Below, piece after piece: positions 1 through 64,000 of a stretch of DNA of 64,000 nt. The stretch lies in NCBI GenBank assembly GCA_041483195.1, contig JBGPFC010000023.1:1-64000 (forward strand). Direction: 5' to 3'. A model generated the notes under the pieces. It did no database searches and had not been told where the DNA came from. It was given only the letters and a program-made list of their open reading frames with translations. A program made the position numbers and the translations under genes. This stretch comes from Candidatus Eiseniibacteriota bacterium. Lineage in GTDB: Bacteria; Eisenbacteria; RBG-16-71-46. Position 1 is the stretch's first letter; every line of letters starts with the position of its first letter.

Positions 1-128
1 CCGCCGCCGAGGGCGTCGCGGATCCCTTCGCAGGCCGGCCGAAACGACGATCGACGCGCACCACCCAGGATCTCGGATCATGCGCGCCGACGTTGCGAAT
101 CCTCGGACAGGCTCCTAGCCGCCGCAGA

Positions 129-164
129 CGACGAGAGCCCGGCCGCGAAGCCGGGCTCTCGTCG
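129..164. terminator. GC-rich hairpin downstream of the PorV-LysM gene
   Basis: Perfect 15-bp inverted repeat CGACGAGAGCCCGGC / GCCGGGCTCTCGTCG with a 6-nt loop, about 20 nt past the stop at 185. No clear U-tract. Confidence 0.6.
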
Positions 165-184
165 CATCTGCGCCGGGGCGCGCT

Positions 185-2149
185 CTACCTCTTGGGCGGC
201 TTCGGGAGCTTGAGGACCTGGCCGCGCTTGACCTCGTACTTCACGAGGTTGTTCTCCATCATGATCGCCGGCGCGCTCGTGCCCCAGCGCTTCGCGATGC
301 TCTCGAGCGTCTCGCCATGACCCACCGTCACGTGGTCGGGCCGCGCGACCGGCTTCGCGGCCGGAGCCGGGACCGGAGCCGCGACCGGAGCCTGCGCTGC
401 GACGGTTGCCGGAGCCGCGACGGGTGCCGGGGTCGCTTCAGCCGTCGGCTCGAGCTTCACCGGCGCGGCCGGAACCTCCGCCTTCGTCTCCACCGGCGCG
501 ATCAGCGCCTCGACGGGCGCGGGCGGTGCAGGCATCGGGGCGACGATTTCAGGCGCGGGCTTCGGCGCGATCGTCACGTTCGCGGGCGCAGGCGCGGATT
601 GTTCAGTCGCGGCCGTCGGCGCCGGGGTCACGTGACTCACCGTCGCGGGGGGCGGGGAGATCGGGAGCTTCGGCGCAAACAGCGTCGCCGCCGGCCGGGG
701 CGTGGCGGGCGCAACCGGTTTGGGCAACGCGGGACCCATCGCGGGTGCGCTCGCGGCCTTCGCGGCGGGCGCGACCGGCTTCGGCGGCGCTGGGGCGACC
801 GGCTTGGGCGGCGCCGGGACAATCGCGGGTGCGTTCGCGGCGCTCGGCGCCGGCACGATCGGCTTCGGCGGCGCTGGCACAATCGCGGGTGCGGTCGCGG
901 CCTTGACGACGGGCGCGGCGCTCACCGGCGCCGGCGGACCGCTCACGACTTCCGTGCGAGGCTTCGCGATTCCGGCGGCGGGCTGGGGCGGCGCGGGCGC
1001 AGGCTTCGCGGGCTCGACCGCCGATTTCGCCGGCTCCATCACGGACTTCGGCGGCGACGGAGGCGGCACGCTCATGGATTTCGGTTCGCTCGCCGGCGGC
1101 ACCTCCGGCTTCGGCGCCTGGACCGCGCTCGAACGGGCGAGCTTCGGCGCCGCGGACGCTGGCGCTTCGCCGGCCTCGGCGCGCGTGCCCGATCCGCCTA
1201 CTCCGAGGCCGAGCGCGGAGGGATGGAACGCGAGGCCGATGCGGTGCTGTCCGCCGCCGTTTCCGCTCACGAGGTAGCCGTAGTCGAACCACATGCCAGC
1301 GACCCCGGTGCCCATGCCGAACGTCTGGCCGCTCATGGGCTCGTTCGGTCCGGCGCCGAGTTCCGCGCGATAGCCGGTGCGGAGCGCGAAATGATCGTTC
1401 CACCGCCACTCGATCCCGCCCCGCACGTCGTTGTAGTACGCGCTCGGAAAGTTTGCGTCGAGCGCGACGCGCAGTCCGGTGATCGGGTGCGTGAACGAGA
1501 CTCCCACTCCGATGTTCGTGGGAAACGGATAACTCGCGGCGTCGTACTTCATGCTGCCGCCGACGTTCTGCGCGGCCAGCCCGAAGCCGAGCATGCCGGA
1601 GTGCGCGGAGAGCCCGGCATCGAACGTGACGCCCGACCCTGACACGCTGCCGAGCTTCTCGCTCGCGAACTTCGCTCCGAGCCCGACGCTCGCGAACGGA
1701 CCGACCGGGCGCGCGACCTGCACGCCGAACGCGGAGCTCGAAACGTCGAAGTTGCCGATGGGATTGTTCGAGGCGTCGCGCCCCTGGAAGCTGCCGTCGC
1801 CCTGGAACAACCCGGTGACCGCCCAGCGCAGGTTGGCGGGCCCCATCCGGCCGCCCATCGACGCCCACTCCTGCGAGCTCTGCTCGGCGAGCCCGGCGTG
1901 CGCGAACAACAGCTCGGTCTGATCCAGCCGGCCGAGCGCGGCCGGATTCCAGGACGCCGCGCTGAGACCGCTTCCGATGCCGAGCGTCGCGCCACCCATG
2001 CCCACCGCACACGCGTCCGCGCCGATCGAGAGGAAGTTCGCGGCGGTCGTGCCGGCGCGATCGATGCCGGCAAGCGCGGACCCGGGCAGCAGCACGAGCA
2101 GCGTCGCGGCGGCGAAACGGATGCGCATGGACTTCCTCATCGTGGTCAT
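185..2149 (-). CDS. PorV/PorQ-family (UPF0164-like) outer-membrane barrel fused to a long Pro/Ala linker and C-terminal LysM domain
   Basis: Start reassigned to ATG 2149 (ATGA overlap with the upstream stop). Signal peptide, then PorV-like motifs 'AGTTAANFLSIG..A.GMGGA' and 'WNPAAL', alternating beta-strands ('ALRTGY','FDYGY'), a PAPPKP-rich linker and LysM 'HVTVGHGETLESIAKRWGTS...NNL...GQVLKLP'. Confidence 0.8.
   Translation of the reverse strand: MTTMRKSMRIRFAAATLLVLLPGSALAGIDRAGTTAANFLSIGADACAVGMGGATLGIGSGLSAASWNPAALGRLDQTELLFAHAGLAEQSSQEWASMGGRMGPANLRWAVTGLFQGDGSFQGRDASNNPIGNFDVSSSAFGVQVARPVGPFASVGLGAKFASEKLGSVSGSGVTFDAGLSAHSGMLGFGLAAQNVGGSMKYDAASYPFPTNIGVGVSFTHPITGLRVALDANFPSAYYNDVRGGIEWRWNDHFALRTGYRAELGAGPNEPMSGQTFGMGTGVAGMWFDYGYLVSGNGGGQHRIGLAFHPSALGLGVGGSGTRAEAGEAPASAAPKLARSSAVQAPKPEVPPASEPKSMSVPPPSPPKSVMEPAKSAVEPAKPAPAPPQPAAGIAKPRTEVVSGPPAPVSAAPVVKAATAPAIVPAPPKPIVPAPSAANAPAIVPAPPKPVAPAPPKPVAPAAKAASAPAMGPALPKPVAPATPRPAATLFAPKLPISPPPATVSHVTPAPTAATEQSAPAPANVTIAPKPAPEIVAPMPAPPAPVEALIAPVETKAEVPAAPVKLEPTAEATPAPVAAPATVAAQAPVAAPVPAPAAKPVARPDHVTVGHGETLESIAKRWGTSAPAIMMENNLVKYEVKRGQVLKLPKPPKR
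700..900 (-). repeat. Intragenic tandem repeats encoding PAPPKP(V/I)A / APAIVPAPPKP units
   Basis: Near-identical 24-nt units (gcgaccggcttcggcggcgc / gcgaccggcttgggcggcgc), and caatcgcgggtgcg recurring 60 nt apart. Confidence 0.65.
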
Positions 2150-3183
2150 GGCTGGCGCACCAGTTTGATCATGTTTCGCGTGTCGCCCGCGATCAGCCAG
2201 GCGCGGTAGACGCCGGGGGCCACCAGCCGTCCCGAGTCGTTTCGTCCGTCCCACACCACGCCGCCGCCCGCGCAGCTGGTGGAGCCGAGGAGCGGCAGGT
2301 GGCGCACGCGCTGGCCCGCGGAGTCGAGCACGTCGACGACGGCGTCGCCTGCGCCCGAGGCGGGCACCGCGATCGGGATGCACACCGACTGTGCGGAGGT
2401 GCTTGGGTTGGGGAACGCCGGCGAAACGGTCCAGTCCGCGGGTGCCGCCCCCGCCGTGAGATCGATGCGGAACGCGCTCGAGAGCGCGCTCTCATTACCG
2501 CTCAGGTCCGAGGCGCTCACCTTGTACCAGAGCGAAGTCGCTCCGCCCGGCAGCGAGGTGTCGAGGTACTGGGTGGCCGAGGTCAGCGCAGCGTTGAGGC
2601 GGGTGTAGCTGCCGAGCGCGCTGGTCGCGCGATAGACCGAGTACCCGTCGAGATCGGGCTCGCTGTTCGCGCTCCACGTCACGCGCACGTTGGGGCTCGG
2701 AAAGGTCGCGCTCACTCCGGAGGGCGCGGCGGGAGGTGCGGCGTCCAGCACCCAATCGCAGAGGACGACGTTCGAGATCGCCGACCAGTTGCCGGCGTCG
2801 TCGACGCTGCGCATCGCCACGTAGTACGGCGTGCCGTTCGAGAGGCCGCGAATCGTCACGCCCTGCCGCGTCCCGTTCGGCAGCGGCGCGGGCAGGCCGG
2901 TCACGACGGTCGCGGCGCTCCAGTTCCCGGCGTCGATCGGCGAGGTCGAGATGCGCATCTCGTAGCCGGTCGCGGTGCCGATCGCGCCGTCGTCGCCGGG
3001 CGCGGTCCACACCATGCGCACGCTGTCCGCGCCGCCGCCCTGCGCGTTCGCCAGCATCGGCGCGAGCAGCAGCAGCAGCAGTCCGAGGACCAGGGGCGCG
3101 AGGCGGCGCCACATCCGGCGCCCGTTGCGGAGGCGCGAGGCCGGGCGCCGGCGGCGGCGCCTGTAGATACGCTGTTGCATCAC
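2146..3183 (-). CDS. Secreted Fn3-domain protein with FlgD-Ig/T9SS-like C-terminal domain
   Basis: Hydrophobic signal ending 'ANA'; Fn3 modules 'WTAPGDDG...YEMRISTSPI' and 'VTWSANSEPDLDGYSVYR'; C-terminus 'AFPNPS...WDGRNDSGRLVAPGVY'. GTGA overlap with the upstream gene. Confidence 0.8.
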   Translation of the reverse strand: MMQQRIYRRRRRRPASRLRNGRRMWRRLAPLVLGLLLLLLAPMLANAQGGGADSVRMVWTAPGDDGAIGTATGYEMRISTSPIDAGNWSAATVVTGLPAPLPNGTRQGVTIRGLSNGTPYYVAMRSVDDAGNWSAISNVVLCDWVLDAAPPAAPSGVSATFPSPNVRVTWSANSEPDLDGYSVYRATSALGSYTRLNAALTSATQYLDTSLPGGATSLWYKVSASDLSGNESALSSAFRIDLTAGAAPADWTVSPAFPNPSTSAQSVCIPIAVPASGAGDAVVDVLDSAGQRVRHLPLLGSTSCAGGGVVWDGRNDSGRLVAPGVYRAWLIAGDTRNMIKLVRQP

Positions 3184-3995
3184 CGGGCTACCACAGGCCG
3201 CAGCCTATCGATGGCAGGCGCCGAATGCCAGCTCATCCACACGAAGCTCGCGGCCAGGTCGCGAATCGCGGCGGGCGAGAGCGTGTCGGGCGTGATCGCG
3301 CTCGGAACGTTGGAGAGCGCGCTCACGTTGCCGGCCTCGTCGCTCACGCGCATCGCGAAGTAATACGTGGTCTGGCGCGAGAGATTCCGCGCCGTCACGC
3401 TCTGGGCGGTGCCGGGCGCAGCGGGCGCCGGGGCGCCGCTCACGACGCTCGCGCTCGCGAAGTTGAGCGCCGTGATCGGCGCGGTCGAGACGCGGATGTC
3501 GTAGGTCGTCGCGGCGCCGGTCAGGCTGTCGTCACCCACCGCGGTCCAGCCCAGGGTCGCGGTCGTGTCCGTGATCGAGGTGACGGCGAGCGTCGCGATC
3601 GGCGCGGGGCGAATGGTGTCGGGCGCGGCCGCCGTGGCCTTCGATGCCAGGTTCGAGATCCCCGACCAGTTCGGAACCTCGTCGGCGGTCTTGATCGAGA
3701 AGTAGTACAGGGTGCCGGGCAGCAGGCCGCTCACGACGACGCTCTGGCGCGTGCCGGGGGCCGCGGGGGTGGGCATCGCGTTCCAGCGGGTCGCGGCCGC
3801 GAAGTTCGAGGCGTTGATCGGCGATGTGGAGTACCGCAGGTCGAACTGGGAGGCGTTGCCGATCAGGCTGTCATCGCCGGGCGTGGTCCAGCCGAGGGTG
3901 ACGCTGTTCCAGGCCGACTGGGCTTCCGCGTTCGATGCGATCATGAGTGCCAGTCCGATCAGTGACCTTGCGCACAGCGAGCGAATCCCTCTCAT
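3180..3995 (-). CDS. Secreted protein with two Fn3 (WTxxGDD-type) repeats
   Basis: Signal peptide ending 'AEA'; repeats 'WTTPGDD...FDLRYSTSPI...LYYFSIK' and 'WTAVGDD...YDIRVSTAPI...TYYFAMR'; GAGGGG RBS upstream. Confidence 0.8.
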   Translation of the reverse strand: MRGIRSLCARSLIGLALMIASNAEAQSAWNSVTLGWTTPGDDSLIGNASQFDLRYSTSPINASNFAAATRWNAMPTPAAPGTRQSVVVSGLLPGTLYYFSIKTADEVPNWSGISNLASKATAAAPDTIRPAPIATLAVTSITDTTATLGWTAVGDDSLTGAATTYDIRVSTAPITALNFASASVVSGAPAPAAPGTAQSVTARNLSRQTTYYFAMRVSDEAGNVSALSNVPSAITPDTLSPAAIRDLAASFVWMSWHSAPAIDRLRPVVAR

Positions 3996-4561
3996 GGCAC
4001 CCCTCTAGCGGGCCGTCTCGTCGACGCACCGACTCATGGTGCGAGGCGAGCGGCCGGCGACCGCGAGAATCCATTCCGAGATGTCGTGTGCGGTGCCGGA
4101 GGAGCCGCCGGACCACCGTGGCTTCGAGGCCGTCATCGTGAAGCCGTGGCGCACGAAAGCCGCGGCGCCAGACAGCACGAAACGTGCCCCGGGTGGGAGG
4201 CGCGAAGATCGCGCGACGCAAGAGCCATGCGAGCCGCGAAAGCCGCCGCGATCGCGGCCGTTAGCGCGCGATCATGTGTTCTGCACGGCGCGCGCCGGAG
4301 GGGCAATCGCGTTGGATCCTGCAACCGGGGTGGCGCGCACGTGCAACGGAGGGCCCGACCCCCACGGCGATCCCGAGCGCGCCTTCGGGCCCGGGAGCGC
4401 GGCGCGCTCGCCCCGCCGGGCGGGCCACCCTCGCGGAGCCCCGGACCGCGCGAGGCGGGACAGACCGCGGGCGTTTCGCCGCGCCCCGGGCGGGCCTTCG
4501 TGCAGTTTGCGCGGCGCGGAGCGCCCCGCGGCGGCTCGCGCGACACGATTCGCCGCGGGCG

Positions 4562-4591
4562 TTGACACCCGCGCGCATGCCCCCCTATCCT
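4562..4591 (+). promoter_or_regulatory. Sigma70-type promoter for the pil operon
   Basis: TTGACA (4562-4567), 18-nt spacer, TATCCT (4586-4591), in the divergent intergenic region. Confidence 0.6.
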
Positions 4592-4799
4592 TGGTCGCCT
4601 GATACGAGGGATGGCCCGCCGTGCCATCTTGGTGAATCTCGACGGGCCGCCGTCGTTCCGCGCCATCCTTTCGCGCTTCGCTCTCATGGAGCCGCTCCCC
4701 GGCCCGGCACGACGTCAATCGGATGGGCTGCTCACGTCCCGCGACGCAGCCCGGTGAATGGTCTCTACATACAAGCGAGGAGCAGACCCCAGGTCCTCC

Positions 4800-5930
4800 A
4801 TGAGCACACTCCCCCTCGAGCGCGACTCGATCCTCAGGCACGGCGTCGAGCTCGGTGCCTCGGACCTCATCATCACCGCCGGCCACCCGGTCATGATCAC
4901 GGTCTCGGGAGTGCTCCAGCCGCTCCCGGGCTGCGCGACACTGTCGGCCGCGGATGCGCGCCGGCTCGCCGAGAGTTTTCTCACGCCCGCGCTTCACGAG
5001 CGGTTCCTGCACGAGTTCGAGCTGGACACCCGCTACGACCTGACCGGGGTTGCGCACTTCCGCGTCAACCTGTTCATCCAGCGCGGGCACTGGGGCGCGG
5101 CGATTCGGGTGATCCCGCTGCGCATCCCGCTCCCCGCCGAGATCGGGCTCGCGCCCCACATGATCACGCGCCTGCTTGGCATCACTCGCGGGCTGGTGCT
5201 GGTGACCGGCCCGACCGGGTCTGGCAAGTCTACGACCATCGCGGCGCTGCTCGAGCAGATCAATCAGGGGGGCGCGCGGCGCCACGTCGTGACGGTCGAG
5301 GATCCGATCGAGTTCGTGTTCGAGCCGAAGAACTGCGTGTTCGAGCAGCGCGAGGTCGGCACCGACACCAAGAGCTACGCGCGCGGATTGCGCGGCGCCC
5401 TGCGCCAGCTGCCGCACGTCATCTTCGTCGGTGAGATGCGGGACCTCTCCAGCATGGCGATCGCGCTCACCGCCGCCGAGACCGGAAACCTCGTCATCTC
5501 GACCATGGCCACCCAGTCGGCGGCGCAGACCGTGACGCGGATCATCGACTCGTTCCCGCCCCACCAGCAGTCGCAGGTGCGCTCGCAGCTCTCGCTGACG
5601 CTGCGCGCCGTGGTGTCCCAGGTGTTGCTGCCGCGCGCCGACGGCCGCGGCCGGGTGGCCGCGCGCGAGGTCATGTTCGTGAATCAGGCGATCCAGAACC
5701 TGATCCGCGACGACAAGGTGCACCAGATCGCCAACGTGATCTCGACCAGCCTGCGTGACGATATGATGAGTCTGGACGACTCGCTCACCGAGCTCGTGGA
5801 TCGGGGCTCGGTCGAGTTCGAAATCGCCCATCCCTACTTCGAAGACGTCGAGAAGCGCGCAAACCTCCAGAGGCGCCACTACCGCGTCGCGCCGATCGGC
5901 GAGCCCGCGGTGAAAGCGAGGACGACATGA
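4800..5930 (+). CDS. pilT: PilT/PilU-family type IV pilus ATPase (His box degenerate)
   Basis: 'ASDL', 'FRVNLF', Walker A GPTGSGKST, 'TVEDPIEF', 'QREVG', 'VGEMRD', and AIRNLIRE-like 'AIQNLIRD'. Alternative start at 4758. Confidence 0.85.
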   Translation: MSTLPLERDSILRHGVELGASDLIITAGHPVMITVSGVLQPLPGCATLSAADARRLAESFLTPALHERFLHEFELDTRYDLTGVAHFRVNLFIQRGHWGAAIRVIPLRIPLPAEIGLAPHMITRLLGITRGLVLVTGPTGSGKSTTIAALLEQINQGGARRHVVTVEDPIEFVFEPKNCVFEQREVGTDTKSYARGLRGALRQLPHVIFVGEMRDLSSMAIALTAAETGNLVISTMATQSAAQTVTRIIDSFPPHQQSQVRSQLSLTLRAVVSQVLLPRADGRGRVAAREVMFVNQAIQNLIRDDKVHQIANVISTSLRDDMMSLDDSLTELVDRGSVEFEIAHPYFEDVEKRANLQRRHYRVAPIGEPAVKARTT

Positions 5931-7654
5931 CGCTCTCCTTCCGGCTCTCGACGCGTCGCTTCGGCGAGCTGCTCATCGAGCGCGGGCTGCTCACCCCCGA
6001 CCAGCTGAACGAGGCGCTGCGCGCCCACAAGGATCCGCGCGAGCGGCTCGGGCAGACCCTGATCCGGCTCGGGCTGCTCCAGGAAAAGGACGTGATCGCG
6101 CTGCTCGGCGAGCAGTTCTCGCTCCCGGTCGCCAGCGCCGACCTGCTCTCGAAGGCGGACCCCGATGCGGTCCAGCTGGTCCCCGAGCATCTCGCGCGGC
6201 AGGCCGGCCTGCTCGCGATCCGGCGCGGCGAGGACAACACGCTCGAAGTCGCGGTGGGCGACCCGCTCGACGTGGTCTCGCTCGACTACCTGCGCGCGCT
6301 CACCGGCTGCACCCTCAAGGTGTGGATCGCCAAGCCGAGCGACGTGCGTGAGGCGGTCGAGGAGTTCTATCAGGAGATCCGCGCCAGCGAGCAGGTGGGC
6401 GCGATCCTCGACAAGCTCGACCTCACGGGCGCGAGCGACGAAGAGGCGGACGTCGATCTCGCCGCGCTGCGCCAGCAGGTCGAAGACGCGCCGGTGGTGC
6501 GGCTCGTGAACCTGATGCTCGCCGAGGCGATCGACGCGCGAGCGAGCGACATTCACGTCGAGCCCATGCGCGATCGCGTCATGGTGCGGTTCCGCGTGGA
6601 CGGACTGCTGCAGGAGGTGATGAAGCCGCCCAAGAACCTCCAGATGGCGATCGTTTCGCGCATCAAGGTGCTCGCCGATCTCGACATCGCGGTGCGGCTG
6701 CTGCCGCAGGACGGGCGTCTCACCGTGCACCTCCCCGACCGCGAAGTGGACATCCGCGTCTCCACCCTGCCCACCTCGTTCGGCGAGAAGGTCGTGCTGC
6801 GGCTCTTCGACAAGCAGGCGTTCACGCGCGAGATCGCCCACCTCGGGCTCGAGGGCGCGGGCCTCGACGCGTTCCGCCGGGCGATCCACCAGCCCTACGG
6901 CATGATCCTGGTGTCGGGACCGACCGGGAGCGGCAAGACCACGACGCTCTACTCCGCGCTCAACGAGATCCGCAACGTGCAGCGCAACCTGCTCACCGTC
7001 GAGGATCCGATCGAGTACCACATCGAGGGCGTGAACCAGGTGCACGCGAACCACAAGGTCGGCATGACCTTCGCGCGCGCGCTGCGCTCCATCCTGCGGC
7101 AGGACCCAGACGTCATCATGGTCGGCGAGGTGCGTGACGCCGAGACCGCCGACATCGCGGTGAAGAGCGCCCTCACCGGTCACCTGGTGCTGTCCACCGT
7201 GCACGCCAATGACGCGCCCGGCACCGTCACGCGCCTCATCGACATGGGCGTGCCGCGCTACCTGGTGGGCTCCGCCATCACGCTGGTCATGGCGCAGCGC
7301 CTCGTCCGGCGCGTCTGCGAGCGTTGCAAAGAGCTCTACCTGGCCGAGCCCGAGCACGTCGCGGCGCTCGGCGAAGACGCGGCGGCGGTCACGGGCCGCC
7401 GGCTCGCGCGCGGCCGCGGGTGCCTCGCCTGCAAGCAGACCGGCTATCTCGGCCGGGTCGCGGTGTTCGAGGTGCTCGAGCTCACCAAGCCCGTGCGGCG
7501 GCTCGTGCTCGACGGCCTCAACGAGGACCAGATCAAGCAGAAGTCGATCTCCGAGGGCCTGATCACGCTGCGCAAGAGCGGGATCAAGAAGGTGCTCGAT
7601 GGCGTGACCACCATCGAGGAAGTCCGCGCCGCGACGTTCGGGGACCACTCGTGA
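5927..7654 (+). CDS. pilB: PilB/GspE assembly ATPase with N-terminal MshEN domain
   Basis: 'ASDIHVEP', GPTGSGKTT, 'LRQDPDVIMVGEVRD', 'TGHLVLSTVHAND', Cys pairs CERC/CLAC; ATGA overlap with pilT. Confidence 0.93.
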   Translation: MTLSFRLSTRRFGELLIERGLLTPDQLNEALRAHKDPRERLGQTLIRLGLLQEKDVIALLGEQFSLPVASADLLSKADPDAVQLVPEHLARQAGLLAIRRGEDNTLEVAVGDPLDVVSLDYLRALTGCTLKVWIAKPSDVREAVEEFYQEIRASEQVGAILDKLDLTGASDEEADVDLAALRQQVEDAPVVRLVNLMLAEAIDARASDIHVEPMRDRVMVRFRVDGLLQEVMKPPKNLQMAIVSRIKVLADLDIAVRLLPQDGRLTVHLPDREVDIRVSTLPTSFGEKVVLRLFDKQAFTREIAHLGLEGAGLDAFRRAIHQPYGMILVSGPTGSGKTTTLYSALNEIRNVQRNLLTVEDPIEYHIEGVNQVHANHKVGMTFARALRSILRQDPDVIMVGEVRDAETADIAVKSALTGHLVLSTVHANDAPGTVTRLIDMGVPRYLVGSAITLVMAQRLVRRVCERCKELYLAEPEHVAALGEDAAAVTGRRLARGRGCLACKQTGYLGRVAVFEVLELTKPVRRLVLDGLNEDQIKQKSISEGLITLRKSGIKKVLDGVTTIEEVRAATFGDHS

Positions 7655-7670
7655 TGGCGAGCCGGCGCTG

Positions 7671-8933
7671 ATGCCGAGCTACTACTACAAGGCGCGCGAC
7701 CTGAGCGGCCGCGCGCACGAAGGCATCGAGGTCGCGGCCTCCGAGGACGAGGTGCTGCGGATCCTCGAGGGCTCGAAGCTCATCCCCGTCCGCATCGAGT
7801 CACGCACGCCGGACGCGGCGAAGGGTGTGAGCAGCGATTTCGTGCGCAAGATGCAGCGCGTGCTCGACCAGTTCATGCTCGGCGCCAAGCCCGGATCGGT
7901 CGCCCTCTTCGCGCGGCAGCTCGCGACCATGATCGGCGCCGGGCTGCCGCTGGTGCGCTCGCTGCGATCCATCAGCCGCGACCACCACGACCGGCGGCTC
8001 GCGAAGGTGCTCGAGCAGATCGCGGACGACGTGCAGAAGGGCGACCCGCTCTCGACCGCCCTGGGGCGACACCCCAGCGTATTCGACGAGGTGTTCGTGA
8101 GCCTCGTGAACACCGGGGAGGTGAGCGGCACGCTCGACCGCATCATGGATCAGACCGCGACCTACATGGAGCGCGGCGAGACGCTGCGCCTCAAGGTCGA
8201 GGCGGCGCTGCGCTACCCGATCTTCGTGCTGAGCTTCGCCCTGATCGTCACGGTGGTCATGATCCTCAAGATCGTCCCGATGTTCGCGACCATCTACGCA
8301 CGCTTCCGCGTGCCGCTCCCCCTTCCCACCCAGATCCTGCTCACCGTCAGCCGGATCGTGACGGGCAACCTCTTGATCGCCTCCGGGTTGACCGCGCTGG
8401 TGGTGGTTCTTATCGCTTACGGGGTCCAGACCTCGGTCGGTCGGACCTGGCTGGACCGCGCCAAGTTCAAAATGCCCCTCTTCGGCCCCCTCATTCGCAT
8501 GTATGCTGTTACCAAGTTCGCGCGCACCCTGGGCATCCTGACCGCCAGCGGCACCCAGATCCTTCACGCGCTCAAGGTGATGCGACCGGTCCCGGGGAAC
8601 CGGGTGCTGGAGCAGGGCATCGATCTGGTGCGGTCGCGGGTGGAGCAGGGCACGTCGCTGTCGCGCGCCATGACGGAATCGGGAGTTTTCCCGGAGATGC
8701 TGGTGCAGATGACGGCGACCGGGGAGGAAACCGGACAGCTCGACAACATGCTGAGCCGCACCGCCGACTTTTACGAGCAGCGGGTCACGGCGGCCGTGGA
8801 TGGGCTCAGCTCGCTGATCGAGCCCGTCGCCATCGTGGTACTGGGCGGAATGGTGGGCGTCATGTTGCTCGCCCTCTACATGCCCATCTTCAACCTCGGC
8901 CAGGCCATGCGAACGGGCCTGCTGGGGCATTGA
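7671..8933 (+). CDS. pilC: PilC/GspF inner-membrane platform protein
   Basis: 'FARQLATMIGAGLPL', 'GEVSGTLD', 'ALRYP', 'GEETGQLD', 'LIEP', 'LYMPIF'. Confidence 0.93.
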   Translation: MPSYYYKARDLSGRAHEGIEVAASEDEVLRILEGSKLIPVRIESRTPDAAKGVSSDFVRKMQRVLDQFMLGAKPGSVALFARQLATMIGAGLPLVRSLRSISRDHHDRRLAKVLEQIADDVQKGDPLSTALGRHPSVFDEVFVSLVNTGEVSGTLDRIMDQTATYMERGETLRLKVEAALRYPIFVLSFALIVTVVMILKIVPMFATIYARFRVPLPLPTQILLTVSRIVTGNLLIASGLTALVVVLIAYGVQTSVGRTWLDRAKFKMPLFGPLIRMYAVTKFARTLGILTASGTQILHALKVMRPVPGNRVLEQGIDLVRSRVEQGTSLSRAMTESGVFPEMLVQMTATGEETGQLDNMLSRTADFYEQRVTAAVDGLSSLIEPVAIVVLGGMVGVMLLALYMPIFNLGQAMRTGLLGH

Positions 8934-9052
8934 GCGTCACGCCGCACGGAACGGCGCGACGGTTCGAGGGGTAGACGAAGGCACGTCGAATCGGGCCTGG
9001 TGGTCCGGTGAGTGACTGGTGGAGAGCCAGAACCCGAAGAGGAGAAGGAACC

Positions 9053-9481
9053 ATGCGCAGAACGGAAAAGGGCTTCACCCTGATGGAGCTGATGGTCGTC
9101 ATCGTGATCGTGGCGATCCTCGCCGCGGTGGCCGTGCCGCTCTACATCAACTACGTCAAGGATGCCCAGCGGACCGAGGCCAAGGGCGCGATTGGGGCCG
9201 TCATCACGTCCGAGCAGACACATTTCCAGCGCTACGGCGAGTACCTCGCCTACACCGATGGGCTCTTCAAGGCGCCCCCGGCGGCCGACAAGGACCGCTT
9301 GGATTGCGACATCCGCGACGCGCAGGCCAACTGGACCTTCACCGTCACGACCCCAACCAGTGTCACGGACGGTTTCGTTGTCACGGCGGTGGGGGTGGCC
9401 ACGGGACCCGCCGTGGGCCTCACCGTGACTTTCACGCTTTCGCGCGGCACGCCACCGGCGGATCCGTGGACGGAATCGTAG
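9053..9481 (+). CDS. pilA: Type IVa major pilin
   Basis: Class III signal MRRTEKG|FTLMELMVVIVIVAILAAVAVP with Glu5; strong GAGGAGAAGGA RBS. Start moved to ATG 9053. Confidence 0.85.
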   Translation: MRRTEKGFTLMELMVVIVIVAILAAVAVPLYINYVKDAQRTEAKGAIGAVITSEQTHFQRYGEYLAYTDGLFKAPPAADKDRLDCDIRDAQANWTFTVTTPTSVTDGFVVTAVGVATGPAVGLTVTFTLSRGTPPADPWTES

Positions 9482-9548
9482 TTCTCCCGGTCTCTCCGCC
9501 GGAACTTTGAACGGAACTGCGGGGCGCCGCGTTCGTGGCTGGTCCGGG

Positions 9549-9968
9549 ATGGATCTGAAGGCTCCTGATGAATGCGGCTTCTCGCTCATGGAGGTGATCG
9601 TCGCGACCGTCGTCGCGACGATCGCCGTCATCGGCCTCGCGTACAGCTTTAGCCTGGGGCGCTCGTTCATCGATCGCTTCGAGGTGGCGCGCGCGGCGCT
9701 GGCCGAGGCGCAGCGCCGCATGGAGACGCTGGTCGTGGCCCAAGTTGATTCGCCAGATCTCACCGTGGGCACCCACCCAGCCCTCCCGATGCCATTCAGC
9801 TACGAGGGGCGTGCAATGGGTTCGGAGATCTGGACCGTGACGTGGTTCGACGATCCGGGGACGATCGGAACAACGCAGGACTTGAAGCGCGTCACTGTGC
9901 GCATTCAATGGCCGTCCGGTTCCATCACCGATAGCGTGAGCGTCACGCGGCTTTTTCCCCGCCCATGA
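9549..9968 (+). CDS. Minor pilin, PilV/GspI-like
   Basis: G|FSLMEVIVATVVATIAVIGL; C-terminal 'LKRVTVRIQW'. Confidence 0.8.
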   Translation: MDLKAPDECGFSLMEVIVATVVATIAVIGLAYSFSLGRSFIDRFEVARAALAEAQRRMETLVVAQVDSPDLTVGTHPALPMPFSYEGRAMGSEIWTVTWFDDPGTIGTTQDLKRVTVRIQWPSGSITDSVSVTRLFPRP

Positions 9969-10459
9969 TCGTTCGCGCGCGGCTCGAGGAACGCGGATTC
10001 ACGTTGACCGAGCTGGTGGTGGTCATGGTGCTCGCGTCGGTGGTCACGCTGGGGCTCGTCATCTTCTACCTCCACGCGCAGCTGATCTGGATGGAAGGCT
10101 CGACCCAGGCGCTGGCTCAGCGCGACGGCACCGCCCTCGTGGAGTTCATCACCACCCGCGCGCGAGCCTGCCAGTCCGCGACCGTGATCGACTCCCCCGA
10201 TCCGCTGCATCAGAAGATCATCCTCGTCGACCAACTCGGCGAGAGTGACTTCCGCTGGGACCTGGCCGACAGCTTGGTCCACGCGGACACACTCATCGCC
10301 GGGGTATGGAACGATAAGGGCCCCGCGGTCCAGTCGAAGGTCACCCGCTTTCAGCTCGAGCGCGACGCGAACCTCGTGTTCTTGAACATGCTCGAGGTCG
10401 AGAGCGCGAACGGCGCGAAGGTGCAGTTGTCGAGCACGGCCGCGTTCTACAATCGCTAG
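9965..10459 (+). CDS. Minor pilin, PilW/GspJ-like
   Basis: G|FTLTELVVVMVLASVV; ATGA overlap with the preceding gene. Confidence 0.8.
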   Translation: MIVRARLEERGFTLTELVVVMVLASVVTLGLVIFYLHAQLIWMEGSTQALAQRDGTALVEFITTRARACQSATVIDSPDPLHQKIILVDQLGESDFRWDLADSLVHADTLIAGVWNDKGPAVQSKVTRFQLERDANLVFLNMLEVESANGAKVQLSSTAAFYNR

Positions 10460-10465
10460 GTGCCC

Positions 10466-11719
10466 ATGACCTCGATTGCCGATGCCCGATCTCAGGCCGT
10501 CGGCCCAGCCGAGTCCGGATTCGTGCTGATGGGCGTCGTGGTGTTCGTCCTCGCGCTGACGATTCTCGGGCTCTCGCTCTTCAGCCTCTCGTCCTACGAG
10601 GCCCAGTTCCTCGGAAGGTCGCTCGACCAGACCAAGGCGTTCTACTCCGCGAGTGGCGGCCTCGAGCGGGCAAAGTACGTGCTGGGCGCGACCGGCCGCC
10701 TCGAACAGGTGGGCCAGAATCTTCCGATGGAAGGCGTGATCACGGCGGTCGCGATCCAAGACCAGGGCGGCGTGCCGAAGACCAATGGTCCAATCCAGTG
10801 GGGCGGCAGCGACGTGCTGATCCAGGTGACGGCGCAGGAGAGCGACCGGATCCGAGCGCTGAGCGGAACGTTCCACCCCGAACCGAACGTGGACTACTAC
10901 AAGCGCATCGTGACGGTCACGGACCAGCTCCTCATCAACGATTCGGACGCCGACGACGCGAACGTTTGCGGCATGGTTCACCTCAATGGCGGACTCTGGA
11001 TCGCGAGCGGCGACAGCACGACGGTCCATAGCTGCGCTTCGTACCAGGACCCGATTCGAGTGGACGCGTTGCCGACACCGGACGTCGCCACGTTTATCGG
11101 CAGCCACCTGCCGCTCGCCGCGACTGCCCCCTACCCGCCCGGCAACGGCAATCCGGTCTATGTCCTGAACGCGGGTTCCGCCTCCGTCGGCTACTTCAAG
11201 ACCCCCGACCAGGGAACGGACCTCGGCCTCCACGACGGGCGCGGCAGTCCGATGCTCAAGATCGGAGGCCGCGTGGTCTGGATGTTTCCGAGCGGCGTGC
11301 GCTTCGACTCCCACGTCAGTGTCGAAGCGACCACGCCGGACGCATGCCTGGTCATCATGGCTCAACACGGCAGCAGCGGCGATGACCCAAACGCGGCGAT
11401 CTGGTTCTTCAGCAGCCTAGTGAACGTCAACCACATTCCGATCATTCTCGTCTCGGACGCGCGGGTTCTCATCGAGAACACCTTCAACCAGGGCAATCCA
11501 AACGGCATGCTCGACCACATCTCGATCTTCGCGCAGGACGTCAAGCTAACCGGGCCCAAGCCTCCCTTTTACATGACACTCTCCCACCCGCTCGGCGACC
11601 CCGCGGACGCGATGATCGACACCCTGTTCTCGCATCAGGCGCTGCCCAACGTCACGACCATCGGAGCCGTGGGCGACCTCACGCTCATCCCCGGTAGCTG
11701 GCGCGAATCCGGCAATTGA
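10466..11719 (+). CDS. Large minor pilin, PilX/GspK-like
   Basis: G|FVLMGVVVFVLALTILG lacks Glu5, as in PilX/GspK; 'KAFYSASGGLERA' matches the PilX N-terminal helix; large beta-rich C-terminal domain. Confidence 0.75.
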   Translation: MTSIADARSQAVGPAESGFVLMGVVVFVLALTILGLSLFSLSSYEAQFLGRSLDQTKAFYSASGGLERAKYVLGATGRLEQVGQNLPMEGVITAVAIQDQGGVPKTNGPIQWGGSDVLIQVTAQESDRIRALSGTFHPEPNVDYYKRIVTVTDQLLINDSDADDANVCGMVHLNGGLWIASGDSTTVHSCASYQDPIRVDALPTPDVATFIGSHLPLAATAPYPPGNGNPVYVLNAGSASVGYFKTPDQGTDLGLHDGRGSPMLKIGGRVVWMFPSGVRFDSHVSVEATTPDACLVIMAQHGSSGDDPNAAIWFFSSLVNVNHIPIILVSDARVLIENTFNQGNPNGMLDHISIFAQDVKLTGPKPPFYMTLSHPLGDPADAMIDTLFSHQALPNVTTIGAVGDLTLIPGSWRESGN

Positions 11720-11734
11720 TTTAAAACTCCACGC

Positions 11735-12790
11735 ATGAGAGCAGGGATTCGCTCCCGGCCGTGGGCCGGCCTCGACGTGGGATCGTTCAGCGTCAAGCTG
11801 ATCGCCGTTCAAGCCGGCGTCGGTGCGACGCATCATTGGGCCACGGAACAGGTGCTCCCCCCCGCAGCCGACGGCAATCGCGGGCCGAATCCCGAATCGA
11901 TCGCGCGTGCCATCGACCACTGTATTTCCCGCGCGGGCCTCACCCCCCGTTCCTTCCGAGGCGTCAGCCTAGGCATCGCCGGCACCGACGTGATCGTCAA
12001 GCAGATCTCGCTCCCGCTGCTGGATGACGACGAGGTGGGGCCGGCGCTGCGATTCGAGGCGCGCAAGCACCTGCCGTTCGATCCGCAGAGCATGGTCATC
12101 GACTTTCAGATCATCGGGCGCTATGCGTCCGAGAAGCGGCTCGACGTGCTGCTGGCCGCGGTCTCGCAGGACCATCTCGCGAGCCACCTCGCGCCGCTCA
12201 GGTTGCTGGGGATGGACGCCGACATCGTGGACGCAACGCCGCTCGCGCTCACCAACGCGCTGGCGCGCAGCGTCGCGCTCGAGCACGAACCGCTGATCCT
12301 GCTCGACATCGGGCACGCCGCCTCCCACCTCATGCTCTACCAGAAGGGCGAGCCCTACTTCACGCGCCGCCTCGCGTTCGGGGGCCGCACGCTGACCGCC
12401 GCGATCGCGGCCGCCACCCGGGTGCCGTTCGAGGAGGCCGAGGAGTGGAAGCTGGCCGCCGGCTCGGACCAGCCGGGACTGCGCGTGGACTGGACCAGCG
12501 CCGAAATGGGCGCCGTGCTCGATTCGTTGCGCTCGGGCCTGGTCGAGGAGTTGCGCCGCTCGCTCGCGTTCTACCGCACGATCGGGCGGCTCGGAGATCC
12601 CGTCCTGCTGTGGATCTCAGGGGGCTCTGCGCGGCTGCCGGGAATGGCCGAGCATCTCGCCGCGCTGCTCGACAGCCCGGTCCGGCTGTTCGTGCCGTTC
12701 GATCCCGAGCGCGAGGGCGTTCGGGCGGACAGCGTCGCATCGGGCCCGCAATTCACGCAGGCATACGGTCTCGCGCTGAGGACCGCGTGA
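11735..12790 (+). CDS. pilM: PilM actin-like assembly protein
   Basis: 'GLDVGSFSVKL', 'EARKHLPF', 'DVLLAA', 'LLDIGH', 'SGGSARLPG', 'AYGLALR'. Confidence 0.9.
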   Translation: MRAGIRSRPWAGLDVGSFSVKLIAVQAGVGATHHWATEQVLPPAADGNRGPNPESIARAIDHCISRAGLTPRSFRGVSLGIAGTDVIVKQISLPLLDDDEVGPALRFEARKHLPFDPQSMVIDFQIIGRYASEKRLDVLLAAVSQDHLASHLAPLRLLGMDADIVDATPLALTNALARSVALEHEPLILLDIGHAASHLMLYQKGEPYFTRRLAFGGRTLTAAIAAATRVPFEEAEEWKLAAGSDQPGLRVDWTSAEMGAVLDSLRSGLVEELRRSLAFYRTIGRLGDPVLLWISGGSARLPGMAEHLAALLDSPVRLFVPFDPEREGVRADSVASGPQFTQAYGLALRTA

Positions 12791-12821
12791 GTCGCCCCGG
12801 CCGCGGCCTCGAGAGTCGTGC

Positions 12822-13397
12822 ATGAGCACGCTCTTCTCGATCAACTTCCGGCGCGAGGCGTACCTCCAGGAGGTCACGCGCACCCGCCGCCGGGTGATGT
12901 CGCTCGGCGTGTGGCTGACTTATTTCGGCGTGATGGCGCTCGCGCTCGGGCTCTACGGGCTGAACGGGGTCGCGTTGATCAAGCGCACGTCGCAGATCGA
13001 GCGGCAGGCCGCGCGATTGAAGGCGCTTCGGTCCGTGACCGGCGACGCGCGGATCGAAGGCGCGGAGCTGACCACCATAGATCGCTACGTCAGCAACCCC
13101 CGGAACTGGCGCCAGCGGCTGGGACGGCTGGCCGAGATCATGCCCTCCAATGCGCGCATGCGGTCGCTCGTGATCAATCCTCAAAACCTCAGCAGCCCCG
13201 CCGACCAGAACATGCTCGTCATCAGCGGCGAGATTCGGTTGCCGGCCGGTGAAGACCGCATGCGAGGCGTGATGGCCCTGCTCACGGCGCTCCACGACGA
13301 CTCGCTGTTCGCCGCCGGGTACGGCAACATCCGTCTCGCCTCGACCCGCATCGCGGAGGGCGCCGGCGTGGCCCAGTTCACGATCGAGTGCCGGTGA
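12822..13397 (+). CDS. pilN: PilN-like protein
   Basis: N-terminal 'INF' motif, one TM helix, coiled coil, ending 'FTIEC'; follows pilM. Confidence 0.75.
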   Translation: MSTLFSINFRREAYLQEVTRTRRRVMSLGVWLTYFGVMALALGLYGLNGVALIKRTSQIERQAARLKALRSVTGDARIEGAELTTIDRYVSNPRNWRQRLGRLAEIMPSNARMRSLVINPQNLSSPADQNMLVISGEIRLPAGEDRMRGVMALLTALHDDSLFAAGYGNIRLASTRIAEGAGVAQFTIECR

Positions 13398-13957
13398 TGG
13401 ATCCCATCCAGGTCGCATGGGTCCGCCGCCACTGGCAGGTGGTCGGCGCAATCGCCGTGCTGGTGGCGTTCAGCGTGCTGCACCTGCTGTGGTTCGGCCC
13501 GACGCTCGCGCGATACAAGCGTGCCCAGCGCGATGGGAGCGCGCTCGGCATGTCGCTCGATCAGGGCGAAGCCGCCCCCATGCTCCCACCGCGACTGTTC
13601 GCGCTGATCTCCGACAACTCCCTGCCCGCCGCCGCCGCGACCGAGCAGAGCGCCTCCGGCGCGCTCACCGCCGACCTGCTGGGCGATCTCAACCGTCGCG
13701 CGGGAGCGCACGGCATCGAGGTGCTGATGAGCGAGCCGGGCCTCGTCACCCAGCAGGGCGAGTACGTGCTGGTCGGGGCGCATCTGCGCATGCGCGGCCC
13801 GTACGGAGGATTCGTCGCGCTGCTCGACGACCTCGCGAGCAGCCGGCGTCTGCTCTCCGTCGAGAAGTTCAGCTTGTCTCCCAACGACGCCGGTCTCGCG
13901 CAGATCGACCTGGTCGTGAGCCGCTGCGTGCTCAAGCGCGCGGGAGGTCCGGGATGA
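13397..13957 (+). CDS. pilO: PilO-like protein
   Basis: TGATG overlap, one TM helix, 'RGPYGGFVALLDDLASSRRLLSVE'; position in the operon. Confidence 0.75.
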   Translation: MDPIQVAWVRRHWQVVGAIAVLVAFSVLHLLWFGPTLARYKRAQRDGSALGMSLDQGEAAPMLPPRLFALISDNSLPAAAATEQSASGALTADLLGDLNRRAGAHGIEVLMSEPGLVTQQGEYVLVGAHLRMRGPYGGFVALLDDLASSRRLLSVEKFSLSPNDAGLAQIDLVVSRCVLKRAGGPG

Positions 13958-14439
13958 AGCTGGACGCGAAACTCGTGATGCCCTGGATCGTGGCGGTGGT
14001 GGTGCTCGCGGTCGTCGTCGCGCAGACGGCGGAGGCGCTGCGCCAATCGGGGGTCTGGCGGTCGGCATCGAGGGTACCCGCGGTGCGGACCGTGGACCCG
14101 TACGACCACATCGAGCGCGCGCTCGCGCGGGTCCAGCCCGCGATTCCGCCGGGCGGGCTGCGCAATCCGCTGGCCTTCGGCTTCGTGCCCATCACGGTCG
14201 TCGGCCACCCGGAGGTCTCGCATCCTCGAATTCCGCCGCCGCCGCCCCAGCCGGTGCTGACCTCGATCGTGTGGGACAACGACCCGCGCGCGACCGTGCG
14301 CTGGAACAGCCACGATTATTCGGTGAGGCGCAACAGTCTTTTTGCCGATTTCCGAGTGTTGAGCATCAGTCGCGACGAAGTGGTGCTGGAGAGCGGCAAA
14401 GAGACGCTTCGCTTGAAGCTCCCCAGGAAAGGAGAGTAG
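13954..14439 (+). CDS. PilP/GspC-like protein
   Basis: ATGA overlap; N-terminal TM helix, 'LRNPLAF', Pro linker, beta domain 'LTSIVW...RATV...VLSISRDEVVL'; directly before the secretin. Confidence 0.65.
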   Translation: MKLDAKLVMPWIVAVVVLAVVVAQTAEALRQSGVWRSASRVPAVRTVDPYDHIERALARVQPAIPPGGLRNPLAFGFVPITVVGHPEVSHPRIPPPPPQPVLTSIVWDNDPRATVRWNSHDYSVRRNSLFADFRVLSISRDEVVLESGKETLRLKLPRKGE

Positions 14440-14441
14440 GC

Positions 14442-15722
14442 GTGACTAGAATGGGCTCGATGGCCGTCCGCGCGCTGGCGTTCGCGCTGGCGCTCGCGGT
14501 GACGGTGCCGGGGTCGATCTCGCGTGCGGAGGGTGCGAAGACCGTGACCCTCGACGCGGAGGACGCCTACCTGCCGGCCGTGCTGAAGATCCTCGCGGAG
14601 AAGGGCGACCTCAACATCATCACCGGCCCCGGAGTCACGGCGGGCCGCATCTCGATCCACATGAAGGACGTGCCGATCGATCAGGCGGTCAATCTGGTGG
14701 TGCGTGCGGCCGGGCTCGCCTACGAGCGCATCGGGAACTCGATCCTGGTGGCCGACGCGAAGTCGCTCGAGAAGGAGACCGGGCTCTCGGCCTACGTCAT
14801 CGAGCTCAAGTTCGCGGACGCGACCGAGGTCAAGGAGGCGCTCAAGACGCTCTCCGCCGAGGTCACCGTGGACAAGGGCGGAAACCGTCTGATCATCGAG
14901 ACCAGCCCCCGCATCATCTCGGAGATCAACGAGATCGTGCGGCAGCTCGACGTGCCGGCCAAGCAGGTGATGCTCGAGGCCCGGGTGGTCGAGGTCTCGA
15001 CCGACGACGTCAAGAAGCTCGGGATCGACTGGGACCAGCTCTCGCAGCAGGGCGCGGTGTTCGTCGAGGGCAGCTACGACTCGTCCATCGGCTCGGGCGC
15101 GAGCGCGAACTTCACCAACCTGAAGGTGTTCAAGAACCCGCCCGGATCGCACGACATCTTCAAGTTCAACAACTTCTCGCGCACCGCGCTGGTGTACCGC
15201 GTGGCGCTCGACCTGCTGATCCACGAGGGCAACGCGCGGGTGCTCGCCAATCCCAAGATCGCCACGCTGAACGGCCGCGAGGCCTCGATCCTGATCGGCT
15301 CGCGGATTCCGTTCACGGTGAGCGGCACGGTGTTCGCGGGTGGCGGCGCGGCGCCGGTGCAGCAGATCCAGCGCGAAGAGGTGGGCATCAAGCTCCGCAT
15401 CACGCCGCTCATCAACGCCGACGGCTACATCACGACCGAGATCATCCCCGAGGTCAGCTCGGTGATCGGCTTCAAGGGGATCAACAACGACCTGCCGATC
15501 GTCGCGACGCGCCAGGCCAGCACCACGGTGCGGCTCAAGGACGGCAACTCGGTCATCATCGGCGGACTGCTCAGCGAGGAAAAGACCACGGCGATCACGA
15601 AGGTCCCGATCCTGGGCTCGATCCCGATCCTGGGCTATCTGTTCCAGCACCAGGCGATCAGCACCTCGAAGAAGGATCTGGTGATCGAGGTCACGCCGCG
15701 CATCATGCCGGATCAACAGTAG
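14442..15722 (+). CDS. pilQ: Secretin, PilQ-like (short form)
   Basis: Signal peptide, N0 and N3 domains, 'KQVMLEARVVEV', 'LANPKIATLNG', 'GIKLRITP', 'KVPILGSIPILGYLF'. Start GTG 14442 after AGGAG (or ATG 14451). Confidence 0.9.
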   Translation: MTRMGSMAVRALAFALALAVTVPGSISRAEGAKTVTLDAEDAYLPAVLKILAEKGDLNIITGPGVTAGRISIHMKDVPIDQAVNLVVRAAGLAYERIGNSILVADAKSLEKETGLSAYVIELKFADATEVKEALKTLSAEVTVDKGGNRLIIETSPRIISEINEIVRQLDVPAKQVMLEARVVEVSTDDVKKLGIDWDQLSQQGAVFVEGSYDSSIGSGASANFTNLKVFKNPPGSHDIFKFNNFSRTALVYRVALDLLIHEGNARVLANPKIATLNGREASILIGSRIPFTVSGTVFAGGGAAPVQQIQREEVGIKLRITPLINADGYITTEIIPEVSSVIGFKGINNDLPIVATRQASTTVRLKDGNSVIIGGLLSEEKTTAITKVPILGSIPILGYLFQHQAISTSKKDLVIEVTPRIMPDQQ

Positions 15723-15760
15723 GACGGCCGGCGCGTCAGGCTGCCGCGGTCCGTGCGGTG

Positions 15761-16081
15761 CTAGAGACCCCGCGCAGCCGCGACCGTCACCACGCCTGCG
15801 ATCCAGCCAAGCCACTGCGCGACCGCGACCGTGAGCGCGATCGTCACCAGCGCCATGCCGGTGGTCGCGAGCACCGGCGAAGTGGTGCGGTAGCGGTAGA
15901 GACGCACGATGAGCAGCGGGATGAACAGCCCCTTGAGGAGCACGAACACCAGCCAGTGGTGCTGTGCGATCCCGGCGAGCAGCGGATTGCCTTCGCGGTT
16001 GCCGAGCCAGTGAATGCCGAGGGCGGTCGCGACCAGATCGAGGCTGTTGGCCACGATGGCGAGAAACAGCACGATGCGCAT
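15761..16081 (-). CDS. Small membrane protein, DUF5658-like
   Basis: 'NSLDLVAT...EGNPLL...LLK' with about three hydrophobic helices; start ATG 16081. Confidence 0.6.
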   Translation of the reverse strand: MRIVLFLAIVANSLDLVATALGIHWLGNREGNPLLAGIAQHHWLVFVLLKGLFIPLLIVRLYRYRTTSPVLATTGMALVTIALTVAVAQWLGWIAGVVTVAAARGL

Positions 16082-16161
16082 GGGGGACGACGCTCCGCTG
16101 GGGGCCGCGGCTCTGCCGGCGTGACGAGCGAACATTCTGACAGAGGCCCGCGGGCGCTTCA

Positions 16162-16953
16162 ATGGCGGACTTGATGAGCCTCGAGACGTATTGGACGATC
16201 GTGGCCGGGGTGCTCGGCCTCGTGATGGGCAGCGCGGTCACAGCGATCGCGTGGCGCGTGCCCCGCCACCGCTCCTGGGTGCGGGGCCGCTCGGCCTGCC
16301 CCTCCTGCGGGACGGCCCTCGGGCCGCGCGATCTGGTCCCGGTGCTCTCGTGGGCGCTCTCGCGGGGGCGCTGCCGCCACTGTGGGGCGGCGATCGCCGG
16401 GCGCTATCCGCTGACCGAGCTGCTGTGCGCGGCATGGGCGGTGCTGCTCTACCGCCACGACGGGTTCACCGTCACCTATCCGCTGCTCGCGCTCTGGGGC
16501 TTCCTGCTGGTCGCGCTGATGTGGATCGATCTGGACTTTCAGCTCCTGCCCGACGTGCTCACGTTTCCGGGGACGCTGATCGCGCTCGCGGCGGCACTGC
16601 TCGCGCCGGGCGGGGCGCATCGCGCGCTGCTCGGCGTCGCCGCCGGGAGCGGCGTGCTCTGGACGCTGGCCTGGCTCTGGATTCACGTGCGGAAGCTGGA
16701 TGGCATGGGCGGCGGCGACATCAAGCTCGCCGCGATGTTCGGCGTCGTGCTGGGCTGGCAGTCGAGCCTGCTAACGCTAATGCTGGCCGCGCTCGCCGGC
16801 AGCATGTGGGGCGCCACCCTCATACTGCGAGGCCGCGGCAACGGGAAGACCGCCCTCCCCTTCGGCACGCTCCTAGCCCCCGCCGCAATGGTGAGCTACC
16901 TCTGGGGCAAGAGCTGGGTCAGCGCCTACCTTAGCTTCATCACCGGCCGCTAG
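16162..16953 (+). CDS. pilD: Prepilin peptidase/N-methyltransferase
   Basis: 'RSACPSC', 'GRCRHC', 'IDLD..LLPD', 'GMGGGDIKL', 'PFG..L'. Confidence 0.93.
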   Translation: MADLMSLETYWTIVAGVLGLVMGSAVTAIAWRVPRHRSWVRGRSACPSCGTALGPRDLVPVLSWALSRGRCRHCGAAIAGRYPLTELLCAAWAVLLYRHDGFTVTYPLLALWGFLLVALMWIDLDFQLLPDVLTFPGTLIALAAALLAPGGAHRALLGVAAGSGVLWTLAWLWIHVRKLDGMGGGDIKLAAMFGVVLGWQSSLLTLMLAALAGSMWGATLILRGRGNGKTALPFGTLLAPAAMVSYLWGKSWVSAYLSFITGR

Positions 16954-16962
16954 CCCCGCGCA

Positions 16963-17044
16963 GCGGGGCGAGGCGGTCCGGGCCTCCCCCAGCCGAAGGT
17001 TTGCTTCTATGAGGCAGGGGGAGGCCCGGACCGCCTCGCCCCGC
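16963..17044. repeat. Long hairpin element, copy A (28-bp perfect arms, 26-nt centre)
   Basis: GCGGGGCGAGGCGGTCCGGGCCTCCCCC - AGCCGAAGGTTTGCTTCTATGAGGCA - GGGGGAGGCCCGGACCGCCTCGCCCCGC. Core shared with 38276-38355. Confidence 0.9.
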
Positions 17045-17073
17045 CGCACCGTCTCCGCACCGTCTCCGCACCG
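17044..17073. repeat. 11-bp tandem direct repeat
   Basis: CCGCACCGTCT twice, then CCGCACCG. Confidence 0.8.
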
Positions 17074-17209
17074 GCGCGAGGCCAACAGTGTGCAGCCACT
17101 TTGCTCCCGCCCGCAGTCGTGCGCTAAGCTACTCGCCGTACCACCGCATCTCGGTGCGGCGCCAAGCGACCCTCCCACATTCGCCCGGCGAACCCTCGAG
17201 GAGCATTCC

Positions 17210-18019
17210 TTGAGCACAGGGCCTGTGCGCCGCCGGTTGACCTCTGCCGGAGCGGAATCCAGGGAGCGATCAGCCGCCGCTCCGATTCGCATCGTCGTCG
17301 CCGATGACCAGCCCATCGACCGTCGCGGCCTCGCCGGGCTGCTCGCAACGCAGTCCGACTTCGAAGTCGTTGGCGAAGCCGCCTCGGGTGAAGAGGCGGT
17401 GGAGCGCTGCGCCCGGCTCAAGCCGGACATCATCGTGATGGACGTTATGATGCCCGGGATGGACGGGGTCGCGGCGCTGCCCGAGCTGCGCATCGCATCG
17501 CCCCTGACCCGCGCGATCATGCTCGCGGAGCGCGGCGAGCGCCGCTGCCTCGTGCTCAATCCGCCGCGGCCCGGCTCCACCGTCGCGCCGCCCTGCGGAC
17601 CCGTCACGGATTGCCTGCAGGTCGCGGTCGCGCGCGGCGCGCACGGCGCGCTGCGCCGCAGCGCGGAACCGGAGGACCTGTTCCGCGCGGTCCGCGCGGT
17701 CGCGGCCGGCAACGCCTGGTATGAGCCCGGCACCGCGGCGCGCATGCTCGAGAAGGCGATGGGGTCCGGAGCGCCGGGGCGCGAGCGGGCGCTCAGCGCG
17801 CGCGAGGTCGAAGTCGCTGGGCACATCGCCGACGGCCACTCGAACAAGGAGATCGGTCGCGCGCTCGGGATCAGCGAGGCCACGGTGAAAAAACACGTGC
17901 GCGGAGTGCTTCATAAGCTCCGGCTCGAAGATCGCCTACAGGTCGGGCTCTACTTCGCGCGCAATCCCCTGCTGCTGGGCTCGCCGCCCCCCGAGCCCGT
18001 CGTCACGCGGCGGCGCTGA
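17210..18019 (+). CDS. NarL/LuxR-family response regulator (atypical receiver)
   Basis: 'IRIVVADD', 'PDIIVMDVMMPGMDG', HTH 'LSAREVEV...SNKEIGRALGISEATVKKHV'. Probable TTG start after GAGGAG. Confidence 0.85.
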   Translation: MSTGPVRRRLTSAGAESRERSAAAPIRIVVADDQPIDRRGLAGLLATQSDFEVVGEAASGEEAVERCARLKPDIIVMDVMMPGMDGVAALPELRIASPLTRAIMLAERGERRCLVLNPPRPGSTVAPPCGPVTDCLQVAVARGAHGALRRSAEPEDLFRAVRAVAAGNAWYEPGTAARMLEKAMGSGAPGRERALSAREVEVAGHIADGHSNKEIGRALGISEATVKKHVRGVLHKLRLEDRLQVGLYFARNPLLLGSPPPEPVVTRRR

Positions 18020-18097
18020 TCGCGCGAGGAATCGCGCGGCACTCGCGCGCTGCTCCTCGCGATCACCCCGCTCCCCCGCCGGCGGCGCCGCGCGCGG

Positions 18098-21010
18098 TCA
18101 GCGGACGACAACCGCCGGCCGCACCCGCGTGCGGCCCGACTGCGTGAGGCGGAGCCAGTACACTCCGGCCGGCGCGCGGCCGGCCTCATCGAGCGCGACC
18201 ACATGCCGCCCGGCGCCCAGCGCGCCGATCTCGCGCGCGAGGACGCGGCGCCCGCTCACGTCGATCATCTCGAGCGTAGCGGGCGCATCTCCCGTCAGCG
18301 TGAGCGCGACGCGCAGGTCGTCGCCGGCGGGGTTGGGGCGCAGGCCTTCGAGAGCGAGGGCGAGTCCCACGGGCACCAGAACCCAGCTCGCGTCGCTCGT
18401 GCGCTCCACCCCCGACTCGGTCCACGCGAGCCGGTACGCGTAGCGCACCCCCGGCTCGACGGCCCGGTCTTCGAACCGCAGTCGCCCGGTGCCGTCGAAG
18501 GTCCCGCTGCCGAGCGCGGTCCAGCCCTCGCCATCGCGGCGCCGGTTCACGTTGGCACCCGCGAGATCGCCATCTCCGCGATACCACGTGAGCGTCACCC
18601 GATCCGACAGCGCCTCGGCGCTCACCAGCGACAGCAGCGCCGGCGTCGTGCCATTCACGCAGTTCACGGCTACCCGGCAGGTGTCGTAGGCGCTGGGAAT
18701 CGCCGGGTCCCACGTGATGAATCGCACGAGGGAGGACGCACCGGTGCACGCGCCCGGCGGATGCAGGGTCGCCGCGACGATCAGCGTCCCGCCGTTCGCG
18801 CCCAGCGTCTGCGAGCCCGAGGCGGCGGGCGTCGCGCCCGAGAGCCAACCGGCATCATCGATGACCCGCCACGCTAGCGGCGTATCGAAATTACCGCCGT
18901 TCGTGAGCACAAACTGCAGCACCGTGTCCCTCCCGGCCGGTATCGCGCCTCCCGGCGGGCAGCTCGCGGTCATGTTGAAGATGGATGGATCCACGAACAC
19001 GTCGGGGCTGCCGAGACGCGCGTCGGGGAAGCACGGGTAGACGCGATCGCCTTCGGATGCGATCTGCACGTAGTCGCCGTGATTCGCGCCAGAGCACGAC
19101 GCCATGAACCCCCAGTACGACGAAACGTCGCTGATCCGGCGGTTCGCTCCCCAGGTCACCCCGCCGTCGCCCGAAGACGTCATGTAGTCGTCGGAGAGAT
19201 CGCCGCAGACCGGATCCGAGCGCCAGTCGAGCCAGAAGCAATGCACTCGGCCGCGGCCATCGACCGTCACCGAGGGAAAACAGCCATCGAACCCGGGATC
19301 GCTGTCGTTCAGTCGCACCGGCGCGCTCCAGCTCGCGCCATCGTCCGACCAGCACAGCATCTGGTCGCGCTCATCGCGGGCGATGTCGCCGGCCGTCGGC
19401 GTGTCGAAGGCGGTCGAGATCGCGTAGATGCCATTCGAGACCTGCTCCTGCGCATCCGGACCGATCCGGATGTAGTAGGTCCCGTCGTACGGCAGCCCGC
19501 AGACCGCTCCTCCCGACGAGAGCCCGGTGTAGACGAGCGAATGCCAGTTCGCGACCGTCGATGCGTCGTTCGAATTGGAACAGATGATCCGGAGTATGGA
19601 GCAACAGGTGGTGACCGTGTCCGGCCGCAGGACGAGCATCTGCCCGCGATGACCCGTGAACTTCCAGACGTCGATGTCGGTGGTGTTCAGGCTGCCGCGA
19701 ATCTTGCCGCCCGGGACGAACGAGTTGGCCGCCGCGAAGGTGTTGTTGGTTTCCTTCTCGAAAGCTGCGGTGTATGCGCCGAACGGCGCGTCCCGGAACT
19801 GCGCGGTCGCGTCGAACACGACGTAGGCACGCCCGCGATGCGGGCCGCCGGTCATGTCCACCGCCATCGCGGGATCGTCGCCGCCGAATCCGCGGCGCGA
19901 GCCTGGCCCTCCGCTGAAACCGTTGTACTCGTTCGTGGCGATGATGTGCTCCGGCCCGAAGGTCGCGCCGAAGTCGTTCGATCGCACGACGCGGTGGTCG
20001 GCCAGCGGCCCAGCGAACTGCACCGTGTAATCGGTCCACGGAATGTAGAGCTCGCCGCTCGGCCCCACCGTGGGGTAGCTGCCCTGGGGAGAGTAGTCGA
20101 GGTCGCCGCTGTTCGAGTGAATCACCTGCACCGGTCCGAGCGCGTTGAGGTTGGCGTCGCAGCGCTGGAGCTCGATCTGCCCGGTGTAGCCGTCGGCCTT
20201 GAAGTTGGTCCACGTCACGTAGACGTTGCCGCTCACCGAGTCGGCGGTCATCCACGGCTTGTCGAGAAAATCGTCGCCCTGCGCGAGCGCGATGTCGCGA
20301 CGCACGTCGATCACGAACGAGTCGGCTTCGAAATGCCCCTTGAGCGCCACCACCCCGGTAAAGAGCGCGCCGGCCCGGAGAATGCCCGAGATGTAGAAAG
20401 CGCCGGTCTTCCTGTTCACGGAAACGGTGGGGTCGCCGTGGAAGACTTGGTTGGTCGTCGGGCCGGCCAGCACCCCGCCGTCCTTGAATGTGGCGCCGTA
20501 GTTCGAGGAGTAGCCATGCCCCTGGGAGCCCCACACTCCGGGACCGAGGCAGCGCCATGCGTTGTCGTTGTAGCTGACGAGCACGTACCGGCCCCACACC
20601 GCGATCGTCGTCTCCGCCTGGCTCAATGGCAGGTTGTTGCACCCGCAGATGAGCGGCGTCGGGCTGTTGACCCCGACGTCCGCAGCGAGGTACGGCGGCT
20701 GCGCCAGCGGGCGGAATTCGGAAGCGGGGGCGATGGCGTCTCCCTCCGATGCCGCGAACGCCGCCTCCCGCAGCTGGCGCCTCTCGAGCGCGCGCTGGAC
20801 GTACCCGTTCGTCTTGAGCCCGCCCGCGTCCCAGATCTCGAGCATCAGCTCCTCGCCGGCGGGCGAGATCGGCGCGATCGCGCGACGCGGGGCGGGATCG
20901 GAGGCGGCGGTCGGCGCCGCCAGGCACGGGAACAGCATGCACGCCGCGAGGATCGACAGCGCGGTGGGAATACGGAACGACGAGCGGAGCGATCGCGACG
21001 GTCGCAGCAT
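18098..21010 (-). CDS. Secreted sialidase-like (BNR/Asp-box) beta-propeller protein with PPC-like insert and T9SS-like CTD
   Basis: Signal peptide; Asp-boxes SSNYGATF, SNDFGATF, SDDGASW, SGDGGVTW; 'DKPWM'; PPC-like 'EKETNNT...DIDVWKF...GTYYIRI'; tail 'PNP...PAGVYWLRL'. Confidence 0.75.
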   Translation of the reverse strand: MLRPSRSLRSSFRIPTALSILAACMLFPCLAAPTAASDPAPRRAIAPISPAGEELMLEIWDAGGLKTNGYVQRALERRQLREAAFAASEGDAIAPASEFRPLAQPPYLAADVGVNSPTPLICGCNNLPLSQAETTIAVWGRYVLVSYNDNAWRCLGPGVWGSQGHGYSSNYGATFKDGGVLAGPTTNQVFHGDPTVSVNRKTGAFYISGILRAGALFTGVVALKGHFEADSFVIDVRRDIALAQGDDFLDKPWMTADSVSGNVYVTWTNFKADGYTGQIELQRCDANLNALGPVQVIHSNSGDLDYSPQGSYPTVGPSGELYIPWTDYTVQFAGPLADHRVVRSNDFGATFGPEHIIATNEYNGFSGGPGSRRGFGGDDPAMAVDMTGGPHRGRAYVVFDATAQFRDAPFGAYTAAFEKETNNTFAAANSFVPGGKIRGSLNTTDIDVWKFTGHRGQMLVLRPDTVTTCCSILRIICSNSNDASTVANWHSLVYTGLSSGGAVCGLPYDGTYYIRIGPDAQEQVSNGIYAISTAFDTPTAGDIARDERDQMLCWSDDGASWSAPVRLNDSDPGFDGCFPSVTVDGRGRVHCFWLDWRSDPVCGDLSDDYMTSSGDGGVTWGANRRISDVSSYWGFMASCSGANHGDYVQIASEGDRVYPCFPDARLGSPDVFVDPSIFNMTASCPPGGAIPAGRDTVLQFVLTNGGNFDTPLAWRVIDDAGWLSGATPAASGSQTLGANGGTLIVAATLHPPGACTGASSLVRFITWDPAIPSAYDTCRVAVNCVNGTTPALLSLVSAEALSDRVTLTWYRGDGDLAGANVNRRRDGEGWTALGSGTFDGTGRLRFEDRAVEPGVRYAYRLAWTESGVERTSDASWVLVPVGLALALEGLRPNPAGDDLRVALTLTGDAPATLEMIDVSGRRVLAREIGALGAGRHVVALDEAGRAPAGVYWLRLTQSGRTRVRPAVVVR

Positions 21011-21243
21011 GACCGATGCCCTCGATGGAGAACTTCGTGAGAGGCGACGTGGGGGGCGCCGACAGCTGAGAACGCCGTCAAGGATAGCGCTCCTGCCCCG
21101 CGCCGACAGCAGGAAAACGCTCGGCCGCCCGTTGAAGCCGGCCCGGGAGGACGCGCTTCAGTCGCTCACGTTCCGCGCCGATGCTTCATGGACTGCCGCC
21201 GTGGGGGCCGCGCCCGCCACCAGCAGACACGGGAGCCTCGAAG

Positions 21244-21645
21244 ATGGTCAACGCACGACCGATCCATGCGCGTCTCGGCGCGCTCTGCATGCTTCTGGTC
21301 CTGGCGTGTGGATGCGCCACCGCGGGCGGGGCCGTCGCGACCGGACGTGCGGCGACGGAGACGGGCATCGCCTCCTACTACGGGCGCGAGTATCACGGCC
21401 GGCGGACGGCGAGCGGCGAGGTCTACGATCGGAACCGGTTGACCGCCGCGCACCCGCGGCTCCCCTTCGGAAGCCACGTGCGCGTGACCAACCTCGCCAA
21501 CGGAAAGAGCGTGGTGGTCACGATCACCGACCGCGGCCCGTTCACGGGGCGCCGGATCATCGACCTCTCCTACCGGGCGGCGCGGGAGCTGGACTTCGTG
21601 CGCGAGGGCACCGCACGTGTCCGGGTCGTCGCGTTGGGCGACTGA
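21244..21645 (+). CDS. rlpA: RlpA-family DPBB lytic transglycosylase lipoprotein (no SPOR domain)
   Basis: Lipobox-like 'LACGC'; 'GIASYYG', 'TASGE', 'TAAH', 'DRGPF', 'IIDLS'. Confidence 0.85.
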   Translation: MVNARPIHARLGALCMLLVLACGCATAGGAVATGRAATETGIASYYGREYHGRRTASGEVYDRNRLTAAHPRLPFGSHVRVTNLANGKSVVVTITDRGPFTGRRIIDLSYRAARELDFVREGTARVRVVALGD

Positions 21646-21740
21646 TCCCGGGCGCTCGCCCACGAGAGCGGACCCGGAGCTGAAAATGCAATAATTGCCT
21701 CCCCCACAATCGGACCTTCCGACCGTTCGGGGGAGTACGC

Positions 21741-22391
21741 ATGAAATCCGCGTTGGTCCTGTGGTGCATGGTGCCGCTGAGCGCGCTGGTGATCCCGGCG
21801 TGCTCGCGAGATCAACCGACGGCTCCAAGGCTCCACGCCCTCTCGGGTCATGTGCGCCTGACCGGATATCTGGTCGACGCCGAGGGCCGTTTCGCGGGCA
21901 CGCGCGTCGTGGGCGACGCCGATGGCGTCGCGGTCGAGCTGGTCTACGGCGACCAGGTGATCGCCCGCACGCTCAGCGCGCACGGGGCGTACCGTTTTAC
22001 GGGGCTCGGCCCGGGCGGGTATTTCGCGCGGGCGCGCGTGATCGGGAGCATCGGAGACCGCACTCGGGTCGTGACGATCGCGGGCGCCGACATCACGGCC
22101 GGCGACACGCTGCGCATCGCCTCGCTCGGCGACATCTACCCCGTGCCGAATCCGAGCGCGCTATCGACCGACTTTTACTTCGTGCTGCGCGACACCGAAT
22201 ACGTCGACGTGCGCGTCATCGATGTCGCCGGCAACCTGGTCCGAAGCCTTCACGCCGACGAGATGTGGCCGGGTCAGCGGGTGGTCACCTGGGGCGGCAT
22301 CGATCAGCGGGGCCGCCCCGCGCCCCCGGGGCTCTACTGGGTCACGCTGGTGGCGGGCGACGACTATCGCGCCCAGCTGCTCTTCAGGTGA
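21741..22391 (+). CDS. Putative lipoprotein with prealbumin-like domain and FlgD-Ig-like C-terminus
   Basis: GGGGGAG RBS; 'LVIPA|C' lipobox; 'GAYRFTGLGPGGY'; 'PNP...WGGIDQRGRPAPPGLY'. Confidence 0.7.
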   Translation: MKSALVLWCMVPLSALVIPACSRDQPTAPRLHALSGHVRLTGYLVDAEGRFAGTRVVGDADGVAVELVYGDQVIARTLSAHGAYRFTGLGPGGYFARARVIGSIGDRTRVVTIAGADITAGDTLRIASLGDIYPVPNPSALSTDFYFVLRDTEYVDVRVIDVAGNLVRSLHADEMWPGQRVVTWGGIDQRGRPAPPGLYWVTLVAGDDYRAQLLFR

Positions 22392-22404
22392 TCGGAGTCG
22401 CCCG

Positions 22405-22436
22405 TCGCGGCCGCCTGCCGGGGCAGGCGGCCGCGA
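22405..22436. terminator. Hairpin between convergent genes
   Basis: TCGCGGCCGCCTGCC / GGCAGGCGGCCGCGA perfect inverted repeat between stops at 22391 and 22459. Confidence 0.65.
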
Positions 22437-22458
22437 GCGTTCACGCGCGGACCGCGGA

Positions 22459-25400
22459 CTACTCTGCGCGCAGCTTCACCAGCTTGGTCGTGAGCTCGCG
22501 CGACTCGGAGTGCAGCCGCACGAAATAGATTCCGATCGCCGCTTCGCGGCCGTCGCTCGCGCGTCCGTTCCACTCGAACAGGTGCTTGCCGGCCGCGAGC
22601 CTTCCGCGCACGAGCCGCCGCACCAGCCGTCCGCTCGCGTCGAACACTCCGAGGTCCACGCCCTCGGCGCGCGCCAGCGAGAATCCGATCGTCGATCCGC
22701 TGGTGAACGGATTCGGCGCGACGCGCAATCCCAGCACGTCTTCCGTACCCACATCGGTCACGCCGGTGACTTCCCCGTCCTCGTAGGTCGCCACGATCGG
22801 CGTGCCGCCGATGCGCTCGTATACGCCGTCTCCATCGGTGTCCGCCTCCAGCACGATCGTGTAGTAGGCGGCCGGATCGTAGCCGTTGGGCAGGCTCACC
22901 AGCGCTTCCAGGGTCGCAGGGGTACTGGCCGGATCGAGCGTGCCGCTCACGGGCTCGCCAGGGGGCAGGCCGTTGAGGCTCACCGCCAGCGGGTCCGGAT
23001 GCTCGGTCGGCTCGTACACCGGGATGATCCGATAGGGGATGCTGCCGGATCCGCCGCAGGGATGGCTGACGCCCCAGCCCACCGCGATTCCGACCACGCC
23101 CGGCATCAACCGGCCCGGCACGCTCACGAGTCCGGTCGTCGTGGAGATGGCGCACCAGCAGCTGTTGTCGGCGCGGATCGTACCCGGCCGCGCGATGCAG
23201 TTGCCGGTCGAGTCGTTCACCACCGTGAGCTGATAGCACGAGGTGGCATTCTGCGCCGTGAGCCCCGCCGGACGCTGGATGGTCACGCAGATGGGGGCCG
23301 AGCAGTTGCCGGGAGCGATCGTCACGACGCCGGTCGAAGGAGCGAACGAGGTTGGTCCTCCGACCGTGCAGCCGGGACCGATCGGCAGGCCCGCGATCGA
23401 CCAGTGATAGCTCTGCGCCACCGCCGAGGTGTTGCACACGTTGAAGCACATCGAGACCGAGGTCTGCCCGCTGCAGATGCTCGTCGCATCCGGCATCCGC
23501 AGGATGTCCGGGCACTTTCCGGCGGCGCCCGCGGCGTACAGGCTCTGCACGGTCTGCGCGGTGAGCGGCGCCGCGAAGATCTCGAGATCGTCGATGCACC
23601 CGTCGAACGCCGCCCCGAGCGGGAACGGCGGGCTGGTGTGCCCGATGTAGAGGTCGGAGCCGCTCTGCATCCCGCCCACCAGCGGCGTGAAGTTGTAGGC
23701 GGGCACCAGCACGCCGTTGAGGTACCAGCGTCCGGCGCCGCCGCGATCCACCGAGACCGCGATGTGATTCCACGTGCTCGCCGTCACGGTGGGCCCTGGC
23801 ACGATCTGCGTGGTGATGCCGATCCCCTGCTCGAGGTAGAGCTGCATGCCGTTGAAGTAGAGCGCCCATCCGCGCGTGCGATAAGGCGAGTTCGTGATCA
23901 GCACCCGCTTCTCCACCAGCATGCGCGGCCCGCTCGTGCCCGGATTCATCCGCACCCACGAGTCGATCGCGAACGAGATCGGGCCGAAGGAGAGCCCGAG
24001 CTGATTCGAGTTCGGCACCATCGCGTAGTCGAGCTCGCCCGGTATGCACAGCATCCGCCCGGTGTGTCCTCCGGCCGTGATGGCGGCGCCCCCGAACAGC
24101 TGCGCCACGTTCTTCGCGGGGCTCTGGTGCGTCACGTCCTGGCTCGAGGTGGAGCCCGCGGCTTCGTCGAACGGCCACCACGCCACCATGTTCGGCGGCG
24201 GCGCGACGCAGCCCCCGCCTCCCACGCCACACGTGTAGTTGCCGAAGTCGAGGCCGGCCAGCACCTGCCCGGCCGACACGGTCAACGGATAGCTGGAGCC
24301 GGGTGGCGCGGTCTGCACCCAGCCCGCCTGCAACTGCTCGGACAACGTGTAGGTCCCGGGCGGCACGTCCTGGAAGCAGTACTGGCCGTTGGCGTCCGTC
24401 GTCGCGGTGAAGGTGCCGCCGGTGCCGGTGAGCTGGATCGTCCAGCCGGGGAGCAGCGGCTCGCCGCCGTTCAGGATGCCGTTGTGATTCAGGTCGTTGA
24501 ATTTCTGCCCGCACACCGTGCCCACAGCGCCGGGACAGCTCACCACCTCGACGTCACCGATGAACGTCTTCTCGGTCGTCACCGGATTGCCGTCCGCGTC
24601 GACCAGGACGCTCGTGAGGTTGCTGCCGCCGGTGGGACGCAATCCCTGATAGCCGCTCAGGAAATCCGGATAGCCGGACGGGGGTGAGTGCATGATGTCG
24701 GCGCTCGCCCACGCCCGGCCCAGCACGCCGCTCACGTAGGGCCGCCGGTCGTAGTCCACCCCCCCGGCGCACAATTGCGGGTCGCCGGGAATGCCCACCG
24801 CGAAGATGTTCGGCGAAGGCAGCCAGCACCCGGCCGAGCACACGTACTCCAGCGCGCGCGCCTGGTGCGGAGTCGAGAAGGTCTCGTTGGTGATGCCGCG
24901 CTCGGCGAGCAGCATGGTGCCGCTCGCGGAGAAGCTGATGTCCGAGACCGGATTCGAGAAGTTCTGCGCGGGCAGAGGCGGGAGCCACACCTCGTGGCGA
25001 TCGCTGCTCGGATCGAAACCGCCACCGGGAAAGAGCGCGACGCTGCGGACCTCGTTCGACAGCGCGTTGCTCGGGGCGCCGCCGTCTTCGATCCACACGC
25101 CGTAGTACACGCGGTCGCCGTGCCACTGCACCCCCCACAGTCGTTCACCCAGCGGGGCCCATCCCGGCGTTCCATTGTCGGGCGCGAGCGGATCGAACGC
25201 CTGCACCACCGTGCCGGTGGGCCCGTTCACACCCGTGGCCTTGATGCGGTAGATGCGGCCGTCCTCGAGGTTCGTGACGAAGAACTGGGAGTGGCGGCAG
25301 TCGTACGTGATGTTGCCGAGACCCGGGAAGTTGGATCCGGGCGCGACGCTTCCGTCCGGCAGGTTCGGCAGCACGCAAAACGTCGTGATCTTGCCGGTGG

Positions 25401-26688
25401 TGGCGTCGATGCGAAAGACCGCGCCGGGCGCGGCGCCGAACACCTGGCCGATGTAGTCGAAGTTGTAGCACGAGCTGTGAGTGGCGAAGATGTTTCCGAA
25501 CTTGTCCACCGTGAGGCCGAACACCGAGCCCAGCGAATCCACGTTCCAGCTGTTGCCGGGGCCCAGGAAGCGGGTGATGGCGGCCCAGTCCTTGTCCTCG
25601 AGCGGCGAGGGGGGCGCGCTCCCCAGGTCGTAGACGGTGACGCAGTACGGGTACGGGCCGAACGCCTCCCGGGTGCCGACCATGAGATTGGACGAAAGCG
25701 GGGGATGCTCGACGCCGCTGAAGGTCGGCGCCTGCGTGCAGCACGTGTCGGGCGGACTGTCGCACTGCTCGCAGATCTGCGCGTTGCAGTCTCCGCCGAT
25801 GATGAACATGACCGGGTTGGTGTCGCCGTCGAGCGCGAGCACCTGCAGCGAGCCGATCGGCCCCAGGAAGTGCGTGTGACACGGCCCCGTCGTGATGTCG
25901 GTGTTCGACAGCCCGGGAAAGGCTGCGTTGCCCGCGGGGGTGAGCGCGGCGCCCGAGTAGTTGCAGCCGCCGATCTCCTGCAGTCCCGGAATCACGGAGG
26001 GCAGCCACTGGTTGAACGTCGCGGGCGGGTTGGCGAAGTCTTCCACCGTGGTGTGCGCCATCAGGCCGCCGCCCGAGTTGACGAACGCCGCGAGCGCCGC
26101 CGCGTTCGCGTTGATCACGTTCAACTCGGGCAGCTCGAGCTCGTTGTTCAGGTCTCCGTACCCGCTGCAGATCCAGATGACCGCCGGCTTCGCCGTGTTG
26201 CTCGCGAGGTCCGAGAAGAACTGGGCGACGCTGCCCGGTCCGCTCGCGCCGTTGTAGTAGTTGATGGTCTTGCCGAGCGCCACGCCGGCCGCGTAGTGAA
26301 TCGCCGAGCCGCCGTTGTCGCTGCTTCCCGCGCAGAACCCGCTGTCCGCGCCGACGTTGACGCCGGACACGCCGAGCGCCGCGATGCTCCCGTCGTTGGG
26401 CCGCGTGATGCAGCCCGACTGGAACATCTTGGTCATCGCCTTCTGGATGTAGAGCCATCCGTCCTGATTGGCTCCGAAGCCGTAGCAGCCGTGAAGCGGA
26501 AGATCGTCGCCGCCCAGGATCACAGGCCCCGCGTTCGACGCGCCGGCGGAGAACACCGCCAGCGGCGCGGCGAGCGCGAAAGCGACCCATCGCGCGACGC
26601 GGCCCCGCGGCACGATCGATGACGTGGGGGCGGCCGCGGGATCGGGACTCGGGGGCAGAGCGGGGGCGGTGCGAGGTGTGACGGGCAT
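22459..26688 (-). CDS. Large secreted multidomain protein (propeller, SdrD-B/Cna-B, LamG, T9SS-like CTD)
   Basis: GAGGA RBS before ATG 26688; signal peptide; SdrD-B 'GQKFNDLNHNG...GEP...TDANGQYCF...PGTYTLSE'; LamG 'VAWWPFDE...WNHIAV...FDGCIDDL'; tail 'APNPF...WNGR...GIYFVRL'. Confidence 0.8.
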   Translation of the reverse strand: MPVTPRTAPALPPSPDPAAAPTSSIVPRGRVARWVAFALAAPLAVFSAGASNAGPVILGGDDLPLHGCYGFGANQDGWLYIQKAMTKMFQSGCITRPNDGSIAALGVSGVNVGADSGFCAGSSDNGGSAIHYAAGVALGKTINYYNGASGPGSVAQFFSDLASNTAKPAVIWICSGYGDLNNELELPELNVINANAAALAAFVNSGGGLMAHTTVEDFANPPATFNQWLPSVIPGLQEIGGCNYSGAALTPAGNAAFPGLSNTDITTGPCHTHFLGPIGSLQVLALDGDTNPVMFIIGGDCNAQICEQCDSPPDTCCTQAPTFSGVEHPPLSSNLMVGTREAFGPYPYCVTVYDLGSAPPSPLEDKDWAAITRFLGPGNSWNVDSLGSVFGLTVDKFGNIFATHSSCYNFDYIGQVFGAAPGAVFRIDATTGKITTFCVLPNLPDGSVAPGSNFPGLGNITYDCRHSQFFVTNLEDGRIYRIKATGVNGPTGTVVQAFDPLAPDNGTPGWAPLGERLWGVQWHGDRVYYGVWIEDGGAPSNALSNEVRSVALFPGGGFDPSSDRHEVWLPPLPAQNFSNPVSDISFSASGTMLLAERGITNETFSTPHQARALEYVCSAGCWLPSPNIFAVGIPGDPQLCAGGVDYDRRPYVSGVLGRAWASADIMHSPPSGYPDFLSGYQGLRPTGGSNLTSVLVDADGNPVTTEKTFIGDVEVVSCPGAVGTVCGQKFNDLNHNGILNGGEPLLPGWTIQLTGTGGTFTATTDANGQYCFQDVPPGTYTLSEQLQAGWVQTAPPGSSYPLTVSAGQVLAGLDFGNYTCGVGGGGCVAPPPNMVAWWPFDEAAGSTSSQDVTHQSPAKNVAQLFGGAAITAGGHTGRMLCIPGELDYAMVPNSNQLGLSFGPISFAIDSWVRMNPGTSGPRMLVEKRVLITNSPYRTRGWALYFNGMQLYLEQGIGITTQIVPGPTVTASTWNHIAVSVDRGGAGRWYLNGVLVPAYNFTPLVGGMQSGSDLYIGHTSPPFPLGAAFDGCIDDLEIFAAPLTAQTVQSLYAAGAAGKCPDILRMPDATSICSGQTSVSMCFNVCNTSAVAQSYHWSIAGLPIGPGCTVGGPTSFAPSTGVVTIAPGNCSAPICVTIQRPAGLTAQNATSCYQLTVVNDSTGNCIARPGTIRADNSCWCAISTTTGLVSVPGRLMPGVVGIAVGWGVSHPCGGSGSIPYRIIPVYEPTEHPDPLAVSLNGLPPGEPVSGTLDPASTPATLEALVSLPNGYDPAAYYTIVLEADTDGDGVYERIGGTPIVATYEDGEVTGVTDVGTEDVLGLRVAPNPFTSGSTIGFSLARAEGVDLGVFDASGRLVRRLVRGRLAAGKHLFEWNGRASDGREAAIGIYFVRLHSESRELTTKLVKLRAE

Positions 26689-26955
26689 GGTGGAATCCTC
26701 GATCGTGCTCTCGTGTGCGGCGGCCAGCACGAGGCGTCGCCGGGAAACGGATCTCCCGGCACGGCGCGGATGGCGAGTCGGTGTGCAGGATGAGGGTAGC
26801 CGATCCGTCGCCGATGTTGGACGACAAATTCGAGCGCGCGTCGCTCGCGGCCCGGCGCGATCACGCGGCCTCCGGCTCCCGATCGCCTCGCGCCCCGCCC
26901 GGGCACGGGGTTCCGCATCCGGCGCAAATTCCGATACGATGCCGCGCCAGAGCCC

Positions 26956-29472
26956 ATGACCGTCATCACACTGCTCGAGTCCCTGGTCCTCGCGGCGATC
27001 GTGATCGCCGCCGTCCGCGGCGCGCGCCCGGCCGCGCCACCCTATGGGCGCCGCCTGCTGTGGCTCGGGTTCCTGCTCGCGCTCCAGCTCGGCGCGCTAT
27101 ACGGGTTCGTGGCGATTCAACTCCGCACGGGCTGGGGCATCTCGCATGCTTCGCCGGCGGGGCTCGCGATCCTGACCCAGATCGTCCGCCTCGCGCTGCT
27201 CCTCGTCGCCGCGCGCGCATGGCTCGGCCTGGTGCGCGACGAGCTGGCGAAGGCGTGGCAGCGCATCGCGCTCGCCGCGGCATTCGTCGGGCTCGGCTGG
27301 GGACCGAGCGGCGCGCCGACGATTGCGGCGATCCTGCTCTTCATCCTGTTCCAGCGCATGAAATGGTACGAGGCCCTCTCGGGCTGGCGCCGGGTCGTGG
27401 GGCTGGTGTTGTCGGCGTCCGTGTTGATCGCCCTCACGTGGGCGCCGTACACGACGATCGCGGACGGAAAGAGCCACACGCTGTTCGCGATCGGCACGCG
27501 CCCGTGGCCCCCCGCGCTGCTGATGGGCGACGTCGCCGCGCGCGCGGAGCTCGTGCTCGCCCGTCCATTCGATCGCATGATCCAGGCGATCATCGACGTG
27601 TTTCGCCTCCAGCTGCTGGTGCTGGTCGGCAAGTTCCTGTTCCTGCCGATCCGGCTCGCGGGCATGAGCCTCAAGCGACGCTTCTGGTTCAACTACGTTC
27701 TGGTGCGCTCGATTCCCTCTCTGCTCTCCACGCTGGTCTTCGTTGGGCTCTTCTACCTCGGCATCGGCTACACCCGGGGAGTCCGCGTGCGCGGCGCATT
27801 CGAGCAGACGCTGGCCCGCGCGGTCACGGCCGCGAAGGCGCTCGGGGACGAATGGCCGCCCGCCCGCGGCGCCGATCATTCCCGGCTCGATCGCGTGCGC
27901 GCATGGCTGTCCCCCGACGGCGACGGCGCCCACGCCATCCTGCGAGCACCCGGCTTGCCGGTCGTGGCCACCTTCGGCGCGCCGGATTCGATCCTGAGTC
28001 CGGCGCTCTCCCTCGCCGACACCTCGATCACGCGCGGGCTCTACGTGCGCGGCGGCCGAATCTATCTCACCGCCATCTCGAGGTCCGCCCGCGGCGCCAT
28101 CGAGGTGTGGGTCCCGCTCGATTCCGCATACCTCGCGCGGATCATGCTGGACGTGGGCGGCAGCGCGCGCCTGAGCGCGTGGCCCCATTCGTTCGTCAGC
28201 AGTCAGGGCCTGCGTGTCGCGCGCAGTCGATCGTGGATCGCGCGCCCGGCCAACGTGCGTTACATCGAGCCGGATTCCATCGCCGGGCGAGGCCAGCGCT
28301 GGTATCTCAATCGCCTCCTCCTTCCGGCTGGAGACTGGCTCGAGCCCCCCGGCCTCGTGTGGCGCGGCGCGATCGAGCAGGTCATCGAGACCACGCCGCG
28401 CAGCCTGTTCACGAGCACGGTGCGCGCGCTCGGGGGGCTCTACTCGAGCCTGTTCCTGCTCCTGATCCTCGCCGGCGTGGGAATGGTGGTCGGGATGGTC
28501 GAGGGCTTCGCGGTGCGTTCGGGAAAGAGCATCCTGCGGGCCGTGCTGGACGAAGTCGGAGCGCTGCGCAAGGCGGCCGAGGAGTTCGGCGCCGGGCGCC
28601 TCGACTATCGCCTATCGGTGAAGGGCAGGGACGAGATCGGCATCGTTGCGGCCTCGTTCAACGAGATGGCCGCGAGCCTTCAGCGACAGCGCGAAGAGTT
28701 GATCGCCGCAGAGCGACTCGAGGAGGACGTCGCGGTCGCTCGCGAGATCCAGCGGCGGTTCCTCCCGCGCGAGGCGCCGCGGGTCTCGGGGCTCGATCTG
28801 GCCGGCGTCTCGATCCCGAGCCGGCAGGTGGGGGGCGATCTCTTCTACTGGTTCACCCATGACGACGGCTCGCTCGGGATCGCGCTCGGCGACGTGTCGG
28901 GCAAGAGCATTTCCGCAGCGCTGCTGATGTCGAACGTGCTCGCCACCCTGCGCGCGCAGGTGACCGAACGCGTCGACCTCGCGGCGAGCCTCGAGAGGAC
29001 GAACCGGCTGATCATCGGTCAGATCGAACCCGGGCGATTCGTCACGCTGTTCTACGGCGAGGCCGACCCGCTCCACGGCACGCTGCGATACGTCTCGGCG
29101 GGCCACAACCCGCCGCTCCTGCTTCGCGCGAACGGGGAGACGGCCTGGCTCCGCGAAGGTGGGCTACCGCTCGGCGTGCAGGAGGACGCGAGCTATCGGG
29201 CCGCGACCATCGAGTTCGCGCATGGCGACAGCCTGATCGTCTACTCGGACGGGGTGACCGAGTCCAGCGGACCGGAGCGGGCGGGGGCCGCGCCCGCCGG
29301 CGAGGCCGCGCTCGAGTTCTTCGGCGAGGAGCGGCTGGCGTCGATCGCGAACGATCTCCGCGGCCGGCCGGCGCGCGCGGTGCTCGACGGCCTGCTCGAG
29401 GCGGTGCGACGGCATGCGGACGGCGTCGAGCAGGCCGACGACATCACGATCGTCGTGGTGCGGCGGGCGTAG
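26956..29472 (+). CDS. Multi-TM HAMP-SpoIIE (PP2C-type) phosphatase
   Basis: Many N-terminal TM helices; HAMP 'RDEIG...FNEM'; 'VGGDLF', 'GDVSGK', 'AGHNPP', 'YSDGVTE', 'DDIT'. Confidence 0.88.
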   Translation: MTVITLLESLVLAAIVIAAVRGARPAAPPYGRRLLWLGFLLALQLGALYGFVAIQLRTGWGISHASPAGLAILTQIVRLALLLVAARAWLGLVRDELAKAWQRIALAAAFVGLGWGPSGAPTIAAILLFILFQRMKWYEALSGWRRVVGLVLSASVLIALTWAPYTTIADGKSHTLFAIGTRPWPPALLMGDVAARAELVLARPFDRMIQAIIDVFRLQLLVLVGKFLFLPIRLAGMSLKRRFWFNYVLVRSIPSLLSTLVFVGLFYLGIGYTRGVRVRGAFEQTLARAVTAAKALGDEWPPARGADHSRLDRVRAWLSPDGDGAHAILRAPGLPVVATFGAPDSILSPALSLADTSITRGLYVRGGRIYLTAISRSARGAIEVWVPLDSAYLARIMLDVGGSARLSAWPHSFVSSQGLRVARSRSWIARPANVRYIEPDSIAGRGQRWYLNRLLLPAGDWLEPPGLVWRGAIEQVIETTPRSLFTSTVRALGGLYSSLFLLLILAGVGMVVGMVEGFAVRSGKSILRAVLDEVGALRKAAEEFGAGRLDYRLSVKGRDEIGIVAASFNEMAASLQRQREELIAAERLEEDVAVAREIQRRFLPREAPRVSGLDLAGVSIPSRQVGGDLFYWFTHDDGSLGIALGDVSGKSISAALLMSNVLATLRAQVTERVDLAASLERTNRLIIGQIEPGRFVTLFYGEADPLHGTLRYVSAGHNPPLLLRANGETAWLREGGLPLGVQEDASYRAATIEFAHGDSLIVYSDGVTESSGPERAGAAPAGEAALEFFGEERLASIANDLRGRPARAVLDGLLEAVRRHADGVEQADDITIVVVRRA

Positions 29473-29554
29473 GAACGCTCGCGCTCCGATTCACGACCGG
29501 CCGGGGCGCGCGGCCGCCCGATGTCGAAGCCGGCGCCTCGTGCCGGTTCGCGCG

Positions 29555-32500
29555 TCAGTGTTGCCCGCTCACCCCCGCCTTGTTCGGGAAGGGGGGCGGC
29601 GCCGGGTGCGTGACCGGCTCGGTCGCGAGCCGCGTCTTCAGATACTCGATCGCGCGGTCGAGCTGTGGATCGCGCCCGGCCGCGAGCGCCGCGGGGTCGT
29701 CATCGACCACGATGTCGGGCTGGACGCCCGATCCTTCGATCACCCACTTGCCATCGGCCACCCACTCGCCGTAGTTCGGAATGTAGACCGCGCCACCATC
29801 CATCAGCGGGTAGCCGTCCCCGCTTCCGACCTCTCCGCCCCAGGTCGGCACGCCGATCACGGGCCCGAGCTTCAGGCGCTGGAACGCGTCGCTGAACTCC
29901 TCGGCGTCCGAACCGCTGAACTGATTGCAGAGCGCGGCCGCGTGCCCGCCGAACGCCCAATCCTGCCGGGTCCACGATGCGCCATAGCGGGGCTTGAACC
30001 AGGAGTACGGCTTGCACGCGATCTGAAGCAGCAGCATCGCATCGATGTACCCGCCGCCGTTGTAGCGGACGTCGAAGATCATCGCGTCCTTCGCGACGTT
30101 CGGATAGTAGTGCTTGGCGAATTCCTGGAGCCCCGACGGGCCCATGCTGGGGATGTGCACGTAACCGAAGTTCTCGCCGCCGTGGGCGCGCACGTATTCG
30201 GTCCGGCTCTCCACCCAGTCGTAGTAGCGCGCCTGCCGCTCGCTCGCGAGCGGCTTCACGCTCACCACGCGCGCGCCTTCCGGGGAGGGACGCGCGTTGA
30301 CCGTGAGTCCGATGGACCGCTCCGCGGTCCCGGCCATCAGCGCCTGGAAGTCTTCGTCGGCGCGCACCGGGCGGCCCGAGACGGCGAGGATGTAGTCCCC
30401 CACCTTCACGTCCACGCCGGGCGTGAGGAGCGGCGAGCGCGCGTCGAAGTCGAACTCGTCGCCGGCATAGATCTTCGTCACCCGGTACGCGGGGGTCGCG
30501 CCCGCGAGCGGCGCGAGGTCGGCGCCGAGGAATCCCATCGGTACCCGCGGCGCCTCGGACAGGTCGCCGCCCCCGATGTAGGCGTGGCCGCAGCGAAGCT
30601 CCGCCACCATCTCGCCGAGCACGAAGTTGAGATCGCTGCGATCGGCGACCGCGGGCAGCATGCGCTCGAACTTGCGGCTCACCGCCGGCCAGTCCACGCC
30701 GTGCATGTCGGGGTCGTAGAAGAAGTCGCGGCCGATGCGCCAGGTCTCGTGGAACACCTGCTTCCACTCGGCGTCCGGGTTCACCGTGAGGGTCCAGGCC
30801 GAGGTCTCGACCTTGCCCTTGCCCTCCGGCGTCTGGTCGGCGGTCGCATCCATCAGCGTGAAGTCCTTCTCGACCTGGATCAAGAGCTTCTTGCGATCCG
30901 CCGAGAGATCGAAGTCGGTGAGCTTCTTCACAACGACGTTCGCTTCCTTCTTCTTGAAGTCGTAGGCACGAAGCTGGAGGACCGGATCGAAGCGCTGGTG
31001 ATCGCCGGTCTGCTCGACCGTCTCGAGCAGCAGCCGCCCTTCGACGGGCTCGACCCGCACGTAGCGATCGGCCGGCACCGGCACCTCGACGATCCGCTCG
31101 CGGATGCCGGCGAGATCGACGCGCGTGGGCGCGGGCGCTGCGCCGGCCTTCGCAGAGTCGGGTTTGTCCGCCTTGGACTTCGATTCCGGGGGCTTCTCCC
31201 CCGCCTTGCCATCCTTCGCGGGCGTGGCCGCGGCGCCTTCCTCGTCGCTCTCGACCATGAACGGCGACTTGCCGGCGGCCGCGAGCGTGACCATCGAGAC
31301 GCGCGTCAGCTTGTCGAACGTGAAGAACCGGTTCGCGTTCACGTAACGCGGATCGAACGCGCGATCGGAGAGGAAGTAGAGATACTTGCCATCGGCGTCG
31401 AACGCCGGCGCCGCGCTCGTCATCTCGGTGGAGGTGATGCGGGTCCGCGTCTTGCCCGCCACGTCGTAGAGCCACACCACCCAGTTCCAGTTGGGCTCGG
31501 GCCGCGCGTAGGCGAGCCAGCGGCCGTCGGGGCTGAAGCGGTACGAGAAGTTGATGACGTCGTACGATCCGCCCCGATCGGCCTGATCCACCGCGGTGAT
31601 CGCGCCGCTCGCGGCGTCCACCAGCAGGATTCGCATCTCGCGGTCGCTGGTCGCGAGCAGCTTGCCGTCGGGCGACCACTCGATCGCGCCGAGCGGGCCC
31701 TGATGATCCTTCGTCAGCTGGCGGGCGGGTCCGTTGCCGCTCGCCGGCGCGATCCAGATCTGCTCCTCGCCAGAGCGGTCCGAGACGTACGCCATCCGCT
31801 TGCCATCCGGCGACCATGCGGGGTACTGCGCGCGTGCGCCGTCTTCGGCCACCGCCACCCGCACGTCGCCGTTCTCGACCGGCGCGCTCAGGATCTGTCC
31901 GCGGGCCGACACCAGCAGCCGCTTGCCGGCCGGGCCCAGGGCGACCGAGGCCAGGTTCTTGAGCGCCGGCACCCTGCGCACGCGCTCGTGAATGCGATCG
32001 GAGTGCAGCTCGAGTCGCAACTCCTCGGCGCGGCCCGACGCCGGATCGTAGAGCGCCAGCCCGTCGCCGTGCTCGAACACCACGCGCTTCCCGTCGGTGC
32101 CCGGATAGCGCACGTCGTAGTCGCGATAGCGGGTGGCCTGGCTCGCGATCCCGGCCTTCGGATCGAGGCTCCACAGATTGGCCTGGCCATCGCGCTCTGA
32201 CACGAACACGATCGCATCTCCCACCCACACCGGCTCGGTGTCGACGCCCGGATCGTCCGTCAGCCGCTTGAACGTGTGCGCGGTGGTGTCGGCGAGCCAG
32301 ATGTCGTCGGCCTCGCCGCCGCGGTAGCGCTTCCAGTGCTGCCACTCGGCGCTGACCGGAACGAACGCGATGCGTCGCCCGTCGCCGCTCGTCGAGGCGA
32401 ACTCGACGGTGGGAAGCGGGAGCAGGCGCGCGCTCCCGCCCGAGGCGGGCACGGCCCACAGGCGGTTGCGCCGGACCGGCGAATCGCGTCGCGATCGGAA

Positions 32501-32875
32501 CAGCACGTTCCTGCCGTCCGGGCTCCACCCGAGCACCACCACGCCGAGCGGATCGTAGGTGAGCCGGCGCGGCATGCCGCCGCTCGTGTCCATGACGTAC
32601 ACGTCGGTGCCGCCGTCGTACTGCGCCGTGAACGCGATCGTGTTCCCGTCCGGCGAAAACCGTGCCGGGCCCTCGATGCCCTCGTGCGACGTGATCCGCG
32701 TCGCGGTGTGCCCATCGATCGAGCCGAGCCACAGGTCGCCCTCGCTCGTGAACACGACGCGGTCCCCGTGCAGGTCGGGTCGGCGCAGGAACTGCGGGGA
32801 GGTCTCGGCGAACGCGGCGCTCGCGACGGCGAGCGAGAGCGAGAGGGCGAGCAGGCGGATCGATGCGAATGGCAT
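29555..32875 (-). CDS. Tricorn-like S41 protease
   Basis: Signal peptide, PD40 propeller repeats, PDZ, 'GYVHIP', 'DVRYNGGG', catalytic 'GSD', 'TWGG', 'EGSGVQPD', 'DPQLDRAI'. Confidence 0.92.
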   Translation of the reverse strand: MPFASIRLLALSLSLAVASAAFAETSPQFLRRPDLHGDRVVFTSEGDLWLGSIDGHTATRITSHEGIEGPARFSPDGNTIAFTAQYDGGTDVYVMDTSGGMPRRLTYDPLGVVVLGWSPDGRNVLFRSRRDSPVRRNRLWAVPASGGSARLLPLPTVEFASTSGDGRRIAFVPVSAEWQHWKRYRGGEADDIWLADTTAHTFKRLTDDPGVDTEPVWVGDAIVFVSERDGQANLWSLDPKAGIASQATRYRDYDVRYPGTDGKRVVFEHGDGLALYDPASGRAEELRLELHSDRIHERVRRVPALKNLASVALGPAGKRLLVSARGQILSAPVENGDVRVAVAEDGARAQYPAWSPDGKRMAYVSDRSGEEQIWIAPASGNGPARQLTKDHQGPLGAIEWSPDGKLLATSDREMRILLVDAASGAITAVDQADRGGSYDVINFSYRFSPDGRWLAYARPEPNWNWVVWLYDVAGKTRTRITSTEMTSAAPAFDADGKYLYFLSDRAFDPRYVNANRFFTFDKLTRVSMVTLAAAGKSPFMVESDEEGAAATPAKDGKAGEKPPESKSKADKPDSAKAGAAPAPTRVDLAGIRERIVEVPVPADRYVRVEPVEGRLLLETVEQTGDHQRFDPVLQLRAYDFKKKEANVVVKKLTDFDLSADRKKLLIQVEKDFTLMDATADQTPEGKGKVETSAWTLTVNPDAEWKQVFHETWRIGRDFFYDPDMHGVDWPAVSRKFERMLPAVADRSDLNFVLGEMVAELRCGHAYIGGGDLSEAPRVPMGFLGADLAPLAGATPAYRVTKIYAGDEFDFDARSPLLTPGVDVKVGDYILAVSGRPVRADEDFQALMAGTAERSIGLTVNARPSPEGARVVSVKPLASERQARYYDWVESRTEYVRAHGGENFGYVHIPSMGPSGLQEFAKHYYPNVAKDAMIFDVRYNGGGYIDAMLLLQIACKPYSWFKPRYGASWTRQDWAFGGHAAALCNQFSGSDAEEFSDAFQRLKLGPVIGVPTWGGEVGSGDGYPLMDGGAVYIPNYGEWVADGKWVIEGSGVQPDIVVDDDPAALAAGRDPQLDRAIEYLKTRLATEPVTHPAPPPFPNKAGVSGQH

Positions 32876-32925
32876 ACGCGGCTCCGGGGTCCGGGAATCG
32901 GAAACGAGCGCTCGAACGCGCCGAG

Positions 32926-35058
32926 CTACTTCAGGTGCTCCCAGAGGAACGTGTAGGCGAGCGCCCGCATGAACGCGAACTGCTTGTTGTCAGCAGAGCC
33001 GGCGTGCCCGCCCTCCACGTTCTCGTAGTAGAGGACGTCATGCCCCTGCGCCTCCATCTTCGCGACCAGCTTGCGGGCATGGCCCGGATGCACGCGATCG
33101 TCCCGCGTCGAGCTGGTGACCAGCGTCGGCGGATACGCCGCGGTCCGCTTCAGGTTCTGATAGGGAGAGAAGGTGCGGATGAACGCCCACTCGTCCGGCT
33201 GGTCGGGGTCGCCGTACTCGCCCATCCACGACGCGCCGGCGAGCAGCTTGCTGTAGCGCCGCATGTCGAGCAGCGGCGACTCGCACACGATCGCGCCAAA
33301 CAGGTCGGGGCGCATGGTCAGCATGTTGCCGACCAGCAGCCCGCCGTTGGAGCCGCCCATGCAACCCAGGTGCTGCGGGCTCGTGACCTTGCGCCGGACC
33401 AGATCCTCGGCGACGGCGATGAAATCCTCATACGCGCGAGGCCGATTGGCCTTGAGCGCCGCCTGGTGCCACTTGGGGCCGAACTCGCCGCCGCCGCGAA
33501 TATTCGCCAGCGCGAACACCCCGCCCCGCTCCAGCCAGCCGCTTCCCACCGAGCCGCTGTAGTAGGGCACCTCGGAGACTTCGAATCCGCCGTAGCCGGT
33601 GAGCACCGCGGGGGCGCTTCCATCGCTCTTCAAGTCACGGGGCGCGACCTGGAAATACGGGACGCGCGTGCCGTCCTTCGAGATCGCCTCGTGCTGGCTT
33701 ACCTCGTAGCCCCCGGCTTCGAAGAAGCTGGGCGTCTGCTTGAGCTTCTCCGCGGCGCCGCCGCCCGCCGTTCCGAGATGCAGGCTGGTCGGCGTGAGGA
33801 AGTCGGTGATCGTCAGGAAATAGTCGTCGGACGTGAGATCGTCCACCGCAGATGCGTCGATCGAGCCGAACTCGGGCAGCCCCGAGATCGGCGTCCGCGA
33901 CCACCCGCTCCCGTCGTTGCGCAGCACGTAGAGCCGGTTCTTCACGTTGTCCAGCTCGTTCACGATGATGGTGTGGAGCGTGGTCGAGTAGCCCGCCAGC
34001 GACTTGCGCTCGGTCGGCACGAACAGCGCCTCGATCTCGCGCTTGCCCGCGAGGAAGTCGTCGAAGCGGGTCGCGAGCAGCGCGCCGGCCGGCCAGGTCT
34101 TGCCCGCCAACGTCCAGTCGGTCCGCAATTGAATCAGGAGCCACTCGCGGTGCACGTTGGCGTCGGCATCGTCCGGCTTCTCGATCTTGATCGTCTTGCC
34201 GTCGCGCAGCAGGAACATCTCGTTCGTGAAGAACGTGATGCCGCGAACCGCGAAGTCGCGCTCGAAGCCCGGCGTGAGATCGCGATAGACGAACACCGAG
34301 ACGTCTTCGGGCTTGCCCTCGTACACGAGGCTCGCGGCGGTGAGCGGCGTGCCGCGCGTCCACGACTTGATCTCGCGCGGATAGCCCGAGGTGGTCAGCG
34401 AGCCGGGTCCGAAATCGGTGCCGACGTAGACCACGTCCTTGTCGCGCCACCCCGTGCTGCTCTTGGCCTCGGGAAGGACGAAGCCATCCGTGACGAACGA
34501 CCGGGTCGTCAGATCGAACTCCCGCACGACCCGGGCGTCGGCCCCGCCGCGCGAGAGCGAGACCAGGCAGCGCGCGTAGTCGGGCGGCAGCGGATTCGCG
34601 CCCTCCCACACCCAGCTCTCCTTTTCGATCCTCCCCAGCGAATCGACGTCCAGCACCGTCTCCCACGCCGGCTGACTCTTGCGGTACTCGGCGAGCGTGG
34701 TGCGGCGCCACAGACCGCGCGGGTGGTCACGATCGCGCCAGAAGTTGTAGTAGTACTCGCCGATCTTCCCGACGTACGGAATCTTCTCCTTCGAATCGAG
34801 GATGGAGAGGAAGCGGGCATCCATCGCCTTGAACGCATCGGTCTCGGTGAGCGCATGCTTGCTGCGGGCGTCCTGCTGCGCGACCCAGTCCAGCGCCTTC
34901 TTGCCCGTGACGGCTTCCAGCCACATGTAGGGATCCTCTGGCGCTGTGATTCGTGCGTGCGGCGCCGGCGGCGGCGGGGCGGCCATCGCGAGCGTCGCGA
35001 CCACGGCGGTCGCGGAGAGCGTGAGCAGCGTGAAGCGGATCGCGGGTCGGATTTTCAC
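32926..35058 (-). CDS. Secreted prolyl oligopeptidase (S9A)
   Basis: GTG start after GGAGG; 'DPYMWLE', 'GYGGF', 'NIRGGGE', GGSNGG, 'DDRV', 'GGH'. Confidence 0.92.
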   Translation of the reverse strand: MKIRPAIRFTLLTLSATAVVATLAMAAPPPPAPHARITAPEDPYMWLEAVTGKKALDWVAQQDARSKHALTETDAFKAMDARFLSILDSKEKIPYVGKIGEYYYNFWRDRDHPRGLWRRTTLAEYRKSQPAWETVLDVDSLGRIEKESWVWEGANPLPPDYARCLVSLSRGGADARVVREFDLTTRSFVTDGFVLPEAKSSTGWRDKDVVYVGTDFGPGSLTTSGYPREIKSWTRGTPLTAASLVYEGKPEDVSVFVYRDLTPGFERDFAVRGITFFTNEMFLLRDGKTIKIEKPDDADANVHREWLLIQLRTDWTLAGKTWPAGALLATRFDDFLAGKREIEALFVPTERKSLAGYSTTLHTIIVNELDNVKNRLYVLRNDGSGWSRTPISGLPEFGSIDASAVDDLTSDDYFLTITDFLTPTSLHLGTAGGGAAEKLKQTPSFFEAGGYEVSQHEAISKDGTRVPYFQVAPRDLKSDGSAPAVLTGYGGFEVSEVPYYSGSVGSGWLERGGVFALANIRGGGEFGPKWHQAALKANRPRAYEDFIAVAEDLVRRKVTSPQHLGCMGGSNGGLLVGNMLTMRPDLFGAIVCESPLLDMRRYSKLLAGASWMGEYGDPDQPDEWAFIRTFSPYQNLKRTAAYPPTLVTSSTRDDRVHPGHARKLVAKMEAQGHDVLYYENVEGGHAGSADNKQFAFMRALAYTFLWEHLK

Positions 35059-35350
35059 GGGGGCGCCTCCAGATTCCTCGAGGAGATGGACGACCAACTC
35101 GGATCGATGGCAAGTCAGCGAGCGCGGGCCGTGCCGCGCGCGCCCACCCTAAATGATTCGCGCCTCGTCGTCACCCGCACGGTCCGGCCGGGATCCGGCC
35201 CACGGGACGCTCGGCGGCCGCGGGCGGGCTCCGGTCACTTCTTGAACGCCGGCCGGGCGCGCGGCCGGTTTCTGACCTCATCGCATGCCGCCGGCGGGGA
35301 TCGCGCGCGCACGGGGCGCGATTTAGCGGCTCGGGGGCCCTCTCCCCGAC

Positions 35351-35367
35351 CCGGCTTGCAATTTGCA
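35351..35367 (+). promoter_or_regulatory. Candidate sigma54 (-24/-12) promoter
   Basis: CCGGCTTGCAATTTGCA has GG-N10-GC spacing with TTGCA at -12, about 215 nt upstream of the coiled-coil gene. Confidence 0.45.
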
Positions 35368-35582
35368 GGTAGCGGGCGCGCGTCTCCGGGCAGGCCGTCC
35401 CGGGGCCGACGTCGAAGGCAGCCGAACGACTCCCGAGAGAGGTTCGCCCCTCGCAGGACTCGCTCGGCCGCCGGGCCGTGCCCAGTCATTCGCCCTCATA
35501 TGCCGAGGAGCGGTCACCACCACATCACAGCCGAACCGGCGGTCCCCATCGGGCCGGACGGGCTGCGCGCCGGAAGGAGTTC

Positions 35583-38264
35583 ATGATGGCCCCCCTGCTC
35601 AAGAGTCTGCTCGGGAACGGCTCCAGGGATCGGGAGCACGCGGAGGAGATGCGCGCGATCCTGCACGACATGCAGCAGGAACGCGCCCGCTACCAGACGC
35701 TGCTCGAGAACACGCAGGCCGCTGCGGAACGCCTGGGCCAGCTGGGCGAGCCCATCGCGCAGGCCGAGAGCGGCGTGAGCGCCGTGTCCGAGGGTCTCGC
35801 GAAGCTGCAACAGCGCTTCGAGGCGATGCTCAAACTCTCGACCCAGATCATGAATCTCGACGAGCGCGCGGAGGGCCTCGCGCAGAGTCAGCAGCGGACC
35901 GAGGCACAGATCGCCACCACGCTCGCGGAGGCGGAACGGATCCGCTCGATGTTCGAGGACATCGGCCGGAAGATCGATCTCGCCCTGGAGCTGAAGGACA
36001 AGCTGGGGGCCTTTCTCGAGGTGGAGAAACCGTTCCAGCAGCTGCACGGCGAGGCCGATGCGCTCCGCGGCCAGGTCGAGGGCACGGGTGATCAGCTCGC
36101 CCGCCTGCGAGAGCAGCACGACCGGCTGCTCGATGCGCACAAGCTCGGGATGTCGAAGATGGAGGCGCTGGACCGGCGCCGCGAGGAGTTCAGCCGCGAC
36201 CTGCAGGACAAGGAGCGGCGGGTCGCGAGCGTCGAGGCCTCGCTGCGGGGAATCGACGGCGTCCAGACCACGGTGGACCACGTCAAGCGTGAGATGGGAA
36301 CGCTCAAGGCGCTCGGCGAATTCGTCGCGCAGAAGAGCGCGGCGCTCGAGGCGCAGCGCGACGCGGTCGAGACCGCGCTCACCCGCGCGGACCAGCTGGA
36401 GCGCGCGATGCGCCAGATCGACGCCGGCGTGAGCCAGCAGCAGCAGAACGAGAAGCTGCTGGGCGCGCTGCAGGACGACGTCGCAGCGCTCAGGTCGCTC
36501 CACGAGTCGGTGCTCGAGCGCTCAGGCGAAATCACCCAGCTCCAGCGCGACGCCGACGAGCGGGCCCAGGCGGCCCGGCACGACCTGGCGCTGATGCGGG
36601 ACGAGACGAAGCAGACGCTCGAACGGTTCGACTTCGAGAATCGAGGCCTCGAGTCGGTCAGTCAGCGGGTGGCGGACCTGCGCGCCGCGCTCTCGGACTT
36701 CGAGAACCGCTTCAAGAGCCTGAGTGAGACCGGCCAGATCGTCGCGGAGCTCAAGCCCCAGGCACAGGCCCTGTCCGCCCACTTCCAGACGCTCTCCGAC
36801 CAGGTCGGCCAGGTCGATCAGGACCTCGCGAAACTGCAGGCCCTCCGCCGCGACCTCGACCTGATGAGCCGCACCAGCCGCGACACCGGCGCGCAGGTCG
36901 CACAGATCGAGGCGGCGCGGCCGGCGCTCGAGGCGGCACTCCGCGACCTGGAGCAACTGAGCCGCGTCGACGCGACGGTGAAGGACGCGCTCGAACACAC
37001 CGTGCTCGCCCACGGCGAGATCGTCCGGGTGCGCGAGAGCCAGTCGGATACCCGCTCGTGGCTCGCGAACGTCGAGCAGTCGGTCGGCGCGCTCGGCGAG
37101 CAGGTGGGCCACCTGCAGAAGCTGGCCCCCACGATCGATGTCGCGCACAAGCAGGCGGAGCGCGTGCACGAGTCGATGTCGGCCATCGCGGCGCGCGGCG
37201 CGTTCGTCGAGGACATGCACCGCCGCATGGCGGAGCTCGGGGCACTCACCGGAACGTTGGACGAGCGTGGCCAGCAGTTGCAGACGCGCATGGACGCCGC
37301 CGAGCACCGGTTCGTCGGACTGGCGTCGCACGCCGAAGAAGCGGAAAGCACGGCCAAGACCATCGCGGCGGTCTCATCCGGGGTGATCGAAGCCCGGCGC
37401 GAGGCGGACCAGATCGCGAAGACGGTCGCGGCGATCGAGGCGCGCTGCGAGTCGGTGGAGGAACTCGCCGAGAAGACGCGCGTCCTGAAGCAGGAGCTCG
37501 ATCAGCGGCGGCACACGCTCGCGGAGACGGCGAAGGATCTGAAGCGGGCATCCGAGCTTCGGCAGGAGGCGGCGGCCTCCGCGCAGCAGCTCGGCGAGCT
37601 GTCCAAGCGTCTCGGCGCATCGCTCACATCGGCAGACCAGCGGACCGAAAGCATCGCGGCGCTCTCGACGCAGCTCGAGGACCGCGCGGCCGAGCTGCAG
37701 TCCGTGGAGAAGCGGCTGGATCTGTTCGAGCAGCGCATGGCGAAGTGGGACCTGGTCGAGCCGAACGTCGCAAGGGCGCTGGAACAGATCTCCGCCCGCC
37801 AGGGCACGCTCGAGGCGCTGGAGGCCGATCTCGGCCGGATGTTCGTGATGGCCGAGAAGACGTCCACCGAGGTCCGCGAGATCACATCCGCGCGGCGGGA
37901 GATCGAAGAGAGCCGCGAAGTGCTCGACGACGTGATGGGCCGGCTGCGCGAGGTGCGGGAGACGGCGAGCGCGCTCGACGAGCGCAAGCGTCAGCTCAGC
38001 AAGGCCGAGGAGCGGCTGGCGCGCGCGGATGCGCTGCTGGTCGACGTGCGCTCCGGCATCGAGTCGCTCCAGGGGCAGAAGGTCATCGTCGACCAGGCGG
38101 TCGCGAAGACGAGCTCGCTGCGGTCCATGCTGAAGCAGGCGGAGTCCGTGATCGAAGGGCTGAAGGACGAGCGGAAGATGACGGCCGATGTGCGAGCTGC
38201 GGTGACTTTGGTTCGGAAGAGTCACGATGAAGACGATTCGGAGGACTCGGCGAAGGCTGCTTGA
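35583..38264 (+). CDS. Large orphan coiled-coil protein (~890 aa)
   Basis: GGAAGGAG RBS; continuous E/Q/R/L/A-rich heptads; no Walker motif, TM segment or signal peptide; acidic tail. Confidence 0.8.
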   Translation: MMAPLLKSLLGNGSRDREHAEEMRAILHDMQQERARYQTLLENTQAAAERLGQLGEPIAQAESGVSAVSEGLAKLQQRFEAMLKLSTQIMNLDERAEGLAQSQQRTEAQIATTLAEAERIRSMFEDIGRKIDLALELKDKLGAFLEVEKPFQQLHGEADALRGQVEGTGDQLARLREQHDRLLDAHKLGMSKMEALDRRREEFSRDLQDKERRVASVEASLRGIDGVQTTVDHVKREMGTLKALGEFVAQKSAALEAQRDAVETALTRADQLERAMRQIDAGVSQQQQNEKLLGALQDDVAALRSLHESVLERSGEITQLQRDADERAQAARHDLALMRDETKQTLERFDFENRGLESVSQRVADLRAALSDFENRFKSLSETGQIVAELKPQAQALSAHFQTLSDQVGQVDQDLAKLQALRRDLDLMSRTSRDTGAQVAQIEAARPALEAALRDLEQLSRVDATVKDALEHTVLAHGEIVRVRESQSDTRSWLANVEQSVGALGEQVGHLQKLAPTIDVAHKQAERVHESMSAIAARGAFVEDMHRRMAELGALTGTLDERGQQLQTRMDAAEHRFVGLASHAEEAESTAKTIAAVSSGVIEARREADQIAKTVAAIEARCESVEELAEKTRVLKQELDQRRHTLAETAKDLKRASELRQEAAASAQQLGELSKRLGASLTSADQRTESIAALSTQLEDRAAELQSVEKRLDLFEQRMAKWDLVEPNVARALEQISARQGTLEALEADLGRMFVMAEKTSTEVREITSARREIEESREVLDDVMGRLREVRETASALDERKRQLSKAEERLARADALLVDVRSGIESLQGQKVIVDQAVAKTSSLRSMLKQAESVIEGLKDERKMTADVRAAVTLVRKSHDEDDSEDSAKAA

Positions 38265-38275
38265 AGTAACTAACG

Positions 38276-38355
38276 GCAAACAGCGGCGGCACAGTCTCCC
38301 CCTGCCTCATAGAACAAAACCTTCGGCTGGGGGAGACTGTGCCGCCGCTGTTTGC
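38276..38355. repeat. Long hairpin element, copy B (27-bp perfect arms, 26-nt centre), inverted relative to copy A
   Basis: GCAAACAGCGGCGGCACAGTCTCCCCC - TGCCTCATAGAACAAAACCTTCGGCT - GGGGGAGACTGTGCCGCCGCTGTTTGC. The reverse-complemented centre matches copy A at 24/26. Confidence 0.9.
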
Positions 38356-38458
38356 AGATATTGCCGCGCGACCGGCAATACCCCACACTCTCAATGTCGT
38401 CTCCGCCGCGCGCGAGCGAGAAGATGCTCGCGGCGCGCTCGCGGCTCGGACGTCGTCC

Positions 38459-40489
38459 TTATGGCACTTGCGTGGTCGTGGTCTGGTGCCGCTTGATCCA
38501 CTCGATCCAGAGGCGGGCGCGCTCGCGGGAGTTGACGGGATCGGACGAGGCGTGGGTGCGGCCGCGGAACGCTATGAAATCGGTCTCGACGCCGTTGTCC
38601 TTCATCGCGCGATAGAGCGACATCGCCTGCGTGGGCGGCACGCGGAAGTCCTCGATGTTCGCCATCACGCGGGTGGGCGTCTTGATGCGGGTGGCGAACG
38701 TGATCGGGGACTGGGTTCGGTAGAACGCCGCGCGATCTCCGATCCATGGCGATCCCCCGAGGTCGTTCTTCAACGCGATGTTGCCGTCCGAGAAATTGTA
38801 CTGGTCCTCCCAGCTCGTCACCGGCGCACCGGCCACCGCGGCCTGCCACGCGTCGGGGTAGTTGCCGATCAGCCAGCTCGTCATGTATCCGCCGTACGAC
38901 CAGCCCGTCACGGAGACGCGGCTCCCGTCGAGGTACGGGCGCTTGCGCAGCTCGGCGATCCCGGCCATCACGTCGCGCCCGGGACCCGCGCCCCAGTCGC
39001 CGTGGATCGCGGACTGATAGGCGTTGCCGAGATTGTCGCTGCCGCGATAGTTCGGCATGAACACGCACCATCCCTCGCTCGCCATCAGCTGCGCGAGCGA
39101 GTTGAAGCTGGTCTTGGAACTCGCGGTCGGGCCGCCGTGGATGGCGAGCACGATCGGATACGAACGATGCGGATCGAAGTCGGGCGGAGTGACGAGCACT
39201 CCGTCCTCGTCGAACCCGTCGTTCTGCCACGTGACGCGCTCCATGCGCCCGAGCGCGAAATCGGAGGCCCAGCCGTTGAAGTCGGTCACGCGCCGCGGGC
39301 GCGCGCTCGGCGAGTCCATGACGTAGAGCTCGGACGGTCGCGACGCGGTGGTTGCGGAAAACACGATCGCTCCGGTGCGCGCGACGGTGACGTCGTAGCC
39401 GAACGCGCCGTTCACCACCAGGTCGCCGAGCTCGAGCCGCCGGGCCGCGCCATCGAGCTGCTGAATCCAGAGGCCCACGCTGGTTCGGTCGTTGGCGGCG
39501 ACCAGCAGCGAGCGGCCATCGGGCATCCACTCGCCGTTGAAGACCATGCGATCGAGCGCACGCGTGAGGCTGTGTCCCGCGCCGCCCGCCGCCGGCGCCT
39601 GGTACAGCTCGTTCACAACGCCCGCGTCGCCGCGACCGTCGCGCGGAAACCAGTAGGTGATCGAGCGGCCGTCGGGTGAGAAGGCCGGATTGCTCTGGAA
39701 GCGCGCGGCGCCATCGAGCGAGCGGATGCTCCCGCTCTCGACGTCGAGCACGGCGACGCTCACGGAATCCAGCCTGCCGCTCTCCGCAGCGGGGACCCGC
39801 GCGAACGCGATCGACTTGCCGTCGGGCGACCAGCTGAGGTGGGACGGCGGGCTCGAGGGCGGAAGCACGAACTCGAGGCTCCAGGCGCCGCTCGTCAGCC
39901 GCTTCGTCTCGCCCCCGCTAACCGATTGGAGCCAGATGTGCTGCGGCTCGAGGTTCTCGCGAAGGAAGAGGTCCTGGGCGCCGACGTTGAAGGTGGCGAG
40001 ATGACGGGCCTCGCCCGACTGCTTCGGCGTCGTGTCGGCCGCCGCGAACGCGATCGCGCCGCCGTCGGGGCGCCACGCGTAGTGCTCGACGCTGGTGGCC
40101 GAATGCGTGAGACGCCGCGCCTCGCCGCCGCGAAATGGCAGCAGCCACACCTGCATCAGGTCCTTCGCATCGGGCGCGAGGAACGAGATCGTTCCTCCGT
40201 CCGGCGACCAGCGCGGCTCTGCGACGTGCAGGCGCTCGACCGTGAGCGCGCGCGTCGCGCCGCTCGCGAGGTCCGCGACGTAGAGCTCGGACTCGTTCTT
40301 GTCGGAATCGTAGTTCGGCTTCGTCACGATGAACGCGGCGGTCTTGCCGTCGGGCGCGACGCGGGCGCCGCCCACGTTCACGGCCTTGCGCAGCGTCTCG
40401 AGGGTGAAGCGCTCCGACTTCGCGTGAGCGGCCGACGTCGCGACGGCGAGCGTCAGCAGCAGCGTGCCGACAAGGAATCGTGTGCGCAT
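38459..40489 (-). CDS. Secreted S9C peptidase (acylaminoacyl/dipeptidyl peptidase-like)
   Basis: Signal peptide from ATG 40489; WSPDG propeller repeats; 'IHGGP', 'NYRGS', GWSYGG, 'DFRVP', catalytic His. Confidence 0.9.
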   Translation of the reverse strand: MRTRFLVGTLLLTLAVATSAAHAKSERFTLETLRKAVNVGGARVAPDGKTAAFIVTKPNYDSDKNESELYVADLASGATRALTVERLHVAEPRWSPDGGTISFLAPDAKDLMQVWLLPFRGGEARRLTHSATSVEHYAWRPDGGAIAFAAADTTPKQSGEARHLATFNVGAQDLFLRENLEPQHIWLQSVSGGETKRLTSGAWSLEFVLPPSSPPSHLSWSPDGKSIAFARVPAAESGRLDSVSVAVLDVESGSIRSLDGAARFQSNPAFSPDGRSITYWFPRDGRGDAGVVNELYQAPAAGGAGHSLTRALDRMVFNGEWMPDGRSLLVAANDRTSVGLWIQQLDGAARRLELGDLVVNGAFGYDVTVARTGAIVFSATTASRPSELYVMDSPSARPRRVTDFNGWASDFALGRMERVTWQNDGFDEDGVLVTPPDFDPHRSYPIVLAIHGGPTASSKTSFNSLAQLMASEGWCVFMPNYRGSDNLGNAYQSAIHGDWGAGPGRDVMAGIAELRKRPYLDGSRVSVTGWSYGGYMTSWLIGNYPDAWQAAVAGAPVTSWEDQYNFSDGNIALKNDLGGSPWIGDRAAFYRTQSPITFATRIKTPTRVMANIEDFRVPPTQAMSLYRAMKDNGVETDFIAFRGRTHASSDPVNSRERARLWIEWIKRHQTTTTQVP

Positions 40490-40607
40490 GACGGATCTCC
40501 CGGGTGGATGGACGAACGATGGGGAGCAGGGTAGTGCAGTTCGCGCCGCCGCGCATCGGGGATTCGCCGGGAGCCCCGCACGCCGATGCGCCATCGCGCG
40601 CCCGTCC

Positions 40608-41150
40608 CTACCCCGCCAGCCGGTGCGCCGTCACGGGGCCCGAGATCAGCTCGCCGCCGATCGTCAGGTACAGCATGCCGTCCGTCACCGACAGGTCGAA
40701 CGCCGTGCGCCGCTCGAGGCGTGAGACCAGCGCGGTCAGCACCGCGCGATCGAGCGCGTACAGCTCGAGCGCCTCCGCGCGATGCATGCGCTCCCCAGCG
40801 AGCGTGGCCCAGTAGCGCTCGGCGAAGTGATACGTGTACACCGCCACGCGCGGCGTGGCCTTGCCCGCGCGGTGCAGGCGCGCGGCATCGGGCGCGCCGA
40901 TCTCGATCCATGCCAGCAGGGCGCCGGTGAGGTCACGCACCTCGAGCGCCGGCTGGTCGGGATCCGCGAGGCCCCTCGAGAACGCGAGACCCTCGCGGTA
41001 CTCGAGGCAGTAGGCCAGCACCCGGGCGCACATGAACTCCTCGCTCTCGGACGGGTGCCGCGCGACGCGCAGCTCGAGCGACTCGTAGACCCCGCGGTCC
41101 ACGTGAGAGAGCTGGACGTCGAACTGATGGATGGTGGCGGTGAGTGCCAG
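40608..41150 (-). CDS. yaeQ: YaeQ-family protein (probable CTG start)
   Basis: '(M)ALTATI...VDRG...ARHPSE...R.LAY...GL...WIEIG.PD..RL'; GAGGA 5 nt before CTG. Confidence 0.85.
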   Translation of the reverse strand: MALTATIHQFDVQLSHVDRGVYESLELRVARHPSESEEFMCARVLAYCLEYREGLAFSRGLADPDQPALEVRDLTGALLAWIEIGAPDAARLHRAGKATPRVAVYTYHFAERYWATLAGERMHRAEALELYALDRAVLTALVSRLERRTAFDLSVTDGMLYLTIGGELISGPVTAHRLAG

Positions 41151-41168
41151 CGGCGTCCTCGGTCTCGC

Positions 41169-42221
41169 CTAAGGGTTGCCGGCGCGCGCCGTCTCGGAGT
41201 CGGCCGCGAAGCGCCGCCTCAGATCGCCGACCAGCTCGTCGAGGTAGCCGTGACCGGCGTACTCGGCGCGCAGCTTCGAGACGTCGATGACGTCGATGCC
41301 GGGGAGCGGGGCCGCGTGCCGCAAAGAGCCCCCGGCCCTCGCATGCGCGTGAACGGCGCGCGACATCTTGAGCGCCTTGTCGCGCGACGAGGCGTAGAGC
41401 GTCACGTGCCGCGCCATTTCGCCGAGCCGGGGCGCGAGCAGCGTGAACAATCGCGCGTCGACGTCCGGCGCCACGAAGATCACCTGGTCGAAGCGGGTGG
41501 TGTCGCCGGCCGTTCGCCGCTCGGCGAGATCGGCGAGCGCGCGGGCCAGGGCGCGGGATCCCATGCTGTGGGCGAGCAGGCGAACGCGCGCGGCGCCGGC
41601 CTCGCGGGCCAGCCGTTCGAGGAACAATTCCAGATTTTGCTCGGAGCACTCGACGGTCTCCTCGTCCGACAGATAGCGGTTCGAGGAGGGCCACGCGAAC
41701 AGCACGCTCGGGCCTCCGTAGCTCAGATCGCGCGAGATCTGCGCGAAGTACCGCGCCGCGCGCTCGAATGGCGTGTTGAAACCGTGGATGAAGACGAGCA
41801 CGTGCGGGTCCCGCGCCGTAGCGAGCGAGTCCCGCAGGCCGTCGAAGAACGCAGAGTCATCGGATGGCCGGAGATCGAACAGCCGGGCTCCCCGCACCGG
41901 CGCGCCGGCGGTGCGGAACCAGCGGGTCACGGGGGAGAGTGCGCCGGGTCGGCGCGGCGGCCGCAGGCTCACGCGCGCGGTGCCGAAGTGAAGATCGCCC
42001 CAGGTCGATCCGTAGAACCGCTGGAGCTGGGCTCGACCGGTCGTCTGCCGGTCGGTGGCGTAGAAGAGGGTCCGCGTCACGGGACCCGATGGCGCGACCG
42101 CGGGGGGAGCCGTGAGCGCGGCGCCCGGCGGAGGGGCGGCGCGGTTCGCGGCGCAGCCCGCGAGCACCGGAATCCAGATCGCGATGGCGAGGCGGGCGGC
42201 GCGCGATCGCGCCCCACTCAC
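41169..42221 (-). CDS. DUF900-like alpha/beta hydrolase lipoprotein
   Basis: 'LAG|C' lipobox; 'FYATDR', 'VFIHGFN', 'FAWPS', AHSMG, 'APDVD', 'DKAL..S'. Confidence 0.85.
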   Translation of the reverse strand: MSGARSRAARLAIAIWIPVLAGCAANRAAPPPGAALTAPPAVAPSGPVTRTLFYATDRQTTGRAQLQRFYGSTWGDLHFGTARVSLRPPRRPGALSPVTRWFRTAGAPVRGARLFDLRPSDDSAFFDGLRDSLATARDPHVLVFIHGFNTPFERAARYFAQISRDLSYGGPSVLFAWPSSNRYLSDEETVECSEQNLELFLERLAREAGAARVRLLAHSMGSRALARALADLAERRTAGDTTRFDQVIFVAPDVDARLFTLLAPRLGEMARHVTLYASSRDKALKMSRAVHAHARAGGSLRHAAPLPGIDVIDVSKLRAEYAGHGYLDELVGDLRRRFAADSETARAGNP

Positions 42222-42259
42222 CTCGCGAACCGGCGGGCCGTCGCGGTCCTCCGCCGGCC

Positions 42260-43369
42260 TCACGAAGGCGCGGTCCGCGAGCCGGCGCCGATCCGCGCGC
42301 GAGGGCCGTCGCCCAGGTCCACGCACGCCTCGCACGTCCGAGGCAACGCGTCGAGCCCGAGCAGCTCGATGCCGGGCGACAGGTACGCCTCGCGCGCCGG
42401 CTCGTCGTGCAGCAGCGCCGTGCTCAGATACTTCTTGTTGTCGTCGGGGAACACGGTGACCACGATCGCGTCGGGCCCGAGCGCCTGCTGCACCATGAGC
42501 GCGCCGATGAGATTCGCCCCGGACGAGATCCCGACGCCGAGCCCGAGCCGGGCGGCGAGCATCTGTGACATCAGTATGGCATCGCCGTCGTTTACGCCGA
42601 CCACCGCATCGAGCGCAGCGAGCTCGAGGATCGCGGGCACGAACTCGTCCGACACGCCCTGGATGCGATGCGATCCCAGCTTGCACCCGGTGCTGAGCGT
42701 CGGCGATTCCTTCGGCTCGAGCGGATGGACGCGCACCCCGGGGCGCACCGCGCGCAGATGGCGGCCCACGCCCATCACCGTGCCGCCGGTCCCCACGCCG
42801 GCCACGAACGCATCGGGCGCGAGCCCGCGATGGCCGAGCTGCCACACGATCTCGGGCCCGGTCGTCAGCGCATGGGCCTCGACGTTCGCGGGGTTCGAGA
42901 ACTGGCGCGGAAGGAACACGCGCGGATCGCGAGCCGCCAGCGCCTCGGCGCGATCGATGCAGCCGACGAAGCCGCCCTGCTCGCGCGACACCAGCTCGAT
43001 GCGCGCGTCGAAGCTGCGTAGCAGGTCCGTGCGTTCGCGGCTCAGCCAGTCCGGCATGAAGATCGTGACCGGATGTCCGAGGGCGCGCCCCAGCGCCGCG
43101 AACGAGATCCCGGTGTTGCCGCTGGTCGCCTCGACGATGGTGTCGCCCGCGCGGATCGCGCCGATTTCGTACGCCCGGCGGAGCACGTGGAGCGCCATCC
43201 GGTCCTTGATGCTGCCGGTCATGTTGAGCTGTTCGGACTTGGCGTAGAGCGTGCGGAGCGCGCCGCGGAAGCGCAGCGTGATGGCGAGCAGCGGCGAGTT
43301 GCCGACGGTGCGCGCGAGCGCGCGGAAGGCCTCGGCGGTTCGCGGGTCGAGCGGTGCTGCCGTTTTCAT
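42260..43369 (-). CDS. PLP-dependent cysteine synthase family protein
   Basis: 'TGSIKDR', 'EATSGNTG', 'QFSNPAN', 'GVGTGGT', 'HRIQG', 'KYLS'. Confidence 0.9.
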
Positions 43370-43389
43370 GCCCGGGTCTCCGCGCGCCC

Positions 43390-43602
43390 TCAGCCTCTGG
43401 CGGGCTCCGACGCCGCCCGCGCCTCGCGCTGGAAGCGCTCGAGCGACTGCGCGTCCTGCTCCAGGTCGTGGGGCAGGAACTCGAGCGCGACGCGCCGGCC
43501 GAGCCGGCGGTCCTGGGCCTCGTACCCCACGCCCATCCCGCCGCTCCCCAGCATGCGCACGATCGTGTAGTGCGAGACGACCGTGCCGTCCAGGATGTCC
43601 AT
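43390..43602 (-). pseudogene. Truncated Ser/Thr kinase N-lobe fragment
   Basis: '[34 protein letters not shown]...[10 protein letters not shown]' then stop after 70 codons; the catalytic Lys is Glu. Confidence 0.7.
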
Positions 43603-43710
43603 TCGGGTGTACGCCTTCCGGTTGGAGTCGGCTCGGCGATGAGCTGGGGATGGAGGATGAAGGAAAAGACCGGCAGCCACTCTAGCAGATCGAGCCGCAG
43701 CACGGACTGC

Positions 43711-46700
43711 TCAGCGTTCCGCCTCCGGCCTCGACGCGCGCAACCCCCACGCCACCATCGCCGCGATCACGATCGCGAGCCCGATCCCCGTCTGCAGCGC
43801 GTACGGCCTCAAGCCTTCGTGCCGCCACCCCGACGCGATCCGGCCCACCGCGACGCTCACCACGTTCAGCGTGAGCCACGCGGCCAGATTGAATCGCAGG
43901 ATCGGGAACATGACCGCGATCAGTCCCAGGCTCACCGCCAGGATCGACCAGAGCTTCACGAAGTGGACGCCGCTGAGGGCGCCTCCCGCCGCGACGGCGC
44001 CCGCGCCCAGGATCAGCGCGAACGCGAGCGCGGCGGAGCTCCGGCAGAATTTCAGCATCAGGCCGGCGAGCGCCGCCGTGACGAACGTCGCCCACAGCGA
44101 CGCGATCAACAGCTGCGCGAATCCCGCGAGCGCCGGGATGAAGGACACGGGGAAAGCGGGCAGGCCGCTGTCGAGTCCGCGCACCGGGGAGGCGATCCCA
44201 TTGAGGCCGGCGCGCAACGCGGCCTTCACGCCCATGATGACGAGCGCCGCGGCCGTTCCGGCGGCCAATCCCTGGAGGAGCGCGCGGCCTCGATCGGGAC
44301 CGCGGGCGGGCCAGAGGCTGAGGGCGCCGAAGCGCGCGGACAGCAGCGTCTCGGCGATGGCCCCGAGGCCCGCGATGCCGACGAAGGCGAACAGGATCTG
44401 CATCAGGTTCAGCGCGGTCGTCGTGGTCATGGCGTTGCTCCATGGCACCGAGGTGGCGTACCTCACCGACCAGGAGGGGATCGCGTTCACCGACTGCACC
44501 AGTTGCAGCGCCGCGGCCAGCGCGCCGAACCCGGCGTGGGTGCGCCAGTGGATCGTGGCGCGGCGCAGGTCGCGCACGAAGAACCCGAGCCCCGCGAGCC
44601 CCAGGCCCGAGAACAGCACCACCGGGAGAATCGTGAACGGGCTGGGACGGGTGTGGGCGCGCTCCCACTCTTCCGGCACCTTGACCCGGTGCTGCGGACC
44701 CGTGACCTCATCCCCCCTCACCGCCGCCGTGATGCGATGCGTGGCCTCGCCGGCGATCTTCCGCTTCGCCTCCCAGACCAGGGTGTGATCGGTGCGCGCG
44801 TCACGCGCCTCGACGTTGTGCTCCATGAGGTCGTAATCCGCGAGGTTCACCCGCGGACGGGCATCGCCCGCGGCGAGCAGCGAATCGGCGCGCGCGAGCG
44901 CGGTCGCCTCGTCGAGCCTCGCCCCCGGCGCCTTCTCATCGAGCTGGTGAACGTAACGCTGGACGCTTCCGTCGGGCGCCACGTAGACGACGTACTCCTC
45001 CTTCGCGAGCGGACGGAAGAAGCGCGTGCGCCACGCGACCGACGGCAGCTCGTCGCGATACAGTTGCGCCATCGCCTTCGCGCTCATCCGCTCGCGCAGG
45101 TACTCGGCCTCGATCCCCGGGATCTCGTCGCGCAGGTAGGTCACCCTGCGATAGGCGCCGGGATCGACCCCGAGCCGCCTGAGGTACGCGGTCGCGGTCG
45201 CGTCCGCGGCCGCCGGCCCGACGCGAATCTCGATGTCCTCTCCCACCTGCGCGGTCTTGACCAGCGCCACGATCACGAGCCCCGCCAGCCCGGCGATCGC
45301 GAGCCGCATCAGCGCCGGCCGCGAAAGGAGGGCAAACGGCCGCGCCTCGGCGCCGGTGGCCGCGGCGACAACCGGCGGAGTCTCCTCGAGGGGCGGGAGT
45401 CCCGCTTCCATCGCTCGATTCAGGATGCTCGGGTCCTTGAGGAACCCGCGGGACTGGAGCAGGAACACGACGGCCACCACCAGCGGCACCAGCACCGCGT
45501 CGCCGACCAGCGCGCCGGCGATCTTGAAGCTCGGATTGTCGGAGCGCAGCAGGAAGAGCCCGATCAGCACCGCGTCCACGGTGTAGTGCCACACCAGGGT
45601 GGCGAGGATGCCGAAACGCAGGAACACCCAGCCCGCCACCACGCCGATCGTCCCGACCTCGACGCCGCGGATCCACGCCGGCTGCTGCGGGTAGCTGCTG
45701 TGCAGGAAGCCCCACAGGAACGCCGGGATCAGCACCGCGAGCCACGTCGAGAGCGACCGGGGGACGACGCCGGCGAGCCGCTTCGAGCGGAACCAGCTGA
45801 GCAGGAGCGGAATCGCCAGCAGGCGGAAGGTGAACTCCTCGTCGCTCGCCGCGAACACGCTGGTGCTGAGCGGGTAGAGCCAGGGCGCCGCTGTCGAGAT
45901 GGCGTTGTTGTACTTCACGTCGAGCGGGGCCCACGCGCCGAAGTTGCGCGCGACCACGTAGAACAGCGTCACCAGCCCGATGTGCATCCCCGCCATCCCG
46001 TAACCGATGAGCGTCGAGTTGAAGAACTCGCGCGAGCGCATGCCGCGGAACGTGAAGAGATGGGCGAGCGAGACCCGGTCGGGCGCCAGCTCCCGGTAGA
46101 GCGGCTCGCCCGCGCCGAGCACCACCACGATCAGCAGGCCGGAGAAGATCCCGGAGAGCACGGCGATCACGGTGTAGATCGCCGCCCAGGTCTCGTACGG
46201 GAAATTGGTGGGCACCGAGGTGAGCTGGAGGCCGAAGTCGTTCCACGCGCCGATCGCGATCAGCGCGCCCACCACGCCGCCGATCGCGAGCAGCGCGTGC
46301 CACGCGATCTTCTTCACGCGCACCGAGCGCGCGAGCGTGATGGCCGCCCCCACGAGCAGCAGGATGTAGAGGACGGTGGCGATCACCCCGAGCAGGTTGT
46401 TGAGCGATCGCAGCTTCTCGTAATCGCGCGTCCACTTCTCCGGGATCTTCAGGAACTCGCGGAACCCGCCGACTTGATCCCCGAGCACCGTGACGCTCAT
46501 GCGCCGCGTGGCGTCCTTGAGCCGGAAGCCCCGCTCCTTCCACGTGAAGGTGTAGTCGAGCCGGCCGGGACGCGTCTTCGCCTCGTCCACCACCAGCTTG
46601 AAGCTGGCCAGATCGACGCGGCGCTCCGCCCGGAGGAACACCTCGGCCACCCGCTGCGCCTCGTCCCTGGAGAGCCGCGCTCCGGGCCGTTTCTCGTCCA

Positions 46701-47106
46701 CCAGGTGCTCGAAGCCCACCAGCGTGCCCGTGGTGCCGAGCCAGACCGAGAATTCCTCCTTCTCGGGCGGACGGATCAGGCGCGTCTGCCAGCGCCACAT
46801 GTTCACGCGCGTGGCCATCGCGCGATTCGCCTCCTCGAGGCCGAGCTCGCGCTCGAGGTAGGTCTTGGAGGTGTCGTCGAAGTCGAACACCGTGATCTGG
46901 CGATAGCCCGCGGTGTTGAACCCGCGGCCGCGCAGGAAGTCGTTCGAGCGCCGCGCGATCTCCGACTTGTCGAGGCGCAGGTCGACCGAGGCCTCTGGGA
47001 ACGCGCGGAAGAAGAGCCGCGAGGCGACCAGCACCCCCGCGACTCCCACGATCAGGAACAGGACCGGCCACAACCACTCCCGGCGCACGGTGCGTCCCTC
47101 GTTCAC
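43711..47106 (-). CDS. Giant CPBP (CAAX/Abi) intramembrane glutamic protease with duplicated extracytoplasmic domain
   Basis: GTGA overlap with the kinase stop; 'EEFTFR', 'WGFLH', 'HYTVD' motifs; many TM helices. Confidence 0.8.
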   Translation of the reverse strand: MNEGRTVRREWLWPVLFLIVGVAGVLVASRLFFRAFPEASVDLRLDKSEIARRSNDFLRGRGFNTAGYRQITVFDFDDTSKTYLERELGLEEANRAMATRVNMWRWQTRLIRPPEKEEFSVWLGTTGTLVGFEHLVDEKRPGARLSRDEAQRVAEVFLRAERRVDLASFKLVVDEAKTRPGRLDYTFTWKERGFRLKDATRRMSVTVLGDQVGGFREFLKIPEKWTRDYEKLRSLNNLLGVIATVLYILLLVGAAITLARSVRVKKIAWHALLAIGGVVGALIAIGAWNDFGLQLTSVPTNFPYETWAAIYTVIAVLSGIFSGLLIVVVLGAGEPLYRELAPDRVSLAHLFTFRGMRSREFFNSTLIGYGMAGMHIGLVTLFYVVARNFGAWAPLDVKYNNAISTAAPWLYPLSTSVFAASDEEFTFRLLAIPLLLSWFRSKRLAGVVPRSLSTWLAVLIPAFLWGFLHSSYPQQPAWIRGVEVGTIGVVAGWVFLRFGILATLVWHYTVDAVLIGLFLLRSDNPSFKIAGALVGDAVLVPLVVAVVFLLQSRGFLKDPSILNRAMEAGLPPLEETPPVVAAATGAEARPFALLSRPALMRLAIAGLAGLVIVALVKTAQVGEDIEIRVGPAAADATATAYLRRLGVDPGAYRRVTYLRDEIPGIEAEYLRERMSAKAMAQLYRDELPSVAWRTRFFRPLAKEEYVVYVAPDGSVQRYVHQLDEKAPGARLDEATALARADSLLAAGDARPRVNLADYDLMEHNVEARDARTDHTLVWEAKRKIAGEATHRITAAVRGDEVTGPQHRVKVPEEWERAHTRPSPFTILPVVLFSGLGLAGLGFFVRDLRRATIHWRTHAGFGALAAALQLVQSVNAIPSWSVRYATSVPWSNAMTTTTALNLMQILFAFVGIAGLGAIAETLLSARFGALSLWPARGPDRGRALLQGLAAGTAAALVIMGVKAALRAGLNGIASPVRGLDSGLPAFPVSFIPALAGFAQLLIASLWATFVTAALAGLMLKFCRSSAALAFALILGAGAVAAGGALSGVHFVKLWSILAVSLGLIAVMFPILRFNLAAWLTLNVVSVAVGRIASGWRHEGLRPYALQTGIGLAIVIAAMVAWGLRASRPEAER

Positions 47107-48599
47107 GGCTTGACCTCCTTGAGCCTCGCGCGCAGGAGCTGCCCCAGCTCCTCGACCTTGGCTAACATGTTCTGCTCGTCCACCCCGGTGATGCGCTCGG
47201 CCCCCAGCACCCTGCCGGTCGCGACGTCCACGATCTCGGCGGTGAGCAGCACCGCGCCCGACAGCTTCAGCACATCGCCGTGCACCATGAGCGTCGCCCC
47301 GCTCTTGTGCGCGACCTCGGTCGCAACGCTCGCGTCGAGCGCCGGCGTGCGCCCGTTGGTCTTCATCGCGCCCAGCACGTCGTAGATCCGCTGCTTGCTG
47401 ATCACGTCCACGTTGGGAAGCTGCGCGAGCTCGACCCCCAGCAACTCGCCGACGCCGGTGCCATACCAGTTCATGCGCTCGTCGCCGGTGCGGTTCTCGA
47501 ACATCAGCACCGCGAGCGTTGGCCGCCCCGATGGCGCGGCCGCGGCCGTGGCCGCCTGCTTGCGGCTGATGTGAGTGACGCCGGCGATCGTGGCCCCGAC
47601 CACCACCACCAGCGCGCCGAGCACCAGCGCCGCGCTCCCGATCGTCGAGTGACGGCGCGAGGGCGCCTGCGCAGCCGCGGCCTTCGCGGCGCTCGATCCC
47701 GGGCGCAGCGTGGCCGCCGAGATCTGCGAGTGCGATCCGCTCTCGAGCTCGCGCCGCATCGCCTTGAGGTCCACCACCAGATCGGCGGCGGTCTGGTAGC
47801 GCTCGTCCGCCTCCTTGCGCAGCGTCTTCAGCACCACGCGGTCGAATTCGTGGGGCAGCTCGGGATTCGCGAAAGAAGGCGCGGGCGGGTCGTGGTTCAG
47901 GATCTGGTCGTACACCTCGGCCGGGCTCCGCCCGGTGAACGGCAGAGCGCCGGTCGAGATCTCGTACATGACGACCCCGTACGAGAAGATGTCCCCTCGC
48001 GGATCCACCTCGCGGCCCAGCGCCTGCTCCGGCGACATGTAGAGCGTGGTGCCGAGGGTCTGGCCGGCGCCGGTGAGCCCGCGCGTGGCCTCGGTCTCGG
48101 AGGCCTGCTGCTCGACCCACTTCGCGAGCCCGAAGTCCACCAGCTTCACCTGCCCGCGCGGCGTGACCAGCAGGTTCGAGGACTTGATGTCGCGGTGCAC
48201 GATGCCGCGGCGATGCGCCTCGGCCAGTCCCTCCCCGCCCTGGATCAGGCAATCGAGCAGCGTCTTCAGGCTGCGGCGCATCTCGGGCGCGCGGTCCTTG
48301 AGCGATGCGCCTTCGAGGTATTCGAGCACCAGGAACAGCTGCCCTTCCTCTTCCTCGATCGCGTGGATGGTGCAGACGTTGGGGTGGGTGAGCGCGCTCG
48401 CGGCCTGCGCCTCGCGCATGAAACGGCGGCGCGAATCGGGGTCGGCGAGCAGGTCGGGGTGGACCAGCTTGAGCGCGACCTCACGATTCAGGCGGGTGTC
48501 CTGCCCGCGATAGACGACCCCCATCCCGCCCCGGCCAACCTGCTCCAGGAACCGGTAGCGCCCGATGGTTCGGCCGGTGAGGGAATCGTCAGGGGCCAT
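47103..48599 (-). CDS. Hanks-type Ser/Thr kinase with TM helix and TolB-N/FlgO-like domain
   Basis: GRGGMG, VALK, HRDIKSSN, DFG, 'YMSPEQ'; TM helix; 'LAVLMFENRTGD'. Confidence 0.9.
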   Translation of the reverse strand: MAPDDSLTGRTIGRYRFLEQVGRGGMGVVYRGQDTRLNREVALKLVHPDLLADPDSRRRFMREAQAASALTHPNVCTIHAIEEEEGQLFLVLEYLEGASLKDRAPEMRRSLKTLLDCLIQGGEGLAEAHRRGIVHRDIKSSNLLVTPRGQVKLVDFGLAKWVEQQASETEATRGLTGAGQTLGTTLYMSPEQALGREVDPRGDIFSYGVVMYEISTGALPFTGRSPAEVYDQILNHDPPAPSFANPELPHEFDRVVLKTLRKEADERYQTAADLVVDLKAMRRELESGSHSQISAATLRPGSSAAKAAAAQAPSRRHSTIGSAALVLGALVVVVGATIAGVTHISRKQAATAAAAPSGRPTLAVLMFENRTGDERMNWYGTGVGELLGVELAQLPNVDVISKQRIYDVLGAMKTNGRTPALDASVATEVAHKSGATLMVHGDVLKLSGAVLLTAEIVDVATGRVLGAERITGVDEQNMLAKVEELGQLLRARLKEVKP

Positions 48600-48725
48600 G
48601 GAGCGGCGAGGCTAGCGGCGGGGGTTGGCGCCGTCAACGAACCAATCGTTCGATCCGGCTTCGGAGAGCGGGTGGCGCGGAGCTTCGATTCACCGCGGCC
48701 ACGGCGGCGAGCGAAGGGGTCGCGA

Positions 48726-50291
48726 TCACGAACGCGGCGGCGGGACCTGCCGGGGCAGGCTCATGTTCTCCGCCCACCACTTGTCCGCCTCCCGCGCCGA
48801 CCACGGACTTCCATCGGCCGCGGCATCGAGCGCCTCGCACAGCTGATCGGCGCTCTGCGGCCGCTGGTCCGGATCCTTGGAAAGGCACGCCATCAGGGCC
48901 GCCTCGATCCGCGCCGGAATGGCCTGTCGGGCTTTGCTCGAGAGCGGCGGCGGGATCGCCTGCGCGTGCAGGCGCAGCAACTCTCCGGCATGCTCGGATT
49001 CGAAAGGCTTCTCCCCCGCGAGCAGCCAGTACCCGACGCACCCGAGCGCGTAGAGGTCAGTCCGCTGATCGATCTCGAGTCCGTAGACCTGCTCGGGGGG
49101 CATGTACCCGGGGGTCCCCAGCTTCGCGCCGGGGGTGGTCAGCGTCGCATCGCGCGACGATGCCGCGGCCCGGGTCAGGCCGAAGTCGAGCACCTTCACG
49201 AAGTCGGCATCCCGCCCGTAGCGACAGATGAAGAGATTGCCGGGCTTGATGTCGCGATGCACCAGGCCGCGAGCGTGCGCCTCGCCGATGGAATGACACG
49301 CCTGCACGAGCCAGTGCACCGCGCGTCGCGGCTCGATCGCCCCGAACTGGTAGACGAACTGTTCGAGATTCATCCCCTCCAGCAGCTCCATGGCGTAGTA
49401 GAAGGTGCCGTCGGCCGCGACCCCGAAGTCGAACAGCTCGACGGTGTGGGGCGAGCGCAGGCTCGCGGTCACCTGCGCCTCGCGCATGAAGCGCTTCACC
49501 ACCGCGTCGCGCTCCTCCATCGGGCCCTGGAGCGATTCGGGAAGTATCAACTTGACGGCCGCGGGGCGCGCGAGGAACAGGTGCCGCGCCTTCCACACTT
49601 CGCCCATGCCGCCGAGCCCGAGTCGCTCGAGCAGCTCGTAGCTCCCGACGGTTCGCGCGGCCGCGGCCTGCTGGTGGGCGCTCCGCACGGTGCGAGCTGC
49701 GACCGTGGCGATGGTGACCGCGACTCCCCCGTTCGAGAACGCGTGCCAGTAGTCGGACGCGCTGGCCTCGATCGCGCCGCGGGCCGCCAGCAGCCACAGG
49801 CCGCCGGGAATGGTGAGCGCGCACAGGATGGACACCCACAGCGTGGTGCGCGGCGCGACCGGGACCAGCAGCGGGAAGAGGATGATGATCGGGACGACCC
49901 AGGTCAGCGAGGACCCGTGCCCGGTGCGAAGGTAATCGGACCACGTGACCGCGATCGAGATCATGGCCGAGAGCACCACCTGCACCACCAGCGCGATCCG
50001 GAGCACGTGGCGATCCGGGATCGGACGCGCCATCGCGACCACCAGCAGCAGCAGGCAGGTCACGAGTCCCGTCACGTCGTGCGACACGTCGATCGAGCGC
50101 CGGAGCGGGCTGCCTTCCACCGTCAGGCTCAGCAACAGCGTCAGGAAGATCCCGTAGCCCAGCGACCCGAGCAGCGCGGCGACCTGCACCCGGCGCCTCG
50201 ATTCTCGCGTGACGGCGCTGGGCAGCTCGAACGGTACGGATTCGTCCGGCCGCAGCGCGGCGAGGAACCTTGCGGGCACGAGTCGCGGCAA
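48726..50291 (-). CDS. Ser/Thr kinase with N-terminal multi-TM region
   Basis: About five TM helices, then GLGGMG, AVK, HRDIKPGN, DFG, GTPGYM. Start uncertain. Confidence 0.88.
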   Translation of the reverse strand: MPRLVPARFLAALRPDESVPFELPSAVTRESRRRVQVAALLGSLGYGIFLTLLLSLTVEGSPLRRSIDVSHDVTGLVTCLLLLVVAMARPIPDRHVLRIALVVQVVLSAMISIAVTWSDYLRTGHGSSLTWVVPIIILFPLLVPVAPRTTLWVSILCALTIPGGLWLLAARGAIEASASDYWHAFSNGGVAVTIATVAARTVRSAHQQAAAARTVGSYELLERLGLGGMGEVWKARHLFLARPAAVKLILPESLQGPMEERDAVVKRFMREAQVTASLRSPHTVELFDFGVAADGTFYYAMELLEGMNLEQFVYQFGAIEPRRAVHWLVQACHSIGEAHARGLVHRDIKPGNLFICRYGRDADFVKVLDFGLTRAAASSRDATLTTPGAKLGTPGYMPPEQVYGLEIDQRTDLYALGCVGYWLLAGEKPFESEHAGELLRLHAQAIPPPLSSKARQAIPARIEAALMACLSKDPDQRPQSADQLCEALDAAADGSPWSAREADKWWAENMSLPRQVPPPRS

Positions 50292-50451
50292 GCGGCCATC
50301 CCTCGGGGCGCGGTCGCCCCTCTAGTCTGCGTGCGTCGCGTGCCGGCCGTGGGGCCGGCCACAGGGTGAAGGTGGATATTGTATGATCCCGCCTCCGCAT
50401 TCGACACGAGGAATCCGCAACCACCGGAATACCGGCCGAAGGTTGGTGGAA

Positions 50452-53157
50452 ATGCCGCTTCAGTCCGACGGGGATGCCGGAGGCTCCGCGACCCCGCAGG
50501 GCGGCGCGGCACTCGGTCGCTATACCATCGAGCGCACGCTCGGTCAGGGCGCCATGGGCGAGGTGCTGCTCGCGCGCGACACGTTGCTTCACCGCCGCGT
50601 GGCCTTGAAGCGCCTGCTCCCGACCGGCGAGGATCGCGCGCAGCAACGGGCCGCGATCCTCAAGGAAGCCCGTCGCGCGAGCCAGATCAACGACCGGCAC
50701 GTCGCCGCGATCCATGACGTGCTCGAGCTCGACGATCAGATCGTCCTGGTCATGGAGTACGTGGACGGCGTCACGCTCCGTCAGCGCATGGCCGAGCCGG
50801 TTTCGCTCGACGCCTTCTGGGATCTCGCCACGCAGTGTGTCGAAGGCATGGCCGCGGCGCACGCGCATGGCGTGATCCATCGCGACATCAAGCCCGAAAA
50901 CCTCATGCTGACGCGCGACGGCCAGGTCAAGTTCCTCGACTTCGGCATCGCGCGGCGATCGGGAACCCTCGAGGGCCGGATCACCACGACCACGGAGAGT
51001 CTCGCCTCCGACATCGCCGGCACCCCGCAGTACATGGCGCCCGAGGCGCACCTGGGCGGGACGGTCGATCAGCGCACCGACATCTTCGCGCTCGGCGCCG
51101 TGTTCTACGAGCTGCTCACGACGAAGCGGCCGTTCGACGGCACCACCTACGCCGCGGTGGTGGATCGGGTGCTGAACGTGGATCCGCCGCCCGTCTCCGA
51201 TCTGATCCCGGCCGCCGGATTGGAACTTTCGAACGTCGTGGCGAGCATGCTCGCGAAGAATCCCGCGCAGCGGCTCGCGAGCTCACGCGATCTGATGGAG
51301 CGGCTCGAGCGCGTGCGCCGCGGAGGCGTCGCCGCGGCGCCCTCCCCCGCGGCGGGCGGGCTCGCGCCGCCGGTGGCGCCGGGGGCGAGCGCCGGTACGA
51401 TCCCGGGCCGCGTGGCCGCGGGCCGGCGCTCTCGACTCCCCGGCACGCGCCCCGCGTGGATGATCGCGACGCTGTCCGTGGCCGGGGCGCTGGTCGCTGT
51501 GACGATCGCAATCGGGTGGTCGCGGCTGAGGGCTCCGGCGCTGCCGAGAGCTCGCAACGTCGCGCTGCTCGCTCCCGTCACGAGCGGCGGCGGAGACTTC
51601 GCCCCGTTCGCGCTGGGCGCCGTCACGCTGCTGGCCCGTCGCCTCCGGCAGCACACGGACACCCGGGGATTTCAGCTGGCCTCGTTCTCGACGGGCGTGG
51701 AGGAAGGCGTCTCGTCCGCGGCCGAGGCGCGGAAGGTCATGGGGGTCAATCTGGCCATCATTCCGACCCTGGAGCAGGACGCCGACCTGCTGCGGGCGCG
51801 TCTCGATCTGATCGATGCGGCCAGTGGTCGCCGTCTCGCCACGCGCACGGTGCGGGTGGCCGCCACGCAGCCGTTCGAGTTTCTCGATCAGACCTATCGC
51901 GCCGCGGCCTGGCTGCTGGGCGTCGATGCGCGCGGCGGAGACGCCGCCTCCGCGTGCGGCGTGCACGGCGCGGGAACGCTGCGCTTCTATCTCCAGGGGA
52001 TCGGGCGGATGCGCGCCGCGCGCGATTCCGGCGCGGTGAAGCAGGCGAGCTCCGACTTCGAGACCGCGTGCGGGACCGAGCCGGGGTCCGCGGTCACGCG
52101 CGCCGGCCTTGCCTCCGCGCAGCTGAGGCTCTTCGTATTGACGAAGGATCCGGCCATGCTCGCGAGTTCGGAGGTCACCGCCCGTGAAGCGGTCGGGATC
52201 GACTCGGGGCGCGCCGAGCCGCACGTCGCCCTCGCGTCGGTGCTGGTGGCCAGGGGGAATCTGCCGGAGGCGCTCGTGGAATACACGCGAGCCTCCCGGC
52301 TCGACCCGAGCGACGACGAGGTGGCCTTCAGGATCGCGCGGACCTACGCTCACCTCGGCCAGCCCGCGAAGGAGAAGGAGGCATACCTTGCCGCGATCGC
52401 GGGGCACCCTTACTGGTGGCAGCCTTACTGGTGGCTCGCCACCTGGCATGCTCGCGAGGGAAATGTGGAGGAGTCGATCAGGGCCGACGAGCAGATGATC
52501 CTGCGCTCTCCGGATTTCTACCAGGGGTATGCGAATCTCGGTGGGATGCTGGTGCAGCGGGGAAGCTACGCGCCGGCCATCGACGCACTCAAGCGCTCGC
52601 TGGCGCTGCGACCCACGAAGGAAGCGTTCAACAATCTGGCGACGGCCTATTTCAACTCGGGGCGGCTCGAGGAGGCGATCGACGCCTACAACCAGTCGTT
52701 CCAGTTCGGGACCGCCGGATATGAATCGTGGCTGAATCTCGGTGACGCCTACTTCTGGCTCCGCAATCGCAAGGACGAAGCGGCCCAGGCATACGCGCAG
52801 GCCGTGCGACTCGGCCGCGAGCGGATCTTCGACCGCCGGCGCTTCGGCCAGACCGTCGAGGACGTGATGATCTCGGCCAATCTCGCCACGGTTTTTCCCA
52901 AGCTCGGCCAGCGCGACAGCGCGAGCCTCTACATCGCCCGCGCGGTGAGCGCCGACAGCGCGAATCCGATGGTGGACTACTGCGCGGCGCTCACCTACTG
53001 GCAGCTCGACCGCAAGGACGTCGCAATGACCTGGCTCGAGAAGTCCGTTCACGGAGGCTATCCGGTCACCTGGCTCCGCGATTCGCCCATCTTCAGGGAG
53101 TGGCGAACGGTCCCCGCGTTCGCCGCTCTCGTCGACGAGGCGAAGCCGAAGCCCTAG
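50452..53157 (+). CDS. Ser/Thr kinase with TM helix and C-terminal TPR repeats
   Basis: GQGAMG, VALK, HRDIKPEN, DFG, GTPQYMAPE; TPRs 'YANLGG', 'FNNLA', 'WLNLGDAY'. Confidence 0.9.
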   Translation: MPLQSDGDAGGSATPQGGAALGRYTIERTLGQGAMGEVLLARDTLLHRRVALKRLLPTGEDRAQQRAAILKEARRASQINDRHVAAIHDVLELDDQIVLVMEYVDGVTLRQRMAEPVSLDAFWDLATQCVEGMAAAHAHGVIHRDIKPENLMLTRDGQVKFLDFGIARRSGTLEGRITTTTESLASDIAGTPQYMAPEAHLGGTVDQRTDIFALGAVFYELLTTKRPFDGTTYAAVVDRVLNVDPPPVSDLIPAAGLELSNVVASMLAKNPAQRLASSRDLMERLERVRRGGVAAAPSPAAGGLAPPVAPGASAGTIPGRVAAGRRSRLPGTRPAWMIATLSVAGALVAVTIAIGWSRLRAPALPRARNVALLAPVTSGGGDFAPFALGAVTLLARRLRQHTDTRGFQLASFSTGVEEGVSSAAEARKVMGVNLAIIPTLEQDADLLRARLDLIDAASGRRLATRTVRVAATQPFEFLDQTYRAAAWLLGVDARGGDAASACGVHGAGTLRFYLQGIGRMRAARDSGAVKQASSDFETACGTEPGSAVTRAGLASAQLRLFVLTKDPAMLASSEVTAREAVGIDSGRAEPHVALASVLVARGNLPEALVEYTRASRLDPSDDEVAFRIARTYAHLGQPAKEKEAYLAAIAGHPYWWQPYWWLATWHAREGNVEESIRADEQMILRSPDFYQGYANLGGMLVQRGSYAPAIDALKRSLALRPTKEAFNNLATAYFNSGRLEEAIDAYNQSFQFGTAGYESWLNLGDAYFWLRNRKDEAAQAYAQAVRLGRERIFDRRRFGQTVEDVMISANLATVFPKLGQRDSASLYIARAVSADSANPMVDYCAALTYWQLDRKDVAMTWLEKSVHGGYPVTWLRDSPIFREWRTVPAFAALVDEAKPKP

Positions 53158-53193
53158 CACGCCGTATCACGCAGCGCGAGAAGGAGACGATCC

Positions 53194-53493
53194 ATGCCCA
53201 CGCACAAGATCTCCGTCACCGTCGGCGACACCTCCATCCAGGTGAACCCCGACACGCTCACGATGACCTCGGCGGACGAGGTGCACTGGGCGGGCACCAA
53301 CCCCCGGAAGTTCTCGATCGTGTTCGACCACGAGGGCGTGTTCGGCCGCCGCGTGTTGGAGCACGCGGACGCGATCAATCGTCAGCGCGCGCGGGCCAAG
53401 GGGCGGTTCAAGTACACGGTGGTCTCGAGCGAGAAGCCGGACCTGAAGCTCGATCCCGTGATCATCATCGGAGACCCGCCCACGAATCCGTAG
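53194..53493 (+). CDS. Small beta-sandwich hypothetical protein
   Basis: AAGGAG RBS, coding-like codon use; 'V.PDTL...V.W...FKYTV...LDPVII'. Confidence 0.65.
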   Translation: MPTHKISVTVGDTSIQVNPDTLTMTSADEVHWAGTNPRKFSIVFDHEGVFGRRVLEHADAINRQRARAKGRFKYTVVSSEKPDLKLDPVIIIGDPPTNP

Positions 53494-53520
53494 GCTCACG
53501 GAAAGCCGGAAGGTGGGGCC

Positions 53521-55317
53521 ATGGGCCTGGTCAGTCTCAACAACGTGCACCTCACATTCGCCGGGCCTCCCCTCCTGAACTCGGTGAGTCTCCAGATCGA
53601 CGACGGAGAGCGGCTCGGGCTGCTCGGCCGCAACGGCGCGGGAAAGTCCACGCTGCTCAAGTTGCTCGATGGCACGCTCGCTCCCGACTCTGGCGAGGTG
53701 GTCAGGCAGCCCGGGCTGCGCGTGGCGAGCCTGCAGCAGGAGGTGCCGCTCGAGCTCTCGGGCACGGTTCGCGCGTACCTGCACGAGGCCTGCGGCGCGA
53801 CCACGAGCGAGAAGGCCTGGGAGATCGAGACCCGCATCGATCAGGCCGCGCACGACCTGAGTTTCGATCTGGACGCCGCGCTCGAGGCGCTGTCCGCCGG
53901 ATCCAAGCGGCGGGTGCTGCTGGCCGCGGCGCTGGTGCGCGATCCGGACCTCCTGATCCTGGACGAGCCCACCAATCACCTCGACATCGATGCGATCCGT
54001 CACCTCGAGGAATCGCTGCAACGCCGGCGCGGCACGCTGGTGTTCGTCACGCACGATCGCAGCTTCCTGCGCACCCTCGCCACCCGGATCCTCGACCTGG
54101 ACCGCGGCGAGCTTCGCAGCTATCGCGCGGGGTACGACGCCTACCTCGAGCAGCGTGGGGAGGAGCTGCGGGCCGAGGCCGGGCGGGACGCGCTCTTCGA
54201 CAAGAAGCTGGCGCAGGAAGAGGCGTGGGTGCGCCGCGGGATCAAGGCGCGGCGCACGCGCAACGAGGGCCGGGTGCGGGCGCTCGAGTCGCTGCGCGCC
54301 GAACGCAGGGCGCGCCGCGAAGAAGTGGCGCGCGTGAAGGCGCAGCTCCAGGAGGCGGACCCGTCCGGCCGCGTGGTGCTGCGTTGCCGGGACGTGGAGT
54401 ACGCGTACGAAGGCGCGCCGATCGTTCGCGGGTTCACGACGACGGTCCTGCGCGGCGATCGCATCGGCATCCTGGGGCCCAACGGCTGCGGCAAGACCAC
54501 GCTCATCGGCCTGCTGCTCTCAGGCCTCGCGCCGCGGCGGGGCACGGTGGTCGCCGGCACCCGGCTCGAGGTCGCGCACTTCGAGCAGCTGCACGACGTG
54601 CTCGACGATACGAAGACGGTTGCCGGCAATCTCGGCGATGGCCGCGACGTGATCACCGTCAACGGCATCGAACGCCACGTCGTCGGCTATCTTCGCGACT
54701 TCCTGTTCACGCCCGAGCAGATGCAGGGCTCGGTCACGAGGCTGTCGGGCGGAGAGCGCAGGCGGCTCCAGCTCGCGAAGATCCTCTCGCGGCCATGCAA
54801 CCTGCTGGTGCTCGACGAGCCCACCAACGATCTCGACCTGGAAACGCTCGAGCTGCTCGAGGACCTGCTGCTGGAATTTCAGGGCACGCTGCTGGTCGTA
54901 TCGCACGACCGAACCTTCCTCGACAACGTCGTCACCTCGACGCTGGTGTTCGAAGGCGACGGCCGGTGGCGCGAGTACGTGGGTGGCTACGAGGACTGGC
55001 TGCGCCAGAGGCAGACCGCCGAGCCTCCGTCCGCCGCGAGCCCGGCCCGGCCGAAGCTGGAGCGGGCCGCGACGAGGCCGCGGCGCGCTTCGTTCAAGGA
55101 GAAGCGGGAGCTGGGCGATCTGCCCGGCAGGATCGAGGGCCTCGAGGCCGAGAAGCAGGGCCTCTACGCCCTGCTGGCATCGCCGAGCTTCTACGCGACC
55201 CGCGCCGATGAGGTCGCGCGCACCAGGCAGCGACTCGCGGCGATCGAAGCCGAGATTCACGCGGCCTACGCGCGATGGATGGAGTTGGAGCGGCTCGCCT
55301 CCGGCGACGAGGCATAG
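53521..55317 (+). CDS. uup: ABC-F ATPase, Uup-like
   Basis: Two ABC domains, 'QEEAWVRRGIKARRTRNEGRVRAL', 'LDEPTNDLD', C-terminal coiled coil ending 'YARWMELE'. Confidence 0.92.
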   Translation: MGLVSLNNVHLTFAGPPLLNSVSLQIDDGERLGLLGRNGAGKSTLLKLLDGTLAPDSGEVVRQPGLRVASLQQEVPLELSGTVRAYLHEACGATTSEKAWEIETRIDQAAHDLSFDLDAALEALSAGSKRRVLLAAALVRDPDLLILDEPTNHLDIDAIRHLEESLQRRRGTLVFVTHDRSFLRTLATRILDLDRGELRSYRAGYDAYLEQRGEELRAEAGRDALFDKKLAQEEAWVRRGIKARRTRNEGRVRALESLRAERRARREEVARVKAQLQEADPSGRVVLRCRDVEYAYEGAPIVRGFTTTVLRGDRIGILGPNGCGKTTLIGLLLSGLAPRRGTVVAGTRLEVAHFEQLHDVLDDTKTVAGNLGDGRDVITVNGIERHVVGYLRDFLFTPEQMQGSVTRLSGGERRRLQLAKILSRPCNLLVLDEPTNDLDLETLELLEDLLLEFQGTLLVVSHDRTFLDNVVTSTLVFEGDGRWREYVGGYEDWLRQRQTAEPPSAASPARPKLERAATRPRRASFKEKRELGDLPGRIEGLEAEKQGLYALLASPSFYATRADEVARTRQRLAAIEAEIHAAYARWMELERLASGDEA

Positions 55318-55423
55318 GCCCGAGATCGCCCGGCCCCGGAGTAGGCCGGGACCCGCCGCGTGTCGTACACTTCTCGGGTTCCCAGCATCCACTCACCCGC
55401 TTCACAAACCCGAAGGGCGGGTC

Positions 55424-58195
55424 ATGCGCTTTCCCCGGTCGCTCCTCACCCTGGCCGTCGCGCTCGCGGCGGCCGTCGCGCTTCAGCCGTCTCCGGCCCG
55501 TTCGGCCGTGTTCATCTCCGAGATCTGCGATCCGTTCCTCAACTACCCGACCGATCGCTTCATCGAGGTCTACAACTCCGGCCCCGACACCGTGTCGCTG
55601 GTCAACTGGGCGCTGACCGCGATCGCGAACAACGCCGATGTCCTCCCTCCCACCTGGACGCTTTCGGGAATCATCCTCCCGGGGCAGGCGCTGGTGGCCG
55701 GCAATTCCACAACCGTAACCGGCTTCACGGTCGATTTTCCGAACGCCCTCTGGTTCTCAAGCAACGGAAACTGGAACGGGAAGGTGGGCGACGGCGCCAA
55801 GCTGATCAATCCGGATGGGATCGTGGTGGACCGCGTCGTGGTCACAGGCGTCGGCGCCTCGACCTTCGAGAACGCGGACTACGTGCGCAATCCCAACATC
55901 TACTCGCCCAACGCGACCTACACCCAGTCCGAGTGGACCACGACGCCCAGGACGCTCGCCACCGATGCGAGCCCGGGCACGCATTACACCGCGCCGCGTC
56001 CGCCCGGGCCGATCATCACCGCGATCGTGACCGATCCGGCGTTTCCGCTCGCGGGAACCGCCACCGACGTGGACGTGAGCGTCACCGACACCACCGCGGC
56101 CGTCACATCGGTCACGCTCACGTGGGGAACCGCCTCGGGCTCGCTCACGCACTCGATCCCGATGCCGCTGCTCTCCGGCAGCACCTACCGCACCAGCGCC
56201 GCGATCCCCGCGCAATCGGCGGGCGTCACGATCTACTTCAAGGTGCAGGCCGCCGACGCGGCGGCCGGCGTCTCGACCACCGACCTGCAGAGCTACGCGC
56301 TGTTCTACAACCTGACGATCGCGCAGATCCAGGGCTCGGCGTCATCGTCGCCGTACAGCGGCAGCAGCGTCATCACCGGCGGCGTCGTGACCGCGCGCTT
56401 CGGAACCTACTTCGCGGTGCAGGATGGCGCGGGCGCATGGAACGGGTTGTGGGTGCGCAGCACCGCGACCCCGGCGGTGGGCGACCAGGTGACGGTGCGT
56501 GGCACGGTGACCGAGAGCGACGCGCAGGGTTACGCGGGCAACACGCTGCTGGCCAACGGCACCCTCATGGGCAGCGCCGCGGGCGTGGTGCCGGCCGCGG
56601 TCGTGGTGGCGAGCGGCAGCGCGCTGTCGGAGGCGTACGAGGGCGTGCTCGTCAAGCTCGCGAGCGCGGTGTGCACCAACGCCACGCTCGGCGCCGGGCA
56701 GTGGAACGCGAACGACGGCAGCGGCACGACGCTCGTCGATGCGCTCGGCTACGCCGCCGCGCCGACGCTCGGCACCACCTACGACATCACCGGCCCGGTC
56801 ACCTACTTCGGCGGCGGTTACAAGCTGGAGCCGAGATCCGCGGGCGACGTCGCATGGGTCGCGGACCTGGCCGCCCCGAGCGTGATGGCGATCGGCGAGA
56901 TGAGCGACTCGACGTTCCTCGTCCAGTTCTCCGAGGAGGTCGAGCAGTCGAGCTCCGAGGTCGGCGGCCACTACTCGATCGGCGGCTCGAGCGGCACCGC
57001 CGCGGTCCGCGATCCGAGCGTGCCGAGCAACGTGCTGGTCACGATCCCGAACGTGGCGGCGGGGCCGCGCACGCTCTCGATCACCGGCGTGCAGGATCTC
57101 TACGCGAACGGCACCGCCGCGGCGCTCGGGTCGTTCACCTACATCGACACGCGCATTCCGGCCGGCTACTACAACGGAACGACCGGGCTCAGCGGCGCGG
57201 CGCTGCGGGCCGCGCTCCACAACATCATCAAGAACCACACGGTCAAGAGCTACGACTACGCGTACACCGCCTTCCAGACCAGCGACGTGCGCCCCGACGG
57301 CAAGGTGTGGGACGTGTACTCCGACATTCCGGGAGGCACGCCGCCCTACCTTTACTCGTTCGGGCAGACCGTCGGCTCGGGCAATGGAGAGGGCGCCGGG
57401 TACAATCGCGAGCACTCGTGGCCGCAGGCGTGGTTCGGCAGCGCATCCCCGATGTACTCGGACATCTGGCTCCTCTACCCCACCGACGCCAAGGTGAACG
57501 GCTACCGCGGCAACCTGCCCTATGGGGTCGTCGGCGTCCCGACCCTCACATCGCTCAACGGAACGCGGGTGGGACCGAGCGCGGATCCCGACTACGTGGG
57601 CACCGTGTTCGAGCCGATCGATCCCTACAAGGGCGACCTCGCGCGCAGCACCTGCTACGTCTCGACGCGCTATCAGGGCGAGGACGGCGGCTGGCCGGGC
57701 AGCCCGGCCGCGAGCGGCGCGGACTTGCTGCCGTGGGCGGCGCATCTCTACACGGAGTGGTCGCTGGCCGATCCCGTGAGCCAGAAGGAGCGCCTGCGCA
57801 ACGGCGCGATCTACGTGATCCAGGGCAACCGCAATCCGTTCGTCGACCATCCCGAGTGGGTGGCGCAGATCTTCGATTCATCGCTGGTCACGGCGGTCGG
57901 CGATGCGCCGGTCGCTGGATTCGCGCTGCATCAGACCGCGCCCAATCCGTTCCGCTCGTTCGCGGTCATCCGCTTCGACCTGCCGGGCCGGGACCGCGTG
58001 AGCCTGCGGATCTTCGACGTCGCGGGCCGGCGCGTGCGGACGCTGGCGGGCGGGAGCCTCATGGACGCGGGCCGCCACGAAGCCACGTGGGACGGGCGCG
58101 GCGAAACCGGGGCGCTGGTGAGCGGAGGGCTTTACTTCTACCGCCTCGACGCCGGGCCGCTCAGCCAGACCCGCAGGATGGTGTTCCTCCGATGA
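55424..58195 (+). CDS. Secreted endonuclease I family nuclease with lamin-tail, OB-fold and T9SS-like CTD
   Basis: Signal peptide; LTD 'VFISEI...FIEVYN'; 'TIAQIQG...GVVTA' OB fold; nuclease 'NREHSWPQ', 'KGDLAR', 'QGNRNPFVDHP'; tail 'APNPF...WDGR...GLYFYRL'. Confidence 0.88.
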   Translation: MRFPRSLLTLAVALAAAVALQPSPARSAVFISEICDPFLNYPTDRFIEVYNSGPDTVSLVNWALTAIANNADVLPPTWTLSGIILPGQALVAGNSTTVTGFTVDFPNALWFSSNGNWNGKVGDGAKLINPDGIVVDRVVVTGVGASTFENADYVRNPNIYSPNATYTQSEWTTTPRTLATDASPGTHYTAPRPPGPIITAIVTDPAFPLAGTATDVDVSVTDTTAAVTSVTLTWGTASGSLTHSIPMPLLSGSTYRTSAAIPAQSAGVTIYFKVQAADAAAGVSTTDLQSYALFYNLTIAQIQGSASSSPYSGSSVITGGVVTARFGTYFAVQDGAGAWNGLWVRSTATPAVGDQVTVRGTVTESDAQGYAGNTLLANGTLMGSAAGVVPAAVVVASGSALSEAYEGVLVKLASAVCTNATLGAGQWNANDGSGTTLVDALGYAAAPTLGTTYDITGPVTYFGGGYKLEPRSAGDVAWVADLAAPSVMAIGEMSDSTFLVQFSEEVEQSSSEVGGHYSIGGSSGTAAVRDPSVPSNVLVTIPNVAAGPRTLSITGVQDLYANGTAAALGSFTYIDTRIPAGYYNGTTGLSGAALRAALHNIIKNHTVKSYDYAYTAFQTSDVRPDGKVWDVYSDIPGGTPPYLYSFGQTVGSGNGEGAGYNREHSWPQAWFGSASPMYSDIWLLYPTDAKVNGYRGNLPYGVVGVPTLTSLNGTRVGPSADPDYVGTVFEPIDPYKGDLARSTCYVSTRYQGEDGGWPGSPAASGADLLPWAAHLYTEWSLADPVSQKERLRNGAIYVIQGNRNPFVDHPEWVAQIFDSSLVTAVGDAPVAGFALHQTAPNPFRSFAVIRFDLPGRDRVSLRIFDVAGRRVRTLAGGSLMDAGRHEATWDGRGETGALVSGGLYFYRLDAGPLSQTRRMVFLR

Positions 58196-58241
58196 GGATC
58201 GCGCGCACGGTGCGGCGAGGCCGCCCGGGAATCGCGCGCCT

Positions 58242-58799
58242 TCAGCGCACGTATCTTGCCGCCTCCGTGATCCACTTGAGCGTCGCGTCGGCGTCGCCGA
58301 AGCCCTCGGCCTTCACGCTCCGGCCGGTGGCCGGCGAGAACACGATCAGCGTCGGAAACGCGCGAACCTGGTAGCGCCGCTGGAGATTGTCGATCTCGGG
58401 CGGGTTGTTCCCGTCCTCGCGCCTCCGGTCCACGATCGAGACCGGGATCACCGCGGTCTGCACGGCCTGTCCACGCGCGCGGTCCTCGAACAACCGGCGC
58501 TTCAGGGCCTGGCACGGCCCGCACCAGTCGGCGCTGAAGTCGATGAGCACCGGCTTGCCGTTGCGCCCCGACTCCGCCACCGCGTTGTCGAGCGTCGTCC
58601 AATCCGAGACCACGCCGAGTGGCGAGGACGCCTCCGCGGGGCCCGTGGCCCCGCCGTGCCATGCCGCGGGCTCCGTCGCTCGCCGCTCCGGGCTCGGCAC
58701 CTGACCCACCAGCCATCCGATCCCGAGTGCGACGGGAAGCAGCAACAGACTCCACCACGGCGATCGCCAGGGATTGCCACGCGACGGTGCGTTGGACAT
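58242..58799 (-). CDS. Membrane-anchored thioredoxin-family protein
   Basis: N-terminal hydrophobic anchor; 'KPVLIDFSADWCGPC'; cis-Pro 'AFPTL'. Confidence 0.85.
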   Translation of the reverse strand: MSNAPSRGNPWRSPWWSLLLLPVALGIGWLVGQVPSPERRATEPAAWHGGATGPAEASSPLGVVSDWTTLDNAVAESGRNGKPVLIDFSADWCGPCQALKRRLFEDRARGQAVQTAVIPVSIVDRRREDGNNPPEIDNLQRRYQVRAFPTLIVFSPATGRSVKAEGFGDADATLKWITEAARYVR

Positions 58800-58855
58800 G
58801 GGCGGGTTATCGGCCGCGGGGGGGTCCAAGCCACAGCCCGGCTTTTCGGGGCGCG

Positions 58856-60433
58856 CTACCAGTCGGTCGGCCGGAAATCCTTCAGGAAGCTCCCCCACAC
58901 GTGCTCGCCGGTGTTGATGCCGGCGATGATGGGGTCGAGGATGCGCGCGGCGCCGTCCACGATGTCGAGCGGCGGATGGAAGCGGTGCTCGATGGTCTTG
59001 CGCGCCGCGATCTCGGCGGGGTCCTCGTCGGTCACCCATCCGGTGTCGATGCTGTTCATGTGAATGCCGTCGTGGTGGTAATCGGTGGCCGCGGTGCGCG
59101 TCATCATGTTGAGCGCGGCCTTCGCCATGTTGGTGTGCGGATGCCGCGTGGTCTTGGTCCTGCGGTAGAACTGGCCCTCGACCGCCGAGACGTTGACGAT
59201 GTGCTTGTCGCGATTCGGCGTGCGCATCATCAACGGCTTGAGCCGCGCGTTGATGACGAACGGCGCGATCGCGTTCACCAGCTGCACCTCGAGCAGCTCC
59301 ACGGTCGGCACTTCCGCCATCAGCAGCCGCCACGAGTTTCGCCCGCGCAGGTCGATCTGCTGCAGGTCCTGGTCGAGCCGCCCCTCCGGGAACAGGTCCT
59401 TCTGCGCGACCCGTTCGTCGGGAAGCAGGCGCACCTGCGACAGCTCGGCCGCGTGCGTGAGCCCCGCGACCTCCGAGATCTGGCGGCCGATCGTCGCGGG
59501 CAGCGTGGTCGCGGCGTCGCCCTCGGGCAGCAGGTGGTAGCCGCGCAGCCCCTCGTAGGTCCCCAGCAGCTTGCGCACGCGTTCCGGCGCATCGTGCAGC
59601 GCCGCGGTCTCGCCCGCCATCATGTGCTCGTAGAAGTCGGGCGGACGGCGCACCGTCTGACACGCGTTGTTGACGATGAAGTCCAGTCGCTCGCGCGTGG
59701 CGAGCAGCTCGCGGCAGAAGGCCTCGACGCTCGGCGTGTGGCGCAGGTCGAGGCCGAAGATCTCGAGGCGATCGCCCCACTCCGCGAAGTCCGGCTCCTT
59801 CGCGTAGCGCGCCGCCGAGTCGCGCGGGAAGCGCGTGGTGACGATCAGCTGCGCGCCCGAGCGCAGCAGCTTGAGGCCGGCCTGATAGCCGATCTTCACG
59901 CGTCCGCCGGTGAGCAACGCCACCCGGCCGCGCAGATCCGCCAGTTCGGTGCGCTTGAAGAAATTCAACTCCGCGCACGGCGGACAGAGCTGGTCGTAGA
60001 AGTGGTGAACGGTCGAGTAGTCCTGCTTGCACACGTAGCAGTGCAGCGGATCGAGCGACTCGCGATGGTCGGGATCGTCCTCGATCTCGCGTTGCGTGAA
60101 GTGGGCGGGCGGGAACACGTTCGGCGTATTGAACACCGGCTGCCGGCGCAGCGTGCGAATGCCGGTGCCCGCGAGCTTCTGCTCGTCACGGTTCACGCGG
60201 GCCGCCTTACGCAGGCGGCTGGTGGCCTTGATCATCCGCCGGCGCGCCGCGTTGTCGGGGCGGTACACCGCCCCGGCGGCGATGATCAGGCGCTTGCGCT
60301 CTTCGGCGGACAGGCGTGCGAGCAGGCCCCGGTCGGCGATGATTCCTTCGAGCAGTTCGGTCGCGGCGCGCAGGCGCTCGATGAGCGCGCCGCCCGCGTG
60401 CACTTCGGTCGCTGCGTCCTGGGGGGTCGGCAT
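58856..60433 (-). CDS. SDR-family oxidoreductase with N-terminal extension and Cys4 motif
   Basis: 'ALLTGGRVKIG', 'NNA', 'IVNVS', 'HTNMAKAAL'; upstream CYVC...CPPC. Confidence 0.85.
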   Translation of the reverse strand: MPTPQDAATEVHAGGALIERLRAATELLEGIIADRGLLARLSAEERKRLIIAAGAVYRPDNAARRRMIKATSRLRKAARVNRDEQKLAGTGIRTLRRQPVFNTPNVFPPAHFTQREIEDDPDHRESLDPLHCYVCKQDYSTVHHFYDQLCPPCAELNFFKRTELADLRGRVALLTGGRVKIGYQAGLKLLRSGAQLIVTTRFPRDSAARYAKEPDFAEWGDRLEIFGLDLRHTPSVEAFCRELLATRERLDFIVNNACQTVRRPPDFYEHMMAGETAALHDAPERVRKLLGTYEGLRGYHLLPEGDAATTLPATIGRQISEVAGLTHAAELSQVRLLPDERVAQKDLFPEGRLDQDLQQIDLRGRNSWRLLMAEVPTVELLEVQLVNAIAPFVINARLKPLMMRTPNRDKHIVNVSAVEGQFYRRTKTTRHPHTNMAKAALNMMTRTAATDYHHDGIHMNSIDTGWVTDEDPAEIAARKTIEHRFHPPLDIVDGAARILDPIIAGINTGEHVWGSFLKDFRPTDW

Positions 60434-60495
60434 GATGCGGAGCGTAAACGAGGATCGGGCCGCTTCCAAGCGGGCGCCAAGGCCCGCGCTCGCCC

Positions 60496-61830
60496 CTACC
60501 TCCGCAGCGGATGCGTCTCCCTCGCCATCGTCCCGGTCTGCAGCACCTCTTCGATCTTGTAGACGCCGAGCTTGCGGTTCTTGATGAAGCCGCTGAACGC
60601 CTTCTCGGCGAACACGCCGTCCTTCAGCATGTCGGTCAGCCATTCCAGGGCGAGCCGGGGCGTGTATTGCGGCACCGCGCAGCCCTTGTCGCTAAGCCAG
60701 CGCATGTTCTTGCCCTCCTGCGAGCCGAGTGGCGGCGCCATCACGATCGGGATGCCGAGGCCCGAGTAGAACGACAGCTCGCTCGGCTTGGTCCACAGGA
60801 TGTCGGTCTCGCGCATCAGCGCGTTGAACCGATCGAAGTAAGCGGTCTTGTTGTCCTCGCGCACGATCACGAGCCCATCGCCGACCGCGGACTCGAGGCC
60901 GATCGTGCTCGCGAAGTCGCGGAACACCTTCTCGACCAGCCGATTGACTCCCGCCACCAGCACCAGCCGGAAGCGGCGATCCAGGATGCCGGGCTTGAGA
61001 GCCTGCGCCAGCATCAACGCGATCTCGGTCTGCGCTCCGGCCCCTCCCACCGCGAAGACGACCGTCACCCGCGCCTTCCCGCCCGAGGGCTGCGGCCTCG
61101 CGCCCAGCAGCTCATGCACGGTCGAGCCGTACACCGACAGGAATCTGCCGTCGGGATCGAGGCGCCCCAGCCGTTGGAGCAAGTCCGTCTTGAGAATCTC
61201 CATCCTCGGGCCGCCGATGTTCTCGCGCGGCAGGGTGAAGCCGGTGATGAAGATGTGATCGTCGGGGACTCCGTACTGTCGCAGGCGCCGCATGACCCGC
61301 CCGCACGGAGCGAAGTAGCGGATCCGGCTCTCCTTCGCCTTCGAGGCCACCCAGACGCGATTCAGATCCGCGTCGCAGATGACGCAGTAGTTCGCCTCGA
61401 GGTGGGCGTAGTCCGCCGCGAGCGCCGGGGCGTAGAAGGTCGAGATCATCGGAAGCTGGCGGGCGCGCAGCCGGGCCAGCAATGATTTCCCGAGACCCTG
61501 CCGGATCAGGTGGTCCACGATGTAGTTGTTGGGCGATGGATACGAGAGGTCCCGCAACGGATAGAACGGCGGGATGCGCAGGAAACTGTCCAGCGCGCCG
61601 AACACCGCGCCCCCGATGACCGGAATCGACTTGGCGCGCGAGAGCACCTCGTATGACCAGGTCAACCGGTGCCAGAACTGGACTTCATCCTCGGCCGTGA
61701 CGTCCGCGCTGCCGGCCGTGAGGATTCCGCCCTCCGCGAGGTACGAAAGCGGATGCGCGGCGCGCTGATGGCCGAACCCCATGTCGGCGGTCACGACCCA
61801 TGCGCGAAGGCTCTCGATGGCGGTGCTCAT
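60496..61830 (-). CDS. GT-B fold protein, UgtP/MGDG-synthase-like
   Basis: 'DMGFGHQRAA', 'VGGAG', 'DILWTKPSEL', 'PLGSQE..N'. Confidence 0.6.
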   Translation of the reverse strand: MSTAIESLRAWVVTADMGFGHQRAAHPLSYLAEGGILTAGSADVTAEDEVQFWHRLTWSYEVLSRAKSIPVIGGAVFGALDSFLRIPPFYPLRDLSYPSPNNYIVDHLIRQGLGKSLLARLRARQLPMISTFYAPALAADYAHLEANYCVICDADLNRVWVASKAKESRIRYFAPCGRVMRRLRQYGVPDDHIFITGFTLPRENIGGPRMEILKTDLLQRLGRLDPDGRFLSVYGSTVHELLGARPQPSGGKARVTVVFAVGGAGAQTEIALMLAQALKPGILDRRFRLVLVAGVNRLVEKVFRDFASTIGLESAVGDGLVIVREDNKTAYFDRFNALMRETDILWTKPSELSFYSGLGIPIVMAPPLGSQEGKNMRWLSDKGCAVPQYTPRLALEWLTDMLKDGVFAEKAFSGFIKNRKLGVYKIEEVLQTGTMARETHPLRR

Positions 61831-62021
61831 GACGCGGTCTCGGGTGGGCGGCGGTCGTCCGCGGAGCCGCGGGCGGGTCTCCTGGAGCATTCCTGATGCG
61901 GCGCGAGGTGGGCCAAGCGTTCCACGATTATCGACAGAGCGACGAGCAATGTAAACCCGGGGAGGGTCCCGCCCCCCAATGGCCACTTTTCGCCGGGCGG
62001 GATCTCCCCTAACATGCCGGC

Positions 62022-63386
62022 ATGACCCAGATCGATACGAACACCTCGCCCTATCTGTCCTCGGCTTTCGCCAACGACCGCGCTCACGTCTTCCACTCCT
62101 GGTCAGCCCAGGGCGCTCTCAACCCGACCGTGATCGCGGGCGCCAAGGGCTCACGCATGTGGGACGACAAAGGAAACAGCTGGCTCGACTTCTCGAGCCA
62201 GCTGGTCAACGTCAACATCGGCCACCAGCATCCCAAGCTGGTCGCGGCGATCCAGGAGCAGGCCGGGCGGATGTGCACGATCGCGCCCTTCCACGCCAAC
62301 GCCGCCCGCGGCGAGGCCGCGCGGCTGATCACCGAGCTGGCGCCGGGCGATCTCGACATGGTGTTCTTCACCAACGGCGGCACCGAGGCGGTCGAGAACG
62401 CGGTGCGGCTGGCGCGCGGCCACACCGGCCGGCACAAGGTGCTCTCGGCCTACCGCAGCTACCACGGCGCGACCGGCACCTCGATCCAGCTGACCGGCGA
62501 CCCGCGCCGCTGGGGCAACGAGCCCGGCCCCGCGGGCGTGGTCAAGTTCTGGGGGCCCTACCTCTATCGCTCCGCCTTCCACGCCACCACGCCCGCCGAA
62601 GAGTGCGAACGCGCGCTGGAGCATCTGTCGGACGTGCTGATGATGGAAGGTCCTCACACCGTGGCCGCGATCATCCTCGAGACCGTGGTCGGCACCAACG
62701 GCATCCTGGTTCCGCCCGACGGCTACCTCGCCGGAGTGCGGGCGCTCTGCGACAAGCACGGCATCGCGATGATCTGCGACGAGGTGATGGCCGGCTTCGG
62801 TCGCTGCGGCGAGTGGTTCGCGGTGGATCGCTGGAAGGTCACGCCCGACCTGATCACCTTCGCGAAGGGCTCCAATTCGGGCTACATCCCGGTGGGCGGC
62901 GTGATCATCAGCCGCAAGATCGCCGACTCGTACAAGGATCGTGTCTTCCCGGGCGGCCTCACCTACTCGGGCCATCCGCTCGCGTGCGCATCGATCGTGG
63001 CGAGCATCGGCATCTTCAAGGAAGAGAAGATCGTCGAGAACGCGCGCCGGCTCGGCGCCGACGTGATCGGGCCAGAGCTCGCGAAGATCGCCGCGAAGCA
63101 TCCGAGCGTCGGCGAGGTGCGCGGCCTCGGCGTGTTCTGGGCGATCGAGCTGGTGCGGAATCGCAAGACGCGCCAGCCGCTCGTGCCGTTCAACGCGAGC
63201 GGCGCAGACGCCAAGCCGATGGCGGAGCTGATGGGCGCGTGCAAGGCAGGCGGCGTGTGGCCGTTCGCGCACTTCAACCGGCTGCAGGTGACGCCGCCCT
63301 GCACCACCACGCCCGATGAAGCACGCGAAGGGCTGGCGGCGATCGACAAGGCGCTCGAGGTGGCGGACAAGCACTACGAGGGCTGA
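62022..63386 (+). CDS. Class III aminotransferase (omega-amino acid/taurine-pyruvate-like)
   Basis: 'FFTNGGTEA', 'SYHGAT', 'DEVMAGFGR', 'TFAKG', 'TYSGHP'. Confidence 0.9.
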   Translation: MTQIDTNTSPYLSSAFANDRAHVFHSWSAQGALNPTVIAGAKGSRMWDDKGNSWLDFSSQLVNVNIGHQHPKLVAAIQEQAGRMCTIAPFHANAARGEAARLITELAPGDLDMVFFTNGGTEAVENAVRLARGHTGRHKVLSAYRSYHGATGTSIQLTGDPRRWGNEPGPAGVVKFWGPYLYRSAFHATTPAEECERALEHLSDVLMMEGPHTVAAIILETVVGTNGILVPPDGYLAGVRALCDKHGIAMICDEVMAGFGRCGEWFAVDRWKVTPDLITFAKGSNSGYIPVGGVIISRKIADSYKDRVFPGGLTYSGHPLACASIVASIGIFKEEKIVENARRLGADVIGPELAKIAAKHPSVGEVRGLGVFWAIELVRNRKTRQPLVPFNASGADAKPMAELMGACKAGGVWPFAHFNRLQVTPPCTTTPDEAREGLAAIDKALEVADKHYEG

Positions 63387-63391
63387 AAACA

Positions 63392-63427
63392 ATCGCCCGG
63401 CGTCGGAGATCACCGGCGCCGGGCGAT
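63392..63427. terminator. Hairpin between convergent genes
   Basis: ATCGCCCGGCGTCGG / CCGGCGCCGGGCGAT, a 15-bp stem with one G.U pair. Confidence 0.65.
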
Positions 63428-63442
63428 ACCGTTAGACCGCGA

Positions 63443-64000
63443 CTAGTGGAGGAACCGAGCCTTGACCTGGCCCCAGCTCGTCGTATTGGCCGGCGTCGGA
63501 TTCAATGACTCGAGGAACAGCACCGCGTCCTCCCGGTCCTGATCCGCCCCGCCACCCACGATCGCCAAGTCTTCCCAGCACAGCCACCACGAACCGGCGT
63601 TCACACCGGTTCCGGCATAGGTGACGGCCTGCGCGGCGCCACCCGGATTGCGAACGTCCTGAGTGAAGAACGTCCCGCCCGGACCCTGCAGGTAGAAACC
63701 AAAGTTGTTGCGGTCCGGGCCCGGCGTGTACGTGTTCGATCCGACCGGAATCGCATTCTGGTCGAAGAAGTTCACGATCACGCGGGTCGGCAGATTCTTG
63801 AACGACGCGACCGCGAACCAGCCCGCGGTTGCGGCGCCCGGGAACACCTGCGCCAGGATGGGTACCCCGTCCGCTCCGCCGTAAAGGCCGATCGTGTTCG
63901 CGGCTGCGTTGCCCGCGAGTTCGATCTGCATCGTGAACGTCGAGTTGCCCGACACGGTCGATGCCCAGGTCAGGATGTCCTGCTGATCGGTGAGCACGTT
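63443..64000 (-). CDS. Partial (5' end outside window) DUF4114-like protein with C-terminal SWGxxK tail
   Basis: Open frame to the window edge; 'NTIGLY', 'FGFYL', 'WEDL...DQDREDAV'; ends 'PTPANTTSWGQVKARFLH'. Confidence 0.7.
   Translation of the reverse strand, partial: NVLTDQQDILTWASTVSGNSTFTMQIELAGNAAANTIGLYGGADGVPILAQVFPGAATAGWFAVASFKNLPTRVIVNFFDQNAIPVGSNTYTPGPDRNNFGFYLQGPGGTFFTQDVRNPGGAAQAVTYAGTGVNAGSWWLCWEDLAIVGGGADQDREDAVLFLESLNPTPANTTSWGQVKARFLH

Follow-up and report, generated by a model that had tools for sequence, protein, structure and literature searches.

A dispersed hairpin family with a conserved tip and diverging, mutually complementary arms in two genomes of one Eisenbacteria genus

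Two hairpins in the window and a family of dispersed copies

Directly behind a prepilin peptidase gene of the pilD type, the 64-kb window (the whole stretch of 64,000 nt analysed here) carries a long perfect hairpin, and its centre recurs in a second hairpin on the opposite strand with different arms. What kind of element keeps its middle while its sides change? A preliminary description had reported perfect inverted repeats of 28 and 27 bp at the two places, sharing a 40-nt core identical at 38 positions between differing outer arms. The coordinates in Table 1 confirm both repeats; the two cores indeed differ at 2 of 40 positions, and the outer arms are unrelated. This likeness is far above chance, as the core pattern with up to 3 mismatches matched the window twice and none of 100 shuffled versions. 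The perfect stem of copy A starts 9 nt beyond the pilD stop codon (TAG, 16951-16953), and weaker pairing reaches out to 16960-17047. With the A.A position counted in, 27 of 28 arm positions are complementary. Copy A scored 92.7 bits on the + strand and 56.5 bits on the - strand with covariance model R1, and its RNA folding gave a minimum free energy (MFE) of -87.9 kcal/mol (z of -10.7 versus shuffles). Copy B, whose core at 38303-38328 is read on the - strand, scored 83.1 bits with an MFE of -69.0 kcal/mol (z of -12.4 versus shuffles). It is located between convergent genes: the S9 peptidase stop lies ~100 nt upstream on the same strand as the copy B core, and the stop of the converging coiled-coil-type ORF lies ~6-11 nt from the hairpin. 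The Pfam matches of this ORF were all weak, with no stretch passing alone (BLOC1_2 at 39.5 bits against a cut-off of 33.4, Laminin_II below the cut-off).

Table 1. Coordinates of the two hairpins and neighbouring genes in the window
Feature	Position	Strand	Remarks
Prepilin peptidase gene (pilD-type)	16162..16953	+	Pfam A24_N_bact 91.4 bits, Peptidase_A24 62.7 bits
Copy A, whole hairpin	16963..17044	+	28-bp perfect stem, 26-nt centre (hairpin census)
Copy A 5' arm	16963..16990	+	G-rich
Copy A tip	16991..17016	+	A.A mismatch 16991/17016, then GCC:GGC helix
Copy A conserved 24-nt core	16992-17015	+	
Copy A 3' arm	17017..17044	+	C-rich
Long coiled-coil-type ORF	35478..38264	+	Converges on copy B
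Copy B, whole hairpin	38276..38355	-	27-bp perfect stem, 26-nt centre (hairpin census)
S9-family peptidase gene	38459..40594	-	Pfam Peptidase_S9 151.7 bits

The two copies belong to a dispersed family. Fuzzy and degenerate searches found at least 9 copies on seven contigs of the genome from which the window derives (G000; 4.17 Mb, 93 contigs, 70% G+C), all with different arms. A second genome of the same genus (G003) also has 9, eight of them found by the pattern and a degenerate ninth by the covariance model. Both genomes are metagenome bins, and the figure of ~9 copies per genome refers to assembled copies only. We also listed all hairpins of G000 with stems of at least 12 perfect bp and loops of up to 60 nt. 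Among these 284 hairpins, the six longest stems (27-33 bp) all carry the core, as do 8 of the 12 top-ranked hairpins. Ordinary hairpins in G000 have stems of 12-16 bp, and the long stem therefore belongs to the element. The same figure rules out that the core was inserted into pre-existing terminators. The hairpin family is real and undescribed, with an unusual architecture, and is probably a new sort of small palindromic mobile DNA.

Perfect palindromes cause contig breaks in assembly graphs, and an artefact of assembly or library preparation, such as a fold-back chimera or an adapter hairpin, has to be considered here. Of the nine G000 copies, four are no more than 150 nt away from a contig end, and the contigs of the source run itself break inside copy A, at 16974 and 16984. 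However, contigs from two other sediment runs span copy A without a single difference (X3 record 17, 16000-17091; X4 record 31, 16804-18000), so copy A is real DNA and not an assembly artefact. Moreover, the independently assembled G003 has its nine copies at other loci and with its own core variant, the copies keep reading frames open inside conserved genes, and breaks at such palindromes are to be expected. For the family as a whole, we consider the probability of an artefact negligible. No insertion polymorphism was seen at copy A, the one site examined, in four runs, of which only X3 and X4 bridge it and X2 lacks cover over much of it. The breaks also have a practical side: these hairpins disrupt short-read assemblies, as seen from the G000 copies at contig ends and a split E2 gene whose 5' half is missing, and they would be miscalled as terminators or small RNAs.

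Structure of the tip and divergence of the arms

We aligned 16 copies over 96 columns without gaps, so that column i pairs with column 97-i. In the 33-pair stem, 94.7% of the cells are paired, and 29 of the 33 pairs have changed on both sides. For the full structure of 37 pairs, 93.9% of the cells pair, compared to 44-51% in slid controls, and none of 500 shuffles reached such a value. Within copies, 430 of 448 arm positions (96%) are complementary. The stem measures 27-33 bp depending on the copy, and the whole element measures ~85-95 bp. Ten of the 16 arm mismatches occur at the same position, a purine-purine pair immediately beneath the GCC:GGC (or GGCC:GGCC) helix.

The preliminary description had regarded the centre as a conserved core with a long loop. 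The core stands, but the 26-nt "loop" is not unpaired, since a GCC:GGC helix closes it past a single A.A mismatch and one inner pair covaries. This pair, found by RNAalifold at columns 42:55, is A:U in 13 and C:G in 3 of the 16 copies. The two columns are mirror-placed and complementary and are the sole differences between two core subtypes; the covariation rests on one subfamily and hence on a single evolutionary event. On the strand reading GCCGAAGG, our own reading of the sequence suggests a succession of GCC:GGC, G.A, A.G, M:K, G.A and G.U, up to a loop of 8 nt (UUYRCYUC). Read on the other strand, these positions would be C.U and A.C and would form no structure. The stem cells include 4 G.U versus 2 A.C or C.A oppositions. 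This count, together with tip pairs possible on one strand, fits a role at the transcript level as well as it fits a single-stranded DNA intermediate. Two other models of the tip were rejected. A K-turn would depend on a bulge of 4 nt and on a C-stem that the GACGG subtype disrupts, and the covarying pair is 42:55 instead. An alternative mini-helix (40-43:49-52) leaves 6 of 16 cells unpaired at 42:50 and contains no pair changed on both sides.

Conservation decreases outward from the tip. Measured as ungapped column identity over the 16 aligned copies, pairwise identity is 0.88 in the 24-nt core (0.99 within G003; 0.26 expected from composition), 0.53 in the inner arm (0.35 expected), 0.62 in the middle arm (0.51 expected) and 0.48 in the outer 10 bp (0.45 expected). 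The ungapped measure was used in place of gapped arm identity, which was 0.70 both for the observed and for shuffled arms. This conservation gradient says that the tip is the part that must be kept.

The arms nevertheless have a history. Every arm pair except that of copy B is G-rich 5' of the core, and the outer octamer GCGGGGCG opens four of the eight aligned G000 copies regardless of their locus. Whole arms are common to sister copies at unrelated loci, namely L029 and L041 in G003 and the pairs C20/C40b, C43/C57 and C26/C30 in G000, and the differences between sister copies are mirrored in both arms. In our own reading, C26 and C30 would also differ by a mirrored one-base indel. Because sister copies share whole arms and identity decays gradually outward from the core, the whole hairpin is the unit that is copied. 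Its arms diverge symmetrically and fast; they are neither freely exchanged, as had been proposed at first, nor made anew at each target. Searched against G000, the arms gave no second full-length match, only GC-rich matches of 16-20 nt.

Two contig ends of G000 contain larger structures. At the start of C43, inverted similarity extends beyond the arms over 232 nt with 85% identity, up to the contig end; the final 22 codons of an epimerase gene recur within it in inverted form, with 91% amino-acid identity. The end of C40 contains an arm-core-arm-core'-arm-core array, with three core-like units at a period of 54 nt. Both structures hint that fold-back copying sometimes runs beyond the arms.

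Distribution and genomic sites

A BLAST search of the locus against the same-genus genomes gave hairpin-length matches in G003. The core variants are species-specific, and G003 reads TTC where the G000 core reads TTT. Among 89 genomes of the family, a widened core pattern with up to 1 mismatch matched only G000 and G003, with 8 matches each, and the covariance model likewise found only these two, including the degenerate ninth copy of G003. The model gave no match at E≤1 in G001, G002, G004 and G005, and among 151 genomes drawn across the phylum its matches were in G000 and G003 alone. Searched exactly in one genome per species (185,579 species), the widened pattern was found at seven loci of the G003 record and five others; metagenome contigs added one locus. 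These six outside loci were rejected as chance matches, as none has inverted-repeat arms. No match was found in viral contigs (IMG/VR) with the first, narrower TTT core, a pattern that would miss the G003 variant too. Full-length copy A had no match in 50,697 phage or 72,556 plasmid records. Within the collections searched, the element occurs in only two of the four species of one genus, and its distribution is patchy.

The whole window had no match above the gathering threshold in Rfam 15. In sensitive mode, the region 16900-17110 matched only generic hairpin models of the microRNA-precursor type, the best at 45.1 bits against a threshold of 90. The absence of an Rfam match, the further copies in both genomes and the paired stem cells bear out the preliminary view of an undescribed, dispersed family with a conserved core and differing arms complementary to each other.

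Several of the intergenic copies have a stop codon no more than 15 nt away, before or after the hairpin, and often occupy the space between convergent genes. A co-oriented stop precedes copies A and C43 of G000 and L027 and L035 of G003, and the stop of a converging gene follows copies B and C26 of G000 and, again, L027 and L035. C20 and C57 are located in 5' regions, and the C40 pair lies antisense, upstream of a gene. The orientation to the nearest gene is mixed. No T run was seen in the 8 nt after the stem in any of the 16 aligned copies, and a terminator scan of 16700-17300 returned no site. No target-site duplication was seen by eye in the flanks of 17 copies.

We compared the sites of the two species. 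The flanks of seven of the eight G003 copies searched find G000 counterparts, with a weak match for L037 and a one-sided one for L039 and L041. Base-by-base comparison of four sites (L035, L029, L033 and L031) shows G000 to be without the element; conversely, G003 has only a small ordinary hairpin behind pilD. Genes of the two genomes are only ~73-88% identical in DNA, and gain and loss are indistinguishable because the intergenic regions can barely be aligned.

Most tellingly, four of the nine copies in G003 are intragenic and in frame, two in sense and two in antisense. One occupies the central loop of a DASS transporter, and one follows the signal peptide of a 558-aa secreted protein, whose G000 orthologue is shorter by ~75 nt at the insert position. 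The other two occupy both linkers of the E2 acyltransferase, one per orientation in a single mRNA. They lie between the lipoyl (residues 4-76), E3-binding (141-176) and catalytic (217-445) domains and are translated as GLIEANLRPG (antisense) and PEGRFASMTPG (sense). Translation within linkers gives Gly from the G-rich arm and Pro/Ala from the C-rich one. E2 orthologues in five relatives are without the motif and have linkers of about equal length. Over the 16 aligned copies, 61 of 96 reading frames are open, and both of the frames used by genes are open in 16 of 16.

Possible origin and relation to known elements

The preliminary description had suggested a test for co-occurrence with, among others, HUH/RAYT or reverse transcriptase genes; neither link found support. 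We found one Y1/HUH transposase homologue, at C45:5999-6337 in G000, and its gene is syntenic in G000, G001 and G003. It scored 74.6 bits with the IS200 model (cut-off 55) and 30.2 bits with the RAYT model (cut-off 80), and no such hairpin lies within 1.5 kb of it. A RAYT link is unsupported on these grounds and because the gene also occurs in G001, a genome in which the searches found no copy. Since the gene is of IS200 type, has no hairpin beside it and occurs in G001 as well, it is a weak candidate partner at best. No TnpB was found. A reverse transcriptase link has no support in G000 either, whose sole RVT_1 match is a DRT2 defence gene on another contig. In these searches, which covered PF01797, TnpB and RVT_1, we found no transposase or nuclease linked to the element and no parent IS.

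On balance, we lean towards a non-autonomous palindromic mobile repeat comparable to REPINs and Rickettsia palindromic elements, recognised at its tip and with its arms kept symmetric by template switching. Such an element would be a small DNA palindrome restricted to one genus, belonging broadly with REPINs, MITEs and Rickettsia palindromic elements and copied as a whole hairpin. A trans-acting protein would read the 24-nt tip once a single strand has folded or a cruciform has been extruded, and the stem would need only to pair. Intrastrand template switching (quasi-palindrome correction), or re-synthesis from the other arm, would keep the arms mirror-symmetric, such that a substitution or indel in one arm is either lost or copied across to the other in a single step. 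Copies would survive where a very stable GC-rich hairpin is harmless, such as behind stop codons or in flexible linkers, and behind stop codons they would probably stop or stabilise transcripts as a by-product. We infer mobility from the copies in two species. A selfish repeat fits the data better than a conserved regulator because the element occurs in two of four species with species-specific cores and non-shared sites, has both orientations even in one mRNA, and persists only after stop codons, within 5' spacers or in flexible linkers. The conserved tip, however, could equally be held by a host function.

That host function is the basis of the main rival explanation, according to which the hairpins are structured RNAs serving the cell at 3' UTRs or as terminators. 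Their tip would be bound by an RNase, an RNA chaperone or a double-stranded-RNA-binding factor, and they would end transcripts, stabilise them or mark them for processing. The nearness of several copies to stop codons agrees with this, as do the extreme stability of the stems, the larger number of G.U than A.C cells and the restriction of the tandem G.A, covarying A:U/C:G and G.U pairs to one strand; a passage in PMC3733652 also argues that REPs act as RNA elements downstream of genes. However, the orientation to the nearest gene is inconsistent, the G003 E2 mRNA holds one copy in each orientation, C20 and C57 lie in 5' regions and the C40 pair is antisense upstream of a gene. Furthermore, no copy was found in two of the three other genus genomes or the rest of the family, G000 and G003 have no site in common, and both the T run after the copies and a terminator around copy A are missing. 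We regard this explanation as rather unlikely. With respect to the structured RNA or single-stranded DNA motif suggested at first, a protein-read single-stranded motif is still plausible for the tip, whereas a regulatory RNA is disfavoured.

Another rival holds that only a short mobile or recombinogenic core moves and nucleates fold-back (snap-back) synthesis, the arms being inverted copies of the local flank, much as the preliminary description had imagined a mobile core inverting its flank. The outer 10 bp are at the composition level between copies and yet perfectly paired, the inverted similarity at C43 continues far beyond the arms, and template switching can expand inverted repeats, according to PMC13100816. 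Flank copying could still account for the outermost base pairs and for C43. The proposal is otherwise largely contradicted by the whole arms of sister copies at unrelated loci, by the common polarity of G-rich 5' and C-rich 3' arms with the octamer shared among G000 copies, and by the gradual fall of identity from the core with no drop at its edge. The compared empty sites were without a recognisable single arm, within the limits set by divergence. As an account of the family, we consider it improbable. It is more improbable by far that the core is a scaffold presenting variable guide segments of ~20-30 nt in a CRISPR-like or shRNA-like manner. A conserved unit of 24 nt beside variable segments of ~30 nt has the geometry of such a scaffold, and the three-unit array at the end of C40 would suit it too. 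However, the two segments of each copy simply complement each other, the arms of sister copies are related by descent, and four copies are translated as protein linkers; the arms lack a second full-length genome match and full-length copy A lacks a phage or plasmid match, which also speaks against the scaffold for ~20-nt segments proposed at first.

The favoured reading, a mobile palindrome read at its tip, may be compared with described systems. The family fails the defining tests of REPINs, IS-derived MITEs, intrinsic terminators, CRISPR arrays and any Rfam family. REPINs, which occur with RAYT transposases, and the element are both short non-coding palindromes that fold into one long hairpin, mostly just outside genes, and both are thought to move as single-stranded hairpins. 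Compensated changes occur on both sides of the hairpin in either case, and are common in REPIN hairpins according to a passage in PMC3116915; PMC3733652 also mentions intragenic REPs. The genome of the element even has a Y1/HUH gene, single-copy and vertically inherited. However, REPINs conserve their two outer, inverted REP ends and their spacer less, while the element conserves its centre and leaves its ends free. By eye, it also lacks the conserved GTAG/CGTC tag of REPINs. REPINs reach tens to hundreds of extragenic copies, as opposed to 9 assembled copies per genome here, of which 4 of 9 are intragenic in G003, and a cognate RAYT is flanked by the repeat, which was not seen here.

IS-derived MITEs, too, are small non-autonomous elements built on inverted-repeat arms, and PMC10969869 describes their transcripts as stable stem-loops. 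Their terminal inverted repeats are conserved and transposase-bound, and young copies have direct target duplications; neither is seen in the element, which is also GC-rich where MITEs are typically AT-rich. An intrinsic terminator is a GC-rich, short-looped hairpin and needs a T/U run that the element lacks, albeit hairpin-only termination is possible in a GC-rich organism. In CRISPR arrays, which come with cas genes, direct repeats alternate with unrelated spacers matching foreign DNA, whereas here the segments flanking the core complement each other. At the nick-site hairpins of HUH Rep enzymes, for example at the origins of circular Rep-encoding ssDNA viruses, the enzyme reads a loop on an extruded hairpin. 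These have a conserved loop and a free but paired stem in common with the element, but they are single origins of small replicons with a 9-nt loop motif, whereas the element has 9 copies in the chromosome, each with a structured tip of 24 nt. What usually defines small palindromic repeats is a pair of conserved arms bound by a transposase. Here the constraint falls on the structured tip of 24 nt, and the ~30-bp stem may vary provided that it pairs perfectly, which suggests that recognition follows another logic, namely a protein reading the apex of a folded strand.

Template switching is described, in PMC8794818, PMC13100816, PMC8604942 and PMC7202029, as creating perfect hairpin stems and homogenising and expanding their arms. 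Template switching at quasi-palindromes would explain the mirrored substitutions and indels and possibly the long palindrome of C43, but as a mutational process it leaves the conservation of the tip and the dispersal unexplained. One-step, mirror-symmetric change in a long stem, as predicted by template switching, is recorded in this natural family with unusual clarity. A bolder version is that the element is a self-symmetrising mobile hairpin of a new class, in which an enzyme reads nothing but the structured, strand-specific tip and one arm is rebuilt from the other whenever a copy is made, or shortly afterwards by fold-back synthesis. The stem would then remain perfect while drifting to any sequence, grow by flank copying and seed inverted duplications such as that of C43, and the same process might produce arrays of alternating arms and cores like the one at the C40 end. 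We regard this version as doubtful.

The in-frame copies are best compared with Rickettsia palindromic elements, which insert in frame in unrelated genes and add a peptide at tolerated positions, as a passage in PMC10969869 states citing Ogata et al. In both cases palindromes occur between genes and, in frame, within unrelated genes, here for four of the nine G003 copies. The Rickettsia elements are ~150 bp long, conserved throughout and encode a conserved peptide, unlike the element, in which no more than ~8-10 residues at the centre stay constant (GLIEANLRPG or GRRFASMRPG). With hosts in unrelated phyla, homology is not expected, and the likeness is one of behaviour. With the G003 copies, an uncultured lineage from sediment joins Rickettsia, the best-known case, as a host of such "selfish DNA in linkers". 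The E2 linker of G000, at the start of contig C79, also contains a palindromic segment, perhaps a decayed orthologue of the second E2 copy of G003; its different centre of 39 nt has no other copy in the genome.

Hairpin copies in larger structures at contig ends

At the ends of two contigs in the window's own genome assembly (G000), copies of the hairpin family lie within longer structures. On contig C43, the hairpin forms the centre of a palindrome whose halves are 85% identical and which is truncated by the contig end. In its distal half, this palindrome encodes the final 22 codons of the adjoining NAD-dependent epimerase-type gene a second time, in inverted orientation and with 91% amino-acid identity. 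The few differences in the inverted codons were mostly synonymous when the sequence was read codon by codon, by eye. No second copy of the epimerase-type gene was found elsewhere in the G000 assembly. On contig C40, a third, degenerate core (18/24 identical) was observed between the two full copies, giving an arm-core-arm-core'-arm-core array with a period of 54 nt. This array may extend past the contig end.

Features identified in the G000 assembly outside the window
Feature	Location	Strand	Remarks
Hairpin copy in 232-nt palindrome	C43:1-232 (locus L038)		Copy at the centre; at contig start
Tandem hairpin pair	C40:31604-31766 (locus L034)		Two full copies; contig end
In-frame imperfect hairpin	C79:1-100		Linker preceding the catalytic domain of the E2 (acyltransferase) orthologue
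Reverse transcriptase, 469 aa	C4:36318-37727 (locus L083:1153-2562)	-	Drt2 match
IS200-type Y1 transposase homologue, 163 aa	C45:5999-6337 (locus L042:1447-1938)	-	HAH motif; single-copy

Hairpins with other centres

The E2 orthologue of G000 is broken up by the assembly, with its 5' half missing. The hairpin in its linker (-63 kcal/mol) occupies the position of the second E2 copy in the same-genus genome G003. Its 39-nt centre differs from the family core, and no further copy of this centre was found in the G000 genome. Furthermore, two hairpins with 13-bp stems and a similar 39-nt loop (CCGTGGAAGA...CTACCAC) were located at C62:42-106 and C44:1586-1650, and these may represent a second small repeat family.

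Surroundings of copy A

The sequence immediately 3' of copy A (window 17045-17075) consists of about 2.8 tandem repeats of the 11-nt unit CCGCACCGTCT. Contigs from the sediment runs X1 and X2 matched the right half of copy A (window 17005-17058) and continued with a different sequence past 17058. A 15-nt motif taken from this continuation is absent from the G000 assembly. The diverging contigs may derive from a further copy that shares this arm and was not assembled, or from a relative.

Enzyme genes elsewhere in the genome

The reverse transcriptase scored 392.2 bits against the NCBIfam model of Drt2 (cut-off 390) and 404 bits in PADLOC. Drt2 is an antiviral defence reverse transcriptase, and the gene lies on a different contig with no visible connection to the hairpins. 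No hairpins flank the Y1 transposase homologue, the locus of which is syntenic across G000 and the same-genus genomes G001 and G003. This homologue looks domesticated.
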